A stretch of 64,000 nucleotides of DNA from TPA_inf: Saccharomyces (taxonomy: Eukaryota), in contig BK006938.2 of the NCBI GenBank assembly GCA_000146045.2, forward strand, positions 1,184,001-1,248,000, given 5' to 3'. The notes beneath the pieces were generated by a model, which saw only the letters and a program-made list of their open reading frames with translations, did not search any database and had not been told where the DNA came from. How positions within the stretch are numbered: the stretch's first letter is position 1; each line of letters opens with the position of its first letter. Position numbers and translations under genes: made by a program. Of this stretch, positions 1 through 64,000 are shown piece after piece.

Positions 1-258
1 GAAGAAACCGATTTGCCAGTCAGCGGTTTATTTTATGCAATTGGCCACACTCCAGCAACAAAGATTGTCGCTGGCCAAGTCGACACTGATGAAGCGGGCT
101 ACATTAAAACTGTCCCAGGCAGCTCATTAACCTCCGTTCCAGGATTTTTCGCTGCTGGTGATGTTCAGGATTCTAAATACAGACAAGCTATTACTTCTGC
201 TGGCTCTGGTTGTATGGCCGCTTTGGATGCTGAGAAATACTTAACTTCCCTAGAATAG
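1..258 (+). CDS. TRR1: Thioredoxin reductase, C-terminal fragment (gene begins upstream of window); stop TAG at 256-258
   Basis: Reading frame is open from nt 1. The translation ...[35 protein letters not shown] matches the yeast Trr1 C-terminus. The 'M' at 13 in the ORF track is a TTG, not a real start. Confidence 0.85.
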
Positions 259-581
259 ATGAATTTTCCATTATAAAATAGATACACTCAAATTTTTGTA
301 TACTTATCCAACAAATCGTTACTTTCTCCTTTTCTTTAATAAAAAGCAAACCATGAATTTTATTTCTTTTCCCCATTATTAGAGAAAGCCAATACATAAT
401 CTACATATATTGCGTGTCTGAATTAAACTTTTTAGACACATGACATAGGCCATCGGCTTACTTTGTAACGCGTGGTTGCCTATACACCGACTATTAAGTT
501 ATGACTAATATTATTGCTGCGCTTCCCCACCTGCATTTTTCTTGTCGTCTTTGCCAAAAGGAAAAAAAAACCTACGCAGAT

Positions 582-587
582 TGACTC
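582..587 (+). promoter_or_regulatory. Gcn4 response element (TGACTC) in TRP4 promoter; a second TGACTAA lies at 502-508
   Basis: Exact TGACTC about 160 bp upstream of the TRP4 ATG. TRP4 is a classical general-amino-acid-control target. Confidence 0.5.
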
Positions 588-746
588 TCTAAAAAATGAT
601 TCATGACCAGACAATTCAGTAAACATAAACTCTGTTGCATTCATTCTTCTGGAAAACTTTATAATAAAGCATCTGATATTACAGCTACTGACAACTAAGT
701 GAATTTAAACTGCAATAATCACAAGAAAACTTAGTATTCCCTTATC

Positions 747-1889
747 ATGTCCGAGGCGACTTTGCTATCTTACACCAAGAAATTATTGGCTTCTCCGCCG
801 CAATTGAGTAGCACAGACCTACACGATGCGTTGCTGGTTATATTAAGTCTTTTGCAAAAATGTGATACAAATAGCGATGAGAGTCTTTCCATCTATACCA
901 AAGTTTCGAGTTTTCTCACGGCCTTGAGAGTTACTAAACTTGATCACAAGGCTGAATACATTGCGGAAGCTGCAAAGGCTGTGCTCAGACATTCCGACCT
1001 TGTTGATCTACCTTTACCCAAGAAGGACGAATTACACCCGGAAGATGGACCAGTAATCTTAGATATTGTAGGTACTGGTGGTGACGGACAGAATACTTTT
1101 AATGTTTCCACGTCTGCTGCTATCGTTGCCTCCGGAATTCAGGGCCTAAAAATTTGTAAGCACGGTGGTAAAGCTTCTACATCCAATAGTGGAGCTGGTG
1201 ACCTAATTGGAACTTTAGGCTGTGACATGTTCAAGGTTAATTCATCGACAGTGCCCAAACTTTGGCCTGATAATACGTTCATGTTTCTACTTGCTCCTTT
1301 TTTTCATCATGGAATGGGCCACGTTTCTAAGATACGCAAATTTCTTGGAATTCCGACTGTTTTCAACGTACTGGGACCACTTCTACATCCAGTTAGCCAC
1401 GTAAACAAGAGAATATTGGGCGTTTACTCAAAGGAACTTGCGCCTGAATATGCCAAGGCAGCCGCTTTGGTATATCCAGGAAGCGAAACTTTTATAGTTT
1501 GGGGACATGTTGGGTTAGACGAAGTATCACCTATAGGCAAAACTACTGTCTGGCATATTGATCCGACATCGTCCGAACTTAAATTGAAGACCTTCCAATT
1601 AGAACCTTCTATGTTTGGTTTAGAAGAACACGAGTTGTCGAAGTGTGCTTCATACGGCCCTAAAGAGAATGCGAGAATTCTAAAAGAAGAAGTCTTGTCC
1701 GGCAAGTACCACCTTGGCGACAATAATCCTATTTATGACTACATCTTGATGAACACCGCCGTGTTATATTGTTTAAGCCAAGGTCACCAGAACTGGAAGG
1801 AAGGGATCATTAAGGCAGAAGAAAGCATACATTCTGGTAATGCATTACGTTCTTTAGAACACTTTATAGATAGTGTGAGCTCCTTGTAG
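747..1889 (+). CDS. TRP4: Anthranilate phosphoribosyltransferase (380 aa)
   Basis: 380-aa ORF with a glycine-rich PRTase motif (VGTGGDGQNTFNVST). Length and sequence match yeast Trp4. Confidence 0.93.
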   Translation: MSEATLLSYTKKLLASPPQLSSTDLHDALLVILSLLQKCDTNSDESLSIYTKVSSFLTALRVTKLDHKAEYIAEAAKAVLRHSDLVDLPLPKKDELHPEDGPVILDIVGTGGDGQNTFNVSTSAAIVASGIQGLKICKHGGKASTSNSGAGDLIGTLGCDMFKVNSSTVPKLWPDNTFMFLLAPFFHHGMGHVSKIRKFLGIPTVFNVLGPLLHPVSHVNKRILGVYSKELAPEYAKAAALVYPGSETFIVWGHVGLDEVSPIGKTTVWHIDPTSSELKLKTFQLEPSMFGLEEHELSKCASYGPKENARILKEEVLSGKYHLGDNNPIYDYILMNTAVLYCLSQGHQNWKEGIIKAEESIHSGNALRSLEHFIDSVSSL

Positions 1890-2106
1890 ACATTATTTCA
1901 TATGTTATACTTAAACTAGATAGAGACGTTTTATTTGTACTAAGCTGAACATTACCCTAATTACGCGTTATAAGTTTTAATCCTTCATTTTGAAGGAAAA
2001 CAAATAAACAAAAAGTTGATGTGGAACAAATACAATGTGCGCGGATATCTTAAGCAACTTCGTTAGTTACAGTCCACACAAAGCGAAAAAGGGCTGATAA
2101 ACACTC

Positions 2107-4941
2107 ATGGACGAAGCGTCACATCTCCCAAATGGGAGCTTGAAGAACATGGAATTTACGCCTGTAGGATTTATCAAATCCAAGCGAAACACCACGCAAA
2201 CACAAGTTGTATCGCCTACTAAGGTTCCAAATGCCAATAATGGTGATGAGAACGAAGGCCCTGTTAAGAAAAGGCAGAGAAGAAGCATTGATGATACAAT
2301 TGACTCCACAAGGCTATTTAGTGAAGCTTCACAATTCGATGACAGCTTTCCAGAAATTAAGGCTAACATTCCGCCTAGTCCAAGGTCAGGCAATGTTGAC
2401 AAAAGTCGCAAGAGAAATTTGATTGATGATTTGAAGAAAGATGTGCCAATGTCTCAGCCCTTGAAAGAACAAGAAGTAAGAGAACACCAAATGAAGAAAG
2501 AGCGATTTGACCGTGCTTTAGAGAGTAAATTACTAGGAAAAAGACACATAACATACGCAAATTCTGATATTTCTAATAAGGAACTTTACATTAATGAAAT
2601 CAAGAGTTTGAAGCATGAAATCAAAGAATTAAGAAAGGAAAAAAACGATACTCTCAATAATTATGATACCCTTGAAGAAGAAACAGATGACTTGAAGAAC
2701 AGATTACAAGCGCTGGAAAAAGAGCTGGACGCCAAAAATAAAATTGTGAATTCAAGAAAAGTAGATGATCATTCTGGATGCATAGAAGAACGTGAACAAA
2801 TGGAAAGAAAGTTGGCTGAATTAGAAAGAAAACTGAAAACTGTGAAAGACCAAGTGCTAGAATTAGAGAATAATAGTGACGTACAAAGTTTAAAATTGAG
2901 ATCTAAGGAGGATGAATTGAAGAATTTAATGAATGAGTTGAATGAATTGAAGAGCAATGCAGAAGAAAAGGATACACAGTTGGAATTCAAGAAAAATGAA
3001 CTGAGGAAACGAACAAATGAATTAAATGAGTTGAAAATCAAGTCTGATGAGATGGATTTACAACTAAAACAAAAACAAAATGAATCAAAAAGATTAAAAG
3101 ATGAATTAAATGAGCTTGAAACCAAATTCAGCGAAAATGGTTCTCAGTCTTCTGCAAAAGAAAATGAATTGAAAATGCTGAAAAATAAAATAGCCGAGCT
3201 AGAGGAAGAGATTAGCACGAAAAATTCACAGTTAATCGCAAAAGAAGGTAAGTTAGCATCATTAATGGCTCAGCTAACTCAATTGGAGAGTAAACTTAAT
3301 CAAAGAGACTCCCAGTTGGGCTCAAGGGAAGAAGAATTGAAAAAAACAAACGATAAGCTACAAAAAGATATCAGGATAGCAAGAGAGGAAACAGTTTCAA
3401 AGGATGAACGGATAATTGATCTTCAAAAAAAGGTTAAACAGCTAGAAAATGACTTATTTGTGATAAAAAAAACGCACAGTGAGTCTAAAACTATTACTGA
3501 TAATGAACTAGAATCTAAAGATAAACTTATTAAAATTTTAGAAAACGATTTAAAGGTTGCACAAGAGAAGTACTCTAAAATGGAAAAAGAGCTCAAAGAA
3601 AGGGAATTTAACTATAAAATTTCCGAATCAAAGTTGGAAGATGAAAAGACCACGCTAAATGAAAAAATTTCTAACTTAGCCGCAGAAAACTCACAGCTAA
3701 AAAATAAAATAGAGGACAATTCGACTGCCACTCACCATATGAAAGAAAACTATGAGAAGCAGTTAGAATCGCTAAGGAAAGATATTGAAGAGTACAAAGA
3801 AAGCGCAAAAGATTCTGAAGACAAAATTGAGGAACTAAAAATTAGGATTGCTGAAAATTCTGCTAAAGTATCGGAGAAAAGATCAAAGGATATAAAACAA
3901 AAAGATGAACAGATCAGCGACCTCACTCAGAATCTAAAACTACAAGAAGATGAGATAAGCTCATTAAAATCCATAATTGACAGGTACAAAAAAGATTTCA
4001 ATCAATTGAAATCTGAACAGAGTAATATCCAACATGACCTAAATTTACAAATACTAAATCTGGAAAATAAGTTAATAGAGAGCGAGGATGAATTAAAGTC
4101 ACTAAGAGATTCTCAAAAAATTGAAATAGAAAACTGGAAGAGAAAGTATAACAATCTTTCACTGGAAAATGACAGATTGTTGACAGAAAAAGAATCCGCA
4201 TCAGACAAAGAGCGCGAGATATCCATCTTGAACAGAAAACTTGATGAAATGGATAAAGAAAAATGGAACTTACAGGAATCTAAAGAAAAATATAAACGCG
4301 AACTACAGAAGGTGATTACTGCTAATGATCGTTTGAGAAGAGAGAAAGAGGAGTTGAATGAAAACAGCAATAATATTCGTATCATGGAAGACAAGATGAC
4401 TAGGATAAAAAAAAATTATTTGAGTGAAATCACTTCTTTACAAGAGGAAAATAGGAGACTTGAAGAACGCCTCATATTAAATGAGAGGCGTAAAGACAAT
4501 GATTCAACTATGCAATTAAATGACATCATAAGCTATTATAAATTGAAGTATCACTCAGAAGTAAGACACAACAACGATCTTAAGGTGATCAATGATTATT
4601 TAAACAAGGTTCTTGCTTTGGGGACCCGTCGTTTAAGATTGGACACAAGGAAAGGTGAGCACAGTCTAAACATTTCACTTCCAGACGATGATGAACTAGA
4701 TCGTGATTACTACAATAGCCATGTTTATACAAGGTATCATGACTATGAATACCCGCTTAGATTCAATTTAAACAGAAGAGGTCCCTATTTCGAACGCCGC
4801 TTAAGCTTCAAAACAGTTGCCCTTTTAGTGCTTGCTTGTGTGAGGATGAAAAGGATTGCTTTTTACAGGAGATCAGACGATAACAGATTGCGAATACTAA
4901 GAGATAGAATTGAGAGTAGCAGCGGGCGTATATCTTGGTAG
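2107..4941 (+). CDS. SPC110: Spindle pole body component, long coiled-coil protein with C-terminal calmodulin-binding region (944 aa)
   Basis: 944-aa ORF with about 700 aa of heptad-repeat coiled coil rich in E/K/L/N. It lies directly downstream of TRP4, as in chrIV. Confidence 0.93.
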
Positions 4942-5198
4942 TATCGCTTACTCTATCATCATATTTCTCGTATGTACATCGACTCCTACGCAGACTGATC
5001 TTCAAGCGAGCCACCGTGAATGTGGAAGCATAAACAGATGAGAAACCTTTTTGTTTCTGAGATCGTGACCTTAGATTGTAGTGTGCTAATCTCCCTAGTA
5101 TTGACTACTTTGCGTTTATTCATTTCTTTCTCCAATAGAAATACAGCATAAAACATACGTAGGGTATATCTATGTATGTGGTATATTTGTATTATAAG

Positions 5199-5582
<384 letters not shown>

Positions 5583-6058
5583 CTAACCTAGTTGAATATA
5601 CTGCTAATGAATGCTAAAATACACAAATTTCATGTAAAAAAACCCCGCGAATTTTGTGTTATGGTTAAAAAATAACTGTAACTGAAATTACCCAAATTGG
5701 AGAAAACTTGTTAAGTCCTTATTTTAGCTACTGTGGATGGCTCCCTCTGTGGAAATAGCAGCAATTTTGGCCATTTACCATGTTCTAGAAAACGGCTAAA
5801 AAACAAATAATGACCCCGAATATTTTAAATCGCAAAACCTAAAATAACCTGCTATTTAACTCAATAACCTATGACAGATTAGCAAAAAGCCCTAAAATTT
5901 ATAACTTAAAACCTAATGGTATTTTTAAAGGGGTGAATATTGCGCATAACCATTTCAAGTTAAAAACCCTTATATCATTATATAAAAAATATCTTAATAA
6001 AGAAGCAATTTGGGACAAGTCACTACTTCAAGTATAACCCAGACAAGAGTCTTTTAAA

Positions 6059-7732
6059 ATGCCACAAAGAATTGAGCTTACCTCCGAACCAGTCAGAAAA
6101 CCGCGGTCTACTGAGAGCTCACTACTCAGAAAGATACAAAGAGCGTGTAGATCCACATTGCCTGAACCAGATTTGGGCTTGAACTTAGATGTAGCTGACT
6201 ATATCAACTCAAAGCAAGGAGCAACCCCTAGAGAGGCTGTGTTAGCAATTGAAAAATTGGTCAATAATGGGGACACGCAAGCAGCTGTTTTTGCACTTTC
6301 ACTACTAGACGTGCTGGTAAAAAATTGTGGTTACTCTATACATTTGCAAATCTCCAGGAAGGAATTCTTAAATGATCTAGTGAAAAGATTTCCAGAGCAA
6401 CCACCATTGAGATATTCCAAGGTGCAACAAATGATTCTTGAAGCCATCGAGGAATGGTACCAAACCATCTGCAAACATGCCAGCTACAAAGATGATCTTC
6501 AATATATCAACGACATGCATAAATTACTGAAATACAAGGGTTATACTTTCCCAAAAGTTGGGAGTGAAAACTTGGCGGTGTTGAGACCGAATGACCAACT
6601 GAGGACACCTAGTGAGCTACAGGAAGAACAGGAAAGAGCTCAAGCTGCAAAACTAGAAGAGCTGCTAAGAAGCGGCAAGCCCGATGATTTGAAAGAAGCT
6701 AATAAACTGATGAAAATTATGGCGGGATTTAAGGATGACACTAAAGTAGCAGTCAAACAAGCAATTAACAATGAACTAAATAAACTCAAAAGAAAAGCTG
6801 ATTTATTCAACGAAATGTTGACTTCAGCCGATGAGCCTGATCTTGAAAATGAAGCTATTCAAGAATTGTATGGCGACTTAAAATCAGCGCAGCCGAAATT
6901 CAAAAAGCTTATTGAGGAAGAACGCGATGACGATGCGCTTGTTAGTAATCTATCAAAATTTAACGATCTAGTGATCCAATTGTTAAAAAGGTACAAGTCA
7001 ATAAAAGGTATGAAGGAAGAAGAACTAAATGTCCCCGATACGAATGAACCGGCAAAAGAGCTTAATTTGATAGATTTTGATGACGATACAACAGCAAACA
7101 CTCCATCTGTGACATCTCCAAGCAAATCTTTGCAACCTTTTGACGATCTTTTAGGGGATTTTAATAAGGTAAGTTTATCATCCCCAAAGTCTCCTCAAGA
7201 AAACGACACTGTTGTTGATATACTTGGTGACGCTCACTCAAAGTCATCTGGTATAGATTTATTAGATTTTGATTCGCAACCTGGAGAAAGTAAAACCGCT
7301 CTGTCCGCATATTCTAACTCGATTGTTCTACCTAATGGTTTACTAAATAGTTCAAGTAACTCCAAGGAAATCACAGCTCAATCGCAAAGACATATACTTA
7401 ACCAATCGGATCACTTACGCATTGATTACGAATTAACTCGTGAGTCGATGACAAAACTACGATTAGTTATCTTCTATTCAAACATAAGCAGTGATCCAAT
7501 AACTAATTTTGCACTTTTAGTGGCATCACCTAAAGGCACGACATTGTCTCTGCAACCGCAATCGGGCAATATGCTCCAAAGTAACTCCAGAGATGGTATC
7601 AAACAGATTGCTTCCGTAGAGGGTATATCTGTTAATTTAGGTAAGCCCATAAAATTGAAATGGAAGGCTAATTACTGCACCAAGGGTGATTCGAAGGAAG
7701 AATCGGGCACGACCAGTTTGCCCACAATATAA
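6059..7732 (+). CDS. GGA1: Golgi-localised gamma-adaptin-ear ARF-binding protein (VHS-GAT-GAE), 557 aa
   Basis: 557-aa ORF with an N-terminal VHS-like region. Sequence matches yeast Gga1. Confidence 0.9.
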   Translation: MPQRIELTSEPVRKPRSTESSLLRKIQRACRSTLPEPDLGLNLDVADYINSKQGATPREAVLAIEKLVNNGDTQAAVFALSLLDVLVKNCGYSIHLQISRKEFLNDLVKRFPEQPPLRYSKVQQMILEAIEEWYQTICKHASYKDDLQYINDMHKLLKYKGYTFPKVGSENLAVLRPNDQLRTPSELQEEQERAQAAKLEELLRSGKPDDLKEANKLMKIMAGFKDDTKVAVKQAINNELNKLKRKADLFNEMLTSADEPDLENEAIQELYGDLKSAQPKFKKLIEEERDDDALVSNLSKFNDLVIQLLKRYKSIKGMKEEELNVPDTNEPAKELNLIDFDDDTTANTPSVTSPSKSLQPFDDLLGDFNKVSLSSPKSPQENDTVVDILGDAHSKSSGIDLLDFDSQPGESKTALSAYSNSIVLPNGLLNSSSNSKEITAQSQRHILNQSDHLRIDYELTRESMTKLRLVIFYSNISSDPITNFALLVASPKGTTLSLQPQSGNMLQSNSRDGIKQIASVEGISVNLGKPIKLKWKANYCTKGDSKEESGTTSLPTI

Positions 7733-7935
7733 TCAAATTCGGTAGAGAAGTTGAAAAAAAAGTAGATGCCATATTATATTACAGAGAACAGAGTGTTACG
7801 CCAACATACTAAACCAGAGAAGTAAAACGTTTTACTTATATATAATAGTATTCGTAAATTTATAAAAATCAAAAAACCAATATAAGCCTGGTTAAAAAAA
7901 AAAAAAGATCAGTATCGTAAAGTCGTAAAGTTAGG

Positions 7936-10884
7936 TCATTGTTTTTGGAACCTTTGTAAAATCTCCTGTGGAGTTGGTGACTTTATCCTTGGAGCAGAAT
8001 TAATGTTAGAAATATTGGAAAGAGAAGATTGAGATGGAGATGATTTCGGTGGCGGAGCTTGAGACCCTGGTTGTAGTTGCTGCAGTTGCTGCACATGACT
8101 GGACTCCTCCTGTAACTGCTGCCTTTGCTGTTGAATCTGGTGCTGCTTTAGCTGTTGCTGTTGTTCTCTCAAGGTTCTATAATAGTTTTTTGCCGCCTTA
8201 AGGGCCATCTCAGGACCAATGTCTGGTTTTTGCTCCAACAACTTCCTCGAGTAACTTTCAATGATATCTTGCTCAGTATACTGTTTCTGGTTTGGTCTTG
8301 GAGCCGACGCTTGCCCATTTCTAGCCAAATTTGAAGAAGATTTGCCATTTGAAGGTATTGGACTTTGAGCTCGGGATGAATGTGCCTGCTGACTTTGCTG
8401 TTGCCTCTGTTGTAATCTATTTTTCACTGTTCTTCTCAATTGTATATCCCTTCTCAATGCCTCATCTCTTTGGGCTTTCAAAAGCGACATTTCTGCTGGG
8501 GTAGGGACCTTCATGTTTTTACAATCTAACGGTTTCCTTGGCTGGGTTGGATTGGGACGCGGCGTATTTTCTCTTTTTTTCATACATTTTCTAATCGCCT
8601 CAAACATGCTCGCCCAACGGAGTCTCCTATGACCTCTTTGTATGGATTCTGTATTTACACCTAAAGGCGATATTCTTCTATTCTGTCTCTGCTGAAATTT
8701 ATGGGCTTCAATCAACCACTGTTGAGCACTATGTGCTCTGGGACCCTTGAGGTCACTAAAATTGAATCGTTCATTTAATTGTACAAAACGCTCAAAACAC
8801 TGCCATGGCGTTCTACGTTCAATATTCGATAAATAAGAATATGTGAGGCGATGTGTCATATGTGCACTAATCAATTCCCAATTGTAGCCATATGTGTTAA
8901 TATTTTTGACCAGTTCCTGATCGTCCTCAGACAGCCATATAGTCGGTGTTCTATTTTGAAGATAGCGTAATGAAGGTACTGCTGGTGGTCTTAAATAATG
9001 ATTTCTTCTATTACCATAGAACATACCCCGCCTTTTGCTCAATTGTGATATTGATGGTTCTTCGTCAATCAATTGACGCTCAAGTAACTTATAAAATCCA
9101 TTATCATCCAGTGACACTACCGATTTGGAAATTGGAATAAATGGTAAAGAATCATCTTTTTTTGGCCGTTCTTCATTAATACCATTATACAGCGGTAAAT
9201 CCTGTATTAATGTTTTTTCAAAAGTATTGAGTTCGTCAACAAAGATTGAAAGTTTAAATGGGGGGGCTAGCTCTTTCTTTGATTCTTCGGTTTCGATCAA
9301 CGCTGATGATGCAGCTACTTCATGTTGTATTAAAACAACTTCGCTTGAGGAGGATGGCTTTTTTAGAAGTAACTTGGTGTCAATAGAAGATATAATTTGA
9401 TCGTGGGCACCTTCTTGAGATAACAAACCATCTGCAAAATCAAAATCACTCTTAGCTCCTGCTTCATTCTTTCCATTCTCATCATTATCGTTAGCAGCAG
9501 CACTTTCTTTTTCAGTAATATCGTCAACGTTCGCAATAATTCCAATGTCATCCTTACCGGCTATGCTAATATCGGAATCATTTCTTGAAGTATCCGATGG
9601 TCTACCGGACTTTTCAGATATGCGCCCGTCGTCAGATAATTTATTTTCCTTACCAGGTAGAAGTGTTTTACGTTTTACACAGCATATTTCCCCATAGGTC
9701 CAGTAGTCCTTGATTGCCTGTGCCATTGCTGTGCAGATAGCTACTTTATATTTGTGGCCCTCTTTAAAATCTGCTTGCATCCATTTAGCTTCTTCTAAAA
9801 GTATGTTTTGATGCGTATTGTGTTGTTTCCACGGATCGATGAATCTTTTAGGTTGTCTTAAAGACCATAATCCAAGTCTTCTTAGTTCTTCTATTCGCGA
9901 GCCAACAACAGTAATTCTGGCCTCGTTTAAGGCGTTGTTTATAATATTAGTGGTCAAAGCCTTGTGAGCTCTCGGTATTAGATTAATAAGAGGCAGAGTT
10001 TGTGACATGTACTTCAATTCTGCTAAGGGCAAAGCCTGGGGTATTTTCGATGGTATATAATCGTTCATTAATAAAAATACGGTCTCTAATGCGTCAACAT
10101 TGTTCTCGTTATAATGGTCTGATGTATCTATCTCTTTCGCCATAATGTTCTTTATCAACGGATCCTTGAATTTTACTGCAGGTTGCACCTCAGTGGGATC
10201 TGCTGGTGGGTACTCGATGTTCTCATAATAAGTGTAGTGTGCTAATGCATTAGGCACTGGGGGACGCGGCGAAATAGGTAATGAAGCCATTTCCGAATTA
10301 TTAGAAGATTCCAATGACTGAGATTGCATCTTCTGTCTTTTTTCATGTCGCTCTTCTTCACCTCCCATAGTTGACTCAAGTGGCCTTTTGTTCCACATAC
10401 CTCCTGTCTTTTCAGCTGGCCTCAAAGAATCCATCATATTTTCACGGATTGAATTATCGTGGCTTGGAACAAAATGACTCTCTGATTTGACTGATACATT
10501 TTCGCTATTTTCTGGCAGTTCCCTACTCATTTTAGAATCGGATAGCCTCTGGTTAGGTACATTTATTAAATTTACATCCTTCAATTTCTTTTTTGTTATG
10601 GGAGTCGCAGCTGTATGTAGGAGCTTCGGCAGTGACGCCTCGTCAAACCTTATACCCCTTCGTATATCGTTTTTCTTTAAAAATGCATCTATTTCCTTCC
10701 GAAGTTTGTTTTCATCTGTTAACTCTAGCAGCTGGTTCAAGCGGGATACGCAGTATAGTTCGGTCAGTTTTCTATCTCTTTCATCAATTAAGTCATCTGC
10801 CTTAGGAAATTTACTTCTATCACTGCTCTGGTCCTCACTGAGTGATGCTGAATTAGGCACTGCTGAACTTGGACGTGAGGACAT
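7936..10884 (-). CDS. EAF1: NuA4 histone acetyltransferase scaffold subunit (HSA/SANT), 982 aa
   Basis: 982-aa ORF with a Q-rich C-terminus and an HSA/SANT-like middle region. Matches Eaf1/Vid21. Confidence 0.9.
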   Translation of the reverse strand: MSSRPSSAVPNSASLSEDQSSDRSKFPKADDLIDERDRKLTELYCVSRLNQLLELTDENKLRKEIDAFLKKNDIRRGIRFDEASLPKLLHTAATPITKKKLKDVNLINVPNQRLSDSKMSRELPENSENVSVKSESHFVPSHDNSIRENMMDSLRPAEKTGGMWNKRPLESTMGGEEERHEKRQKMQSQSLESSNNSEMASLPISPRPPVPNALAHYTYYENIEYPPADPTEVQPAVKFKDPLIKNIMAKEIDTSDHYNENNVDALETVFLLMNDYIPSKIPQALPLAELKYMSQTLPLINLIPRAHKALTTNIINNALNEARITVVGSRIEELRRLGLWSLRQPKRFIDPWKQHNTHQNILLEEAKWMQADFKEGHKYKVAICTAMAQAIKDYWTYGEICCVKRKTLLPGKENKLSDDGRISEKSGRPSDTSRNDSDISIAGKDDIGIIANVDDITEKESAAANDNDENGKNEAGAKSDFDFADGLLSQEGAHDQIISSIDTKLLLKKPSSSSEVVLIQHEVAASSALIETEESKKELAPPFKLSIFVDELNTFEKTLIQDLPLYNGINEERPKKDDSLPFIPISKSVVSLDDNGFYKLLERQLIDEEPSISQLSKRRGMFYGNRRNHYLRPPAVPSLRYLQNRTPTIWLSEDDQELVKNINTYGYNWELISAHMTHRLTYSYLSNIERRTPWQCFERFVQLNERFNFSDLKGPRAHSAQQWLIEAHKFQQRQNRRISPLGVNTESIQRGHRRLRWASMFEAIRKCMKKRENTPRPNPTQPRKPLDCKNMKVPTPAEMSLLKAQRDEALRRDIQLRRTVKNRLQQRQQQSQQAHSSRAQSPIPSNGKSSSNLARNGQASAPRPNQKQYTEQDIIESYSRKLLEQKPDIGPEMALKAAKNYYRTLREQQQQLKQHQIQQQRQQLQEESSHVQQLQQLQPGSQAPPPKSSPSQSSLSNISNINSAPRIKSPTPQEILQRFQKQ

Positions 10885-11411
10885 CTTTGAGGCGGAAACT
10901 GTACTTTTGATTATGATGTCTCTAAATAATCTTTATATTCTATCTGTTCGGCGGCTAACGCCTACGGGTAATAGCCGGCCTTTGAAAATTTCGCGGCTGC
11001 AGCAAGTACGCAAAAATCCTTATCCCTTCTAACGGTTCGAAAGGGGGAAGAACCAGAAATTTTGTAGTTACGCCGCAAATACCTGTATGCCCCGGCTCAA
11101 AATGCTCAACACTTATATGCTGACTATGTTCTATAAGGCTCAGGGTGAATGACCTTTCTTGAATTACAATCTGATTTCACTTTGCACAATATATACTATG
11201 TATTTTTATTGGAGCACACGACATTAAAAAGATGATCGCCCAGAAAAATTTTCAGCGGTGGCGGATTAATTTTTACTGTCCTCGGCAGCCCAAAATTATC
11301 CGTGTAGGATGACATAAAGGCTCAATGGCCGCTGCTGCTTCGTCTGTTAATAATATACAAATTGCACTAACTGTGCAGGGCAGTGATCGCAACTATTTAC
11401 TTTTCGTAAAA

Positions 11412-12263
11412 TTACCAAGTGGAAATTTCTGTTTCCAATTCATCGATACTTTTGACAAGGCCTTCGTGATCAAGAATCATGTATGAGCTGATAACACCCT
11501 TTTTAGCTTCTGATTCGAAGTGAATCTTGGCATATTTTTCAAAAAATCGGTCCTCCTCATGAAAGTAGTCTACTTCATCGGCCTTCACCCTTTTTTTGGA
11601 TCTTTCGTCTTTGTTTTTATTCCTCTTACCAGAGTCGGTATCATCGTCAGTGTCAAAATTTACTTCATACTTCCTGGTGACGATGATATAGAAGTCATAA
11701 TGTTTGTCATCGCCAAGTGCCGTGGCAACATCCTCCAACGTAATCTTGTATAAAGGTGGAACGACTTCCGGTGGCATATTAATCAGCCTTTCACTGAGAA
11801 CCAAAGCACAATTTTTATTACCACTATCAATCATAGTTTTGAAGAAAGTGGAAAGTCTCATGTCCACTTTTTGTAAATATTTGACATAATCACTTAGATG
11901 ATTAGCTTTGAAATCAACGAATGAAAGAAAACAGTATGGATCAGATTCTTTGCCGTCTGTTTTAATTGTGGTGGTTGGGGAACCTAGGATCAAATCTGCC
12001 AAGCTGCTTAGTTGAATCCTGGTACTTTCTTGAGGACCAAATAACTGACGCAGTAAATTCTTTAAAGCATGAAAATCAACTTCTGGGTTACCACCGAAAA
12101 AATCGAAGTCAATATTTACGATCTCTTCTTCTCCATTTTGCTCTTCTTCATTTTCTGAATCGGTGCTACTAATGTCAATTTCAGACTCGTCACTGCCATT
12201 TTCTTCCTCCACATTTTTTCTCTTCCTATTTTTTAAATCATTTAATTTGATAGCTTGAACCAT
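11412..12263 (-). CDS. BCP1: BCP1 family nuclear export / PI4P5K-regulating protein, 283 aa
   Basis: 283-aa ORF with an acidic N-terminus. Matches yeast Bcp1. Confidence 0.88.
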   Translation of the reverse strand: MVQAIKLNDLKNRKRKNVEEENGSDESEIDISSTDSENEEEQNGEEEIVNIDFDFFGGNPEVDFHALKNLLRQLFGPQESTRIQLSSLADLILGSPTTTIKTDGKESDPYCFLSFVDFKANHLSDYVKYLQKVDMRLSTFFKTMIDSGNKNCALVLSERLINMPPEVVPPLYKITLEDVATALGDDKHYDFYIIVTRKYEVNFDTDDDTDSGKRNKNKDERSKKRVKADEVDYFHEEDRFFEKYAKIHFESEAKKGVISSYMILDHEGLVKSIDELETEISTW

Positions 12264-12678
12264 ATTTGTGAGTTAATTAGCAATCCTATGAAAATGTGGG
12301 CCTCATGAACAATCTAAATGATAAAATTATAAGGACATAATAGATAATATATTGACAACTCTTTTTCAGATATTTTTTCTACCTCAATCTCATCGCGAGG
12401 AATATAGGCACGGAAAGAGAAACTCGTATAAAGTGACCACGGATATCGAGAATTTGATAATTTACCCTTAACTGAAGTTATGGCACAATATCTGTATAAA
12501 TTTTAATACATAATTTGCGGCAGGAATAACTGCAACAATACTCAAAGTTATTAGTGCTAGCCAGGCGATATTTTACATTAGGCTATTTTATTCCTTTTTC
12601 ATTTCAATAAAAAAAGATAGTTTTTTTCGTCAACAATAGTTCAATGTCACAAATTGTATTTATTACGTAAAGTCCATC

Positions 12679-14697
12679 TCATGACAGGTATTCGAGTGTT
12701 AATAGTCCAGCACTATTAGAAAATGCATAACATTTGCCTCCAGCGCTCGTTTCATTCCATTTTGTACATGTTATATTAATGCCGTGCGCATCTATTTTAG
12801 CTTTACTAACATCGTTGACCGTCAGCGGATACACTTCATAAGAACTATCAATTCTATATTTGTCATCTTTTATGCTATAATCCCATTTCCAAAGCCTTAA
12901 TGACTTTTGAGTTGCTGAACTGTTTTTAATGCCATGCAAAAGGCGCCTAGCTGCGTTGGTTATAATAAGACTTCCATCTGCTGATCCAGCAAGGACCATT
13001 GGATGTAATCTTGACACCCCAATGGCCGTTATGGTCGTCTCTCGCGACACTAAAGGATGAACTGCGAAAGCAGCCCTAGACGGCACAGCCCTTAAGGAAC
13101 TTGCACCATCTGAGTAAATATACGAGTAGATTTGAGGACAATAAACAACTGGAACCAAATTACTTCCCCTGAATCTGGACACCGTGGTCTTTGTTGTAGC
13201 AATGTCTTTTGGATTGAAAATGTAAAAGTAGCCGTCCACCGCAACTGTACTGACGACTGTATCTTCAAAATCTGAATAGGCTGTTGAAACGGATAATATG
13301 TAGGAGTCATGGACTTGGTCATAAAATGAAGGCACTTCAGGATCAGTCAAGTCAAACTCTGCTACAAATCCGTTCTTAAAGCCACAAACAACAGTAGTAG
13401 GAGATAAAAAATCAAAAGTAGTTATCAAACTGTCTGCCAGGGATAAAGTCAAAGAAGGCTTCTCACACATCTTAAACACGTGAACATCGGTTGCATTATC
13501 AATAATTTCCAAAAAATTTATTGTCCCTTCCTGGCTTACGAATGATAAACAGCCAACCAGATGAGGTGCGTGACATCCTTCGTGCCATTTAAGATCCCAC
13601 ACTTCACCAAATGAGTGTACAATGGTTTGAACTTTTACGCAATGTAGAGTAGAAGTATTCATTTTGAAAATTTGTATACAGGAGGAGTGCTTCTCCTTGT
13701 CAAACATTTCTAAATGCTCGTTCAAAGGCTCATCCATGTACTGTGATACCGCGACGGCTAAATATTGTATATCCTTGCCTATATCAGTATTTTCCTCTAT
13801 ATTAAGCCATGCAATATCTGTTACCAATCCTCCTACGTTGTAAATAAAGCCGCGCCTTTTGCCGTTAGCAAGCACCGGAAACTCTATTTTATCGCCAGTG
13901 GATACCTCTGCATCAACTTCCCCGATAAGTAACTTCAATCTCTTCGTTCTCAATTTGATCATATTCTCAAATTCAGTCTTATTAATTTCATGATATACGG
14001 TTCTGTTTTTATCCCCTATGACTTTATTATATGCACTTTCCTTTTTACACGGTGGATCTAAGCATACAAAATATGGAGAATCAGGCTGAATATTCTTGAA
14101 TGGGAAATCGAAAACGCTAGTTTCAAAGCCTTCCTTAACTTTTGCTAGCAACAATAACTTTTCCTTATTCAGTCCATAAATTCTTTCAATCTTGTCTCTT
14201 GCACTCGAAAGATCTTTTAGGAGCCTGATGGGACGGCCCTTCTGTCCTAGACTTGACCCTGGGGAGCTGCTCTTCATATTTTTAGTCGAATTCTTCTTCA
14301 AACGAAGTTTCTGTACAGTATTTCTTCTTCCACTGGGTCTAACAGAAGCTCCACTTCCACTACTGTTTAAATCCGCCACCTCATTTTTAGTAGACTCTAA
14401 CTCATTCTCAAATTCTATCTCAACATTGTCACTTTCCTCACCATCACCTTCATCATTCAATACAAAATCATCATCGTCGGTGTCATCAACATTATTGACT
14501 TGTGTAGTATTTATCACATCATCGCGACCAGCATGCACTAATTGTGCGAAATTTGCAACTGCTTTCTTAGATGCGTTTCTCCTCGGCCTTTTACTGCCTG
14601 AGTTTTCAGATACTGGGCTTGCCAAGCTATCATAGGGAACTTCTGCTACCACAGATTTTCTAGGTCTTCCTCTTTTCTTTGCCGGTATTACTGCCAT
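12679..14697 (-). CDS. TFC6: TFIIIC tau91 subunit (WD-repeat), about 672 aa; an in-frame Met two codons upstream (14703) is an alternative start
   Basis: The 674-aa ORF begins MAMAVIPAKKRGRPRK. Its basic N-terminus and WD-like C-terminus match Tfc6. Confidence 0.82.
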   Translation of the reverse strand: MAVIPAKKRGRPRKSVVAEVPYDSLASPVSENSGSKRPRRNASKKAVANFAQLVHAGRDDVINTTQVNNVDDTDDDDFVLNDEGDGEESDNVEIEFENELESTKNEVADLNSSGSGASVRPSGRRNTVQKLRLKKNSTKNMKSSSPGSSLGQKGRPIRLLKDLSSARDKIERIYGLNKEKLLLLAKVKEGFETSVFDFPFKNIQPDSPYFVCLDPPCKKESAYNKVIGDKNRTVYHEINKTEFENMIKLRTKRLKLLIGEVDAEVSTGDKIEFPVLANGKRRGFIYNVGGLVTDIAWLNIEENTDIGKDIQYLAVAVSQYMDEPLNEHLEMFDKEKHSSCIQIFKMNTSTLHCVKVQTIVHSFGEVWDLKWHEGCHAPHLVGCLSFVSQEGTINFLEIIDNATDVHVFKMCEKPSLTLSLADSLITTFDFLSPTTVVCGFKNGFVAEFDLTDPEVPSFYDQVHDSYILSVSTAYSDFEDTVVSTVAVDGYFYIFNPKDIATTKTTVSRFRGSNLVPVVYCPQIYSYIYSDGASSLRAVPSRAAFAVHPLVSRETTITAIGVSRLHPMVLAGSADGSLIITNAARRLLHGIKNSSATQKSLRLWKWDYSIKDDKYRIDSSYEVYPLTVNDVSKAKIDAHGINITCTKWNETSAGGKCYAFSNSAGLLTLEYLS

Positions 14698-14893
14698 CGC
14701 CACAACTTAATATATTATTACACGTATCGCAATGGAGCAAGTTAGAGAAATTTCGCTAATGGATCAAAGAGTACTAGCTTTAGTTTTTAGGACATGAAAC
14801 TGCTCTTACTGAGTAGAAATCAAAGCTTTAACAACTCATCCAGGCTTTCTCGAACAAAAAATGGAATGTTGTTTATCTTCTTTTGCAACGTAG

Positions 14894-14906
14894 GGTTTTC
14901 GAACCG
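14894..14906 (-). promoter_or_regulatory. B-box-like TFIIIC binding site (GGTTCGAAAACCC on minus strand) in TFC6 promoter, i.e. the ETC6 autoregulatory site
   Basis: The sequence gggttttcgaacc on the plus strand is the reverse complement of a near-consensus B box (GGTTCGANTCC). It lies about 200 bp upstream of the TFC6 ATG. Confidence 0.55.
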
Positions 14907-15182
14907 CAGCTTTCCGGGTGATACTGAATCCCTTCTATTTCCTTACAGAAGACAGCAAATTTTATTGTAGCATATAAGAAAAGAAATGACAGGCAGAGGA
15001 GGGACCAGCATGCCTATGAATTCCCAATACCATATATCACTTTGACAGCGTATATCGCAATTGAAATAGAACAACTTTTCATTATTACTTCAGAATTCAT
15101 TTTAAAGTGATTGCGAACACGGATTATAGCCCTGAACAATAAAAGGCAAGAGAAAAAATCATTTGTTTTAGGCTGTTAACAG

Positions 15183-16553
15183 ATGACCGGTGATTCCAGA
15201 AGCATCAGCGAACCCTCAATTAATCTAGATCCAGATAATACAAGTTTTTCTGATGAAAACAGCGATGACTTCTTTATGGACAATTCCTATGATATAGATG
15301 AAATCGATCATAGCGATGAAAGTAATAGGCAAAGTGTCATAGTTGACTCTAAAGTCACGGTACCGCCATCAAAGCATTCAACTCTAACATTATCTGATAG
15401 TGAAGATAGCGACGCAAAGGAACAACATCAGTCCCTGAGCAGATCATCTAGTAAAAATGTAAATATAGAAGATATTACGGAGCCCAAGCCAGACAAACCA
15501 TCGGGTCGAACTAGAGGAAGATCTGTGATGAAAGAGTCTGTAGTTGAAATAAACTCATCTGAATCTGACTTAGACGAAGACAAAAATTTTCCCAGATCTA
15601 GGTCAAGGTCCAGGTCAAGCATAAGATCAATATCTCCAGCGGGAAAATACAAGCGACAGAAAAGTTCATTACTGTATACCTATGATGAAAACGATGACTT
15701 TTTCAAGGAACTTGCTAAAGAAGCCAAAAAAAGCACCACTATTTCTAAAGAATCGACACCCGACCAGCGGAAGCGAGTTTATAACATCAAATTTCTCTCT
15801 AAGCTAGAAGGAACTATAAATAAAGCGGTCCAAGTGAAGGTCCTCGGAAAATACGAATTTTCAAAAATACTTCCTGCTGCTTTGGACGGATTGATGAAGT
15901 CCTATAAAATTCCGAAGGTAATGAAAGATATATACAAGGTAGAGAATGTTACTCTTTATTGGAACAATGCAAAATTACTCACTTTTATGACTTGTAATTC
16001 GCTACATATCCCACAGGATTTTGAAAATGAAGTCTCTGATATCGATGTTACTATCGTATCCAAAGAATACGAAAAGAACTTTGAAGCGACACTGGAATCA
16101 AAGTTAAAGGAAGAAGAAGCTGCTTTACTCATAAAAGAACGTCAGGAGATGGAAAGGAAGTTAGAGAAAAAGAGAAATGAACAAGAAGAGTCCGAATATC
16201 GCGAGTTTGAATCCGAATTAAAAAACGTAGAAGAAACACAAGAAATAAAAGAAAATGATACAGTTATGAATACAAAACTTCTGCAAGAGGGTGGCTCTTT
16301 GTCAGGAAATAGTAGTAGCATGGAAGAAGTTATGAGAATCGCTCTCATGGGTCAAGATAACAAAAAAATCTATGTCCATGTTAGGCGTTCAACACCATTT
16401 TCTAAAATTGCCGAATATTACAGAATCCAGAAACAGTTACCACAAAAGACGAGGGTTAAATTACTTTTTGATCATGATGAATTGGACATGAATGAGTGTA
16501 TAGCCGATCAGGATATGGAAGATGAAGACATGGTTGATGTCATTATTGATTGA
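15183..16553 (+). CDS. ESC2: SUMO-like-domain protein involved in sister chromatid cohesion and silencing, 456 aa
   Basis: 456-aa ORF with an acidic, Ser-rich N-terminus and an (RS)n stretch. Matches Esc2. Confidence 0.88.
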   Translation: MTGDSRSISEPSINLDPDNTSFSDENSDDFFMDNSYDIDEIDHSDESNRQSVIVDSKVTVPPSKHSTLTLSDSEDSDAKEQHQSLSRSSSKNVNIEDITEPKPDKPSGRTRGRSVMKESVVEINSSESDLDEDKNFPRSRSRSRSSIRSISPAGKYKRQKSSLLYTYDENDDFFKELAKEAKKSTTISKESTPDQRKRVYNIKFLSKLEGTINKAVQVKVLGKYEFSKILPAALDGLMKSYKIPKVMKDIYKVENVTLYWNNAKLLTFMTCNSLHIPQDFENEVSDIDVTIVSKEYEKNFEATLESKLKEEEAALLIKERQEMERKLEKKRNEQEESEYREFESELKNVEETQEIKENDTVMNTKLLQEGGSLSGNSSSMEEVMRIALMGQDNKKIYVHVRRSTPFSKIAEYYRIQKQLPQKTRVKLLFDHDELDMNECIADQDMEDEDMVDVIID

Positions 16554-17456
16554 GCGCAATTTGCTAAAAAAGGCCGAACTCCGGCTCTTTACGTGCCACA
16601 ATTATTATTTACTATGGGCGGCGGGTGTGTTGGTGGTGCTTGCGGTACTTGTAAAATATTTTCTGAATATAATTGAATAAGACCTTTTGTGTTTAAATCA
16701 TACTCGGGTAATTCTCTGTTCAAAAAGTAGGTGCTGACCCTCTTCTACCTTCCGTGAAATATTATAAAGGAATTTTTCCATCTCTAACTCAACATGTTAA
16801 CGCTTTTCTATAAAAATTTGATCGCCTAATGAATACAAAAATCTCTTCAGCTTTTTCGTGCTAGGTTTGAATAGTACATCTAACGTAGAACAACTATCAA
16901 AACAATTTGATATTTCCTCGGCTATAGTTTTCTTGGAACAAGAGGTAAACTACTTCTCTATTGTTGCTACAGCAGTCAATTAAAATAATTCGTTTCATCA
17001 TAATATTATGATATCAACGCTAAAAGGTTGTATAAATTACGAGATCAGCAGAAAATAAAATTCAAGCCATCATCCTTTAAGGTGATTTGAAGGGCAAGAA
17101 TTGGTAGTGTAACTGCATCAATGAGTGATTAGGTGAAAACGAAGAAAAATAATAAATATGGTACTGTGCAGAATTGTTGATTTTCTTTTTTGAACTCTAA
17201 ACCATCAAGAATGGCTTTCACCCACTATTGTTACACATAGTACTATTACTTACACCAAGATGGGATCCGACAAATATCTCAACACTATATTGGTCTACAT
17301 GCTTTATCGATTGCTCCTTATTTACGTATTTCTATAAATAGGGCGTACTTTACCAACAGTGATCATGGATGCAAAAAATGTGAATACATTTATATGGAAA
17401 AAAGGTTTATATCAATATATTTTAAAGTGATTGAAAATTACTGATGTGTTTGATAT

Positions 17457-17666
17457 TGTTGGAATAAGAATCAACCATCATATACCCGACTAACGTTCAT
17501 ATTATTAGTAAACTATCATATACAACCTAAGAAGTTGACATAAAGATTGACAAGCAGTTACCATTTTTAGTAGAAGTTGAAAAGCAAGAATTGATAACCA
17601 AATATTGTTTTCCAACAATGCAATCCCAACCCTATCTCAATATTCATAGAATTCACTTATTTCTCA
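17457..17666 (+). repeat. Degenerate, internally deleted solo delta (Ty1/Ty2 LTR) about 85 bp upstream of tRNA-Lys
   Basis: Starts TGTTGGAATAAGAATCAACCATCAT and ends ...CAACAATGCAATCCCAAC...TTATTTCTCA. It is collinear with the Ty1 LTRs at 22704 and 28288 but only about 210 bp long, with many substitutions. Confidence 0.7.
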
Positions 17667-17749
17667 GTTTAATACATGATGATGCATCTTGATATTGAGA
17701 AATTATATGTATTATCCCTTTTTAACCTTTAAAAGGTCACAAATAAATA

Positions 17750-17822
17750 GCCTTGTTGGCGCAATCGGTAGCGCGTATGACTCTTAATCATAAGGTTAGG
17801 GGTTCGAGCCCCCTACAGGGCT
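17750..17822 (+). tRNA. tK(CUU): tRNA-Lys (anticodon CUU), intronless, 73 nt
   Basis: GCCTTGTTGGCGCAATCGGTAGCGCGTATGACTCTTAATCATAAGGTTAGGGGTTCGAGCCCCCTACAGGGCT. The acceptor stem pairs correctly, the anticodon loop is CT-CTT-AA, the A box is at 17757-17768 and the B box GGTTCGAGCCC is at 17801-17811. Confidence 0.95.
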
Positions 17823-17847
17823 AATAACACATTCAAAATGTTATAAA

Positions 17848-17855
17848 TTTTTTTT
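17848..17855 (+). terminator. Pol III terminator T8 run downstream of tRNA-Lys
   Basis: TTTTTTTT begins about 26 nt after the tRNA 3' end. Confidence 0.5.
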
Positions 17856-18127
17856 CGGGTTTGTGTTTAAAACTAACCTTCTAAAGAAAACAATAAAAAT
17901 TATATCAACATTTCCTCATGTCTTTGTAACCTACTAGTAGGGATTTTGAAGGGCTGAAAGCTTCTTAGTTCTGTCGGATCCATTATATTATCATTATTTA
18001 CGAAACTAGTGCTATGGGTGGCGAACGTGGTGGGCGTTACCTTTTAAAGTCCTAATGGAAACCTACCTATGCATAAAGTGAATAGAGTGGCAATAAAAGT
18101 CGAATAATAGTACAAATACGCAAAAAT

Positions 18128-18397
18128 ATGAGTACGGACGTTGCTGCTGCACAAGCCCAAAGTAAAATAGATTTAACAAAAAAAAAAAATGAGGAAATAA
18201 ATAAGAAGTCTCTAGAGGAAGACGATGAATTTGAAGATTTCCCCATTGACACATGGGCCAATGGTGAAACAATAAAAAGCAATGCTGTAACGCAAACAAA
18301 CATATGGGAAGAAAACTGGGATGATGTTGAAGTTGACGACGATTTCACCAATGAATTGAAGGCCGAATTGGATAGATACAAACGGGAAAATCAGTGA
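18128..18397 (+). CDS. SEM1: 26S proteasome lid subunit / DSS1 homolog, 89 aa, acidic
   Basis: The 89-aa ORF MSTDVAAAQAQSKIDLTKKKNEEINKK...DDDFTNELKAELDRYKRENQ matches Sem1. Confidence 0.9.
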   Translation: MSTDVAAAQAQSKIDLTKKKNEEINKKSLEEDDEFEDFPIDTWANGETIKSNAVTQTNIWEENWDDVEVDDDFTNELKAELDRYKRENQ

Positions 18398-18842
18398 GGG
18401 GCTACATAACATTATTTCTAAATAACGCAAAAGGAAATTATACGTCTAATGTTACTTTAGTACATTGTTGTCATACTAGTATATTTTGCTTAGATGATAA
18501 AATAAATAATAAAAAGAGATACGAAAGGCTATGCGGTAGTCGATTATATGGCCTTGTAGTATAATAATGATGCACGCAAAGTATTAAATAACTCAGCTGA
18601 GATTTCTCATTTCTTTAAATGCAGTCTCAGTTTAAAAAATTAACTATATTAAGATCCGCTCTTTCTACCATATGATGCAAATGTGTCCTCGAACTAGTAC
18701 TTGCAATTTCAGGTAACCCCAATCGTTTCTTTATTATTGTCATTTTTACTATCATAATAATATCATCCGTAATAACAATTAAGTAACAAATCACATCCAT
18801 GTAACCATTTAATTTGTTTCAAGTAACATTCCGAGTGAATAG

Positions 18843-20210
18843 CTAGTCACATACATATATCTTACCTGCCGCTCCGCTGCAAATGACTTTACTTGTTTCT
18901 TGAGGATGCCAGTCCACTTGAGTTATAGGCTTGTTGCCTGGAATCTTGATGTTATTTAATAAGCGCGACGTATTCCAATCCCAAGTAAATAGTCTGCTTT
19001 TTGAATCGCCTGAACATATGTAACGACCATCACCAGAAAAAGCCAAGCTTATCCCATAACCAGCAGATGAATGCCCTTTAAATATCTTTTTTGGATGCCT
19101 CTTATATTTGGGTTTCAAACTGAAAGAATATATTCTATTATCCATGCTTTGTGCACAGAAATAGTTCTGAGACGGATGTACATTTAAAAATGGCATAGAA
19201 TGTTGAGCCGTGTCACTTATTTGTTTTATTGGTACATTGATCTGATTTTCCCAAATTCTTACCGTCTTATCCTCTGAAGAAGAAATAAACTTCGAACCAT
19301 CGGGAAAATACTTGAGAGCCAGAATGCTACTTAGGTGATGATCATATGTCTGCACAAGACCTTGATTTTCTGAAACACGATCATCATAATGTAATATTTT
19401 CGAATTCGATAAACCTACAATGAACTCATGTGGGTTAGTGGGCCGAGATTCAACATCTGCAGGCGTTGAATTAAGGTGCAACCTGGTTTTCACTTTACCA
19501 GTTTCAGTATCCCAAATTTTAACGCTTCTATCAAAGGAAGAGCTCAAAAAAGATTGACAGTCTTCGGTGAATCGTAATGCTTTAATAGGCTTGTTATGAC
19601 CTTGAAAATCTCGTAGGCATTCATAGTCATGGTAGAAATCCCAAATTTTTATAGTATGATCATTACCACCAGAGAGAATTAAGTGTCCAGTTTTAGGTAA
19701 GAATTTCAGGGCAGTGGTTCCTTCTGGATGCCCCGGATAATTACGTATAACTTTTTTTGGTAAGTAACACCGAAAGGATATCCTTTCCTCACGAAGATCA
19801 ACATCGACGTCATTTGGTGGATATAAATATCCTCTGCCTTGATAGTCCTTTTCTGATTTACCATAAAAATGGGAGACTTCCTCTACCTCTATCTGTTCCG
19901 AATCTAGGTTGTCCTCAGCCAGCGCGTGCACGAAGATATCCTGATCTTCTTTCTGAGTTTCGCTGGCTTGTGAAGTTTCATCGTCACTACTTGACCAACT
20001 GCCCCACGGCCCATCTCCTTTGCGAGTTTTCCGTCTTCTTTTTAGTTCTGACTTTGTAAAATGTGATTTTCTCTTATGAATATTATTTGAAGAAGGTTCA
20101 TACGAAGTATCTTCATGCAAATTACCATTTTTCTTTTCATGAACAGATTTGCCTTCGTCGAAGTTCAAATCAGAGTCTGAGCTTGTGTCATAACCGTCTA
20201 CTAAACCCAT
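18843..20210 (-). CDS. CDC40: Pre-mRNA splicing factor Prp17 (WD40), 455 aa
   Basis: 455-aa ORF with C-terminal WD repeats (GH...WD spacing). Matches Cdc40. Confidence 0.88.
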   Translation of the reverse strand: MGLVDGYDTSSDSDLNFDEGKSVHEKKNGNLHEDTSYEPSSNNIHKRKSHFTKSELKRRRKTRKGDGPWGSWSSSDDETSQASETQKEDQDIFVHALAEDNLDSEQIEVEEVSHFYGKSEKDYQGRGYLYPPNDVDVDLREERISFRCYLPKKVIRNYPGHPEGTTALKFLPKTGHLILSGGNDHTIKIWDFYHDYECLRDFQGHNKPIKALRFTEDCQSFLSSSFDRSVKIWDTETGKVKTRLHLNSTPADVESRPTNPHEFIVGLSNSKILHYDDRVSENQGLVQTYDHHLSSILALKYFPDGSKFISSSEDKTVRIWENQINVPIKQISDTAQHSMPFLNVHPSQNYFCAQSMDNRIYSFSLKPKYKRHPKKIFKGHSSAGYGISLAFSGDGRYICSGDSKSRLFTWDWNTSRLLNNIKIPGNKPITQVDWHPQETSKVICSGAAGKIYVCD

Positions 20211-20496
20211 TTCATCTGCTCTTCAAAGTACATGCCGTGTTTGTTGCACTATTTGGCCAAAAATAAAGGAAAAATTTCAAGATTTTTTTTTTACCTCATC
20301 TCTAGCAAGGACACAGTACTCCCTCGTAAATAAGACAAAATACAAAAAAGAAAATTCAAAGAAATGGTATTACAAGAACCGGTCAGAGAAACATTACGAT
20401 AATTGATATCAACTACAAATCCAATGATGCATTCTTTATAATTGTACATATCTATTTGTATTCAAGTTTCATTTAAATACTATTTCATTGACTGCT

Positions 20497-22383
20497 TTAA
20501 ACCTTTACCTTCTTGGATGATTTGCTTTTCTTTTTCAACTTGTTTACCAAGTTACCAATATCTTCATTATCATCTGCGTTATTGGTCATATTGTTTTCAC
20601 TACCGCCAAGTTTTCTTTTCTTATTCTTAACACGTTTACTACGTTCTTTTAGGATTTTACTCATAGCTTGTGTACCTTTGAATTCAGGCTGGGTCGGGTC
20701 GATAGCAAAATCGTGATCTTCGAAGACTTCTTTAAATCTAGGATCTTCTAAATCAGGTGTAAAGGTGTCTTCAACAATTCTCTCTTTCTTTTGATACCGG
20801 CCTTTCTTGTGTTTTTCTTTTTCTGATCTTAAGATTTCGTTCATGTTGAAATGTGCTTTGTTATTTATTGTGCCCTGAGTTTCGGTATCATCATCATCAT
20901 CCATTAAAAGCTCCAATTCAGCCTTTGATTTGGCATTCTTTTCGATCTCCTCTTCATCGTTAGTATGCTTTTTATTAACAGATTTCAACTTGCTTTTCTT
21001 ATCCTTCTCCGACTGCTGTTTCAATTCCTTTACTTTCTGCTTTCTTGCTTTACGACGTTCCTTCTCTTTTCTTCTTATTTTCTCTATAGTCGTTTCTTCT
21101 TTGTCTTCCGACGATTTCTCGTTTCCTCCTTCCAAGGCTGGAGTAAATGTAATTTCCATATCAACTTCTTCATCTTCATCGTTAGGGGTTTCTTTCTTGG
21201 AATTAAACCCAAAGTCACCAACCAACGACTTTAGTTTATTTTTCGCCTCTTCATCGACCTGCCCATCCGATTCATCACTATCTGACGCCAAGTAAGCCTT
21301 AAAGTCCATATCATCAATTTCCTTTTGGGTAAAGGCCCTCTTAGCAACTTCGACCCTATCAGCTGGCGTTTCATCCCAGGTCAATTTGACGCTTGAATGT
21401 TGTAGAGCATCTGTGCTAAACTGGTGTGGCCTATAGTTCTTAGGCAATATACTGCATTCATCTCTTACATCATCATCAAAAGTCATACCATCAGGAACAT
21501 ACCTTAAATCGAACATATTAGCGGTTGACTCATATTCGGTACCATCACAGTTATCATAGATAGCTTTGGAGGTGGTTGTATCACTACAATAAACTATTGC
21601 GTAATAATATCTTAATCTGTCCAACTGGTATTGACGTAAAGCTCTGGAATCCACGTCCTTGTCAGCATCTCCCTCTTCATAAAGATCCTTAATACCGATG
21701 TCCATATCAGAATCAGAGTCATCAGTTTTCTTCTTTTTGGAGGTTTTGTTCTTATTTTTCTTTTGGAAAAGTTCCTTTGGAGGTCCTTCAACTTCCTCGC
21801 GTTGCATTCTTTCTTTACCAAATTCACTTGGATAAATAGCAACTCTTTCAATTTTACCACCTTTAGGAACGAAACTGGAAAAGGTAATCATCAAATCCTC
21901 AGATTTAACATGGTCCCAATCTAAATTTACGACGGCCAAATTCTTAGAGATGTCACCAGATTCTGGTTTGGCATTTTCAATTTCTACTTCATTTTCTTCT
22001 TCGCTTTCAACTTCACTTTCTCCGGACGATTCAGAATCAGAAGAAGTGAATTCATCAGAAGAGCTAACATAATCATCAGGAACTTCACCACGGGCACGGT
22101 CCACTACTGTTTTCGCATTAACTTCTGAATCTTCATCATTTTCTGCTTCCTTTTCGAAATATTTGTCGAAATCTTCCAATTCCCTGTTATTCTGCGCATT
22201 TTTGATCTTTCTACCATACTTGTCAACCTTAGATTTATGCTGGACCTCCAGATCCTTCTTACTGAACCTAGAATCTAACTTGATCTTATGATCTTTGGTT
22301 TTCGTGTTCTTAAATTTAGGATCGCTGTAGATCCCGGCAAACCTAGCATCTACACCTTCCTTCTTTGGGTTCTCTCCAGCCAT
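20497..22383 (-). CDS. ESF1: Nucleolar 18S rRNA biogenesis protein, 628 aa from MAGENPKKEG
   Basis: The ORF track gives 634 aa from an upstream Met. Known Esf1 starts at MAGENPKK. The protein is highly charged K/E/D-rich. Confidence 0.82.
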   Translation of the reverse strand: MAGENPKKEGVDARFAGIYSDPKFKNTKTKDHKIKLDSRFSKKDLEVQHKSKVDKYGRKIKNAQNNRELEDFDKYFEKEAENDEDSEVNAKTVVDRARGEVPDDYVSSSDEFTSSDSESSGESEVESEEENEVEIENAKPESGDISKNLAVVNLDWDHVKSEDLMITFSSFVPKGGKIERVAIYPSEFGKERMQREEVEGPPKELFQKKNKNKTSKKKKTDDSDSDMDIGIKDLYEEGDADKDVDSRALRQYQLDRLRYYYAIVYCSDTTTSKAIYDNCDGTEYESTANMFDLRYVPDGMTFDDDVRDECSILPKNYRPHQFSTDALQHSSVKLTWDETPADRVEVAKRAFTQKEIDDMDFKAYLASDSDESDGQVDEEAKNKLKSLVGDFGFNSKKETPNDEDEEVDMEITFTPALEGGNEKSSEDKEETTIEKIRRKEKERRKARKQKVKELKQQSEKDKKSKLKSVNKKHTNDEEEIEKNAKSKAELELLMDDDDDTETQGTINNKAHFNMNEILRSEKEKHKKGRYQKKERIVEDTFTPDLEDPRFKEVFEDHDFAIDPTQPEFKGTQAMSKILKERSKRVKNKKRKLGGSENNMTNNADDNEDIGNLVNKLKKKSKSSKKVKV

Positions 22384-22703
22384 CTTCAATTTTTCTTGCA
22401 ACCTTATACGATCCGCTGAAATGTCTTGAAAAATATTCCGGACCCACAGTTATGTGATATTTATTATTTGTACCATTATGCTAATGATGAATTTGAGATG
22501 AGATGAGATGAAATTTTTTCTGTAACTGAAAAATTTCGGAACGTCAATAATGATCGGTAGCCTCATCTGGGATATTTGGCCCGGCTCATATTGCTAATCT
22601 TTGGATATAGGGCTATTAGCAGATTTCAATCGTCCTCTCTTGGCATAGTAGACACAGAGTTGTATTTGCGCTTCTGAGCGATGCTTCCGAGATTGTTGAA
22701 GCA

Positions 22704-23037
22704 TGTTGGAATAGAAATCAACTATCATCTACTAACTAGTATTTACATTACTAGTATATTATCATATACGGTGTTAGAAGATGACGCAAATGATGAGAAA
22801 TAGTCATCTAAATTAGTGGAAGCTGAAACGCAAGGATTGATAATGTAATAGGATCAATGAATATAAACATATAAAATGATGATAATAATATTTATAGAAT
22901 TGTGTAGAATTGCAGATTCCCTTTTATGGATTCCTAAATCCTTGAGGAGAACTTCTAGTATATTCTGTATACCTAATATTATAGCCTTTATCAACAATGG
23001 AATCCCAACAATTATCTCAACATTCACCCATTTCTCA
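22704..23037 (+). repeat. Ty1 5' LTR (delta), 334 bp
   Basis: TGTTGGAATAGAAATCAACTATC...CATTCACCCATTTCTCA. The TYA ATG lies inside the LTR at 22997, as in Ty1. Confidence 0.9.
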
Positions 23038-24319
23038 TGGTAGCGCCTGTGCTTCGGTTACTTCTAAGGAAGTCCACACAAATCAAGATCCGTTAGACGT
23101 TTCAGCTTCCAAAACAGAAGAATGTGAGAAGGCTTCCACTAAGGCTAACTCTCAACAGACAACAACACCTGCTTCATCAGCTGTTCCAGAGAACCCCCAT
23201 CATGCCTCTCCTCAACCTGCTTCAGTACCACCTCCACAGAATGGGCCGTACCCACAGCAGTGCATGATGACCCAAAACCAAGCCAATCCATCTGGTTGGT
23301 CATTTTACGGACACCCATCTATGATTCCGTATACACCTTATCAAATGTCGCCTATGTACTTTCCACCTGGGCCACAATCACAGTTTCCGCAGTATCCATC
23401 ATCAGTTGGAACGCCTCTGAGCACTCCATCACCTGAGTCAGGTAATACATTTACTGATTCATCCTCAGCGGACTCTGATATGACATCCACTAAAAAATAT
23501 GTCAGACCACCACCAATGTTAACCTCACCTAATGACTTTCCAAATTGGGTTAAAACATACATCAAATTTTTACAAAACTCGAATCTCGGTGGTATTATTC
23601 CGACAGTAAACGGAAAACCCGTACGTCAGATCACTGATGATGAACTCACCTTCTTGTATAACACTTTTCAAATATTTGCTCCCTCTCAATTCCTACCTAC
23701 CTGGGTCAAAGACATCCTATCCGTTGATTATACGGATATCATGAAAATTCTTTCCAAAAGTATTGAAAAAATGCAATCTGATACCCAAGAGGCAAACGAC
23801 ATTGTGACCCTGGCAAATTTGCAATATAATGGCAGTACACCTGCAGATGCATTTGAAACAAAAGTCACAAACATTATCGACAGACTGAACAATAATGGCA
23901 TTCATATCAATAACAAGGTCGCATGCCAATTAATTATGAGAGGTCTATCTGGCGAATATAAATTTTTACGCTACACACGTCATCGACATCTAAATATGAC
24001 AGTCGCTGAACTGTTCTTAGATATCCATGCTATTTATGAAGAACAACAGGGATCGAGAAACAGCAAACCTAATTACAGGAGAAATCTGAGTGATGAGAAG
24101 AATGATTCTCGCAGCTATACGAATACAACCAAACCCAAAGTTATAGCTCGGAATCCTCAAAAAACAAATAATTCGAAATCGAAAACAGCCAGGGCTCACA
24201 ATGTATCCACATCTAATAACTCTCCCAGCACGGACAACGATTCCATCAGTAAATCAACTACTGAACCGATTCAATTGAACAATAAGCACGACCTTCACCT
24301 TAGGCCAGGAACTTACTGA
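22997..24319 (+). CDS. TYA: Ty1 TYA (Gag capsid protein), 440 aa
   Basis: [32 protein letters not shown]... matches Ty1 Gag. It ends ...HLRPGTY immediately after the frameshift heptamer. Confidence 0.95.
23038..23047 (+). other. Ty1 minus-strand primer binding site (TGGTAGCGCC, complementary to the initiator tRNA-Met 3' end)
   Basis: The 10-nt PBS lies immediately after the 5' LTR end. Confidence 0.7.
24299..24305 (+). other. Ty1 +1 programmed ribosomal frameshift heptamer CUU-AGG-C
   Basis: CTTAGGC sits in the TYA frame 5 codons before the TYA stop. The downstream +1 frame is open through pol. Confidence 0.85.
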
Positions 24320-27300
24320 ATCTACGGTAAATCACACTAATCATTCTGATGATGAACTCCCTGGACACCTCCTTCTCGATTCAGGAGCATCACGAACCCT
24401 TATAAGATCTGCTCATCACATACACTCAGCATCATCTAATCCTGACATAAACGTAGTTGATGCTCAAAAAAGAAATATACCAATTAACGCTATTGGTGAC
24501 CTACAATTTCACTTCCAGGACAACACCAAAACATCAATAAAGGTATTGCACACTCCTAACATAGCCTATGACTTACTCAGTTTGAATGAATTGGCTGCAG
24601 TAGATATCACAGCATGCTTTACCAAAAACGTCTTAGAACGATCTGACGGCACTGTACTTGCACCTATCGTACAATATGGAGACTTTTACTGGGTATCTAA
24701 AAGGTACTTGCTTCCATCAAATATCTCCGTACCCACCATCAATAATGTCCATACAAGTGAAAGTACACGCAAATATCCTTATCCTTTCATTCATCGAATG
24801 CTTGCGCATGCCAATGCACAGACAATTCGATACTCACTTAAAAATAACACCATCACGTATTTTAACGAATCAGATGTCGACTGGTCTAGTGCTATTGACT
24901 ATCAATGTCCTGATTGTTTAATCGGCAAAAGCACCAAACACAGACATATCAAAGGTTCACGACTAAAATACCAAAATTCATACGAACCCTTTCAATACCT
25001 ACATACTGACATATTTGGTCCAGTTCACAACCTACCAAATAGTGCACCATCCTATTTCATCTCATTTACTGATGAGACAACAAAATTCCGTTGGGTTTAT
25101 CCATTACACGACCGTCGCGAGGACTCTATCCTCGATGTTTTTACTACGATACTAGCTTTTATTAAGAACCAGTTTCAGGCCAGTGTCTTGGTTATACAAA
25201 TGGACCGTGGTTCTGAGTATACTAACAGAACTCTCCATAAATTCCTTGAAAAAAATGGTATAACTCCATGCTATACAACCACAGCGGATTCCCGAGCACA
25301 TGGAGTCGCTGAACGGCTAAACCGTACCTTATTAGATGACTGCCGTACTCAACTGCAATGTAGTGGTTTACCGAACTATTTATGGTTCTCTGCAATCGAA
25401 TTTTCTACTATTGTGAGAAATTCACTAGCTTCACCTAAAAGCAAAAAATCTGCAAGACAACATGCTGGCTTGGCAGGACTTGATATCAGTACTTTGTTAC
25501 CTTTCGGTCAACCTGTTATCGTCAATGATCACAACCCTAACTCCAAAATACATCCTCGTGGCATCCCAGGCTACGCTCTACATCCGTCTCGAAACTCTTA
25601 TGGATATATCATCTATCTTCCATCCTTAAAGAAGACAGTAGATACAACTAACTATGTTATTCTTCAGGGCAAGGAATCCAGATTAGATCAATTCAATTAC
25701 GACGCACTCACTTTCGATGAAGACTTAAACCGTTTAACTGCTTCATATCATTCGTTCATTGCGTCAAATGAGATCCAAGAATCCAATGATCTTAACATAG
25801 AATCTGACCATGACTTCCAATCCGACATTGAACTACATCCTGAGCAACCGAGAAATGTCCTTTCAAAAGCTGTGAGTCCAACCGATTCCACACCTCCGTC
25901 AACTCATACTGAAGATTCGAAACGTGTTTCTAAAACCAATATTCGCGCACCCAGAGAAGTTGACCCCAACATATCTGAATCTAATATTCTTCCATCAAAG
26001 AAGAGATCTAGCACCCCCCAAATTTCCAATATCGAGAGTACCGGTTCGGGTGGTATGCATAAATTAAATGTTCCTTTACTTGCTCCCATGTCCCAATCTA
26101 ACACACATGAGTCGTCGCACGCCAGTAAATCTAAAGATTTCAGACACTCAGACTCGTACAGTGAAAATGAGACTAATCATACAAACGTACCAATATCCAG
26201 TACGGGTGGTACCAACAACAAAACTGTTCCGCAGATAAGTGACCAAGAGACTGAGAAAAGGATTATACACCGTTCACCTTCAATCGATGCTTCTCCACCG
26301 GAAAATAATTCATCGCACAATATTGTTCCTATCAAAACGCCAACTACTGTTTCTGAACAGAATACCGAGGAATCTATCATCGCTGATCTCCCACTCCCTG
26401 ATCTACCTCCAGAATCTCCTACCGAATTCCCTGACCCATTTAAAGAACTCCCACCGATAAATTCTCGTCAAACTAATTCCAGTTTGGGTGGTATTGGTGA
26501 CTCTAATGCCTATACTACTATCAACAGTAAGAAAAGATCATTAGAAGATAATGAAACTGAAATTAAGGTATCACGAGACACATGGAATACTAAGAATATG
26601 CGTAGTTTAGAACCTCCGAGATCGAAGAAACGAATTCACCTGATTGCAGCTGTAAAAGCAGTAAAATCAATCAAACCAATACGGACAACCTTACGATACG
26701 ATGAGGCAATCACCTATAATAAAGATATTAAAGAAAAAGAAAAATATATCGAGGCATACCACAAAGAAGTCAATCAACTGTTGAAGATGAAAACTTGGGA
26801 CACTGACGAATATTATGACAGAAAAGAAATAGACCCTAAAAGAGTAATAAACTCAATGTTTATCTTCAACAAGAAACGTGACGGTACTCATAAAGCTAGA
26901 TTTGTTGCAAGAGGTGATATTCAGCATCCTGACACTTACGACTCAGGCATGCAATCCAATACCGTACATCACTATGCATTAATGACATCCCTGTCACTTG
27001 CATTAGACAATAACTACTATATTACACAATTAGACATATCTTCGGCATATTTGTATGCAGACATCAAAGAAGAATTATACATAAGACCTCCACCACATTT
27101 AGGAATGAATGATAAGTTGATACGTTTGAAGAAATCACTTTATGGATTGAAACAAAGTGGAGCGAACTGGTACGAAACTATCAAATCATACCTGATACAA
27201 CAATGTGGTATGGAAGAAGTTCGTGGATGGTCATGCGTATTTAAAAACAGTCAAGTGACAATTTGTTTATTCGTAGATGATATGGTATTGTTTAGCAAAA

Positions 27301-28265
27301 ATCTAAATTCAAACAAAAGAATTATAGAGAAGCTTAAGATGCAATACGACACCAAGATTATAAATCTAGGCGAAAGTGATGAGGAAATTCAATATGACAT
27401 ACTTGGCTTAGAAATCAAATATCAAAGAGGTAAATACATGAAATTAGGTATGGAAAACTCATTAACTGAGAAAATACCCAAATTAAACGTACCTTTGAAT
27501 CCAAAAGGAAGAAAACTTAGCGCTCCAGGTCAACCAGGTCTTTATATAGACCAGGATGAACTAGAAATAGATGAAGATGAATACAAAGAGAAGGTACATG
27601 AAATGCAAAAGTTGATTGGTCTAGCTTCATATGTTGGATATAAATTTAGATTTGACTTACTATACTACATCAACACACTTGCTCAACATATACTATTCCC
27701 CTCTAGGCAAGTTTTAGACATGACATATGAGTTAATACAATTCATGTGGGACACTAGAGATAAACAATTAATATGGCACAAAAACAAACCTACCAAGCCA
27801 GATAATAAACTAGTCGCAATAAGCGATGCTTCATATGGTAACCAACCATATTACAAGTCACAAATTGGTAACATTTTCCTACTCAACGGAAAAGTGATTG
27901 GAGGAAAGTCGACAAAGGCTTCGTTAACATGCACTTCAACTACAGAAGCAGAAATACACGCAGTCAGTGAAGCTATACCGCTATTGAATAACCTCAGTCA
28001 CCTTGTGCAAGAACTTAACAAGAAACCAATTATTAAAGGCTTACTTACTGATAGTAGATCAACGATCAGTATAATTAAGTCTACAAATGAAGAGAAATTT
28101 AGAAACAGATTTTTTGGCACAAAGGCAATGAGACTTAGAGATGAAGTATCAGGTAATAATTTATACGTATACTACATCGAGACCAAGAAGAACATTGCTG
28201 ATGTGATGACAAAACCTCTTCCGATAAAAACATTTAAACTATTAACTAACAAATGGATTCATTAG
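24303..28265 (+). CDS. TYB: Ty1 TYB (Pol: protease DSGAS, integrase HHCC/DDE, reverse transcriptase with the YXDD-type motif FVDD, RNase H), expressed only as a TYA-TYB fusion via +1 frameshift
   Basis: The +1 frame is open from the frameshift site. The [10 protein letters not shown] protease motif lies upstream of the first ATG at 24546, and the [11 protein letters not shown] motif is near 27270. The C-terminal RNase H region ends at 28265. Confidence 0.9.
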
Positions 28266-28278
28266 ATCTATTACATTA

Positions 28279-28287
28279 TGGGTGGTA
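28279..28287 (+). other. Ty1 polypurine tract (TGGGTGGTA) abutting the 3' LTR
   Basis: A purine-rich tract lies directly 5' of TGTTGG at 28288. Confidence 0.6.
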
Positions 28288-28621
28288 TGTTGGAATAGAA
28301 ATCAACTATCATCTACTAACTAGTATTTACATTACTAGTATATTATCATATACGGTGTTAGAAGATGACGCAAATGATGAGAAATAGTCATCTAAATTAG
28401 TGGAAGCTGAAACGCAAGGATTGATAATGTAATAGGATCAATGAATATAAACATATAAAATGATGATAATAATATTTATAGAATTGTGTAGAATTGCAGA
28501 TTCCCTTTTATGGATTCCTAAATCCTTGAGGAGAACTTCTAGTATATTCTGTATACCTAATATTATAGCCTTTATCAACAATGGAATCCCAACAATTATC
28601 TCAACATTCACATATTTCTCA
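28288..28621 (+). repeat. Ty1 3' LTR (delta), 334 bp
   Basis: Identical to the 5' LTR except for 2 substitutions near the 3' end (CACATATTTCTCA versus CACCCATTTCTCA). Confidence 0.9.
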
Positions 28622-28836
28622 AAGCATATATGTAGTATATATACATATACATATATATATTTATATAGGTTTGGGAACCTATGTTTTTTATTGTACCAAA
28701 CGCATCCCTCTTCAATAATCTTCGAAAAAAAAGTGCACAACAAGCGGGAAAATCTGTGTAAAGCTGTATAAGTGATCTGTACAAAAACTACGAAGAAAAG
28801 AAATAATACCAGGGAGGAACTACCAATTGTAACCAT
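28438..28836 (-). CDS. Dubious 132-aa ORF (YDR366C-like) half inside the Ty1 3' LTR; AT-rich, low complexity
   Basis: 132-aa ORF from the six-frame track. It overlaps LTR sequence and has no recognisable domain or codon bias. Confidence 0.2.
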
Positions 28837-28847
28837 TAACCTTAGTT

Positions 28848-29614
28848 ATGAGATCATCTCTTCTAACCCTTCCAAAAGTATGTTTCCGGCAAACGCTATA
28901 AATTTTTGTTAACTTGTAAGGATTCGAAGCAAAGCACAATTTTACTAACCTGTTCTCAAACATATTTTTTTTTCATAGTCTTTTTTGGGGTTTATGCCGC
29001 TATACCTTGCAGTTGAGATTGTCTTAGGTATTTCCATTCTAAACAAATGCAGTGGTGCTTATGGTATTTTAGCATTGTTCACGGGTCATCCGTTGGATTT
29101 TATGCAATGGATAGCATATCTTTGGTCGGTATTTACATTAATCGTATTCTCACAAGGGCTGTATTTGATTCATAAGCCAAACTTGCTGGTATTTTCGCAA
29201 ATCTGCGTACTTTATACAATCGATACCATTTCCACTTGTTTTTTTACTCTATGGTTTACCACGCAATGGTTCACCTTGGAAGACACTGCTAATATTGATG
29301 GAAATAATGCACTACAAAGTAACCCAATATCGACAGGTAAGCTGACAGAACGTGGTATTGATATAAGTAAACAAAGTGCAACTGAAAGCTACGAATATAC
29401 CATGACTATTTTAATTACGTTGGTGTCATTGATATTCAGGTTCTACTTTAACTTCATTTTGGCATCTTTTGTTCAAGAATTGTTACACCACCCCAAATAT
29501 TTAGTTGATAGGGATGACGTAGAACAAAACTTGAAAAACAAGCCTATTTGGAAAAGACTGTGGGCTAAGAGCCAAAAAGGTTGTTATAAGCTATGTAAGA
29601 ATTTGTTAGAGTAA
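28848..29614 (+). CDS. KEI1: Kex2-cleavable Golgi membrane protein, spliced: exon 1 28848-28877 (10 codons, MRSSLLTLPK), intron 28878-28978, exon 2 28979-29614; 221 aa
   Basis: GTATGT donor at 28878, TACTAAC branch point at 28943-28949 and a CATAG acceptor ending at 28978. Exon 2 joins in frame to the 209-aa ORF MGFMPLYLAVE... Confidence 0.8.
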
Positions 29615-29903
29615 ATAGTAAAATAAAGCCCTAGCGTTATAGCGTTTTACACTGATGAAGAAATGTTTCTATTCTGACATCATAAAATCATTCTCACTGA
29701 TGCTATTGTCACTTTTCATCACGTGTGTATTTAAGTAGCTCTTACGTAATTTTGAAAAAAAAGGAAAAAGGAAACTATATAGCACGCAATTCCCTATTTG
29801 GTTGCAATTCAATTCCGTGAAACCCTTTTCTTTTCTAAAGTGATAATAAAGTAACTTTGCAATATAATCAGGTCGCAAATATACCCACAGATAATAATCT
29901 ACC

Positions 29904-30842
29904 ATGCCTGCTACGTTAAAGAATTCTTCTGCTACATTAAAACTAAATACTGGTGCCTCCATTCCAGTGTTGGGTTTCGGCACTTGGCGTTCCGTTGACA
30001 ATAACGGTTACCATTCTGTAATTGCAGCTTTGAAAGCTGGATACAGACACATTGATGCTGCGGCTATCTATTTGAATGAAGAAGAAGTTGGCAGGGCTAT
30101 TAAAGATTCCGGAGTCCCTCGTGAGGAAATTTTTATTACTACTAAGCTTTGGGGTACGGAACAACGTGATCCGGAAGCTGCTCTAAACAAGTCTTTGAAA
30201 AGACTAGGCTTGGATTATGTTGACCTATATCTGATGCATTGGCCAGTGCCTTTGAAAACCGACAGAGTTACTGATGGTAACGTTCTGTGCATTCCAACAT
30301 TAGAAGATGGCACTGTTGACATCGATACTAAGGAATGGAATTTTATCAAGACGTGGGAGTTGATGCAAGAGTTGCCAAAGACGGGCAAAACTAAAGCCGT
30401 TGGTGTCTCTAATTTTTCTATTAACAACATTAAAGAATTATTAGAATCTCCAAATAACAAGGTGGTACCAGCTACTAATCAAATTGAAATTCATCCATTG
30501 CTACCACAAGACGAATTGATTGCCTTTTGTAAGGAAAAGGGTATTGTTGTTGAAGCCTACTCACCATTTGGGAGTGCTAATGCTCCTTTACTAAAAGAGC
30601 AAGCAATTATTGATATGGCTAAAAAGCACGGCGTTGAGCCAGCACAGCTTATTATCAGTTGGAGTATTCAAAGAGGCTACGTTGTTCTGGCCAAATCGGT
30701 TAATCCTGAAAGAATTGTATCCAATTTTAAGATTTTCACTCTGCCTGAGGATGATTTCAAGACTATTAGTAACCTATCCAAAGTGCATGGTACAAAGAGA
30801 GTCGTTGATATGAAGTGGGGATCCTTCCCAATTTTCCAATGA
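29904..30842 (+). CDS. YPR1: NADPH-dependent aldo-keto reductase, 312 aa
   Basis: 312-aa ORF with the AKR signature (GYRHIDAAAIYLNE; LWGTEQ...). Matches Ypr1. Confidence 0.88.
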   Translation: MPATLKNSSATLKLNTGASIPVLGFGTWRSVDNNGYHSVIAALKAGYRHIDAAAIYLNEEEVGRAIKDSGVPREEIFITTKLWGTEQRDPEAALNKSLKRLGLDYVDLYLMHWPVPLKTDRVTDGNVLCIPTLEDGTVDIDTKEWNFIKTWELMQELPKTGKTKAVGVSNFSINNIKELLESPNNKVVPATNQIEIHPLLPQDELIAFCKEKGIVVEAYSPFGSANAPLLKEQAIIDMAKKHGVEPAQLIISWSIQRGYVVLAKSVNPERIVSNFKIFTLPEDDFKTISNLSKVHGTKRVVDMKWGSFPIFQ

Positions 30843-31015
30843 GCGCGCTACATTACAGTTAATGCCTCCAGCAACCTGTAGTGCTTCTTTAAACCGATCC
30901 GATACAGCTGAAACAAACATTGATTTTACTAATTTTCATATAATATATACACATATATCGAATGATAATGCAAAATATAATTTAATGAAATTGGAAATAC
31001 TCGGAAAATTTATCA

Positions 31016-33601
<2,586 letters not shown>

Positions 33602-33781
33602 TCAGTATTGTTGCTCATCTATTACAAAATTCTGCTTATTTGGTTTACGCATTGCTTTTCATAGAAAAAAAGGGCTCCCCATATAAATTTAAGAAAAGTA
33701 CTAATATTTAGCGTAGTTAACAACTTTACGAAAATGAAAATGAAATATTTCTCGGAAAAGTATTATATATTATACACGTCT

Positions 33782-35110
33782 CTACATTCCAAATAATTCT
33801 ACGTTTCTTGGAGTAGTCTTAAGTTTAGTGATGACGATGGCGTTGTTAGTATCTATACCGATTTCAAATGATTCTGGTTTTGTACTGCTATAGTCAGAGA
33901 TATTTGCCTCCACCAGCTTACAAATTGCTTCAATACAATAATGACACCATTCTACCGCAATTTGGGCATTATAGTTAAGTTCCTTTTTATTTGTAGGTAG
34001 ACCTGGGTGATTGAATTTCTTACATAATAAGTCCCTTGAGTACCATTGAATGTCTAGTAATTGACCGCTATGACTGTCCCTCAAACCTATCATGATATCT
34101 GAGTTCGGTAATAAACCCGTCTGTACCCACGTTTTCAGAAGTTTTCTCCTATGATTGGAATTGTGCATTGATAATGGGGCAAAACACTTTAGTTCTGTGT
34201 TTGTCTCCGAAACAGGATTGAATGCATCCATTTCGCAGCGAATTAAAAGACCAATTTCTTCTGAAAGTTTACTCTCTACAAGAGAAAAAATAGGACATTT
34301 AGAGCCAGTTAAATCAGCGACTTTGGAATTTTCGGTTACCCAATTTTCAAATTCAAATCCTGAATAGCAAATTTTCTTCATATTTGGATCATTTGAATAA
34401 ATGCCCTCTTTGGACATTTGAGAATCTTTTTTTACATTTCTGCAAAATGAAAGAAGGCCCGCCCCCATATAAGTTACAATTAGTGACGTTTGTCTATTTC
34501 GCCTGTTAAAGAGATGCATAGTCAAATCTACGATATGATGTCTTGTGGTTACAACAGTAAATTTCTTGCCGATCTTAAAATCCTTACCAGGATTATCTAG
34601 TATCCAGTTCTCAATGTATGAAAAACACGGTGATACACTATCTAATTCGGATATTGTCATGGGAACGAACTCATCAATATTAGCAAATAAGTCATGGCCT
34701 AAATACGGGACTTTCCGCTTTTTTGCCTCAAGAAGCGAGCTTTCATACAATTCAGCAATACTTTCTTTCAAATTTGGTATAAGGTCTTTGCGTAGGATTG
34801 TATAAGCCCGGCCATTGGTAAACAGAGCTACTTCTTTACTTTCATGAAATATATCTCTTGGTGGTTTCGTCAAAAAATTGTGCATACCAGTATGCAGAAA
34901 AGACGTATATGGGATACATATAAGTTTCGGACGTCTCTTTCTATAATTGTCTCTCTGTTGTGAAGGCTTCCTTGACGAAGATGAATCAGAAGTAGTTTTC
35001 TCTTTGCATAATTTACTTTGGTGTCCTCTCTCGAGATTGGGCACAGTAAGCAAATTTATACCTTCTAAATCTTTGGCCAATCCAAGAACAGCATCTTGTT
35101 CAGTTGACAT
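33782..35110 (-). CDS. DXO1: Decapping exonuclease (Rai1/DXO family), 442 aa
   Basis: 442-aa ORF matching YDR370C. Confidence 0.8.
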   Translation of the reverse strand: MSTEQDAVLGLAKDLEGINLLTVPNLERGHQSKLCKEKTTSDSSSSRKPSQQRDNYRKRRPKLICIPYTSFLHTGMHNFLTKPPRDIFHESKEVALFTNGRAYTILRKDLIPNLKESIAELYESSLLEAKKRKVPYLGHDLFANIDEFVPMTISELDSVSPCFSYIENWILDNPGKDFKIGKKFTVVTTRHHIVDLTMHLFNRRNRQTSLIVTYMGAGLLSFCRNVKKDSQMSKEGIYSNDPNMKKICYSGFEFENWVTENSKVADLTGSKCPIFSLVESKLSEEIGLLIRCEMDAFNPVSETNTELKCFAPLSMHNSNHRRKLLKTWVQTGLLPNSDIMIGLRDSHSGQLLDIQWYSRDLLCKKFNHPGLPTNKKELNYNAQIAVEWCHYCIEAICKLVEANISDYSSTKPESFEIGIDTNNAIVITKLKTTPRNVELFGM

Positions 35111-35412
35111 AACTGAGTTTGGCTAGAAAGAAAACTTTGACATAAAATCATCGATACCTACAACTGGCGCTGTAATGCAACAATGCCATTATAAAAGTAA
35201 AACATGCTGCGAAAATTGCGGAAAAACTGGAAAAATCAATAGTGGGGTAATCCCAGTTAGTTTGACACAATAATTTGGTGATTTTGGTGGAATAATCATT
35301 ATTTGTGAGGATACACCAACGAAAAGAACCTTTTGTGGTAGTATGGTCCAACAATTGTATTTGCAGGTTGGTACTAACAACCTCTATAAGTAGACGATAC
35401 AAGAGTGATCAT

Positions 35413-36948
35413 ATGGTAGGACACTCAGCTCAGCACAGATCAAAAAGCAGCTTAGTGTCTCACCTACTAATACTACTTATCTTTATAACGATTATTATTG
35501 AAATGTGTTTATATAATAAAATTTTTAAGAACCAAAGGTCGGATGATATTAGAGACAACTTTAACAATGGCGGACATCGAGTTCCCAGTAATGTCCAAAA
35601 TCATGGAACCCATATAAGAGACGAAGCCTTTATATCAGGGGTCTATTATTCCAATTGGTCCCCATACAAACCGAGGTTTCATTTCCCTCACGACATAAAC
35701 TTGAAGCAAGTGTCTCACATTTACTATGCATTTTTCAAAATAAACTCTAGAACTGGTGGTATAGAAAACACGGATAGTTGGTCTGATCTAGAAATGAATT
35801 TGTATAAATCGCTGGCAATTAAAAATTCAGAACTAATTAAAGAAAGCTCGAACAATAGTGTCCAAAACATCCTACCCTTAGGTTGCATTGGTGAACTATT
35901 TTATTTGAAGAATACCTGTTCTGATAAGAAATTTAAAGTTATCATGTCAATTGGGGGCTGGTCTGATAGTGAAAATTTCAAAATCATAATTAAAGATGAT
36001 AAACTCTTACAAAATTTTGTTGATTCGTCGGTGGAAACAATGTTCAGATTAGGATTTGATGGCATTGATCTAGACTGGGAGTTCCCTGGTAACAATGAAT
36101 CAGAACCTCGCGGATATCTGAAACTGGTCAGAATGCTGCGATTAAAACTAAACAGCCTCGAATCCCAAATATTTGGGAAACGTACTGAAGATCATTTTCA
36201 ATTATCTATTGCGGCACCTGCATTCAAGGATAAATTATTTTACTTGCCAATCACAGAAATTGATCAATATGTTGACTACTGGAATATGATGACGTACGAT
36301 TATTATGGCTCGTGGTCAGAAACAACAGGATATCACAGCAATCTATTCAGTGAGACGGAATTGAATGGAAACTTTGCCATGCATTATATGATCGATAGAT
36401 TTGGCGTCAATTCTAGAAAATTAGTACTGGGAATGGCCGCCTACGGAAGAAGTTTCCATATCAAAGATAACAAATTCGAACCATTCAATCAAAATACTGT
36501 ATTAATTAACAAAATTTTCAAAGGAGTGGGCAAGCCCACTAAAGAAATAGATAAAGCTGATGGCAAGGAGGGCATCTGGCCTTACAAAAATTTACCAAAG
36601 ATTGGTACAATAGAACAATACGATCCAAAATATGTTTCAGCATATTGCTTTGATGAAAAAAATTCAATATTTATCAGTTATGATAACACTAAATCAGTCA
36701 AAACTAAGGCTGAATATGTGACACATAACAATTTAGGCGGAGGCTTTTGGTGGGAGTCATGTGGTGAAGCTTATGCAAATGAGTCAAGGTCGTTGATAAA
36801 CGCATTTAATGAAGGCTTGCACTTTAATGTGTCATCAAAACCATCAATATTTCAAGATGTGAGAGTTAAAAAATATTACTTGAATAAATATGGCGATGGC
36901 GGATTTTTATCTCCATATTTAAAGCATTTGGATTCAAGAAAGCAATGA
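35413..36948 (+). CDS. CTS2: GH18 sporulation-specific chitinase, 511 aa from Met MVGHSAQ...; an in-frame upstream ATG at 35305 would add 36 codons
   Basis: The GH18 catalytic motif FDGIDLDWEFP is present. An N-terminal hydrophobic segment follows the MVGHS start. Confidence 0.82.
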   Translation: MVGHSAQHRSKSSLVSHLLILLIFITIIIEMCLYNKIFKNQRSDDIRDNFNNGGHRVPSNVQNHGTHIRDEAFISGVYYSNWSPYKPRFHFPHDINLKQVSHIYYAFFKINSRTGGIENTDSWSDLEMNLYKSLAIKNSELIKESSNNSVQNILPLGCIGELFYLKNTCSDKKFKVIMSIGGWSDSENFKIIIKDDKLLQNFVDSSVETMFRLGFDGIDLDWEFPGNNESEPRGYLKLVRMLRLKLNSLESQIFGKRTEDHFQLSIAAPAFKDKLFYLPITEIDQYVDYWNMMTYDYYGSWSETTGYHSNLFSETELNGNFAMHYMIDRFGVNSRKLVLGMAAYGRSFHIKDNKFEPFNQNTVLINKIFKGVGKPTKEIDKADGKEGIWPYKNLPKIGTIEQYDPKYVSAYCFDEKNSIFISYDNTKSVKTKAEYVTHNNLGGGFWWESCGEAYANESRSLINAFNEGLHFNVSSKPSIFQDVRVKKYYLNKYGDGGFLSPYLKHLDSRKQ

Positions 36949-37111
36949 ATACGAATGTGGGCGTATATAATAACAAAAAGTTTGGTCTATTTATTATCCA
37001 CTCCGTATATGTATATACATATATACAAATTTCGTTTATTAATGTTAGAGGCTTATAAAAAAAAGCTTGACTTTTCCTTATGTTTCAAAGAGAGGATTTT
37101 TGTTGTTATTT

Positions 37112-38149
37112 TCATAATAGCATATCCATTCTTGAAAAGACTTCAAATACACCAGCAATAACTTCCAATTGTAAATCATGACCAGGATTGTTTTCTATCT
37201 CTTCTTTAACTTCCTTGTTTAAATTAACGGAGACACCTAACTCAGTTTCCTTTTCTAAATCAAATGGGTATTGCGAAAATTGTGCCATTATTTCTTCAGC
37301 TCTACTAATTGCCTTATCTCTCTTCTCATATTCCAACGTAGTCAGGACATTCTCCAATACGTTTGCCCCATATGATCCACATATTAAAGCTAAAGTTCTA
37401 ATGATTTTGAAAGATGTTGTCTCCGGAAAATATTCATTGTAACTTAATTCCATGTTCCTCGATACGAGTACAGAAAGTACTCTGCGCTTAATGGCTTCTT
37501 TGCAGCTGGCGTCTGCAATGGGGTGTGTCGCCATGTCAAACAAAAAGAAATTTTTCATTTCTGTTCTCAATACACCTTTATCGACCAAACCTTTTGCCAA
37601 TCTTTCCCTTACTTGTTTCAATTGATAGTTGATCTTTAAAAGGTTCCATGTTTCACCACTTAAAAGATCAATCCAGTTAGAAATTGACAAAGGTTCGTCG
37701 TTTTTCATCAATTGCAAAGTTTCATCCAGTAAAACTTCCCCAGTTTTGGAACTGTCAATAACTTCAATCAACCTTTCGGAAAGATCGAACCTTTTCCTGG
37801 CGGAATCATCTAAGATTCTGATTTTACCTCTTAACGCTAATTCTATAATTATACAACCACGCAAAGCATATGAAATACTATCATTCCAAAACGACAAATA
37901 TCCTTCTCTATCTCTTAAGCCCATCAATAAGACTTCTTCCATCAACGTTAACGTAGGGATATTGATGTTGTCTCTCAATTTCGATTCTTCTGGGTCATAT
38001 GCAATCTTTTTGTTTGTTCCATTGTCATCATCCCCGTCAACAGCAATATTTGCGATTTTGTCTCCTTTGGTATTGTTAGCAGAAGAATGAATGGAGGAAG
38101 TATCTCCAGAATCCGCCCTATTGACTCTACGACGTTGTAAAGTAGACAT
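37112..38149 (-). CDS. VPS74: Golgi PI4P-binding protein (GOLPH3 homolog), 345 aa
   Basis: The 345-aa [22 protein letters not shown]... matches Vps74. Confidence 0.9.
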
Positions 38150-38758
38150 GATTTTTGCTTTGTATTTTTTTAGATAGTTTTTGTTTGAATTCTTTTACGT
38201 TATCAGATCAAAAGTTGTAATGAAAATATAGCCAACAATGAAACTGCTAATTTAGCTCTATTTGTTAGCGTGGAAATTTGAAATTTATTTTTAATCTATA
38301 AATGCAGCAGCCCAAACCGAAACAAAAGAATAAGTGAGTTGAACAGAGTAAGCAACGGGCCGATATAGAACTGAAAAAGTCAACGTACCCAGAAAGCAAT
38401 TAACTGCGACACAAATAGATGTCAATGTCCAAAAAGGATAGATAAACAAGATTACGATCCAAGGCAGGGATCTAATTGTTTTTAGGTAAATGCGTACCCA
38501 TTAGCCTCTTTTTTTCAGTAGTAGTTGACTGCTCAGGAAGTAAAAAAATGAGCCAGAATTGATCATTAAAAACGAAAAAAGGGTAACTCTTCGGTGTATT
38601 TTTTATTATTATACCATAGAGTACTGAAATAATGTTTAATTTGTCAACGATTGAACTGATGAACTAGGGATATTACCTCCTGTTTTATAATTGTTGCTAG
38701 TTTAAGAATCGGCGAGAGTTATTTTGTGCTTGAAAACTGTTTTTGATTCAAAAAAAAA

Positions 38759-39331
38759 ATGGGAGCCAAGACGTCAAAGCTTTCCAAAGATGACCTGACA
38801 TGTTTGAAACAATCCACCTATTTTGATAGAAGAGAAATCCAGCAATGGCATAAAGGATTTTTGAGGGATTGCCCTAGTGGCCAACTAGCTAGGGAAGATT
38901 TTGTTAAGATATACAAACAGTTTTTTCCATTTGGTTCTCCTGAAGATTTTGCTAATCACCTTTTTACAGTTTTTGATAAAGACAACAATGGATTCATACA
39001 TTTTGAAGAGTTTATCACAGTTTTGAGTACAACGTCCAGAGGAACTTTGGAGGAAAAACTGAGCTGGGCTTTCGAACTTTATGATTTGAACCATGATGGA
39101 TATATTACATTTGATGAAATGCTAACCATTGTGGCGAGTGTTTATAAAATGATGGGGTCTATGGTTACACTTAATGAGGATGAGGCAACGCCCGAAATGA
39201 GGGTAAAGAAGATCTTCAAGTTGATGGATAAGAACGAAGATGGTTACATTACGCTGGACGAATTCAGAGAAGGTTCTAAAGTCGATCCCTCTATTATTGG
39301 TGCCTTAAACCTTTACGATGGCTTAATATGA
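38759..39331 (+). CDS. FRQ1: N-myristoylated EF-hand calcium sensor (frequenin/NCS-1 homolog), 190 aa
   Basis: Begins MGAKTSKL with a myristoylation Gly2 and has multiple EF-hand loops ([39 protein letters not shown]). Confidence 0.92.
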
Positions 39332-39473
39332 AAACTTTGTTTTTGCTTCTTATGGATTGGATGTTATAACAGTAGAAGTAATTTTAGGATAATTTTAAAT
39401 AAAAATAATATTAAAAATAATAATAATACTAATAATAAATGAGAATAAAATGTTGATAAATGAGGGATAAGGT

Positions 39474-40394
39474 CTATTCATACGTCTCATCCAAGAAGGA
39501 GAAAATATCAGAATCTTGAGTTTTAAATAGATTAATTATTGAAATTCCAATCGAATATGGAATTTCTTGAGTATCTCTGGAATGTGTTATCGGTTTCATT
39601 TCATTGGATGGTATCAAAAACCTTTTTAACGATCTGTTATTTATATCACGCACGATCACCCATCTTACTTTAAAGGCTTTGCCATATTTTTGTTCATCTT
39701 CCCATATACTGGTGTCCAAATCCATTTTCAAATCCGATACCATTTCTGCAACGCCACAGAATCTTCCTGATGTGTTGATTGAAAAAAATAAAAACACTTT
39801 GGCTCCCGAATTAAGCTTTTTATATGCCTCAGATAGCCTTTTGTTGCCGAAATGAGTAGACGACCAAATTCCGTTGTAAAACGACCTTTTGACATGCTTC
39901 AAAGACGAGGACTTTATTACAAAAAATCTTGAGTTTTCTGGAATATTTAACCAAGGGGGAATAATTGCAGCACTTTTTCTTTTATTAATTTCATTGAAAG
40001 TTTGTTCTTTAGTTGACTGCTGCAAATACCTTGGTTTGGATAAATATTCCCTGTAATAATTATTATTGCTATTATCAGATTGGTTGTAGTCTCTAGAAAA
40101 GGAGAAATGCCGATTTAAATTTGAGCTTGTCAATGGAATACTATTAATCTGGTGTGTATAGTTTTCATGAGTGATCTCTTCTTTATTTTCTTTCTTGTTA
40201 ATATCATTTAAAGCTGTGACATCGTTCTTTAGCTTTGGGTTTGTTTGTACTTCAATATGAGTTCTCTCCAAGGAATGGATCAACCCATCTAGTTCTCTTA
40301 AAGAGTCTTCAATTGTCCTGTCATTTCTCTTATTTTCTTTCCATTCAGAGTTGAAGTAAAAATTTGGGGGACCTGTAGACCAGATTTGATTCAT
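39474..40394 (-). CDS. PHO92: YTH-domain RNA-binding protein, 306 aa from MNQIWST...
   Basis: The ORF track gives 312 aa. The C-terminal YTH-like region (WSSTHFGNKRLSEAYKK...) is present, and the known product begins at the second Met. Confidence 0.8.
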   Translation of the reverse strand: MNQIWSTGPPNFYFNSEWKENKRNDRTIEDSLRELDGLIHSLERTHIEVQTNPKLKNDVTALNDINKKENKEEITHENYTHQINSIPLTSSNLNRHFSFSRDYNQSDNSNNNYYREYLSKPRYLQQSTKEQTFNEINKRKSAAIIPPWLNIPENSRFFVIKSSSLKHVKRSFYNGIWSSTHFGNKRLSEAYKKLNSGAKVFLFFSINTSGRFCGVAEMVSDLKMDLDTSIWEDEQKYGKAFKVRWVIVRDINNRSLKRFLIPSNEMKPITHSRDTQEIPYSIGISIINLFKTQDSDIFSFLDETYE

Positions 40395-40756
40395 TTTTAG
40401 AGCACAACGCAATACTTACGTCACACCAGCCGTAGACGATATCTTCCTTTCTTAACGAAATAGTAACAGAGGACACAATCTGAAAACTTCTTTTGCGATT
40501 CATAACCAACAGAAAATTTTGGAGGAAAACAATGTAGCTGTATAAATATATATATATATATATGTATGTATACTTATTTATTTATATATATATCACAAAA
40601 GGCTACCAAAAAGATTAGCCGCCGAGGTACATCGTGAGGAGTGATATTCTGGGGAAACGGGTAGCGATTTCGTGTCTATTTTCGGTCACCAAGTCAACGT
40701 TACTTACTGTCGTATAACCAAAGTACAACAATAGCAACAGTTCCTAACATTCTTCC

Positions 40757-41026
40757 ATGGATACGGAAGCATTGGCCAATTATTTGCTACGGCAGCTTAG
40801 TTTAGATGCGGAGGAGAATAAGCTAGAAGATCTTCTCCAACGGCAAAATGAAGATCAAGAGTCTAGTCAAGAATATAACAAGAAATTATTATTGGCATGT
40901 GGATTTCAGGCCATTTTAAGAAAAATTCTGCTGGATGCTAGAACAAGGGCAACTGCAGAAGGTTTGAGGGAAGTATATCCTTATCATATTGAAGCTGCAA
41001 CGCAGGCTTTTCTGGATAGTCAATGA
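40757..41026 (+). CDS. WIP1: Small kinetochore protein (CENP-W-like), 89 aa, YDR374W-A
   Basis: 89-aa [25 protein letters not shown]... matching YDR374W-A. Confidence 0.7.
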
Positions 41027-41165
41027 AGGGGTATTTTTAAGCCTCTTTATCATATACTCTTTTGTTCGTAATAGCAAATAACTCGGTCTTATTAACGAGA
41101 AAAAGTTAAAGCATCTTCTGAATTTTTATTATATACAAGTTATGTAGTAAGGCGCCACTTAGCAC

Positions 41166-42536
41166 CTAGAAAATATGATTAGCGTTCCGTAAGCTGGAGA
41201 CCATTTTCAACGCATCGTGTGGTGCATCTTTATTCATAACGAAAAGTCCTTGCAACTGGGCGGTACTTACGGTGATATCCAATTCTTTAACACTATTTAC
41301 AAACTTTTTGCATATATCAGTCTCACCTGGGTAAAATTTCATAAACATTTTTTCTACCTGGTATGGAGTTGCGTTACCAACGAAGACTTTGTAGTCAATA
41401 CGACCTGGTCTCATTATAGCCGCGTCTAGCTTTTCAGGATGATTGGTAGTCATGAATGTAATAGTTTCTTCAGAAGATGTGACGCCATCCAGGGCATTCA
41501 GTAAACCGCTAAATGTTACGCTAGAATGAAAACCTTGTTCACCAGTTTGACTTCTTTTGTTGAACGCCGCGTCAATATCTTCCAGTAATAGTATGCTCCT
41601 TTCTGGCATGTTATTCATTAAGTGGTTTAATCTGTCATCTGTTAAATTATTTTCGGAGAGGTTTAAAATACAAATGTTGTAGTCTAATTCGCCCGCTAAA
41701 GCCTGGATAAAGCTAGTCTTACCAGATCCGGGAGGGCCATAGAGTAAATATCCCCTGCGATATGGGATACCCCTGTCAGAGTACCATTTGCCGTTCTTCA
41801 TAAAATCATAAACGTCATCGAGAATACCCTCTTTGATGCCACTGTCCAAAATGACGGAGGGCAGCATCCTTTTAGCTTTTGGTTGACCAAACTTTCTCCA
41901 TTCAGGGCCGAAAGAAGTGTAAATAACAGTCTTGCCCTCAGTAGTCTTCAGGGCTATGTCTTTAGCCTCGTTCAAAATGTCATCGAACAAATGTTTGTCA
42001 CGGTACAGTGTAGTTAAGGTTACGGTCTCAAATGGTGACCCGTTTGCGATATCTATCATTTTTGCGGACCTTTCTCTTTTAATCAGGATAAAAGCACCCT
42101 TATAACGAATCCAATGATTTCCCGGACCCGGAACCAGCGAAAATTTTGTACTAACTGATCCATTGTCATGTTGTATGTAGTTTGTCCTAACGGATAAGTG
42201 TCTAGATACCCTTTGAGGATGTTTGGCCATCCATGTTAGAAACCAGGCGTATGATTTGTCCTTCGACTGAATCTCTAAGTCGACAATCATTTGTCGGTAT
42301 AGGACCCTGCTGGCTTTTATTATACCGGATCTAGCTACAGCTAAACCTGTACCAAGGATCATAAGACCACCGCCGGCGGCAAAATAGGGATTGTTTGACA
42401 TAGCATCGCCAACTAGTTTTGAAAGTTTTTCCCGGACTGAGTCATTACCAGTTTCATTTGTTGGCGGAGTAATTACACCACTCAGATTTGGAGTAGCCTG
42501 TTTATCATATTGTATGTCAATCGGCTTATCCGACAT
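41166..42536 (-). CDS. BCS1: Mitochondrial inner-membrane AAA ATPase required for Rieske Fe-S assembly into complex III, 456 aa from MSDKPIDIQ
   Basis: Walker A motif GPPGSGKTS is present and the AAA module lies in the C-terminal half. The known start is the Met 11 codons into the track ORF. Confidence 0.88.
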
Positions 42537-42821
42537 GGTAGATTGAGGGCACACTTCATTTTTTTTCAAATCGTCCCTTGGTACGTCTACTGCGTTGCAA
42601 ATATAGAAGAGTGGAAATCTTTACTTATACTATTTACATCGATTTTTCGGCACTCTTTAAGGGTAACTCAATCGAGATATAATTCGAAGAGCAGTAAACT
42701 ATAGCTCGAACGTAACAGAAAGTTTTTTGCTTGCTATAGTTCTTGGCCACAACGCCTCATTCATTCATTTAGAAAGTTTCTCACTCTTTCTTCTTCCTTT
42801 TTTAGCTCATTACTTGTGAAA

Positions 42822-44303
42822 ATGAGCTTTGTTCAAATAAGGCACATTTCTTCACAAATAAACCGTAAGACTGTATCCATTGTTGGATCGGGGCCTTCCG
42901 GCTTTTATACAGCGTACCATTTACTCAAGAAGTCACCGATTCCATTAAATGTTACTATATGGGAAAAGTTACCTGTTCCTTTTGGTTTAAGTAGATATGG
43001 TGTGGCACCTGATCATCCAGAAGTCAAAAATTGTGAAGAAACGTTTACCACATGTGCAGAAGAGTTTTCTTCCCCTACAAACCAAAAGCATAAATTTTCC
43101 TTTGTTGGTGGTATAACCATTGGAAAAGAAATATTGTTGAAGGAATTGCTGGATAATCAAGATGCTGTTATTTTAAGTTATGGTTGTACAGGGGACAGAA
43201 AGCTGAATATCCCTGGCGAACTCGGAACAAAAGGGGTGTTTAGCAGTAGAGAATTTGTCAATTGGTACAATGGTCATCCTGATTTCGCAAAGGATAAGCG
43301 ATTTACCGATTTTGACTGGAGCAAAGTTTCGAAAGTTGGTATTATAGGAAACGGTAACGTTGCTCTTGATATTACGCGTGTACTTATTTCTAATCAAATT
43401 GATGAAATATGGGAAAATACGGACATCTCATCTCTTGCACTAAATTTGCTAAGAAGGGCACCTGTAAAGGACGTTAAGCTAATTGCACGAAGGGATTTCG
43501 TTCATTCCAAATTCACCAACAAAGAATTAAGAGAACTATGGGAGTTAGAAAAGTATGGCATACGTGGCCGTATTGATCCTAAATTTTTCCAGAAAGAAAT
43601 GTTTGACCCATCTAAGTACGATCGTGCATTCAATAGACGAGTAGAGATGTGTAGTGAGTATCTCAAGCCATTTAATGAACGTTCGAAGAAAAACTATAAA
43701 AAGGCTCCTCCTCCAAGCAGCGGATATGACAAATTCTGGGAGTTAGATTATTTGAAGACTCCCTTGAAAATTAATAGAGACGATTTTGGTGCAATCAACT
43801 CTTTGAGTTTATGTAACAATCGATTAAATGAAGATAACAGTTTGCAACCCTTGAAGGACGTCAATAATATTATGACATATAAAGTGGATTTGCTGATTAC
43901 TTCATTGGGATATGCAGGCGTTCCCATGCCTGAATTCTCTAAGTTGTCTATTGGATTTGACAAAGATCATATAGCTAATAAACAGGGTCGTGTTTTAACT
44001 TCCAGCGGAGAAATATTCCCACATTTATATGCATCTGGTTGGATCCGTAAGGGCAGCCAGGGCGTTATTGCCTCGACAATGCAAGATGCTTTTGAAGTTG
44101 GAGACAGAGTAATACAAGACTTGGTGGTCAGCGGAGCGCTATCCTTAGAGAATTCTATCGACCTCTCTAATATCAAGCACACCACATGGAAGGATTGGGA
44201 AAGAATCAACAAGAAGGAATTGCTTCGGGGCAAAAAGGAACACAAAACTCGGTCAAAGTTTTTAACTTTTGAAGAGTTGTGGAACGGTGTAGAAGGCATA
44301 TAA
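42822..44303 (+). CDS. ARH1: Mitochondrial adrenodoxin reductase homolog (FAD/NADPH oxidoreductase), 493 aa
   Basis: FAD-binding GxGxxG (VGSGPSGFYTA) and NADPH-binding (GIIGNGNVALD) motifs. Matches Arh1. Confidence 0.88.
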   Translation: MSFVQIRHISSQINRKTVSIVGSGPSGFYTAYHLLKKSPIPLNVTIWEKLPVPFGLSRYGVAPDHPEVKNCEETFTTCAEEFSSPTNQKHKFSFVGGITIGKEILLKELLDNQDAVILSYGCTGDRKLNIPGELGTKGVFSSREFVNWYNGHPDFAKDKRFTDFDWSKVSKVGIIGNGNVALDITRVLISNQIDEIWENTDISSLALNLLRRAPVKDVKLIARRDFVHSKFTNKELRELWELEKYGIRGRIDPKFFQKEMFDPSKYDRAFNRRVEMCSEYLKPFNERSKKNYKKAPPPSSGYDKFWELDYLKTPLKINRDDFGAINSLSLCNNRLNEDNSLQPLKDVNNIMTYKVDLLITSLGYAGVPMPEFSKLSIGFDKDHIANKQGRVLTSSGEIFPHLYASGWIRKGSQGVIASTMQDAFEVGDRVIQDLVVSGALSLENSIDLSNIKHTTWKDWERINKKELLRGKKEHKTRSKFLTFEELWNGVEGI

Positions 44304-44610
44304 AATAGATCGTTAATATATTTCTAACATCTTCTTGTAAATGTAAATATTTTAAAAGGGTTGATCTTATTACGGAGAGAACCAATCATATCGAAGGATT
44401 TCTCAATAGTAAGTATCCCGCGCGTGGTCCTCGGGGAAATAGAACGAGAAACTTCAAGTACTTGATAGCAAGAAAGTGAGTGCTTGGCTTCCCCATTTTG
44501 ATTATAAAGAAAGGCATTATTTTCTAGGGCAAGAAAAGACATTGTTGAAATTGTTCCAGAAACTTTCATTTAAAGTCTTTCGTGAAAGGAGTGGACGTCA
44601 AAAAGAAATA

Positions 44611-44916
44611 ATGATTTTTAAACGTGCAGTATCTACATTGATTCCTCCAAAAGTTGTGTCTTCCAAGAATATAGGTTCGGCACCAAATGCCAAGCGCATT
44701 GCTAATGTTGTTCACTTTTATAAGTCTTTGCCTCAAGGACCAGCACCAGCCATCAAGGCTAACACTAGATTGGCCAGATACAAAGCCAAGTACTTTGATG
44801 GGGATAATGCTAGTGGTAAACCATTGTGGCATTTTGCTCTAGGTATAATTGCCTTTGGCTATTCCATGGAATATTATTTTCATTTGAGACATCATAAAGG
44901 TGCGGAAGAGCATTGA
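44611..44916 (+). CDS. ATP17: F1F0 ATP synthase subunit f, 101 aa with N-terminal presequence
   Basis: MIFKRAVSTLIPPKVVSS... matches Atp17. The upstream in-frame ATG of the 146-aa track ORF is not expected to be used. Confidence 0.8.
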   Translation: MIFKRAVSTLIPPKVVSSKNIGSAPNAKRIANVVHFYKSLPQGPAPAIKANTRLARYKAKYFDGDNASGKPLWHFALGIIAFGYSMEYYFHLRHHKGAEEH

Positions 44917-45210
44917 ACGTGGAGTTTTACTTTTGTAGAAAATTCTTTATTTTAAGCCTTTTTAAACCAAACATGCAAAGAGAAGAAAAACTTTTTGGTA
45001 AATCCAAATAATTTTTGAGCGAAATTGAAAGGAGTACATAAGTGATAGAACAAAATTTCGTTGTTTTCATATGTCTATAAGGAAACTCCGTCACTTTCTG
45101 GCTCTATTCATTTTTTCTTTAGTAAAGCATAAAAATAATGAGACGGAGAGTAAACTTTACAATATATATTCATAAAAATTCATTAAAATAAAACTGTTCG
45201 ATCCTATTCG

Positions 45211-45268
45211 ATATACACACACACATATATATATATATGTATATAGATATGGGTGTGTTTGTGTGTAT
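45211..45268. repeat. Imperfect inverted repeat (AC)n-(AT)n-(GT)n between convergent ATP17 and LSM6
   Basis: atacacacacacatatatatatatatgtatatagatatgggtgtgtttgtgtgtat. The arms are reverse complements of each other. Confidence 0.7.
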
Positions 45269-45348
45269 CCGTGCTAAACTCGCAAATGCAACTTTATGTC
45301 AAACCAACTTGCTCATTCCTACATATTAATCCATTAGAGGAGATAAGT

Positions 45349-45609
45349 CTATATTTTTTGTTCACTGATATACATGACCTGCGTGCCCCTCAAAAAGACA
45401 TCACTATTGAACTTATTTAGAAGCTTATTGTTATTACTCTCGTAGTGTTCAGTGGCACTCGATAGTGCAACATTCATAAAACCATCAATGGATTCCAATC
45501 TTCCGCTGTAGAGTAAACCCGAGGCAAGTTTGACGTTCACTGTCTTACCAATGATATCAGAGAGAAACTCCGTAGTAACGCTACCCTCTGTAGAAGCTTT
45601 TCCGGACAT
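45349..45609 (-). CDS. LSM6: Sm-like protein Lsm6, 86 aa
   Basis: MSGKASTEGSVTTEFLSDIIGKTVNVKLASGLLYSGRLESIDGFMNVAL... has the Sm fold signature. The track ORF adds a 37-codon upstream extension. Confidence 0.85.
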   Translation of the reverse strand: MSGKASTEGSVTTEFLSDIIGKTVNVKLASGLLYSGRLESIDGFMNVALSSATEHYESNNNKLLNKFNSDVFLRGTQVMYISEQKI

Positions 45610-46166
45610 CACTAATAATCTCTGCTTGTTTTGCTTATACTGTGCAATGCCATATTTTCTCGTTAATATGGCGTCTTGTGCATTATTGAATGGGTTGCTG
45701 CGACGTTGCTTATTTGGCATTGTACACGAACAGCTGCCCCCGGGTAAAATGTTTTAATAATAGAAATATCTTACATTAAACGGCTAAAAGAAAGGCCTAT
45801 AGTCGTAATAACATTTATTTCCTACACATAACCCAGTTAATTAGCCACAGTGATATTCGATTTATGCCGCTTCAATTGTGCTTAAATCGTTGCATCGCTT
45901 CAGTAACTTTTAATTGTAATGATAATGCACGTCAATTTAGTTTCCCATTCGGGTAAACAGTATCAGGTCGAGATATGAAAATTGGCATTCCTTGGAGAAT
46001 GTTAGCCAGAAGATCGATCAGTCGACTCCCCTATTGATTAACATTTCATCTTTGCATACTTGGCGTTTCTAATCCTTATCTTTTATTACCAAGAGTTCAT
46101 TGTACTTTTAATAAAGTGAAATATAACGTAGCATCTCAAGAGCAAGGAGATTTTGATGAAAAAAAT

Positions 46167-49100
46167 ATGTCAGCTGACCCTATTAATGACCAATCGTCTT
46201 TATGTGTGAGGTGCAATAAATCAATCGCGTCTAGCCAGGTATACGAATTAGAAAGCAAAAAATGGCATGACCAGTGCTTTACATGCTACAAATGTGACAA
46301 AAAATTGAACGCAGATTCAGACTTTTTGGTTCTGGATATAGGTACATTAATTTGTTACGACTGCTCAGATAAATGTACAAATTGTGGCGATAAAATAGAC
46401 GACACAGCAATTATACTGCCTTCCTCAAATGAGGCCTATTGTTCCAATTGTTTCAGATGCTGTCGGTGCAGCAACCGTATAAAGAACTTAAAGTATGCAA
46501 AGACAAAACGAGGACTATGTTGTATGGATTGTCACGAGAAATTGTTGAGAAAAAAACAACTATTACTGGAAAATCAAACAAAAAATTCATCGAAAGAAGA
46601 TTTTCCCATAAAACTTCCTGAAAGATCAGTCAAAAGGCCCTTGTCACCCACCAGAATAAATGGTAAGTCAGATGTCAGTACAAACAACACCGCAATAAGT
46701 AAGAACCTTGTAAGCTCGAATGAGGATCAACAGCTCACTCCACAAGTTTTAGTATCACAAGAAAGAGATGAATCATCGTTGAATGACAATAATGATAATG
46801 ATAACAGCAAGGACAGGGAGGAAACATCTTCTCACGCAAGGACGGTTTCTATTGACGACATTCTGAACTCTACTTTGGAACACGATAGTAATAGCATTGA
46901 AGAGCAGAGTTTGGTGGATAATGAGGACTACATCAACAAAATGGGTGAAGACGTAACCTATAGGCTATTAAAACCACAAAGAGCAAATCGAGATTCCATA
47001 GTGGTAAAGGATCCGAGGATCCCAAATTCGAACTCGAACGCGAATAGATTCTTTTCAATTTATGATAAAGAAGAGACAGACAAAGATGATACAGACAACA
47101 AAGAGAATGAAATCATCGTCAACACACCCAGAAATAGCACTGATAAAATTACAAGTCCTTTGAACAGCCCTATGGCTGTACAAATGAACGAAGAGGTCGA
47201 ACCTCCGCATGGACTGGCATTAACTTTATCAGAAGCTACGAAAGAAAATAACAAATCATCTCAAGGTATTCAAACGTCAACTTCCAAATCTATGAATCAT
47301 GTCTCCCCGATTACAAGAACCGATACCGTAGAAATGAAAACATCAACCTCTTCATCGACATTACGTTTGTCTGATAATGGAAGTTTCAGCAGGCCTCAAA
47401 CAGCAGATAACTTATTGCCGCATAAAAAAGTAGCACCCTCTCCAAACAAAAAACTTTCAAGATCGTTTTCTTTGAAGTCCAAAAATTTTGTTCACAACCT
47501 GAAAAGTAAAACTTCGGAAATGCTGGACCCAAAGCATCCCCATCACAGCACTTCTATACAGGAATCAGACACTCATTCTGGCTGGGGTGTTTCCTCTACT
47601 CATACAAATATAAGAAAATCAAAAGCCAAAAAAAATCCTGTATCAAGAGGCCAAAGTGACAGTACAATATACAATACTCTACCACAACATGGAAATTTTA
47701 CAGTACCGGAGTTTAATCACAAAAAAGCGCAAAGCAGCCTTGGCAGTATATCCAAAAAGCAAAATTCTAATGATACAGCCACTAATAGACGCATAAATGG
47801 TTCATTTACAAGTTCAAGCTCGGGGCATCATATAGCAATGTTCCGTACGCCGCCTTTGGAATCAGGGCCATTATTTAAGAGGCCATCTCTGTCATCTGAG
47901 TCCGCACACCACAGATCTTCTAGCTTACAGACGTCTAGATCCACTAATGCATTGTTGGAAGACGATTCCACGAAAGTGGATGCTACTGATGAAAGCGCTA
48001 CAAGCTTGGAAAAGGACTTTTACTTTACTGAGTTGACTTTAAGGAAGTTAAAATTAGATGTGAGGGAACTAGAAGGTACGAAGAAAAAATTATTACAAGA
48101 TGTTGAAAATCTAAGATTAGCGAAAGAGAGGCTGTTAAATGATGTTGACAATTTAACAAGAGAAAAGGATAAGCAATCTGCATCTTCCCGGGAGTCCTTA
48201 GAACAAAAAGAAAACATTGCAACATCAATCACTGTAAAGTCACCAAGTTCAAATTCCGACAGAAAAGGGAGCATATCTAATGCCAGTCCTAAACCACGCT
48301 TCTGGAAAATATTTTCAAGTGCTAAGGATCACCAGGTAGGCGATCTAGAATCACAGCAACGTTCGCCAAATTCATCTTCAGGCGGAACGACAAATATAGC
48401 ACAGAAAGAAATATCATCACCGAAATTAATTCGAGTACACGATGAGCTTCCTTCTCCAGGCAAAGTACCACTGTCGCCAAGTCCAAAGAGATTAGATTAT
48501 ACGCCTGATGGTTCCCATTTATATGGATCTTCGCTACAAGCTCGATGTGCGTATGAAAAAAGTACTGTTCCAATAATTATCAGGTGCTGCATTGATCGCA
48601 TTGAAAAAGATGATATAGGCCTGAACATGGAAGGCTTATACAGAAAGTCGGGCTCACAGACTTTGGTTGAGGAGATCGAAAATGAATTCGCTCAGAATAA
48701 TTCGTTGCATAGTGATACATTAAGTCCCAAACTGAATGCTTTACTGAATCAAGATATTCATGCAGTGGCTAGCGTATTAAAACGATATTTGAGAAAACTA
48801 CCAGATCCAGTTTTATCATTTTCCATATACGATGCCTTGATAGATCTAGTTAGAAATAACCAACTAATTGAGAGGCTACCATTAAACAACGACAAGTTTT
48901 TGGATTCACCACAAAAAGTGACTATTTATGAAATGGTGCTCAAAAGCCTACTTGAAATTTTCAAAATTTTACCCGTAGAGCATCAGGAAGTATTGAAAGT
49001 ATTGGCAGCACATATCGGCAAAGTTCGAAGGTGCAGTGAAAGAAATTTAATGAACTTACATAACTTGTCGTTGGTCTTTGCACCGAGTCTTATCCACGAT

Positions 49101-49196
49101 TTTGACGGCGAGAAAGATATTGTGGACATGAAGGAGAGGAATTATATCGTGGAATTTATACTTGGAAACTATAGAGACATATTTAAGCAAGCATAA
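46167..49196 (+). CDS. RGA2: Rho-GAP for Cdc42 with N-terminal LIM domains, 1009 aa from MSADPINDQ
   Basis: Two CxxC...HxxC LIM repeats at the N-terminus and a RhoGAP domain at the C-terminus (GLYRKSGS...). The known start is 17 codons into the track ORF. Confidence 0.85.
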   Translation: MSADPINDQSSLCVRCNKSIASSQVYELESKKWHDQCFTCYKCDKKLNADSDFLVLDIGTLICYDCSDKCTNCGDKIDDTAIILPSSNEAYCSNCFRCCRCSNRIKNLKYAKTKRGLCCMDCHEKLLRKKQLLLENQTKNSSKEDFPIKLPERSVKRPLSPTRINGKSDVSTNNTAISKNLVSSNEDQQLTPQVLVSQERDESSLNDNNDNDNSKDREETSSHARTVSIDDILNSTLEHDSNSIEEQSLVDNEDYINKMGEDVTYRLLKPQRANRDSIVVKDPRIPNSNSNANRFFSIYDKEETDKDDTDNKENEIIVNTPRNSTDKITSPLNSPMAVQMNEEVEPPHGLALTLSEATKENNKSSQGIQTSTSKSMNHVSPITRTDTVEMKTSTSSSTLRLSDNGSFSRPQTADNLLPHKKVAPSPNKKLSRSFSLKSKNFVHNLKSKTSEMLDPKHPHHSTSIQESDTHSGWGVSSTHTNIRKSKAKKNPVSRGQSDSTIYNTLPQHGNFTVPEFNHKKAQSSLGSISKKQNSNDTATNRRINGSFTSSSSGHHIAMFRTPPLESGPLFKRPSLSSESAHHRSSSLQTSRSTNALLEDDSTKVDATDESATSLEKDFYFTELTLRKLKLDVRELEGTKKKLLQDVENLRLAKERLLNDVDNLTREKDKQSASSRESLEQKENIATSITVKSPSSNSDRKGSISNASPKPRFWKIFSSAKDHQVGDLESQQRSPNSSSGGTTNIAQKEISSPKLIRVHDELPSPGKVPLSPSPKRLDYTPDGSHLYGSSLQARCAYEKSTVPIIIRCCIDRIEKDDIGLNMEGLYRKSGSQTLVEEIENEFAQNNSLHSDTLSPKLNALLNQDIHAVASVLKRYLRKLPDPVLSFSIYDALIDLVRNNQLIERLPLNNDKFLDSPQKVTIYEMVLKSLLEIFKILPVEHQEVLKVLAAHIGKVRRCSERNLMNLHNLSLVFAPSLIHDFDGEKDIVDMKERNYIVEFILGNYRDIFKQA

Positions 49197-49277
49197 TACA
49201 GATTTGCAAAAGTTAAATAAACATAGGATAGATTAAATAAGAAATCATATGAAAAAAGAATAAAGTAAGAAAATAGT

Positions 49278-49517
49278 TCAATGTATATTCGTCAGTTCAG
49301 GGTGTGAAAAGGTGGCAATTTTTTTGTTTCCGACCCGTAACAAGTGTTCAATGGTGGTGAAGTCTTTTCTTGGCAAATTTCTATACTTCCCAAATTCTTC
49401 ATGAATATAATTCACAAAATTAACTTGGTTTTCCTTTGGTTTTGTATGAGCCGTTCGTATGGAAGCCCTATACAGGTGTAAGACTTCTTTTTGTAACCCA
49501 CTTAATCTCTTAGGCAT
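49278..49517 (-). CDS. SDH6: LYR-motif succinate dehydrogenase assembly factor, 79 aa
   Basis: MPKRLSGLQKEVLHLYRASIR... contains the LYR motif. Matches YDR379C-A. Confidence 0.8.
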   Translation of the reverse strand: MPKRLSGLQKEVLHLYRASIRTAHTKPKENQVNFVNYIHEEFGKYRNLPRKDFTTIEHLLRVGNKKIATFSHPELTNIH

Positions 49518-49862
49518 GCTCTTGGTATTGCGTCTCCTCTTCTTCTTGTGTGTTTAAGCTACATTATCTTTGTTAAGAATAATTTGGCGAACCCCTTTTT
49601 TTCTTCGGCTTTGCAAGGTTAATTAATTAACATCTACCAGTTTTACTACATTTTAGATTGGTTCGTCCACCGAAATTTAAAAAAGCAGGATTGAAAGCGT
49701 ACAACAACGTCTTAGCGAAAAAGATAATCCAAAATTCGATGCTTGTACACCTCATGTAGCTTCCTTATTAACATTTGGTAGTAGGCTTAGGCTATTTTTT
49801 GAAAAAGCCGTCATATATTACTTTGAGCCTTTGCGAATCCTCTCCAAAGTGTCGGTTACCTA

Positions 49863-49908
49863 CCGGGAGGGATAACCGCGGATAGCCGTCATTTACCGAA
49901 AATTGCCG
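49863..49908 (+). promoter_or_regulatory. Aro80 binding array: CCG repeats with exact 10-bp periodicity (CCG at 49876, 49886, 49896, 49906; a fifth at 49863), flanked by GATAA/GATAG
   Basis: taCCGggagggataaCCGcggatagCCGtcatttaCCGaaaattgCCGagg lies about 310 bp upstream of the ARO10 ATG. Confidence 0.6.
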
Positions 49909-50217
49909 AGGTCATGCTGAGCATTTGTCGTACTTTTGTGCGGCGGAGCTTTGATACCTTCGGTAAGTGTCGGTATGTAATAGGTTAGTGGCATCTTATT
50001 TATTGTGTTGAGTAAAGTTTAAGATATAAACTGGGCTAGTTTGCATCGTCACTACAGCGGCAGCTCACTTTCATTTTTTTTCTGCGTTTATTAATACTAC
50101 ATAAAATCTGATATAAAACATATTTAACTGATCAACCCTCTCAACTTGATACTCAAAACAAGTTGACGCGACTTCTGTAAAGTTTATTTACAAGATAACA
50201 AAGAAACTCCCTTAAGC

Positions 50218-52125
50218 ATGGCACCTGTTACAATTGAAAAGTTCGTAAATCAAGAAGAACGACACCTTGTTTCCAACCGATCAGCAACAATTCCGTTTGG
50301 TGAATACATATTTAAAAGATTGTTGTCCATCGATACGAAATCAGTTTTCGGTGTTCCTGGTGACTTCAACTTATCTCTATTAGAATATCTCTATTCACCT
50401 AGTGTTGAATCAGCTGGCCTAAGATGGGTCGGCACGTGTAATGAACTGAACGCCGCTTATGCGGCCGACGGATATTCCCGTTACTCTAATAAGATTGGCT
50501 GTTTAATAACCACGTATGGCGTTGGTGAATTAAGCGCCTTGAACGGTATAGCCGGTTCGTTCGCTGAAAATGTCAAAGTTTTGCACATTGTTGGTGTGGC
50601 CAAGTCCATAGATTCGCGTTCAAGTAACTTTAGTGATCGGAACCTACATCATTTGGTCCCACAGCTACATGATTCAAATTTTAAAGGGCCAAATCATAAA
50701 GTATATCATGATATGGTAAAAGATAGAGTCGCTTGCTCGGTAGCCTACTTGGAGGATATTGAAACTGCATGTGACCAAGTCGATAATGTTATCCGCGATA
50801 TTTACAAGTATTCTAAACCTGGTTATATTTTTGTTCCTGCAGATTTTGCGGATATGTCTGTTACATGTGATAATTTGGTTAATGTTCCACGTATATCTCA
50901 ACAAGATTGTATAGTATACCCTTCTGAAAACCAATTGTCTGACATAATCAACAAGATTACTAGTTGGATATATTCCAGTAAAACACCTGCGATCCTTGGA
51001 GACGTACTGACTGATAGGTATGGTGTGAGTAACTTTTTGAACAAGCTTATCTGCAAAACTGGGATTTGGAATTTTTCCACTGTTATGGGAAAATCTGTAA
51101 TTGATGAGTCAAACCCAACTTATATGGGTCAATATAATGGTAAAGAAGGTTTAAAACAAGTCTATGAACATTTTGAACTGTGCGACTTGGTCTTGCATTT
51201 TGGAGTCGACATCAATGAAATTAATAATGGGCATTATACTTTTACTTATAAACCAAATGCTAAAATCATTCAATTTCATCCGAATTATATTCGCCTTGTG
51301 GACACTAGGCAGGGCAATGAGCAAATGTTCAAAGGAATCAATTTTGCCCCTATTTTAAAAGAACTATACAAGCGCATTGACGTTTCTAAACTTTCTTTGC
51401 AATATGATTCAAATGTAACTCAATATACGAACGAAACAATGCGGTTAGAAGATCCTACCAATGGACAATCAAGCATTATTACACAAGTTCACTTACAAAA
51501 GACGATGCCTAAATTTTTGAACCCTGGTGATGTTGTCGTTTGTGAAACAGGCTCTTTTCAATTCTCTGTTCGTGATTTCGCGTTTCCTTCGCAATTAAAA
51601 TATATATCGCAAGGATTTTTCCTTTCCATTGGCATGGCCCTTCCTGCCGCCCTAGGTGTTGGAATTGCCATGCAAGACCACTCAAACGCTCACATCAATG
51701 GTGGCAACGTAAAAGAGGACTATAAGCCAAGATTAATTTTGTTTGAAGGTGACGGTGCAGCACAGATGACAATCCAAGAACTGAGCACCATTCTGAAGTG
51801 CAATATTCCACTAGAAGTTATCATTTGGAACAATAACGGCTACACTATTGAAAGAGCCATCATGGGCCCTACCAGGTCGTATAACGACGTTATGTCTTGG
51901 AAATGGACCAAACTATTTGAAGCATTCGGAGACTTCGACGGAAAGTATACTAATAGCACTCTCATTCAATGTCCCTCTAAATTAGCACTGAAATTGGAGG
52001 AGCTTAAGAATTCAAACAAAAGAAGCGGGATAGAACTTTTAGAAGTCAAATTAGGCGAATTGGATTTCCCCGAACAGCTAAAGTGCATGGTTGAAGCAGC
52101 GGCACTTAAAAGAAATAAAAAATAG
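50218..52125 (+). CDS. ARO10: Phenylpyruvate decarboxylase (TPP-dependent, Ehrlich pathway), 635 aa
   Basis: 635-aa ORF with a TPP-binding fold (GDGAAQMTIQE...NNNGYTIER). Matches Aro10. Confidence 0.9.
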   Translation: MAPVTIEKFVNQEERHLVSNRSATIPFGEYIFKRLLSIDTKSVFGVPGDFNLSLLEYLYSPSVESAGLRWVGTCNELNAAYAADGYSRYSNKIGCLITTYGVGELSALNGIAGSFAENVKVLHIVGVAKSIDSRSSNFSDRNLHHLVPQLHDSNFKGPNHKVYHDMVKDRVACSVAYLEDIETACDQVDNVIRDIYKYSKPGYIFVPADFADMSVTCDNLVNVPRISQQDCIVYPSENQLSDIINKITSWIYSSKTPAILGDVLTDRYGVSNFLNKLICKTGIWNFSTVMGKSVIDESNPTYMGQYNGKEGLKQVYEHFELCDLVLHFGVDINEINNGHYTFTYKPNAKIIQFHPNYIRLVDTRQGNEQMFKGINFAPILKELYKRIDVSKLSLQYDSNVTQYTNETMRLEDPTNGQSSIITQVHLQKTMPKFLNPGDVVVCETGSFQFSVRDFAFPSQLKYISQGFFLSIGMALPAALGVGIAMQDHSNAHINGGNVKEDYKPRLILFEGDGAAQMTIQELSTILKCNIPLEVIIWNNNGYTIERAIMGPTRSYNDVMSWKWTKLFEAFGDFDGKYTNSTLIQCPSKLALKLEELKNSNKRSGIELLEVKLGELDFPEQLKCMVEAAALKRNKK

Positions 52126-52557
52126 AAACTTGTGGGCGCAATTATAAAACACTGCTACCAATTGTTCGTTTTCTGTTCATTAACACATAAAAAACCCTTA
52201 TGTAACTATATTTACAAAGTAAATACGTATATTAAAGCTATTTTACCACTACCACAGAGTTCTTTGTCCAGTTGCTAGTATTTTTTTTTTCGCGACGAGG
52301 CAGGGGCGGGGAGACGTGTTGTTTTTCCACGGCTTTCGGCTCACCACTTGAAGAACTATAAAAGGCCGCCAAATTTATCCTTTTTCACTTCTTCCGTTCG
52401 CTTTTTTCTGTCATTCCTATCGTGTGTTTAGTAGTAGGTTTTTTTGTTAGAAGAAGTTTTATCCGAAAACTATCGAAGACAAATAGATAAAAAAATCTCC
52501 CTCGTTCTATTTGAAACTTTAAGAAATCCATATTAAGAAAATACCTACATCTGCTAA

Positions 52558-54004
52558 ATGTCTGCTAACTTAGATAAATCCTTAGACGAAATCATTGGCT
52601 CTAACAAAGCAGGAAGTAATAGAGCCCGTGTCGGTGGTACTCGTGGTAACGGTCCAAGAAGAGTTGGTAAGCAAGTTGGTAGCCAACGTAGGAGCCTTCC
52701 AAACAGAAGAGGCCCTATCAGAAAAAATACTAGGGCACCTCCAAACGCAGTCGCTAGAGTTGCCAAGCTCTTGGACACCACTAGAGAGGTCAAGGTCAAC
52801 GTCGAAGGTTTGCCAAGGGACATTAAGCAGGATGCTGTAAGAGTATGTTAATACGTGAAATGAGAGCTATTTGTTTAGTTACTCGCATCGTCTCGTGTGG
52901 ATACGAGAAATATTCTTTGTAAGGAAGGATATGGCACACGCTTTTGATCAAGAATTCTCTTTTTAGAGATGAAGAAAGAGTCCGAAATACTTCGCTAGAG
53001 AAAATACAAAAAGAGTATCGTTTTCATAAGCCAACCATACCAATTTTTTTCAATACTTCAAATCATGGCCTATAAGGTTGGAATTACCAGCTACCACTGA
53101 GAATGGGTTTGTTCTTATTGGCTGGGTTAACTCAAATCAATCTGACTATCTGCTAATCTGTCAATCTTACATTTTTAAGCTGGCGTATTGTGTCGCCTCG
53201 ACCGTGATAGTTAGTTCCTATTTTTAATAAGCGTATCATCCAATACTGAAGTTGTGGAAGGATCAATTAATTTTGTATCCTTTCAAGAGGGAGTAGCTTT
53301 CAGTTTCGAATGGCACCATTTTCAAAAAATAGCTATGGGAAACATGTCTTTCATGAACGTTCGAAAAGATATGAGTGCATCGCTTCATTTTTTTATTATG
53401 ATAGTTACAAAAATATTTGATTTGAGACACCTAATGAAACCAAAGAGGAACTCACCCATCGTGGTACATGTTTATTTGAGGGTTTATTTTTCCTACGCAA
53501 TGGTATACTTTTAATACTCTCAACTCCTTGATTGTTTGTGTATTGTCCCTTCCTTCTTTGATTTTATATCATAGAGATATATGACTAACTTTTTTTTTTT
53601 TATTATAGGAATTTTTTGCATCTCAAGTAGGTGGTGTTCAAAGAGTTTTGTTGAGTTATAACGAAAGGGGCCAATCTACTGGTATGGCTAACATCACATT
53701 CAAAAACGGTGAATTGGCCAGAAGGGCTGTTGAAAGATTTAACGGCTCTCCAATCGATGGAGGCAGATCAAGATTGAGACTTAACCTAATCGTTGATCCA
53801 AACCAACGCCCAGTCAAAAGTTTAGCCGACAGGATCAAGGCTATGCCACAAAAAGGCGGAAACGCTCCAAGACCAGTAAAGAGGGGTCCAAATAGAAAAG
53901 CTGCTATGGCAAAATCCCAAAACAAACCAAAGAGAGAAAAGCCTGCTAAGAAAAGTCTTGAAGATCTGGACAAGGAAATGGCGGACTATTTCGAAAAGAA
54001 ATAA
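52558..54004 (+). CDS. YRA1: mRNA export adaptor (REF/Aly family RRM protein), spliced: exon 1 52558-52842, 766-nt intron 52843-53608, exon 2 53609-54004; 226 aa
   Basis: GTATGT donor at 52843, non-consensus branch point GACTAAC at 53583-53589, and a T-rich tract plus TATTATAG acceptor ending at 53608. Exon 2 continues in frame as EFFASQVGGVQRVLLSYNERGQSTGMANITF... Confidence 0.85.
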
Positions 54005-54311
54005 TTAATTGTCAATTTTTTGTTTGATTTAATTTGGTTTTATTAAATTTAATTTTTCCGAGTTTCATTATGTATTAGTTTCCAGAAAATTTAAAGGATT
54101 AAAAAATGTATTAATAAAACTTTGATATGTTTATGTAATAATATTTACCACCGCCACTAGGTGACGCTAACCTACTCATCGGTGACGGCTTTTCTCACTT
54201 TTAAAGTTTATTCGGCATATTTGACTCATAATATGTCACTATTTACAGTGCGATGAATATATATATACATAATACTGCATTGAAAAAATGGATAGGTTGA
54301 TTAAACGTGTG

Positions 54312-54850
54312 TTACTCGTTTCTCCTCCTATCTAAAAAACCTAATTTGTCACCTCTTTTTCTTGTTACAGCACTAAGCCCGCTACCTTCATATTTACTCT
54401 TTCTTACTAATTGATGGTCCTCAGAGCAATCAATGTTGTCTCCTCCATCTTTAGGTATGGGGAACCCTGGTTTGACTTGAGCAAGGTTATCATAATAGTT
54501 TTTTTCATTCACTTCACCATTGTTTCCCCGCGCCTTTGGTATAAATTTAGCATCTCTTCTAGCTTTCACTATGGTCTTGACCACATAAATAGACGCAATC
54601 CCGGCTGCAGAAATGTATAGTAAATTCTTACTGTTGAAATCGCATTGGTAGTGTTTTCCTACTTTCGTCTTCACTTTGGTTATATATATGGTGCAATCAA
54701 ACTCTGCTTCAAGGGATAGGCCAATAAGGAAATAACCAAAAAAGAAGTCCGGGAAATAGAAAAAGATATCCAATGTTAGTTTAGGCTTTACGAATAGATG
54801 TTTCCCTATTTCTTTTACACATACCCTATATTTTGAAATGGATTTGACAT
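54312..54850 (-). CDS. Small mitochondrial-type protein YDR381C-A, spliced on minus strand: exon 1 54850-54825 (MSNPFQNIG), intron 54824-54631, exon 2 54630-54312; about 114 aa
   Basis: The minus-strand donor GTATGT is the reverse complement of acatac at 54819-54824. The acceptor AACAG ends at 54631. Exon 2 joins in frame to ...KNLLYISAAGIASIYVVKTIVKARRD... Confidence 0.65.
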
Positions 54851-55029
54851 TGTATACTTAGTACGGCTCAAAGAATGAAATATTACTATATTTATCTCTT
54901 CATCTGCCTTGATTTTTTTATATGCAAGCAGGACGCTCGGGTTTGTAAGGAGGAAGATTGAAAAGGATGTCTTCAACTAAAAGGCGAAGAAGGAAGCGAC
55001 ACATTTGTGATGCTTTGAGGTCAGTAATG

Positions 55030-55032
<3 letters not shown>

Positions 55033-55060
<28 letters not shown>
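55033..55060. repeat. (TA)14 microsatellite in the YDR381C-A / RPP2B intergenic region
   Basis: An uninterrupted run of tatata... Confidence 0.8.
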
Positions 55061-55067
<7 letters not shown>

Positions 55068-55491
55068 GTGTAACTGCTCTTATTTATCTTGTCTATTCGA
55101 ACCCAACAAAAAAGGCTGCAGTGGGAATCTGTTCATGTGGCTGTATCACAACCAAGGGCTACCGTTTAAGAATACTGGAGAGCTCTTGTCGTCTCTAATT
55201 TTATGATCACGTGCCCATTCTAGTCATTACGCAGGTAATGCGAAAATTACAGTATGGATCGTGTAAAGTTACCAAGCAGAAAAATTGTAATAATTTTCTT
55301 TTTCCAAATTTTCTCGGTATCTGAAATTTTTCATTTAAGAGATGATATTTGGACTTACTCTAAACTATTACTTTACGTATCTTTGATTTAACTTCCAGTT
55401 ACAGATCGTTAAGGAATAGTCCGCGAATTTATTACCGCTTAAACTGATTATTTCAAATATAGAAAGTAATATCTATTAATCAACAACAGAA

Positions 55492-55824
55492 ATGAAATAC
55501 TTAGCTGCTTACTTATTATTGGTTCAAGGTGGTAACGCTGCCCCATCCGCCGCTGACATCAAGGCCGTCGTCGAATCTGTCGGTGCTGAAGTCGATGAAG
55601 CCAGAATCAACGAATTGTTGTCCTCTTTGGAAGGTAAGGGCTCTTTGGAAGAAATCATCGCTGAAGGTCAAAAGAAGTTCGCTACTGTTCCAACTGGTGG
55701 TGCTTCTTCTGCTGCTGCCGGTGCTGCCGGTGCTGCTGCCGGTGGTGATGCTGCTGAAGAAGAAAAGGAAGAAGAAGCTAAGGAAGAATCTGATGATGAC
55801 ATGGGTTTTGGTTTATTCGATTAA
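55492..55824 (+). CDS. RPP2B: Ribosomal stalk acidic protein P2-beta, 110 aa
   Basis: [24 protein letters not shown]... with an Ala/Gly hinge and the conserved C-terminal [13 protein letters not shown]. Codon usage is strongly biased. Confidence 0.93.
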
Positions 55825-55959
55825 GGAATTTAATTAATAAACAATTTTCTTGTTTTCCTTCATTTTACAAAATCTGGTGTAAATCCTCGATTCCATTGTG
55901 ATTTAAAAATAATTAATTACTGTATAAGATTCTATATAGACAATTAATTGAAAATAGTA

Positions 55960-56676
55960 TTACTTCTTTAACTCGCTTAGGATTTTTTTTATTTTTTCTC
56001 TCTTTTCCGGAGAATTGCCAAATGTTTTCACGGCCTCTTCCAATAATAGCTTCATTTCTTCCAACGCAACTACTAGTTTCCCATTGTAAGTGGCGAAGTA
56101 CTCGCTGATATCATCATCTTCAGAAGCTTCTTTAATGGAAGTTGTTAAAGAATTTATAGAATTTGTTTGGCTCAGAATATCTGATAATTTACTTTCGCCT
56201 ATTTGGAGAGCCTGACATTTCAGTATTAAATCTTTCCTTAAATTACTATACTCGCTTAGAACTTTGAGATCATTTTCCACTTCAACTTCCTCTTCGTCTG
56301 CTACTTCCATCTGCGGCAGCTTCAACACATCTTCAATTAATCTCTCTATCGATGTACTCTGAGGTTCACCCTCAACTCTATTTCTTAGTTCACTTCCAAG
56401 AGAGTACTTTGGTATGTCTCCAACAAGTTCCATTATCTGCTGCGATTGACTGGCTCTCAATTCAGACTCGTTATCGTATATCTCTTTGCTCAGTAAGTCT
56501 TGTTTTCCCCTGCTCATGGCATCCTTTCTCTTTTCAATTACTTGAGCCTTTAGTAATCTGCACACTTCATTTGGTAATTCGCCTGCTAGGTCATCCATGA
56601 GGTAGTCATCACTCGACAGCAGTGCGGTCAATTCATTTTCTATAAAATTGGATATGCTATTATATGTGTCTGTCAT
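55960..56676 (-). CDS. NKP1: Non-essential kinetochore protein, 238 aa from MTDTYNSISNF
   Basis: The track ORF is 252 aa. The known product begins at the Met 14 codons in. Confidence 0.78.
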   Translation of the reverse strand: MTDTYNSISNFIENELTALLSSDDYLMDDLAGELPNEVCRLLKAQVIEKRKDAMSRGKQDLLSKEIYDNESELRASQSQQIMELVGDIPKYSLGSELRNRVEGEPQSTSIERLIEDVLKLPQMEVADEEEVEVENDLKVLSEYSNLRKDLILKCQALQIGESKLSDILSQTNSINSLTTSIKEASEDDDISEYFATYNGKLVVALEEMKLLLEEAVKTFGNSPEKREKIKKILSELKK

Positions 56677-57203
56677 CTTATTCCTACAATCTATTGTTGC
56701 TTTAGTTTCTGTGCACATTTACCAAAAATATTTCTTCGCATGTAGATTTACCTCTTTTCCCCTGTGACGCGTCATCGTTTTTATATCACCTTTGAACAAA
56801 GCAATATATCTGTACTCAAAAGGTACAAACGAAAGTTTTGTTCACGAGAAAGAGATATTTTACATGCGAATTAAATCTTGATTGCCTGAATTCTTCACTA
56901 TTTTATGATTTTTCCCTTCCTTCTTGAAATTTGATTTATATTTAGTCCAAATATTACAGAAAAAAAAAAAAAAGATGCCTAAGCCTTGGGTCTTATTTCG
57001 AACAAATCCATCCATCGGTAACAATTCAAAAAAAGAATATTTCGTCTCGAACAATTTGCTAAGTATTGTGGGTAAATGATATATAAATTTTTATAAAAAC
57101 TCTTGGCCAAGAAAAAAAAAAAAGACTATGTCTAAACGTAACGTTATCATTATTATTAAATCATTTTAATGTTTTATAAGTTTTGTTTTTCATTTCATAC
57201 CCT

Positions 57204-58031
57204 TTAAGGAGCATTTGGCATTGTGTGCGCCCTGAAGGCTAAATAAGAATTTGAAGGACTCACCACAGAACAGTATAGCGAATACCAACCGCAGCAACTA
57301 CTTAAAATTCCAAAATAGCCACCGGCCATTTTGAGATTGTTGTTGTCAATGAAGGTGCCGATACACAGTAGTAGGAAGGTAAGATCCAAAAACGTCAATA
57401 GTAAGAACAAACCCCACGTGCTCTTCAATGTACACATCAACATCAAGAAGGTGAAAACGGTCCAGCCCGCAAGGAAGAACCCAATGACATTGTTCAACAT
57501 TGTGGGATCGGTATAGCCGCTGACCAAATTATCAGTATCTGTTAGCCCATAACCGTAGCAGATCCAGAACCCGCCGAAAGAACTGAACACAGTCATGGCG
57601 TATGTGTCCCCAATGACAAAACACAATAACCCGGCAAACAATTCAATGGCACCACCAAAAAACATAAACAAACTTAGCGCCCATTTACCATCAGTGACGC
57701 CGCGAACGTTCGCATTAATTAGCGACAGAACTAGACATGACAGAGAAAACGATGCGAGACCCAAAGGAACCGGATTAGCGAACTGGTGCGGAGTATACTT
57801 TGCACAGTTTCCTTCCTCCCCATCCCCTCTGTCTAGTGCATTGAGCAAATCTCTGCGCCTGTAGGTGGAGGATCCTAGAGTAATGAAGTCTCTGTCGGAG
57901 TATATCTCTTGAATATTAGGGAAGCCCTGCGAAACGCCTGCAATCGAACCCTGCTGGGGGAGCGTCTCAATATTTTCTAGAGTGTTCACACCCTTTTCCA
58001 AATCCTGTGGAGAAGAAGCAGACGATGTCAT
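57204..58031 (-). CDS. ATO3: Plasma membrane ammonia/acetate transporter family (GPR1/FUN34/YaaH), 275 aa
   Basis: 275-aa ORF with 6 TM segments and the NPAPLGL-like family signature (ANPVPLGLASF). Confidence 0.9.
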   Translation of the reverse strand: MTSSASSPQDLEKGVNTLENIETLPQQGSIAGVSQGFPNIQEIYSDRDFITLGSSTYRRRDLLNALDRGDGEEGNCAKYTPHQFANPVPLGLASFSLSCLVLSLINANVRGVTDGKWALSLFMFFGGAIELFAGLLCFVIGDTYAMTVFSSFGGFWICYGYGLTDTDNLVSGYTDPTMLNNVIGFFLAGWTVFTFLMLMCTLKSTWGLFLLLTFLDLTFLLLCIGTFIDNNNLKMAGGYFGILSSCCGWYSLYCSVVSPSNSYLAFRAHTMPNAP

Positions 58032-58197
58032 TTTAACCAGTATTTTTATTTTTTATTCTTACTAAATCTTTCTGGGAATGTATTCAGTTATATGTGACCC
58101 AACTGTTTATAAAACTGGGGGAATATTAGGCAATCAAGCGAAGCTCATCGATGAGTATTCAATTTGCTAAAAAGTTGTTTTATTTAAATATTCCTTC

Positions 58198-58204
58198 TGA
58201 GTCA
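58198..58204. promoter_or_regulatory. Palindromic Gcn4/AP-1 site TGAGTCA about 170 bp upstream of ATO3 ATG
   Basis: Exact TGAGTCA at cttcTGAGTCAcgg. Confidence 0.5.
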
Positions 58205-58544
58205 CGGTCATCGTGAATAGCGTTAAAATTCTCAAATCCATTGGTGTTTCCATTAGGCCCTGAGCGGTTCCCCAAGAAAAAAAAAAACAGTAGAAAAAAA
58301 TGATGCTTCTTCCTAACGCTATTGTAGTGCAGGTTCTGCCGTGTGCCAAGTTGGAGCAGCGCCTGCTGAGACTCTTCCGTATGGTTCTTGCTCTTCTCAG
58401 GACCAGCGGCGGCAGTTCCGGTTTTTTTCGGCGTCTTTTGTCTGGCACACAATGGGCGATGGAGAGGGAAAACCGGAGGATATGCCAGCTGCGGTGAGAT
58501 TATGGTTGGAGTTATGTTTGTAGCCGGCGGTGCGGCAATAGGAG

Positions 58545-58565
58545 AGGGGAGGGGAAGGGGAGGGG
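58545..58565. promoter_or_regulatory. Cluster of four AGGGG (STRE, Msn2/4) motifs forming a perfect G4 motif GGGGAGGGGAAGGGGAGGGG, within a GC-rich island (58300-58600)
   Basis: The sequence ggagaggggaggggaaggggaggggaaaag lies about 520 bp upstream of ATO3 and about 670 bp upstream of EFT2. Confidence 0.5.
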
Positions 58566-59229
58566 AAAAGGTAATGGCTGACGAAGTATAGAGATGGCAA
58601 TCACAAGCCAAATATTGGAGATTACATGCAAGAATGCTACTGTTATACAAAAGGGTGAAAATTGAGACCCAAATTCCTTCCTTTTTTTTCTTTTTTTTTT
58701 ACCAGAAGAATTACGTACAAAAGTACCTACTATTTCAAAGCAAGAAATGAGATGCCTATTGTGGTTATATACAGAATAGATGATAAATGGGTTTTCCGTG
58801 CAAAACGATATGGAGAATTCAAAATGGGTGCGAAATACCTGGAACGTAAGCGTTCTGAGAAATACACAGACGCATTAACCTGACAAAAACACAACTAGTT
58901 TGGGAAAGGGATTTGGTCTTTCCTCTCGGGTCTCTCGTGTGGTTCCTTTCTTTCTCAGATCTCCCTGCACACTGGGCTGTTGTCCTCCAGGTTATGGTTT
59001 GTTCTCTTCAGGTATTACAATGCAGTAGGCTTTTGGAGTGAGCAAAACGAAGAGAGAAAAAAATTTTTTCTTAAAAGTTTTTTTTCATTTTGTGAGCTTA
59101 TTCTTCTTTTCTATATATTCTTGATATCTTAGATTATACATATTATTCTCTTACATTTCACGATTGCCCTTTTGGTGTTTAGCATTCAGACTCAAAGACC
59201 ACAAACACAAACTATAACATAATTGCAAG

Positions 59230-61758
59230 ATGGTTGCTTTCACTGTTGACCAAATGCGTTCTTTAATGGACAAAGTTACCAATGTGCGTAACATGTCCGT
59301 TATTGCTCACGTCGATCATGGTAAGTCCACTTTGACCGATTCCTTGGTCCAAAGAGCCGGTATTATTTCCGCTGCTAAGGCTGGTGAAGCTCGTTTCACC
59401 GATACCAGAAAGGATGAACAAGAAAGAGGTATCACTATCAAGTCTACCGCTATTTCTCTATACTCTGAAATGTCTGACGAAGATGTCAAGGAAATCAAGC
59501 AAAAGACCGACGGTAACTCCTTCTTGATCAACTTGATCGACTCTCCAGGTCACGTTGACTTCTCCTCTGAAGTTACTGCCGCTTTACGTGTCACTGACGG
59601 TGCTTTGGTTGTCGTCGACACCATTGAAGGTGTCTGTGTCCAAACCGAAACTGTTTTGAGACAAGCTTTGGGTGAGAGAATCAAGCCTGTTGTTGTTATC
59701 AACAAGGTCGACAGAGCTTTGTTGGAATTGCAAGTTTCTAAGGAAGATTTATACCAAACCTTTGCCAGAACTGTTGAATCCGTTAACGTCATCGTTTCCA
59801 CCTACGCCGATGAAGTTTTGGGTGATGTCCAAGTTTACCCAGCCAGAGGTACCGTTGCCTTCGGTTCCGGTTTGCACGGTTGGGCTTTCACTATCCGTCA
59901 ATTCGCCACCAGATATGCTAAGAAATTCGGTGTCGACAAGGCCAAGATGATGGACAGATTATGGGGTGACTCTTTCTTCAACCCAAAGACCAAGAAGTGG
60001 ACCAACAAGGACACTGATGCTGAAGGTAAGCCATTGGAAAGAGCTTTCAACATGTTCATCTTGGACCCAATCTTCAGATTATTCACTGCTATCATGAACT
60101 TCAAGAAAGATGAAATTCCAGTTTTGCTAGAAAAGTTGGAAATTGTCTTGAAGGGTGACGAAAAGGACTTGGAAGGTAAGGCCTTGTTGAAGGTTGTTAT
60201 GAGAAAGTTCTTGCCAGCTGCCGATGCCTTATTGGAAATGATTGTCTTGCACTTGCCATCTCCAGTCACTGCTCAAGCCTACAGAGCTGAACAATTATAC
60301 GAAGGTCCAGCTGACGATGCCAACTGTATTGCTATCAAGAACTGTGATCCAAAGGCTGATTTGATGTTGTACGTCTCCAAGATGGTGCCAACCTCTGATA
60401 AGGGTAGATTCTACGCCTTCGGTAGAGTTTTTGCCGGTACTGTTAAGTCCGGTCAAAAGGTCAGAATCCAAGGTCCAAACTACGTTCCAGGTAAGAAGGA
60501 CGATTTGTTCATCAAGGCCATTCAAAGAGTTGTTTTGATGATGGGTAGATTTGTCGAACCAATCGATGACTGTCCAGCCGGTAACATTATCGGTTTAGTC
60601 GGTATCGATCAATTCTTGTTGAAGACTGGTACTTTGACCACCAGTGAAACTGCTCACAACATGAAGGTCATGAAATTCTCTGTCTCTCCAGTTGTGCAAG
60701 TCGCTGTCGAAGTCAAGAACGCTAACGACTTACCAAAATTGGTCGAAGGTTTGAAGAGATTGTCCAAGTCTGATCCATGTGTCTTGACCTATATGTCTGA
60801 ATCCGGTGAACATATCGTTGCTGGTACCGGTGAATTGCATTTGGAAATTTGTTTGCAAGATTTGGAACACGACCACGCTGGTGTTCCATTGAAGATCTCC
60901 CCACCAGTTGTCGCTTACAGAGAAACTGTTGAAAGTGAATCTTCTCAAACTGCTTTGTCCAAGTCTCCAAACAAGCATAACAGAATCTACTTGAAGGCTG
61001 AACCAATTGACGAAGAAGTCTCTTTGGCTATTGAAAACGGTATCATCAACCCAAGAGATGATTTCAAGGCCAGAGCTAGAATCATGGCTGACGACTACGG
61101 TTGGGATGTCACCGATGCCAGAAAGATCTGGTGTTTCGGTCCAGACGGTAACGGTCCAAACTTGGTTATTGACCAAACTAAGGCTGTCCAATACTTGCAC
61201 GAAATCAAGGATTCCGTTGTTGCTGCTTTCCAATGGGCTACCAAGGAAGGTCCAATTTTCGGTGAAGAAATGAGATCTGTCAGAGTTAACATTTTGGATG
61301 TTACTTTACATGCCGATGCTATCCACAGAGGTGGTGGTCAAATCATCCCAACCATGAGAAGAGCTACTTACGCTGGTTTCTTGTTGGCTGATCCAAAGAT
61401 CCAAGAACCAGTTTTCTTGGTCGAAATTCAATGTCCAGAACAAGCCGTCGGTGGTATCTACTCCGTCTTAAACAAGAAGAGAGGTCAAGTCGTTTCTGAA
61501 GAACAAAGACCAGGTACTCCATTGTTTACCGTCAAGGCCTACTTGCCAGTTAACGAATCTTTCGGTTTCACTGGTGAATTGAGACAAGCTACTGGTGGTC
61601 AAGCTTTCCCACAAATGGTTTTCGACCATTGGTCCACTTTAGGTTCTGACCCATTGGACCCAACCTCTAAGGCTGGTGAAATTGTTCTTGCTGCTCGTAA
61701 GAGACACGGTATGAAGGAAGAAGTTCCAGGCTGGCAAGAATATTACGACAAATTGTAA
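59230..61758 (+). CDS. EFT2: Translation elongation factor 2, 842 aa
   Basis: G-domain motifs ([21 protein letters not shown]) and the diphthamide-region [10 protein letters not shown] are present. Codon bias is extreme. The chrIV paralog of this gene is EFT2. Confidence 0.93.
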
Positions 61759-62083
61759 GAATGGTTAAACAATTTTTAATTATTTAACTTTTTCAGTTTT
61801 TGTCGTAATGTATTGGGCACCTTTTATGTCCTTTTGACTTTTTTGTAGTTTATTCTCACGTATACTTACCATCTATAGTGTTATTTCATATTTAATCATA
61901 TTTCCATATTAGATATCTGCCTTCCCCTGTATAATAGTTACTATGATTTATCTTGCTTTGCCTATTCGCGTCATCAACTTCTTTTCTTACCGATCGCGGT
62001 AATGCCCTTTAAGAGTGGCATCAACATTGGCGTAAACAAAGTTTCAAAGGATTGATACGAACACACATTCCTAGCATGAAAGC

Positions 62084-63982
62084 ATGGAACTCTCATCAAA
62101 CTTAAAAGACCTATATATTGAATGGTTACAAGAATTAGTTGACGGATTAACCCCTAAACAAGAACAACTCAAAATAGCCTATGAAAAAGCAAAAAGGAAT
62201 TTACAAAATGCTGAAGGTTCATTTTATTATCCTACAGATCTAAAGAAAGTTAAGGGAATTGGCAATACAATAATAAAGAGATTAGATACGAAATTACGGA
62301 ACTATTGCAAAATTCACCACATATCTCCCGTTGAGGCTCCTTCCTTAACTCAGACAAGTAGCACCAGACCACCAAAGAGGACTACTACAGCTTTGCGTAG
62401 CATAGTAAACTCATGCGAAAATGATAAGAATGAAGCTCCCGAAGAGAAGGGAACTAAAAAGAGAAAAACTAGGAAGTATATACCCAAAAAAAGATCTGGA
62501 GGCTACGCTATCCTTCTTTCCTTACTCGAGCTTAATGCCATTCCTCGAGGCGTTAGTAAAGAGCAAATCATCGAGGTTGCAGGAAAATACAGTGACCATT
62601 GTATGACTCCAAATTTCTCCACAAAAGAATTCTACGGTGCTTGGTCGTCTATTGCTGCACTTAAAAAACATTCGTTGGTTCTTGAGGAAGGTAGACCAAA
62701 ACGGTATTCGCTAACAGAGGAAGGTGTAGAACTAACAAAGAGCTTAAAGACGGCAGACGGAATCTCTTTTCCAAAAGAAAATGAAGAACCTAACGAGTAT
62801 TCCGTAACCAGGAATGAAAGTAGTGAATTCACAGCAAATCTGACTGACCTCCGTGGTGAATATGGTAAGGAAGAAGAGCCCTGCGATATAAATAACACTT
62901 CATTCATGCTGGATATAACTTTTCAAGATTTGAGCACGCCGCAAAGGCTGCAGAACAATGTATTTAAAAATGATAGACTGAATAGCCAAACTAATATATC
63001 TTCTCATAAATTGGAAGAGGTCTCTGATGATCAAACAGTACCTGATTCCGCATTAAAGGCTAAAAGCACAATAAAGAGGAGAAGGTACAACGGAGTAAGT
63101 TACGAATTGTGGTGTAGTGGTGATTTCGAAGTTTTCCCAATTATTGATCACAGAGAAATAAAGTCACAATCTGATCGTGAGTTTTTTTCAAGGGCATTTG
63201 AAAGAAAAGGTATGAAGTCAGAGATAAGGCAACTCGCTTTGGGTGATATTATATGGGTTGCCAAGAATAAAAATACCGGGTTGCAGTGTGTGCTCAACAC
63301 CATAGTTGAAAGAAAAAGGCTAGACGATTTAGCTTTAAGTATAAGGGATAACAGGTTTATGGAGCAAAAAAATAGGTTAGAGAAATCTGGCTGTGAACAC
63401 AAATACTATCTCATTGAGGAGACTATGAGTGGCAACATTGGAAATATGAATGAGGCCCTAAAGACCGCGCTTTGGGTCATTTTAGTGTATTACAAATTCT
63501 CCATGATAAGAACTTGCAATTCGGATGAAACTGTGGAAAAGATACATGCGTTGCATACTGTAATTTCTCATCACTATTCTCAAAAAGATCTCATAGTTAT
63601 ATTTCCAAGTGACCTTAAAAGCAAGGACGATTATAAAAAGGTGCTTCTACAGTTTCGTCGAGAATTCGAACGAAAAGGCGGTATTGAATGCTGTCATAAT
63701 CTTGAATGCTTTCAAGAACTAATGGGAAAAGGCGATCTAAAGACGGTTGGTGAGCTAACTATACATGTTTTAATGCTTGTTAAAGGTATATCTTTAGAAA
63801 AAGCAGTAGCCATCCAAGAAATATTTCCTACCCTGAATAAAATACTAATGGCATATAAAACGTGCTCCTCGGAAGAAGAGGCTAAATTGTTGATGTTTAA
63901 TGTACTGGGAGATGCACCTGGTGCGAAGAAAATTACTAAATCTCTTTCAGAAAAGATATATGATGCTTTTGGTAAACTTTAG
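62084..63982 (+). CDS. MUS81: Structure-specific endonuclease catalytic subunit (ERCC4/XPF family), 632 aa
   Basis: 632-aa ORF with the ERCC4 nuclease motif (...[16 protein letters not shown]...) and a C-terminal HhH region. Confidence 0.9.
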
Positions 63983-64000
63983 CAATTTGAAATATAGTCA

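Follow-up and report, generated by a model that had tools for sequence, protein, structure and literature searches.

Ty1 insertions at the 5' ends of Pol II genes are known from ROAM alleles such as CYC7-H2 and from his4-912 and his4-917. In ROAM alleles, activation by the Ty depends on its 5' end lying beside a divergently transcribed gene. Selection can yield Ty1 insertions that either activate Pol II genes or inactivate them (PMC3553992). Of the Ty1 insertions that arise de novo, about 90% lie upstream of class III genes and about 5% in Pol II genes; where an ORF is about 5 kb away from tRNA genes, its few Ty1 insertions were recovered at its 5' end (PMC3545840).

The element analysed here, YDRWTy1-5, is contained in a 64-kb stretch of Saccharomyces DNA (referred to as the window; all positions are window positions). 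It resembles the usual Ty1 insertions in family, in LTR sequence type and in the 5-bp duplication mechanism, but its nearest tRNA gene is 4.9 kb away and has the element on its downstream side, and the element lies between two Pol II promoters. In its placement at Pol II promoters it is similar to the selected insertions at CAN1 and URA3 and to ROAM alleles. Those alleles differ from YDRWTy1-5 in having been recovered under selection and in having measured expression phenotypes. It is very probable that a recent, single integration of YDRWTy1-5, found only in S288C, not targeted by Pol III and tolerated at its site, explains the locus as a whole. The element is a clean case of the minority of Ty1 integrations that are not Pol III-directed, with a precise empty site and two essential flanking genes.

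Structure and identity of the element

YDRWTy1-5 comprises 5,918 bp (22704-28621, + strand) and is a structurally intact Ty1/copia LTR retrotransposon. Copies of the target-site duplication (TSD) AAGCA flank it on the left (22699-22703) and on the right (28622-28626). The 5' LTR (delta; 22704-23037, +; 334 bp, TGTTGG...TCTCA) holds the TYA ATG at 22997. The 3' LTR (28288-28621, +) also measures 334 bp. Both have TG...CA termini and agree at 332 of 334 positions, the sole difference being located at LTR positions 325-326, where the 5' LTR has CC and the 3' LTR has AT (28612-28613). The two LTRs are non-identical, whereas a fresh insertion would predict identity. The CC/AT difference coincides with variation (Gag P11 versus H11) that S288C Ty1 copies already carry, so it is not necessarily a sign of age. 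Immediately downstream of the 5' LTR lies TGGTAGCGCC (23038-23047, +), its single occurrence in the window, which we take to be the canonical Ty1 PBS, complementary to the 3' end of initiator tRNA-Met. PPT1, TGGGTGGTA, adjoins the 3' LTR (28279-28287, +), and a sequence match to it represents the central PPT copy (26485-26493, +).

The +1 frameshift heptamer CTTAGGC is present in one copy in the whole element (24299-24305, +). TYA1 (gag, YDR365W-A; 22997-24319, +) encodes 440 residues and matches the Pfam family TYA with E=1.8e-232. TYB1 (pol; 24303-28265, +) is read in the +1 frame past the shift; this frame is open from 24279, and together with gag it forms YDR365W-B. Translation of gag codons 1-435 followed by TYB resulted in a Gag-Pol of 1,755 amino acids with zero internal stops. 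Its Pfam matches are TYA, Pol_BBD (459-533, protease barrel), rve (663-763) and RVT_2 (1281-1487), in this order. RNase H gave no Pfam match in Gag-Pol, and its presence is deduced from the full-length identity to the annotated Ty1 Gag-Pol. The protease DSG motif, the D,D-35-E context of integrase and the FVDD motif of reverse transcriptase can be read directly from the protein. The bipartite NLS of integrase and the AC40-contact motif KNMRSL were also found (comparison with PMC7459421). The element thus combines the attributes of a Ty1: LTRs of about 334 bp with TG...CA ends, a 5-bp TSD, the placement of PBS and PPT, gag-pol expression by a +1 shift at CUU-AGG-C and the order PR-IN-RT-RH. A preliminary description of this DNA had proposed an intact Ty1 with all cis elements (LTRs, PBS, PPT and CTTAGGC), open Gag and Pol frames, 334-bp LTRs with two differences and an AAGCA duplication. 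All of this was confirmed, and neither re-inspection of the TSD nor translation of TYB, which is free of frameshifts and stops, gave reason to regard the element as defective.

The 1,755-residue Gag-Pol is letter-for-letter identical to UniProt P0C2I3 / NP_058152.1, annotated as "Transposon Ty1-DR6" from S288C chrIV, and the 440-residue Gag is an exact match to the "Transposon Ty1-DR6 Gag polyprotein" (exact protein look-up). Carr, Bensasson & Bergman 2012 (PMC3511429, File S2) list YDRWTy1-5 at chrIV 1206697-1212614 (+) as Full and Active. Their chrIV coordinates are converted to window positions by subtraction of a constant offset of 1,183,993, and the length of their entry is the 5,918 bp observed here. 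Since the Gag and Gag-Pol sequences, length, strand, neighbours and position agree without any difference, both are the same object: the element at 22704-28621 is the catalogued chromosome IV Ty1 of S288C, YDRWTy1-5, with the ORFs YDR365W-A and YDR365W-B. The preliminary description did not name it as this annotated reference element. "Active" is a phylogenetic label in Carr et al. 2012 (PMC3511429); judged from its intact sequence, YDRWTy1-5 may be mobile today.

Both the element and its strain specificity are already known, having long been annotated or published, and contain nothing new. The significance of finding it is accordingly small, as the reference-genome annotation is old and the strain specificity is in print. 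YDRWTy1-5 serves as a named breakpoint in studies of chromosome IV rearrangements, and as a 5.9-kb block of dispersed homology it is of practical value in this role (PMC3102749).

With regard to the assignment to Ty1 or Ty2, Carr et al. (PMC3511429) use a 1-bp deletion that is carried by the Ty2 LTR and not by the Ty1 LTR. The assignment to Ty1 follows from the identity of Gag with the Ty1-DR6 Gag and from the label TY1 in Carr et al. (PMC3511429), the comparison having been made with Ty1 sequences. Gag-Pol shares 98-99% identity with those of the S288C Ty1 copies JR1, JR2, GR2 and ER1. A Ty1/Ty2 hybrid with a Ty2-like 3' part of pol (RNase H) was considered and dropped: when the protein was aligned to Gag-Pol of five further S288C Ty1 elements, the variant in question proved to be the majority form among S288C Ty1.

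Empty site and mode of insertion

In ten other S. cerevisiae chrIV assemblies (L001-L010) the site is empty without exception. KEI1 and ESF1 are separated by about 541 bp that contain no LTR, and the flanking gene order is collinear in all ten. Three assemblies (L003, L006, L009) contain exactly the 541-bp sequence predicted by removing the Ty1 and one AAGCA. A single AAGCA is present at the empty site in L003, L005, L006, L009 and L010, and TAGCA is found in L001, L002, L004, L007 and L008. The independent assembly GCA_010356935.1 contains the same occupied locus, with 100% identity across 10.5 kb. According to File S2 of Carr et al. 2012 (PMC3511429), YDRWTy1-5 occurs in 1 of 19 strains with data and belongs to the class "s288c". 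With the ten assemblies and the 18 strains in which Carr et al. 2012 scored the element as absent as the sample, the insertion is recent and limited to the S288C lineage. The strain polymorphism that had been anticipated for this locus is borne out by these data.

A match between 5-bp flanks is expected by chance in about 1/1024 cases, and the empty sites confirm the duplication on independent grounds. Because the two TSD copies match and the empty site of other strains is free of LTRs and has one AAGCA, the element results from a single, simple integration, as the preliminary description had argued. In mechanistic terms, one integrase-mediated event would have placed the Ty1 cDNA at AAGCA in the 541-bp ESF1-KEI1 intergenic region, duplicating AAGCA. 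The dinucleotide difference between the LTRs could be taken as a sign of a recombinant or converted site instead, generated either by cDNA entering a pre-existing solo LTR or by ectopic exchange of two Ty1 copies. It matches a variant on other S288C Ty1 copies, which would be explained if recombination or gene conversion had touched one LTR, or if the cDNA had been derived from two different co-packaged RNAs. Such a site is, however, hard to reconcile with the identical 5-bp repeats on both sides of YDRWTy1-5, with the LTR-free empty sites of ten strains, which provide no recombination partner, and with a gene order around the locus that is collinear with all other strains. We consider this explanation extremely improbable, and for the insertion event itself a recombinant origin is essentially refuted.

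Position relative to Pol III genes

The sole Pol III gene detected in the 64-kb window is tRNA-Lys(CUU), tK(CUU), at 17749-17823 (+). ARAGORN and Rfam at gathering thresholds yielded no further Pol III gene in the whole 64 kb, and a lenient Rfam search (E<=1) of the region from 19 to 33 kb resulted in one spurious miRNA match in TA-rich DNA and no Pol III RNA. The distance from tK(CUU) to the 5' LTR is 4,881 bp, with the Ty1 on the 3' (downstream) side of the tRNA gene. YDRWTy1-5 therefore lies outside the typical context of Pol III-targeted insertions, at most about 1 kb upstream of a Pol III gene, which is usual and not defining. At this distance and with its downstream side facing the Ty1, tK(CUU) is not the targeting cue. 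The preliminary description had given the distance correctly as about 4.9 kb; this distance is not an anomaly, as a minority of Ty1 insertions away from Pol III genes is known (PMC3545840). No special cue is needed, since about 10% of new Ty1 insertions fall outside the zones upstream of Pol III genes, the distant ones at the 5' ends of genes. YDRWTy1-5 would belong to this minority, here between the 5' ends of two Pol II genes, and we infer that its target choice was not Pol III-directed.

We also considered whether a site near ESF1-KEI1 that is bound by Pol III or TFIIIC but not annotated had tethered the Ty1 integrase via AC40. The integrase of YDRWTy1-5 does keep an intact AC40-binding motif (compared with PMC7459421). 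A candidate for such a site is GCTTCGAATCC, a 10/11 B-box match on the minus strand of the KEI1 intron (28920-28930), 294 bp from the insertion point. B-box-like matches occur in the window at chance level, however (7 observed versus 5.95 expected, a count that 42 of 100 shuffles also reach), and the mismatch of GCTTCGAATCC affects the second G of the GGTTCGANNCC consensus, a conserved B-box position. In addition, a minus-strand unit at GCTTCGAATCC would put the Ty1 downstream, whereas Ty1 inserts upstream. Neither ARAGORN nor Rfam, even at E<=1, found a tRNA or another Pol III RNA near the site. Fixed delta relics mark the genuine target zone at tK(CUU), whereas here the 10 strains with an empty site show no solo LTR relic. 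ETC6 in the TFC6 promoter, the closest site bound by TFIIIC alone, lies at a distance of about 7.8 kb; PMC3395662 describes ETC sites as bound by TFIIIC with no recruitment of RNA polymerase. Tethering by a hidden Pol III site is thus very unlikely, and integration without a Pol III cue remains our preferred explanation.

A BLAST search of the window with the LTR and the whole element revealed other Ty or LTR copies solely as relics upstream of tK(CUU). A degenerate, internally deleted solo delta (17457-17666, +) is located about 80-290 bp upstream of the tRNA gene, and a further delta fragment was found at 17088-17284. File S2 of Carr et al. (PMC3511429) contains a solo, fixed Ty1 LTR at chrIV 1201450-1201590 (window 17457-17597). 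The zone holding the degenerate solo delta is a normal Ty1 target zone.

Flanking genes and MOR1

ESF1 and KEI1 are both essential. ESF1 (YDR365C; 20497-22383, -; 628 amino acids) is divergent from the Ty1, and its ATG at 22383 is 320 bp away from the 5' LTR. KEI1 (YDR367W; 28848-29614, +; 221 amino acids) consists of exon 1 (28848-28877), an intron (28878-28978) and exon 2 (28979-29614). It has the same orientation as the Ty1, with a distance of 226 bp from the end of the 3' LTR to its ATG (28848). Protein look-up gave exact matches to S288C proteins for ESF1, CDC40, YPR1, KEI1 and TFC6 in the window. The placement between the divergent genes ESF1 and KEI1, the spacing of about 320 bp to ESF1 and the orientation of KEI1 had been described correctly; the 227 bp given for KEI1 was off by one. 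The insertion was presumably tolerated, each neighbour keeping its proximal promoter (320 bp for ESF1, 226 bp for KEI1), and YDRWTy1-5 is presumably neutral for the neighbouring genes. A literature search found no paper linking KEI1 and Ty1.

MOR1 (YDR366C; 28438-28836, -; 132 amino acids) begins in unique DNA and ends within the antisense 3' LTR. The antisense strand of the 3' LTR encodes its C-terminal 60 residues, among them a hydrophobic stretch.

With respect to ESF1 the Ty1 is divergent, like activating alleles, and with respect to KEI1 it is in tandem, like promoter-interference alleles. Both genes may be under the influence of the Ty1 enhancer or LTR. As the 5' end of the Ty1 faces divergent ESF1, the geometry of activating ROAM alleles fits ESF1 and not KEI1, for which the preliminary description had suggested a possible Ty-type regulation. 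The geometry at ESF1 would suit an insertion that was favoured, not just tolerated. Such an insertion would have altered the expression of its neighbours, through the Ty enhancer at ESF1 or through a promoter or uORF of the 3' LTR at KEI1, or it would have been favoured for creating the 132-residue MOR1. The 3' LTR is 226 bp upstream of the KEI1 ATG, and MOR1, for which an overexpression phenotype has been reported (PMC6683748), gains 60 LTR-encoded residues. The restriction of the insertion to one laboratory lineage, on the other hand, is consistent with drift in a bottlenecked lab strain. Ty1 enhancer elements are located inside TYA beside the 5' LTR, which makes the 3' LTR alone a weak promoter, and a transcript initiated in the 3' LTR would place a 45-codon uORF, beginning at the TYA ATG, before KEI1. 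A favoured insertion is therefore distinctly unlikely, and we retain the tolerated integration.

It is also unlikely that the S288C-only Ty1 rewired the locus via the chimeric MOR1 with an as yet unreported biological consequence; if true, such rewiring would be relevant to work in the reference strain. As predicted from the sequence, the 132-residue MOR1 would be replaced in strains lacking the Ty1 by a 95-residue ORF with a different tail. The annotations of MOR1/YDR366C and of the promoters of KEI1 and ESF1 apply to the S288C lineage only and should not be transferred to other strains.

Structure and identity of the element

The Ty1 element between ESF1 (minus strand) and KEI1 (plus strand) has a length of 5,918 bp (22704–28621). 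It is bounded by two direct repeats of 334 bp, the 5' LTR (22704–23037) and the 3' LTR (28288–28621), each with a TGTTGG start and a TCTCA end. The only mismatch between them is at repeat positions 325–326, where the left copy has CC and the right copy AT. A target-site duplication, AAGCA, directly adjoins the element on both sides (22699–22703 and 28622–28626). The ten bases right after the left LTR are the Ty1 primer-binding site TGGTAGCGCC, which occurs only once in the window. The polypurine tract TGGGTGGTA occupies the nine bases right before the 3' LTR, and a second, central copy is found at 26485–26493.

The gag frame (22997–24319) encodes 440 residues. The pol frame, shifted by +1 relative to gag, is open from 24279 to 28265. 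Both frames were fused at CTT-A-GGC, the single copy of the frameshift heptamer CTTAGGC (24299), yielding a protein of 1,755 residues with zero internal stops. According to Pfam, its domains are ordered as TYA capsid domain, protease barrel, integrase core and copia-type reverse transcriptase. The C-terminus of the integrase retains both KKR motifs, 29 residues apart, as well as the KNMRSL segment, in which K617 and M619–L622 are required for binding the Pol III subunit AC40 (Asif-Laidin et al., PMC7459421). The preliminary description of two LTRs with two differences, an AAGCA duplication at both ends, intact priming and frameshift sites and open Gag and Pol frames is therefore correct.

Over its full length, Gag-Pol is identical to NP_058152.1 (UniProt P0C2I3, "Transposon Ty1-DR6 Gag-Pol polyprotein", S. 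cerevisiae S288C). Gag is identical to that of Ty1-DR6, a sequence common to several further S288C Ty1 copies. The neighbors ESF1, CDC40, YPR1, KEI1 and TFC6 also match S288C proteins exactly. File S2 of Carr, Bensasson & Bergman 2012 (PMC3511429) contains the entry "chrIV 1206697-1212614 + YDRWTy1-5 Full Active", also of 5,918 bp. Window and published coordinates differ by a constant offset of 1,183,993, and the same offset places a fixed solo Ty1 LTR from that study (1201450–1201590) on a delta (Ty1 LTR) relic found by BLAST (17457–17597). Based on the exact protein matches and the matching entry, we identify the element by its sequence as the annotated reference Ty1 YDRWTy1-5 (YDR365W-A/B). 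This annotation is long-standing, and published work already reports the strain specificity of the element. Chan & Kolodner 2011 (PMC3102749) also name YDRWTy1-5 as a breakpoint at which translocations and duplications recur.

Empty sites and the LTR difference

For comparison we used ten further assemblies of S. cerevisiae chromosome IV (L001–L010), found via contigs encoding an identical ESF1 protein. The spacing between KEI1 and ESF1 is approximately 541 bp in all ten, and neither a Ty nor a solo LTR is present between the two genes in any of them. When Ty1 and one of the two AAGCA copies are removed from the window sequence, the resulting 541 bp are found exactly in three assemblies (L003, L006 and L009); L010 holds the exact 50-bp junction of the empty site. 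The search for an empty site that had been suggested earlier thus revealed a single AAGCA, or the variant TAGCA, without an LTR (eight aligned loci: L001–L005, L007, L008 and L010). Among the 19 strains for which Carr et al. 2012 (PMC3511429) had data, they scored YDRWTy1-5 as present in one and assigned it to class "s288c". Together with the ten empty assemblies this confirms the assumed strain polymorphism. The only occupied site found elsewhere, via the exact MOR1 protein, is in GCA_010356935.1. Its identity of 100% over 10.5 kb marks this assembly as an S288C derivative.

An element of this kind could also arise by recombination of cDNA into an older LTR or by ectopic exchange between genomic copies. 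Both routes are excluded by the matching duplication and the LTR-free empty sites, in line with the initial reading of a simple integration rather than a recombinant. Sequence comparison supports one simple, recent, lineage-specific integration of YDRWTy1-5.

The CC/AT mismatch (23028–23029 vs 28612–28613) lies within U5 and in the 5' LTR encodes Gag residue 11. This residue is Pro11 (CCC) in YDRWTy1-5 (DR6) and Ty1-ER1, and His11 (CAT), the sequence of the YDRWTy1-5 3' LTR, in Ty1-JR1, JR2 and GR2. Given this split, the two LTR "substitutions" are a pre-existing variant that is already segregating among S288C Ty1 copies. The mismatch more likely stems from template switching between two different co-packaged RNAs during reverse transcription, or from later gene conversion, than from two independent point mutations. 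With a circulating variant as its only source, LTR divergence would be unfit for dating YDRWTy1-5 and would misjudge its age.

A TA-rich stretch, ATATATGTAGTATATATACATATACATATATATATTTATATA (28627–28670), adjoins the insertion point. Its length differs among strains in the alignment of these loci, and it gave a spurious sub-threshold Rfam miRNA match (28610–28684).

Position relative to Pol III genes

Both ARAGORN and Rfam detected tRNA-Lys(CUU), tK(CUU) (17749–17823, plus strand), as the sole tRNA gene in the 64 kb. The Ty1 element starts 4,881 bp past its 3' end, close to the approximately 4.9 kb estimated previously, and SEM1, CDC40 and ESF1 intervene. Ty1 targeting is confined to ~1 kb on the upstream side of a Pol III gene (PMC3545840), so tK(CUU) is ruled out as the cue for the full-length element, which is on its 3' side. 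Two degenerate, partly deleted solo delta relics found by BLAST are located ~80–290 bp (17457–17666) and ~465–660 bp (17088–17284) upstream of tK(CUU), which is the expected landing zone of Pol III-targeted Ty1. The relic starting at 17457 is listed as a fixed solo Ty1 LTR (Carr et al. 2012, PMC3511429).

A lenient Rfam scan for Pol III RNAs between 19 and 33 kb returned nothing relevant. Scanning the window for B boxes gave 7 matches vs 5.95 expected by chance, one of them being the B box of tK(CUU) itself with its palindromic partner. A second match, the B-box-like sequence GGTTCGAAAAC (14895–14905, minus strand), precedes the TFC6 ATG (14697) by ~200 bp at 7.8 kb from Ty1 and is consistent with ETC6, a published TFIIIC-only site that autoregulates TFC6 (PMC3334521). 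A third, GCTTCGAATCC (28920–28930, minus strand), agrees with 10 of 11 consensus positions and is situated within the intron of KEI1, at a distance of 294 bp to the insertion point. Ty1 is on its downstream side, which is the wrong orientation for Ty1 targeting. A hidden Pol III unit near Ty1 is thus unsupported by ARAGORN, Rfam or the chance-level B-box scan.

According to a commentary on two saturating integration maps, ~90% of de novo Ty1 insertions occur on the 5' side of class III genes, and Pol II genes receive ~5%; in ORFs ~5 kb from a tRNA gene, events are few and located at the gene 5' end (PMC3545840). S288C has 32 full-length Ty1 copies (PMC5911963; PMC3511429), so at this rate a few copies outside Pol III zones are expected. 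YDRWTy1-5, between the two divergent 5' ends of ESF1 and KEI1, probably belongs to this minor class. Its distance from the tRNA gene falls within known Ty1 behavior.

Neighboring genes and a chimeric reading frame

ESF1 retains 320 bp upstream of its ATG, as originally proposed. The 3' LTR was correctly located upstream of the KEI1 ATG, but the measured distance is 226 bp instead of 227 bp. In ROAM and promoter-insertion alleles, Ty-dependent activation needs the 5' end of the Ty to face the divergently transcribed gene. ESF1 has this arrangement. When a Ty or delta precedes a gene in the same orientation, interference is more frequent. A copy of the TYA ATG in the 3' LTR (28581) opens a 45-codon ORF (28581–28718) reaching the KEI1 upstream region, which would serve as an upstream ORF on any KEI1 transcript initiated in the 3' LTR. 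A search for a link between KEI1 and Ty1 found no paper in the literature collection that was covered.

The minus-strand ORF MOR1/YDR366C (28438–28836, 132 residues) matches NP_010654.3 (Mor1p/YDR366C) exactly and runs antisense across the KEI1 promoter and 5' region. Residues 1–70 originate from unique DNA, residues 71–72 span the target-site duplication and the coding sequence for residues 73–132 is the Ty1 3' LTR read in antisense. The name Mor1 was given following a screen in which its overexpression led to partial rescue of dnm1-delta mitochondrial morphology (Bykov et al. 2019, PMC6683748). In the empty-site strains L003, L006 and L009 the same ATG opens a predicted ORF of 95 residues with a different C-terminal tail. 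Because YDRWTy1-5 is found only in S288c, the 132-residue form is confined to the S288c lineage.

Follow-up and report, generated by a model that had tools for sequence, protein, structure and literature searches.

ATO3 is a glucose-repressed gene controlled by Cat8. Its expression drops to 6.4% of the wild-type level in cat8Δ and to 11% in adr1Δ, and it belongs to a ChIP-defined cluster of Adr1/Oaf1/Oaf3 targets. It is also under the control of the SPS sensor, and control by Gcn4 is reported (Guaragnella & Butow 2003). CGGC forms the core of Stp1/2 sites, and in the UASaa two inverted CGGC are situated 6 nt apart. In the UAS1 of ADH2 the Adr1 half-sites are arranged as an inverted pair, and the core of the stress-response element (STRE) is AGGGG/CCCCT.

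A G-quadruplex (G4) motif from the same region has been studied separately. It is found at chrIV:1242533-1242553, W strand, in both the full (Dataset S1) and the conserved (Dataset S2) motif sets of Capra 2010 (PMC2908698), and forms a parallel G4 as observed by CD (Capra 2010, PMC2908698; restated in PMC9794070). Dahan 2018 (PMC6294490), where it is called G4(B), cites it as a site of Pif1 binding, and ectopic insertions there gave 1.5x slower forks in pif1Δ cells with G4(B) on the lagging strand; fork slowing by G4(B) in pif1Δ is likewise reported in Varon 2023. Pol delta is blocked in vitro by G4(B) until Pif1 is added, and it is at the chrIV G4 that the longest G4-free stretch in the yeast genome ends. 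The sequence appears in this literature as an isolated oligonucleotide or as an ectopic insert, and we found no discussion there of the ATO3-region context.

Little at this locus is new: the G4 is among the best-characterised natural yeast quadruplexes, and the main ATO3 regulators (Gcn4, the SPS sensor, Adr1 and Cat8) are published. What is added by our analysis of a 64-kb stretch of S. cerevisiae DNA (the window) is the native context, which puts the model G4 on the distal margin of a Saccharomyces-specific control region of 400 bp, with a candidate Stp1/2 site ending 9 bp before it. The conserved block upstream of ATO3, at 58150-58560, comprises a TATA-like element, a Gcn4 site, an A-tract and a GC island, together with the first of the G tracts. 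Very probably this block is the upstream control region of ATO3, made up of GC-rich sites under selection and with the already published G4 at its edge.

The region lies between Ato3 (57204-58031, - strand; its 275 aa match the cluster with the name ATO3 S288C at 100%) and EF-2 (EFT2; 59230-61758, + strand). The marked GC richness that had been claimed for 58300-58600 is borne out by windowed calculation: GC is 0.527 across 58290-58600, and 58305-58604 is the GC-richest 300 bp of the window (0.543, the runner-up having 0.507 and the mean being 0.373), with a GC skew of up to +0.48 within the island. The island core at 58300-58545 (GC 0.54) is conserved and non-coding and holds many CGG/CGGC and TTGGAG motifs; GC-rich runs that had been quoted from it are cagcggcggcagttccgg (58404-58421) and gtagccggcggtgcggc (58520-58536). 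The island is situated 300-535 bp from ATO3 and 665-900 bp from EFT2. EFT1, which encodes the identical protein, has merely 267 bp of AT-rich DNA upstream, without an island, so the EF-2 gene does not need one; in this comparison only the short intergenic length of EFT1 is informative, since the similarity in the EFT1-EFT2 upstream alignment is not meaningful. The distances and the EFT1 comparison together suggest ATO3, and not EFT2, as the gene that the island serves. The GC patch between the two genes is probably a conserved non-coding ATO3 control region, ordinary in kind and dense.

Among five Saccharomyces species, the fraction of invariant columns is 0.61 in the ~400-bp block at 58150-58560, compared with 0.39 for the remaining intergenic columns; for the third codon positions of ATO3 it is 0.35, and for the ATO3 coding sequence 0.71. 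In other intergenic DNA 10-40% of the columns are invariant between these species. Within 58300-58545, 145 of 246 columns (59%) are invariant in all five, and these have a GC content of 0.607, against 0.436 for the variable columns of the island and 0.356 for the background. The GC richness would be that of packed GC-rich recognition sequences under purifying selection, set in neutral DNA that is AT-rich, and given the difference between the variable columns and the background, binding-site constraint may not account for the entire GC excess. This difference, and the association of G4 motifs with double-strand-break sites (Capra 2010, PMC2908698), would also fit a GC richness that is no more than a side effect of GC-biased gene conversion, with a recombination hotspot in the promoter and without any sequence-specific function. 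However, biased conversion lifts GC and does not freeze the sequence, whereas 59% of the island columns are frozen and GC peaks in exactly those, and three other genera in which the gene order is kept have no island. We consider a conversion origin very unlikely.

The three genera are represented by N. dairenensis, K. africana and Nakaseomyces bracarensis, where the ATO3-EFT order is kept and both island and G4 are absent; in L. thermotolerans the neighbouring genes differ from this order. The island would be the distal half of the ~400-bp ATO3 control region, having arisen in the genus Saccharomyces and been retained throughout it. G4 potential is kept in all five Saccharomyces species, with a sequence and a length of the array that differ in each, which is a conserved G4 in the sense of Capra 2010 (G4 potential at the orthologous position). 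Around the array, six S. cerevisiae sequences, from the window and five strains, differ by a single G-to-A change.

Conservation of the island reaches the level of protein-coding genes, and its stop-free stretches in several frames give six mechanical ORFs of 60-156 aa overlapping it (three on the - strand, of 93, 156 and 67 aa, and three on the + strand, of 65, 60 and 67 aa), the same count as had been given before. An ATG near 58303 is present in all five species, and the 65-aa ORF (58300-58497, + strand), which is the sole ATG-initiated ORF of at least 60 aa in the island, is present in a protein collection, as one would expect if the island encoded a small protein. Against this, the database matches to the 65-aa ORF obtained by exact look-up are unnamed automatic calls on short contigs, its frame is not conserved, and orthologous ORFs have only short peptides in common before the frame shift, with S. 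uvarum having no ORF at all. A coding gene was rejected because the indels in the island are mostly not multiples of three and the ORFs vary between species, in line with the earlier note, which had taken the ORFs as probably non-coding. A structured non-coding RNA, the other possible product of the island, was rejected as well, with folding at the level expected from composition, no Rfam match and no notable covariation. Single-sequence folds of each strand gave MFE z-scores of -0.37 and +0.15, and in the fold of the five-species alignment (+ strand) the covariation term was only -1.96, without any signal beyond composition. In the Rfam E-value scan, which covered 56500-60000, the only three hits were sub-threshold, attributable to chance and outside the island, and the tRNA scan of the entire window gave none near it. 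Overall, it is very improbable that the island encodes either kind of product.

Read as an ATO3 control region, the block would have an order of elements that begins, outward from the gene, with the TATA-like element, the Gcn4 site and the poly(dA) tract, and continues with three Adr1-type TTGGRG sites, CGG/CGGC clusters, TGCCAAG and, at the far edge, the G-tract array. The candidate TATA element TTTAAATAT (58183-58191; ATATTTAAA on the ATO3 strand, -) is invariant and located 152-160 bp 5' of the ATG. The palindromic Gcn4 site TGAGTCAC (58198-58205) contains TGAGTCA at 58198-58204, which agrees with the Gcn4 response element (TGASTCA or TGACTC core), and overlaps GTCAC, the Rtg1/3 R-box core. 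Both the ATO3-proximal position of this palindrome and the amino-acid control deduced from it in the earlier note are upheld, as the core GAGTCA is invariant in 5/5 species, the full TGAGTCA being found in 3/5, and Gcn4 control of the gene is published (Guaragnella & Butow 2003). The conserved poly(dA) tract (58276-58290, + strand), in which AAAAAAAA is invariant, separates the proximal promoter from the GC island.

While Gcn4 was correctly named, the conserved Adr1 TTGGRG and CGGC/CGG-type sites, which we consider to be the source of the GC richness, had been missed. Adr1-type TTGGRG half-sites are kept in 5/5 species at 58270-58275 (- strand, TTGGGG), 58351-58356 (+ strand, TTGGAG) and 58506-58511 (+ strand, TTGGAG). 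The longest invariant block of the intergenic region, GTGCCAAGTTGGAGCA (58343-58358, + strand), fuses TGCCAAG (58344-58350), which is the Rim101 consensus (PMC5349140), with the TTGGAG at 58351-58356, and both motifs are present in 5/5 species; no report linking Rim101 to ATO3 expression was found in the literature searched. CGGC/GCCG occurs 7 times in 246 bp, about 28 per kb, where the whole window has 2.6 per kb (P=0.008 relative to shuffled sequences). The GCCG-N6-CGGC at 58523-58536 has its two halves and the distance between them unchanged in all five species. It stops 9 bp short of the G4, with 58537-58545 in between, and we regard it as the strongest candidate for an SPS/Stp1-2 (UASaa-like) site, although its orientation may be opposite to that of the published UASaa. 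A second cluster of CGGC/CGG triplets, CAGCGGCGGCAGTTCCGGTTTTTTTCGGC, is located at 58404-58432, and its CGGC at 58407-58413 is kept in 5/5 species. Such short motifs are common, with 66 copies of TTGGRG and 13 of TGCCAAG in the window, and it is only the invariance that singles out the copies described here; the factors assigned to the sites are suggested by one short consensus each. No exact match to the Cat8/Sip4 CSRE (CCRTYSRNCCG) was found in 58140-58600, and none to the exact consensus of Leu3, Hap1, Mig1, Abf1, Reb1, Rap1, Cbf1 or Crz1 in the island. The Ume6 URS1 core GGCGGC was set aside as a candidate, since of the five species just S. cerevisiae and S. paradoxus have it.

In some respects the region can be compared to the UASaa of the SPS permease genes AGP1, BAP2 and BAP3, with which it shares CGGC cores and one 6-nt-spaced pair (58523-58536), and ATO3 is according to the literature likewise SPS-regulated. 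The order here is, however, GCCG-N6-CGGC, which may not equal the published element. There is also a likeness to the Stp1/2 site of ENA1, in that the Stp site, here a candidate, adjoins a G-rich C2H2-type element at both loci. With the Adr1/Cat8 glucose-repressed promoters (ADH2 UAS1/UAS2, ADY2 and ACS1) ATO3 forms the same set by experiment, and the three invariant TTGGRG half-sites are a further similarity. In contrast to ADH2, the ATO3 region has neither an inverted TTGGRG pair of the usual spacing, its two + strand sites being 155 bp apart, nor a perfect CSRE.

The conserved Gcn4, Adr1 and CGGC sites are in keeping with the regulation reported for ATO3, which involves Gcn4, the SPS sensor, Adr1 and Cat8. 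With these sites, the control region would integrate three inputs, namely amino-acid starvation via Gcn4, external amino acids via the SPS sensor, and glucose derepression or growth on non-fermentable carbon via Adr1, Cat8 and Oaf1, where the CGG/CGGC triplets would be of the type that the zinc-cluster factors Cat8 and Oaf1 recognise, as do Stp1/Stp2, the effectors of the SPS sensor. The G-tract array, when single-stranded, adopts a parallel quadruplex in vitro, and when moved elsewhere it hinders lagging-strand replication where Pif1 is missing.

The array, GGGGAGGGGAAGGGGAGGGG (58546-58565, + strand), is located 515-534 bp 5' of the ATO3 ATG and 665 bp 5' of the EFT2 ATG, and consists of four runs of four G with loops of 1, 2 and 1 nt. 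It is thus a compact form of the intramolecular G4 motif (four G runs of at least 3 nt each on the same strand, with loops of 1-7 nt), and it holds four AGGGG cores, in agreement with the earlier description as a textbook G4 motif with four G4 tracts, 1-2 nt loops and four AGGGG inside. A four-layer quadruplex is predicted at the array by ViennaRNA with G-quadruplex energies. The array is the sole G4 motif on either strand of the window, with loops of up to 7 nt and likewise with loops of up to 25 nt, which agrees with the chrIV G4 ending the longest G4-free stretch. Four G4 tracts with loops of 2 nt or less were obtained in none of 150 first-order Markov simulations of 64 kb and in none of 20,000 simulations at the island's own composition, while the looser motif (G3, loops of up to 7 nt) came up in 5% of the simulations of 64 kb and in 7% of those of the island. 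That motifs of this quality are rare in yeast, as had been stated, is supported by the chromosome I-XII part of Capra Dataset S1, where just 5 of about 410 motifs have a span of 22 bp or less. A designed sequence, GGGTGGGTGGGTGGG, substituted for the array would be a G4 without AGGGG.

The array is identical, without any difference, to the published chrIV G4: the 20-mer is 'G4B' or 'G4(B)' (Dahan 2018; Varon 2023), and the cloned 'G4-1' insert (Brush 2022) has the very same 38 bp as 58537-58574. The observation of the motif is real and not new, as this natural quadruplex has been a model sequence since 2010, and it was its presentation in the earlier note as something yet to be tested that did not hold. 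The effect on replication and Pif1 dependence that was suggested there is already published for the exact sequence as G4(B) (Dahan 2018, PMC6294490), and the proposed CD check of folding is answered by the parallel G4 reported in Capra 2010 (PMC2908698). Like promoter G4s in mammals (e.g. MYC), the motif is compact, short-looped, parallel-type and on one strand upstream of the transcription start, and it overlaps zinc-finger factor sites; it differs in that we found no support for regulation of ATO3 or EFT2 by the G4 structure.

The overlap with AGGGG was the basis for the proposal that the array is mainly four STREs bound by Msn2/Msn4, driving ATO3 in stress and stationary phase. The array does hold four copies of the STRE core, starting at 58545, 58550, 58556 and 58561, and these four cores inside 21 bp are the densest cluster in the 64 kb, the window having elsewhere at most two per 100 bp. 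The number in S. cerevisiae exceeds the expectation from composition (P=0.002), and at least two cores are kept in every species. On the other hand, the totals vary (4, 3, 3, 2 and 3) and do not exceed the chance expectation for S. uvarum (P=0.45) or S. eubayanus (P=0.53), and each AGGGG position is kept in only 2-4 of the 5 species. ATO3 is listed among the genes that are still strongly glucose-repressed in PKA-null strains, one of them tpk1 tpk2 tpk3 msn2 msn4 (PMC3166949), which indicates, indirectly, that Msn2/4 is not needed for derepressed ATO3 expression. No report of Msn2/4 binding at ATO3 was found in the papers examined, and the AGGGG core is recognised by other C2H2 factors too, with Nrg1-type CCCTC also matching. 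Compared to the STRE clusters of Msn2/4-dependent stress genes, the locus is similar in having several AGGGG upstream of a regulated gene, and different in that the four cores are all on one strand, overlap a G4 and have positions that are not conserved, and in that Msn2/4 dependence of ATO3 was not found in these papers. The proposed stress control through Msn2/4 is without direct support here, and we regard it as doubtful.

A different reading of the same array is that the folded G4 itself, and not duplex binding sites, is kept by selection. [quoted passage not shown] When the G-rich segment of each species is shuffled, a G4 results 18-63% of the time, which gives a joint probability of roughly 0.01 over three independent lineages. 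The motif belongs to the conserved set of Capra 2010, in which conserved G4 motifs are associated with promoters (PMC2908698), and a 2023 paper reports increased transcription from a minimal yeast promoter with a G4-prone sequence upstream. However, G runs separated by A look equally like an (A)GGG(G) protein-binding array, and the shuffle test is blind to the difference; we have seen no evidence of folding at the native duplex locus, and the effects so far published for living cells were obtained with ectopic insertions and in pif1Δ. We find selection on the fold unlikely; under this reading the folded G4 would act, for example, in nucleosome exclusion, recruitment of G4 proteins, or activation or insulation of the divergent promoters. 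Inverting two of the four AGGGG units would separate a role of the G4 structure from that of zinc-finger sites in a natural promoter.

It is tempting to speculate that the ATO3 control region in addition holds both a pH input, through the Rim101 site fused to an Adr1 half-site, and a G-tract array retained for its fold, although we think it quite improbable that both apply. If true, ambient pH would be tied directly to a gene that is active in the alkali, ammonia-producing phase of yeast colonies, and the array would be a natural, genus-wide and structure-dependent yeast promoter element at a site of Pif1-requiring replication.

The GC-rich region between the divergent ATO3 and EFT2 genes has a GC content of 0.527 over 58290-58600, and the segment 58305-58604 reaches 0.543, the top 300-bp value in the 64 kb (window mean 0.373), with GC skew up to +0.48. 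On its two sides lie a 275 aa ORF with a 100% match to Ato3 (57204-58031, minus strand) and the 842 aa EF-2 ORF (59230-61758, plus strand), with six mechanically called ORFs of 60-156 aa overlapping it. Direct reading places the G4 motif GGGGAGGGGAAGGGGAGGGG at 58546-58565 on the plus strand, and a motif scan places four AGGGG cores on the same strand (starts 58545, 58550, 58556 and 58561) and TGAGTCA at 58198-58204. The observation in the earlier note, including motif coordinates, GC richness and the number and sizes of the ORFs, is confirmed. On both strands of the window GGGGAGGGGAAGGGGAGGGG is the sole G4 motif, even with loops of up to 25 nt, and four G4 tracts with loops of at most 2 were seen in none of 150 Markov-simulated windows and in none of 20,000 sequences simulated at island composition.

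This G4 has been described and studied experimentally before. A full-text literature search with the 20-mer led to Brush 2022 and Varon 2023. In the former (PMC9794070) GGGGAGGGGAAGGGGAGGGG and its native flanking sequence were cloned as 'G4-1', in an insert whose 38 endogenous bases are those at 58537-58574, and that paper describes G4-1 as coming from chromosome IV, parallel by CD and evolutionarily conserved, after Capra et al. 2010, which bears out the G4 proposed from sequence. 'G4B' in Varon 2023 (PMC10899776) is the identical 20-mer. According to Dahan 2018 (PMC6294490), the chromosome IV G4(B) folds as a G4 in vitro and is an identified Pif1-binding site that causes instability in the absence of Pif1; with G4(B) on the lagging strand, pif1Δ forks move 1.5-fold slower through it, and it blocks Pol delta in vitro, a block relieved by Pif1. 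The suggested relevance of Pif1 is therefore published. Dataset S1 of Capra 2010 and its conserved subset S2 contain the motif as scer_chr04:1242533-1242553 (W strand), and the single G4 in the 64-kb window agrees with that study's placing the end of the genome's longest G4-free stretch at chrIV:1242537. Since five among ~410 Dataset S1 motifs (chr I-XII) span 22 bp or less, GGGGAGGGGAAGGGGAGGGG spanning 20, it was fair to call motifs of this quality rare.

The ATO3-EFT2 intergenic region was aligned with its orthologues from S. paradoxus, S. kudriavzevii, S. uvarum and S. eubayanus. At ~58150-58560, 61% of columns are invariant across all five species, as against 39% in the remaining intergenic DNA and 35% at ATO3 third codon positions; the corresponding values are 10-40% for neighbouring intergenic DNA and 71% for the ATO3 CDS. 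Within 58300-58545 the GC content is 0.607 at invariant and 0.436 at variable columns (background 0.356), so that the GC excess is concentrated on constrained positions. The GC richness probably comes largely from conserved Adr1- and CGGC-type sites, which the earlier note had missed.

A protein-coding island was rejected, since the majority of its indels among the five species have lengths not divisible by three, the orthologous ORFs have short peptides in common and then change frame, and S. uvarum has no ORF at all at this position; the island ORFs had rightly been called non-coding. The sole ATG ORF of the island is 65 aa, and its matches in protein collections are unnamed automatic calls alone. 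Neither is there any sign of a structured RNA in the island, with MFE z-scores of -0.37 (plus strand) and +0.15 (minus strand), little covariation (-1.96 kcal/mol in the alignment fold) and no matches in Rfam and tRNA scans. Elsewhere, the only tRNA gene found by the scan of the 64-kb window is tRNA-Lys (CTT) at 17749-17823 (plus strand), and a weak match to the Rfam U1 snRNA family, lying within the EFT2 CDS (59382-59556, minus strand; 20.4 bits, gathering score 69.5, E=0.03), is almost certainly due to chance.

Outward from ATO3, invariant blocks and conserved consensus matches in the alignment give the following anatomy. The invariant TTTAAATAT (58183-58191) is TATA-like on the ATO3 strand and is followed by the Gcn4 core GAGTCAC (58199-58205), invariant in all five species and a full palindrome in three, so the Gcn4 site noticed earlier holds. 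Next come the invariant GTTCCCCAA with its A-tract (58267-58285), containing TTGGGG on the minus strand, and then TTCTGCCG and GTGCCAAGTTGGAGCA (58334-58358), which include the longest invariant block, with TGCCAAG directly beside TTGGAG. A CGGC cluster (58404-58432) separates these from the invariant blocks ACACAATGGG, AAACCGGAGG and GTTGGAGT, and GCCG-N6-CGGC within AGCCGGCGGTGCGGCAAT (58522-58539) is the last site before the G tracts, the outermost element. The island core has 7 copies of CGGC/GCCG within 246 bp, or ~28 per kb, versus 2.6 per kb window-wide (P=0.008, composition shuffles).

ATO3 is expressed at 11% of the wild-type level in adr1Δ and at 6.4% in cat8Δ (PMC2175534), and the gene belongs to a ChIP-defined Adr1/Oaf1/Oaf3 target cluster in which Oaf1 regulates it negatively (PMC1911199). 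Another study lists ATO3 as under Cat8 control and as repressed by glucose, the repression extending to its PKA-null strains, of which one is tpk-null msn2 msn4 (PMC3166949). Papers citing Guaragnella & Butow 2003 attribute to that work the regulation of ATO3 through Gcn4 and the Ssy1-Ptr3-Ssy5 sensor. A near-constant CGGC core characterises Stp1/2 sites (PMC10055992). Given these inputs, the conserved TTGGRG, CGG/CGGC and GAGTCA would be natural candidate sites, and GCCG-N6-CGGC is a candidate for a UASaa-like element, defined as two inverted CGGC with six nucleotides between (PMC7947893).

A G4-capable array is kept at the same place in all five species, although its sequence and length vary, being longest in S. 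eubayanus. AGGGG counts per species are 4, 3, 3, 2 and 3, and only 2-4 of the five retain any given AGGGG position, which leaves the emphasis on STREs and Msn2/4 unsupported; the interpretation in the earlier note is partly right, holding for the G4, the Gcn4 site, the non-coding ORFs and the relevance of Pif1. Shuffling of the G-rich segments, species by species, gave a G4 in 18-63% of trials, and retention in all lineages is therefore mildly above what G-richness predicts, as would be expected if the array were kept for its quadruplex structure; however, a repeated AGGG(G) array bound by protein as duplex would give the same pattern, and the choice between structure and protein binding is a small remaining lead. 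Among six S. cerevisiae sequences (window and five strains) the array is identical bar one G-to-A at 58565, where GGGG becomes GGGA in one strain. This is the G4A1G4A2G4A1G3 version, used for CD in Capra 2010 according to Brush 2022. The window differs from the five strains by TA versus CG at 58168-58169, T versus A at 58241 and A-tract length at 58277-58278. The much longer S. eubayanus array has 11 runs of three or more G. Just downstream (alignment columns ~640-690), S. uvarum and S. eubayanus carry tandem GGCTAGTGGCT units, in S. uvarum of the form GGCTAGTGGCTAGTGGCTAGTGGCTGAGG, as against one AATGGCTGA in S. cerevisiae; GTGGCTG is similar to a Crz1/CDRE core.

The ATO3 ATG is 300-535 bp away from the island, and the EFT2 ATG 665-900 bp. 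Upstream of EFT1, whose protein is identical to the EF-2 of the window, there are just 267 bp of AT-rich DNA, with nothing island-like in them. These distances, the EFT1 comparison and the fit to ATO3 regulators favour a role of the island at ATO3 rather than EFT2. The 267 bp upstream of EFT1 (2234-2500 in the coordinates of that locus) separate it from a VPS17-like PX-domain gene, and comparison of the EFT1 and EFT2 upstream DNA gave no meaningful similarity. A second invariant set nearer EFT2 (58840-58874 and 59112-59125), comprising TGGAACG, TACACAGACGCA and TATATATTCTTGAT, presumably represents EFT2 promoter and TATA elements; it is distinct from the ATO3 block, with poorly conserved DNA and a long T-tract (~58683-58701) between.

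No block invariant in the five species is longer, within the intergenic region, than GTGCCAAGTTGGAGCA (58343-58358), in which a perfect match to the Rim101/PacC consensus, TGCCAAG, is joined to an Adr1 half-site; CCAAGTTGG is a near-palindrome. Colonies induce ATO3 in their alkali phase, but no paper in the literature searched ties ATO3 expression to Rim101. TGCCAAG is mildly over-represented in the 64 kb (13 copies versus 6.9 +/- 2.4 expected, a count reached in 0/100 shuffles), many copies being within coding sequence. The invariant TGCCAAG upstream of ATO3 remains a small lead. ATO3 and EFT are kept as divergent neighbours in N. dairenensis, K. africana and Nakaseomyces bracarensis, and neither GC island nor G4 was found between them in these three species. 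In the proximal ATO3 promoter of K. africana, TGCCAAG and GAGTCAC are no more than ~12 bp apart, 141-158 bp upstream of the ATG, and both motifs may be older than the GC island. The GC-island element is specific to the genus Saccharomyces and is an ordinary upstream control region, though an unusually dense and well conserved one.
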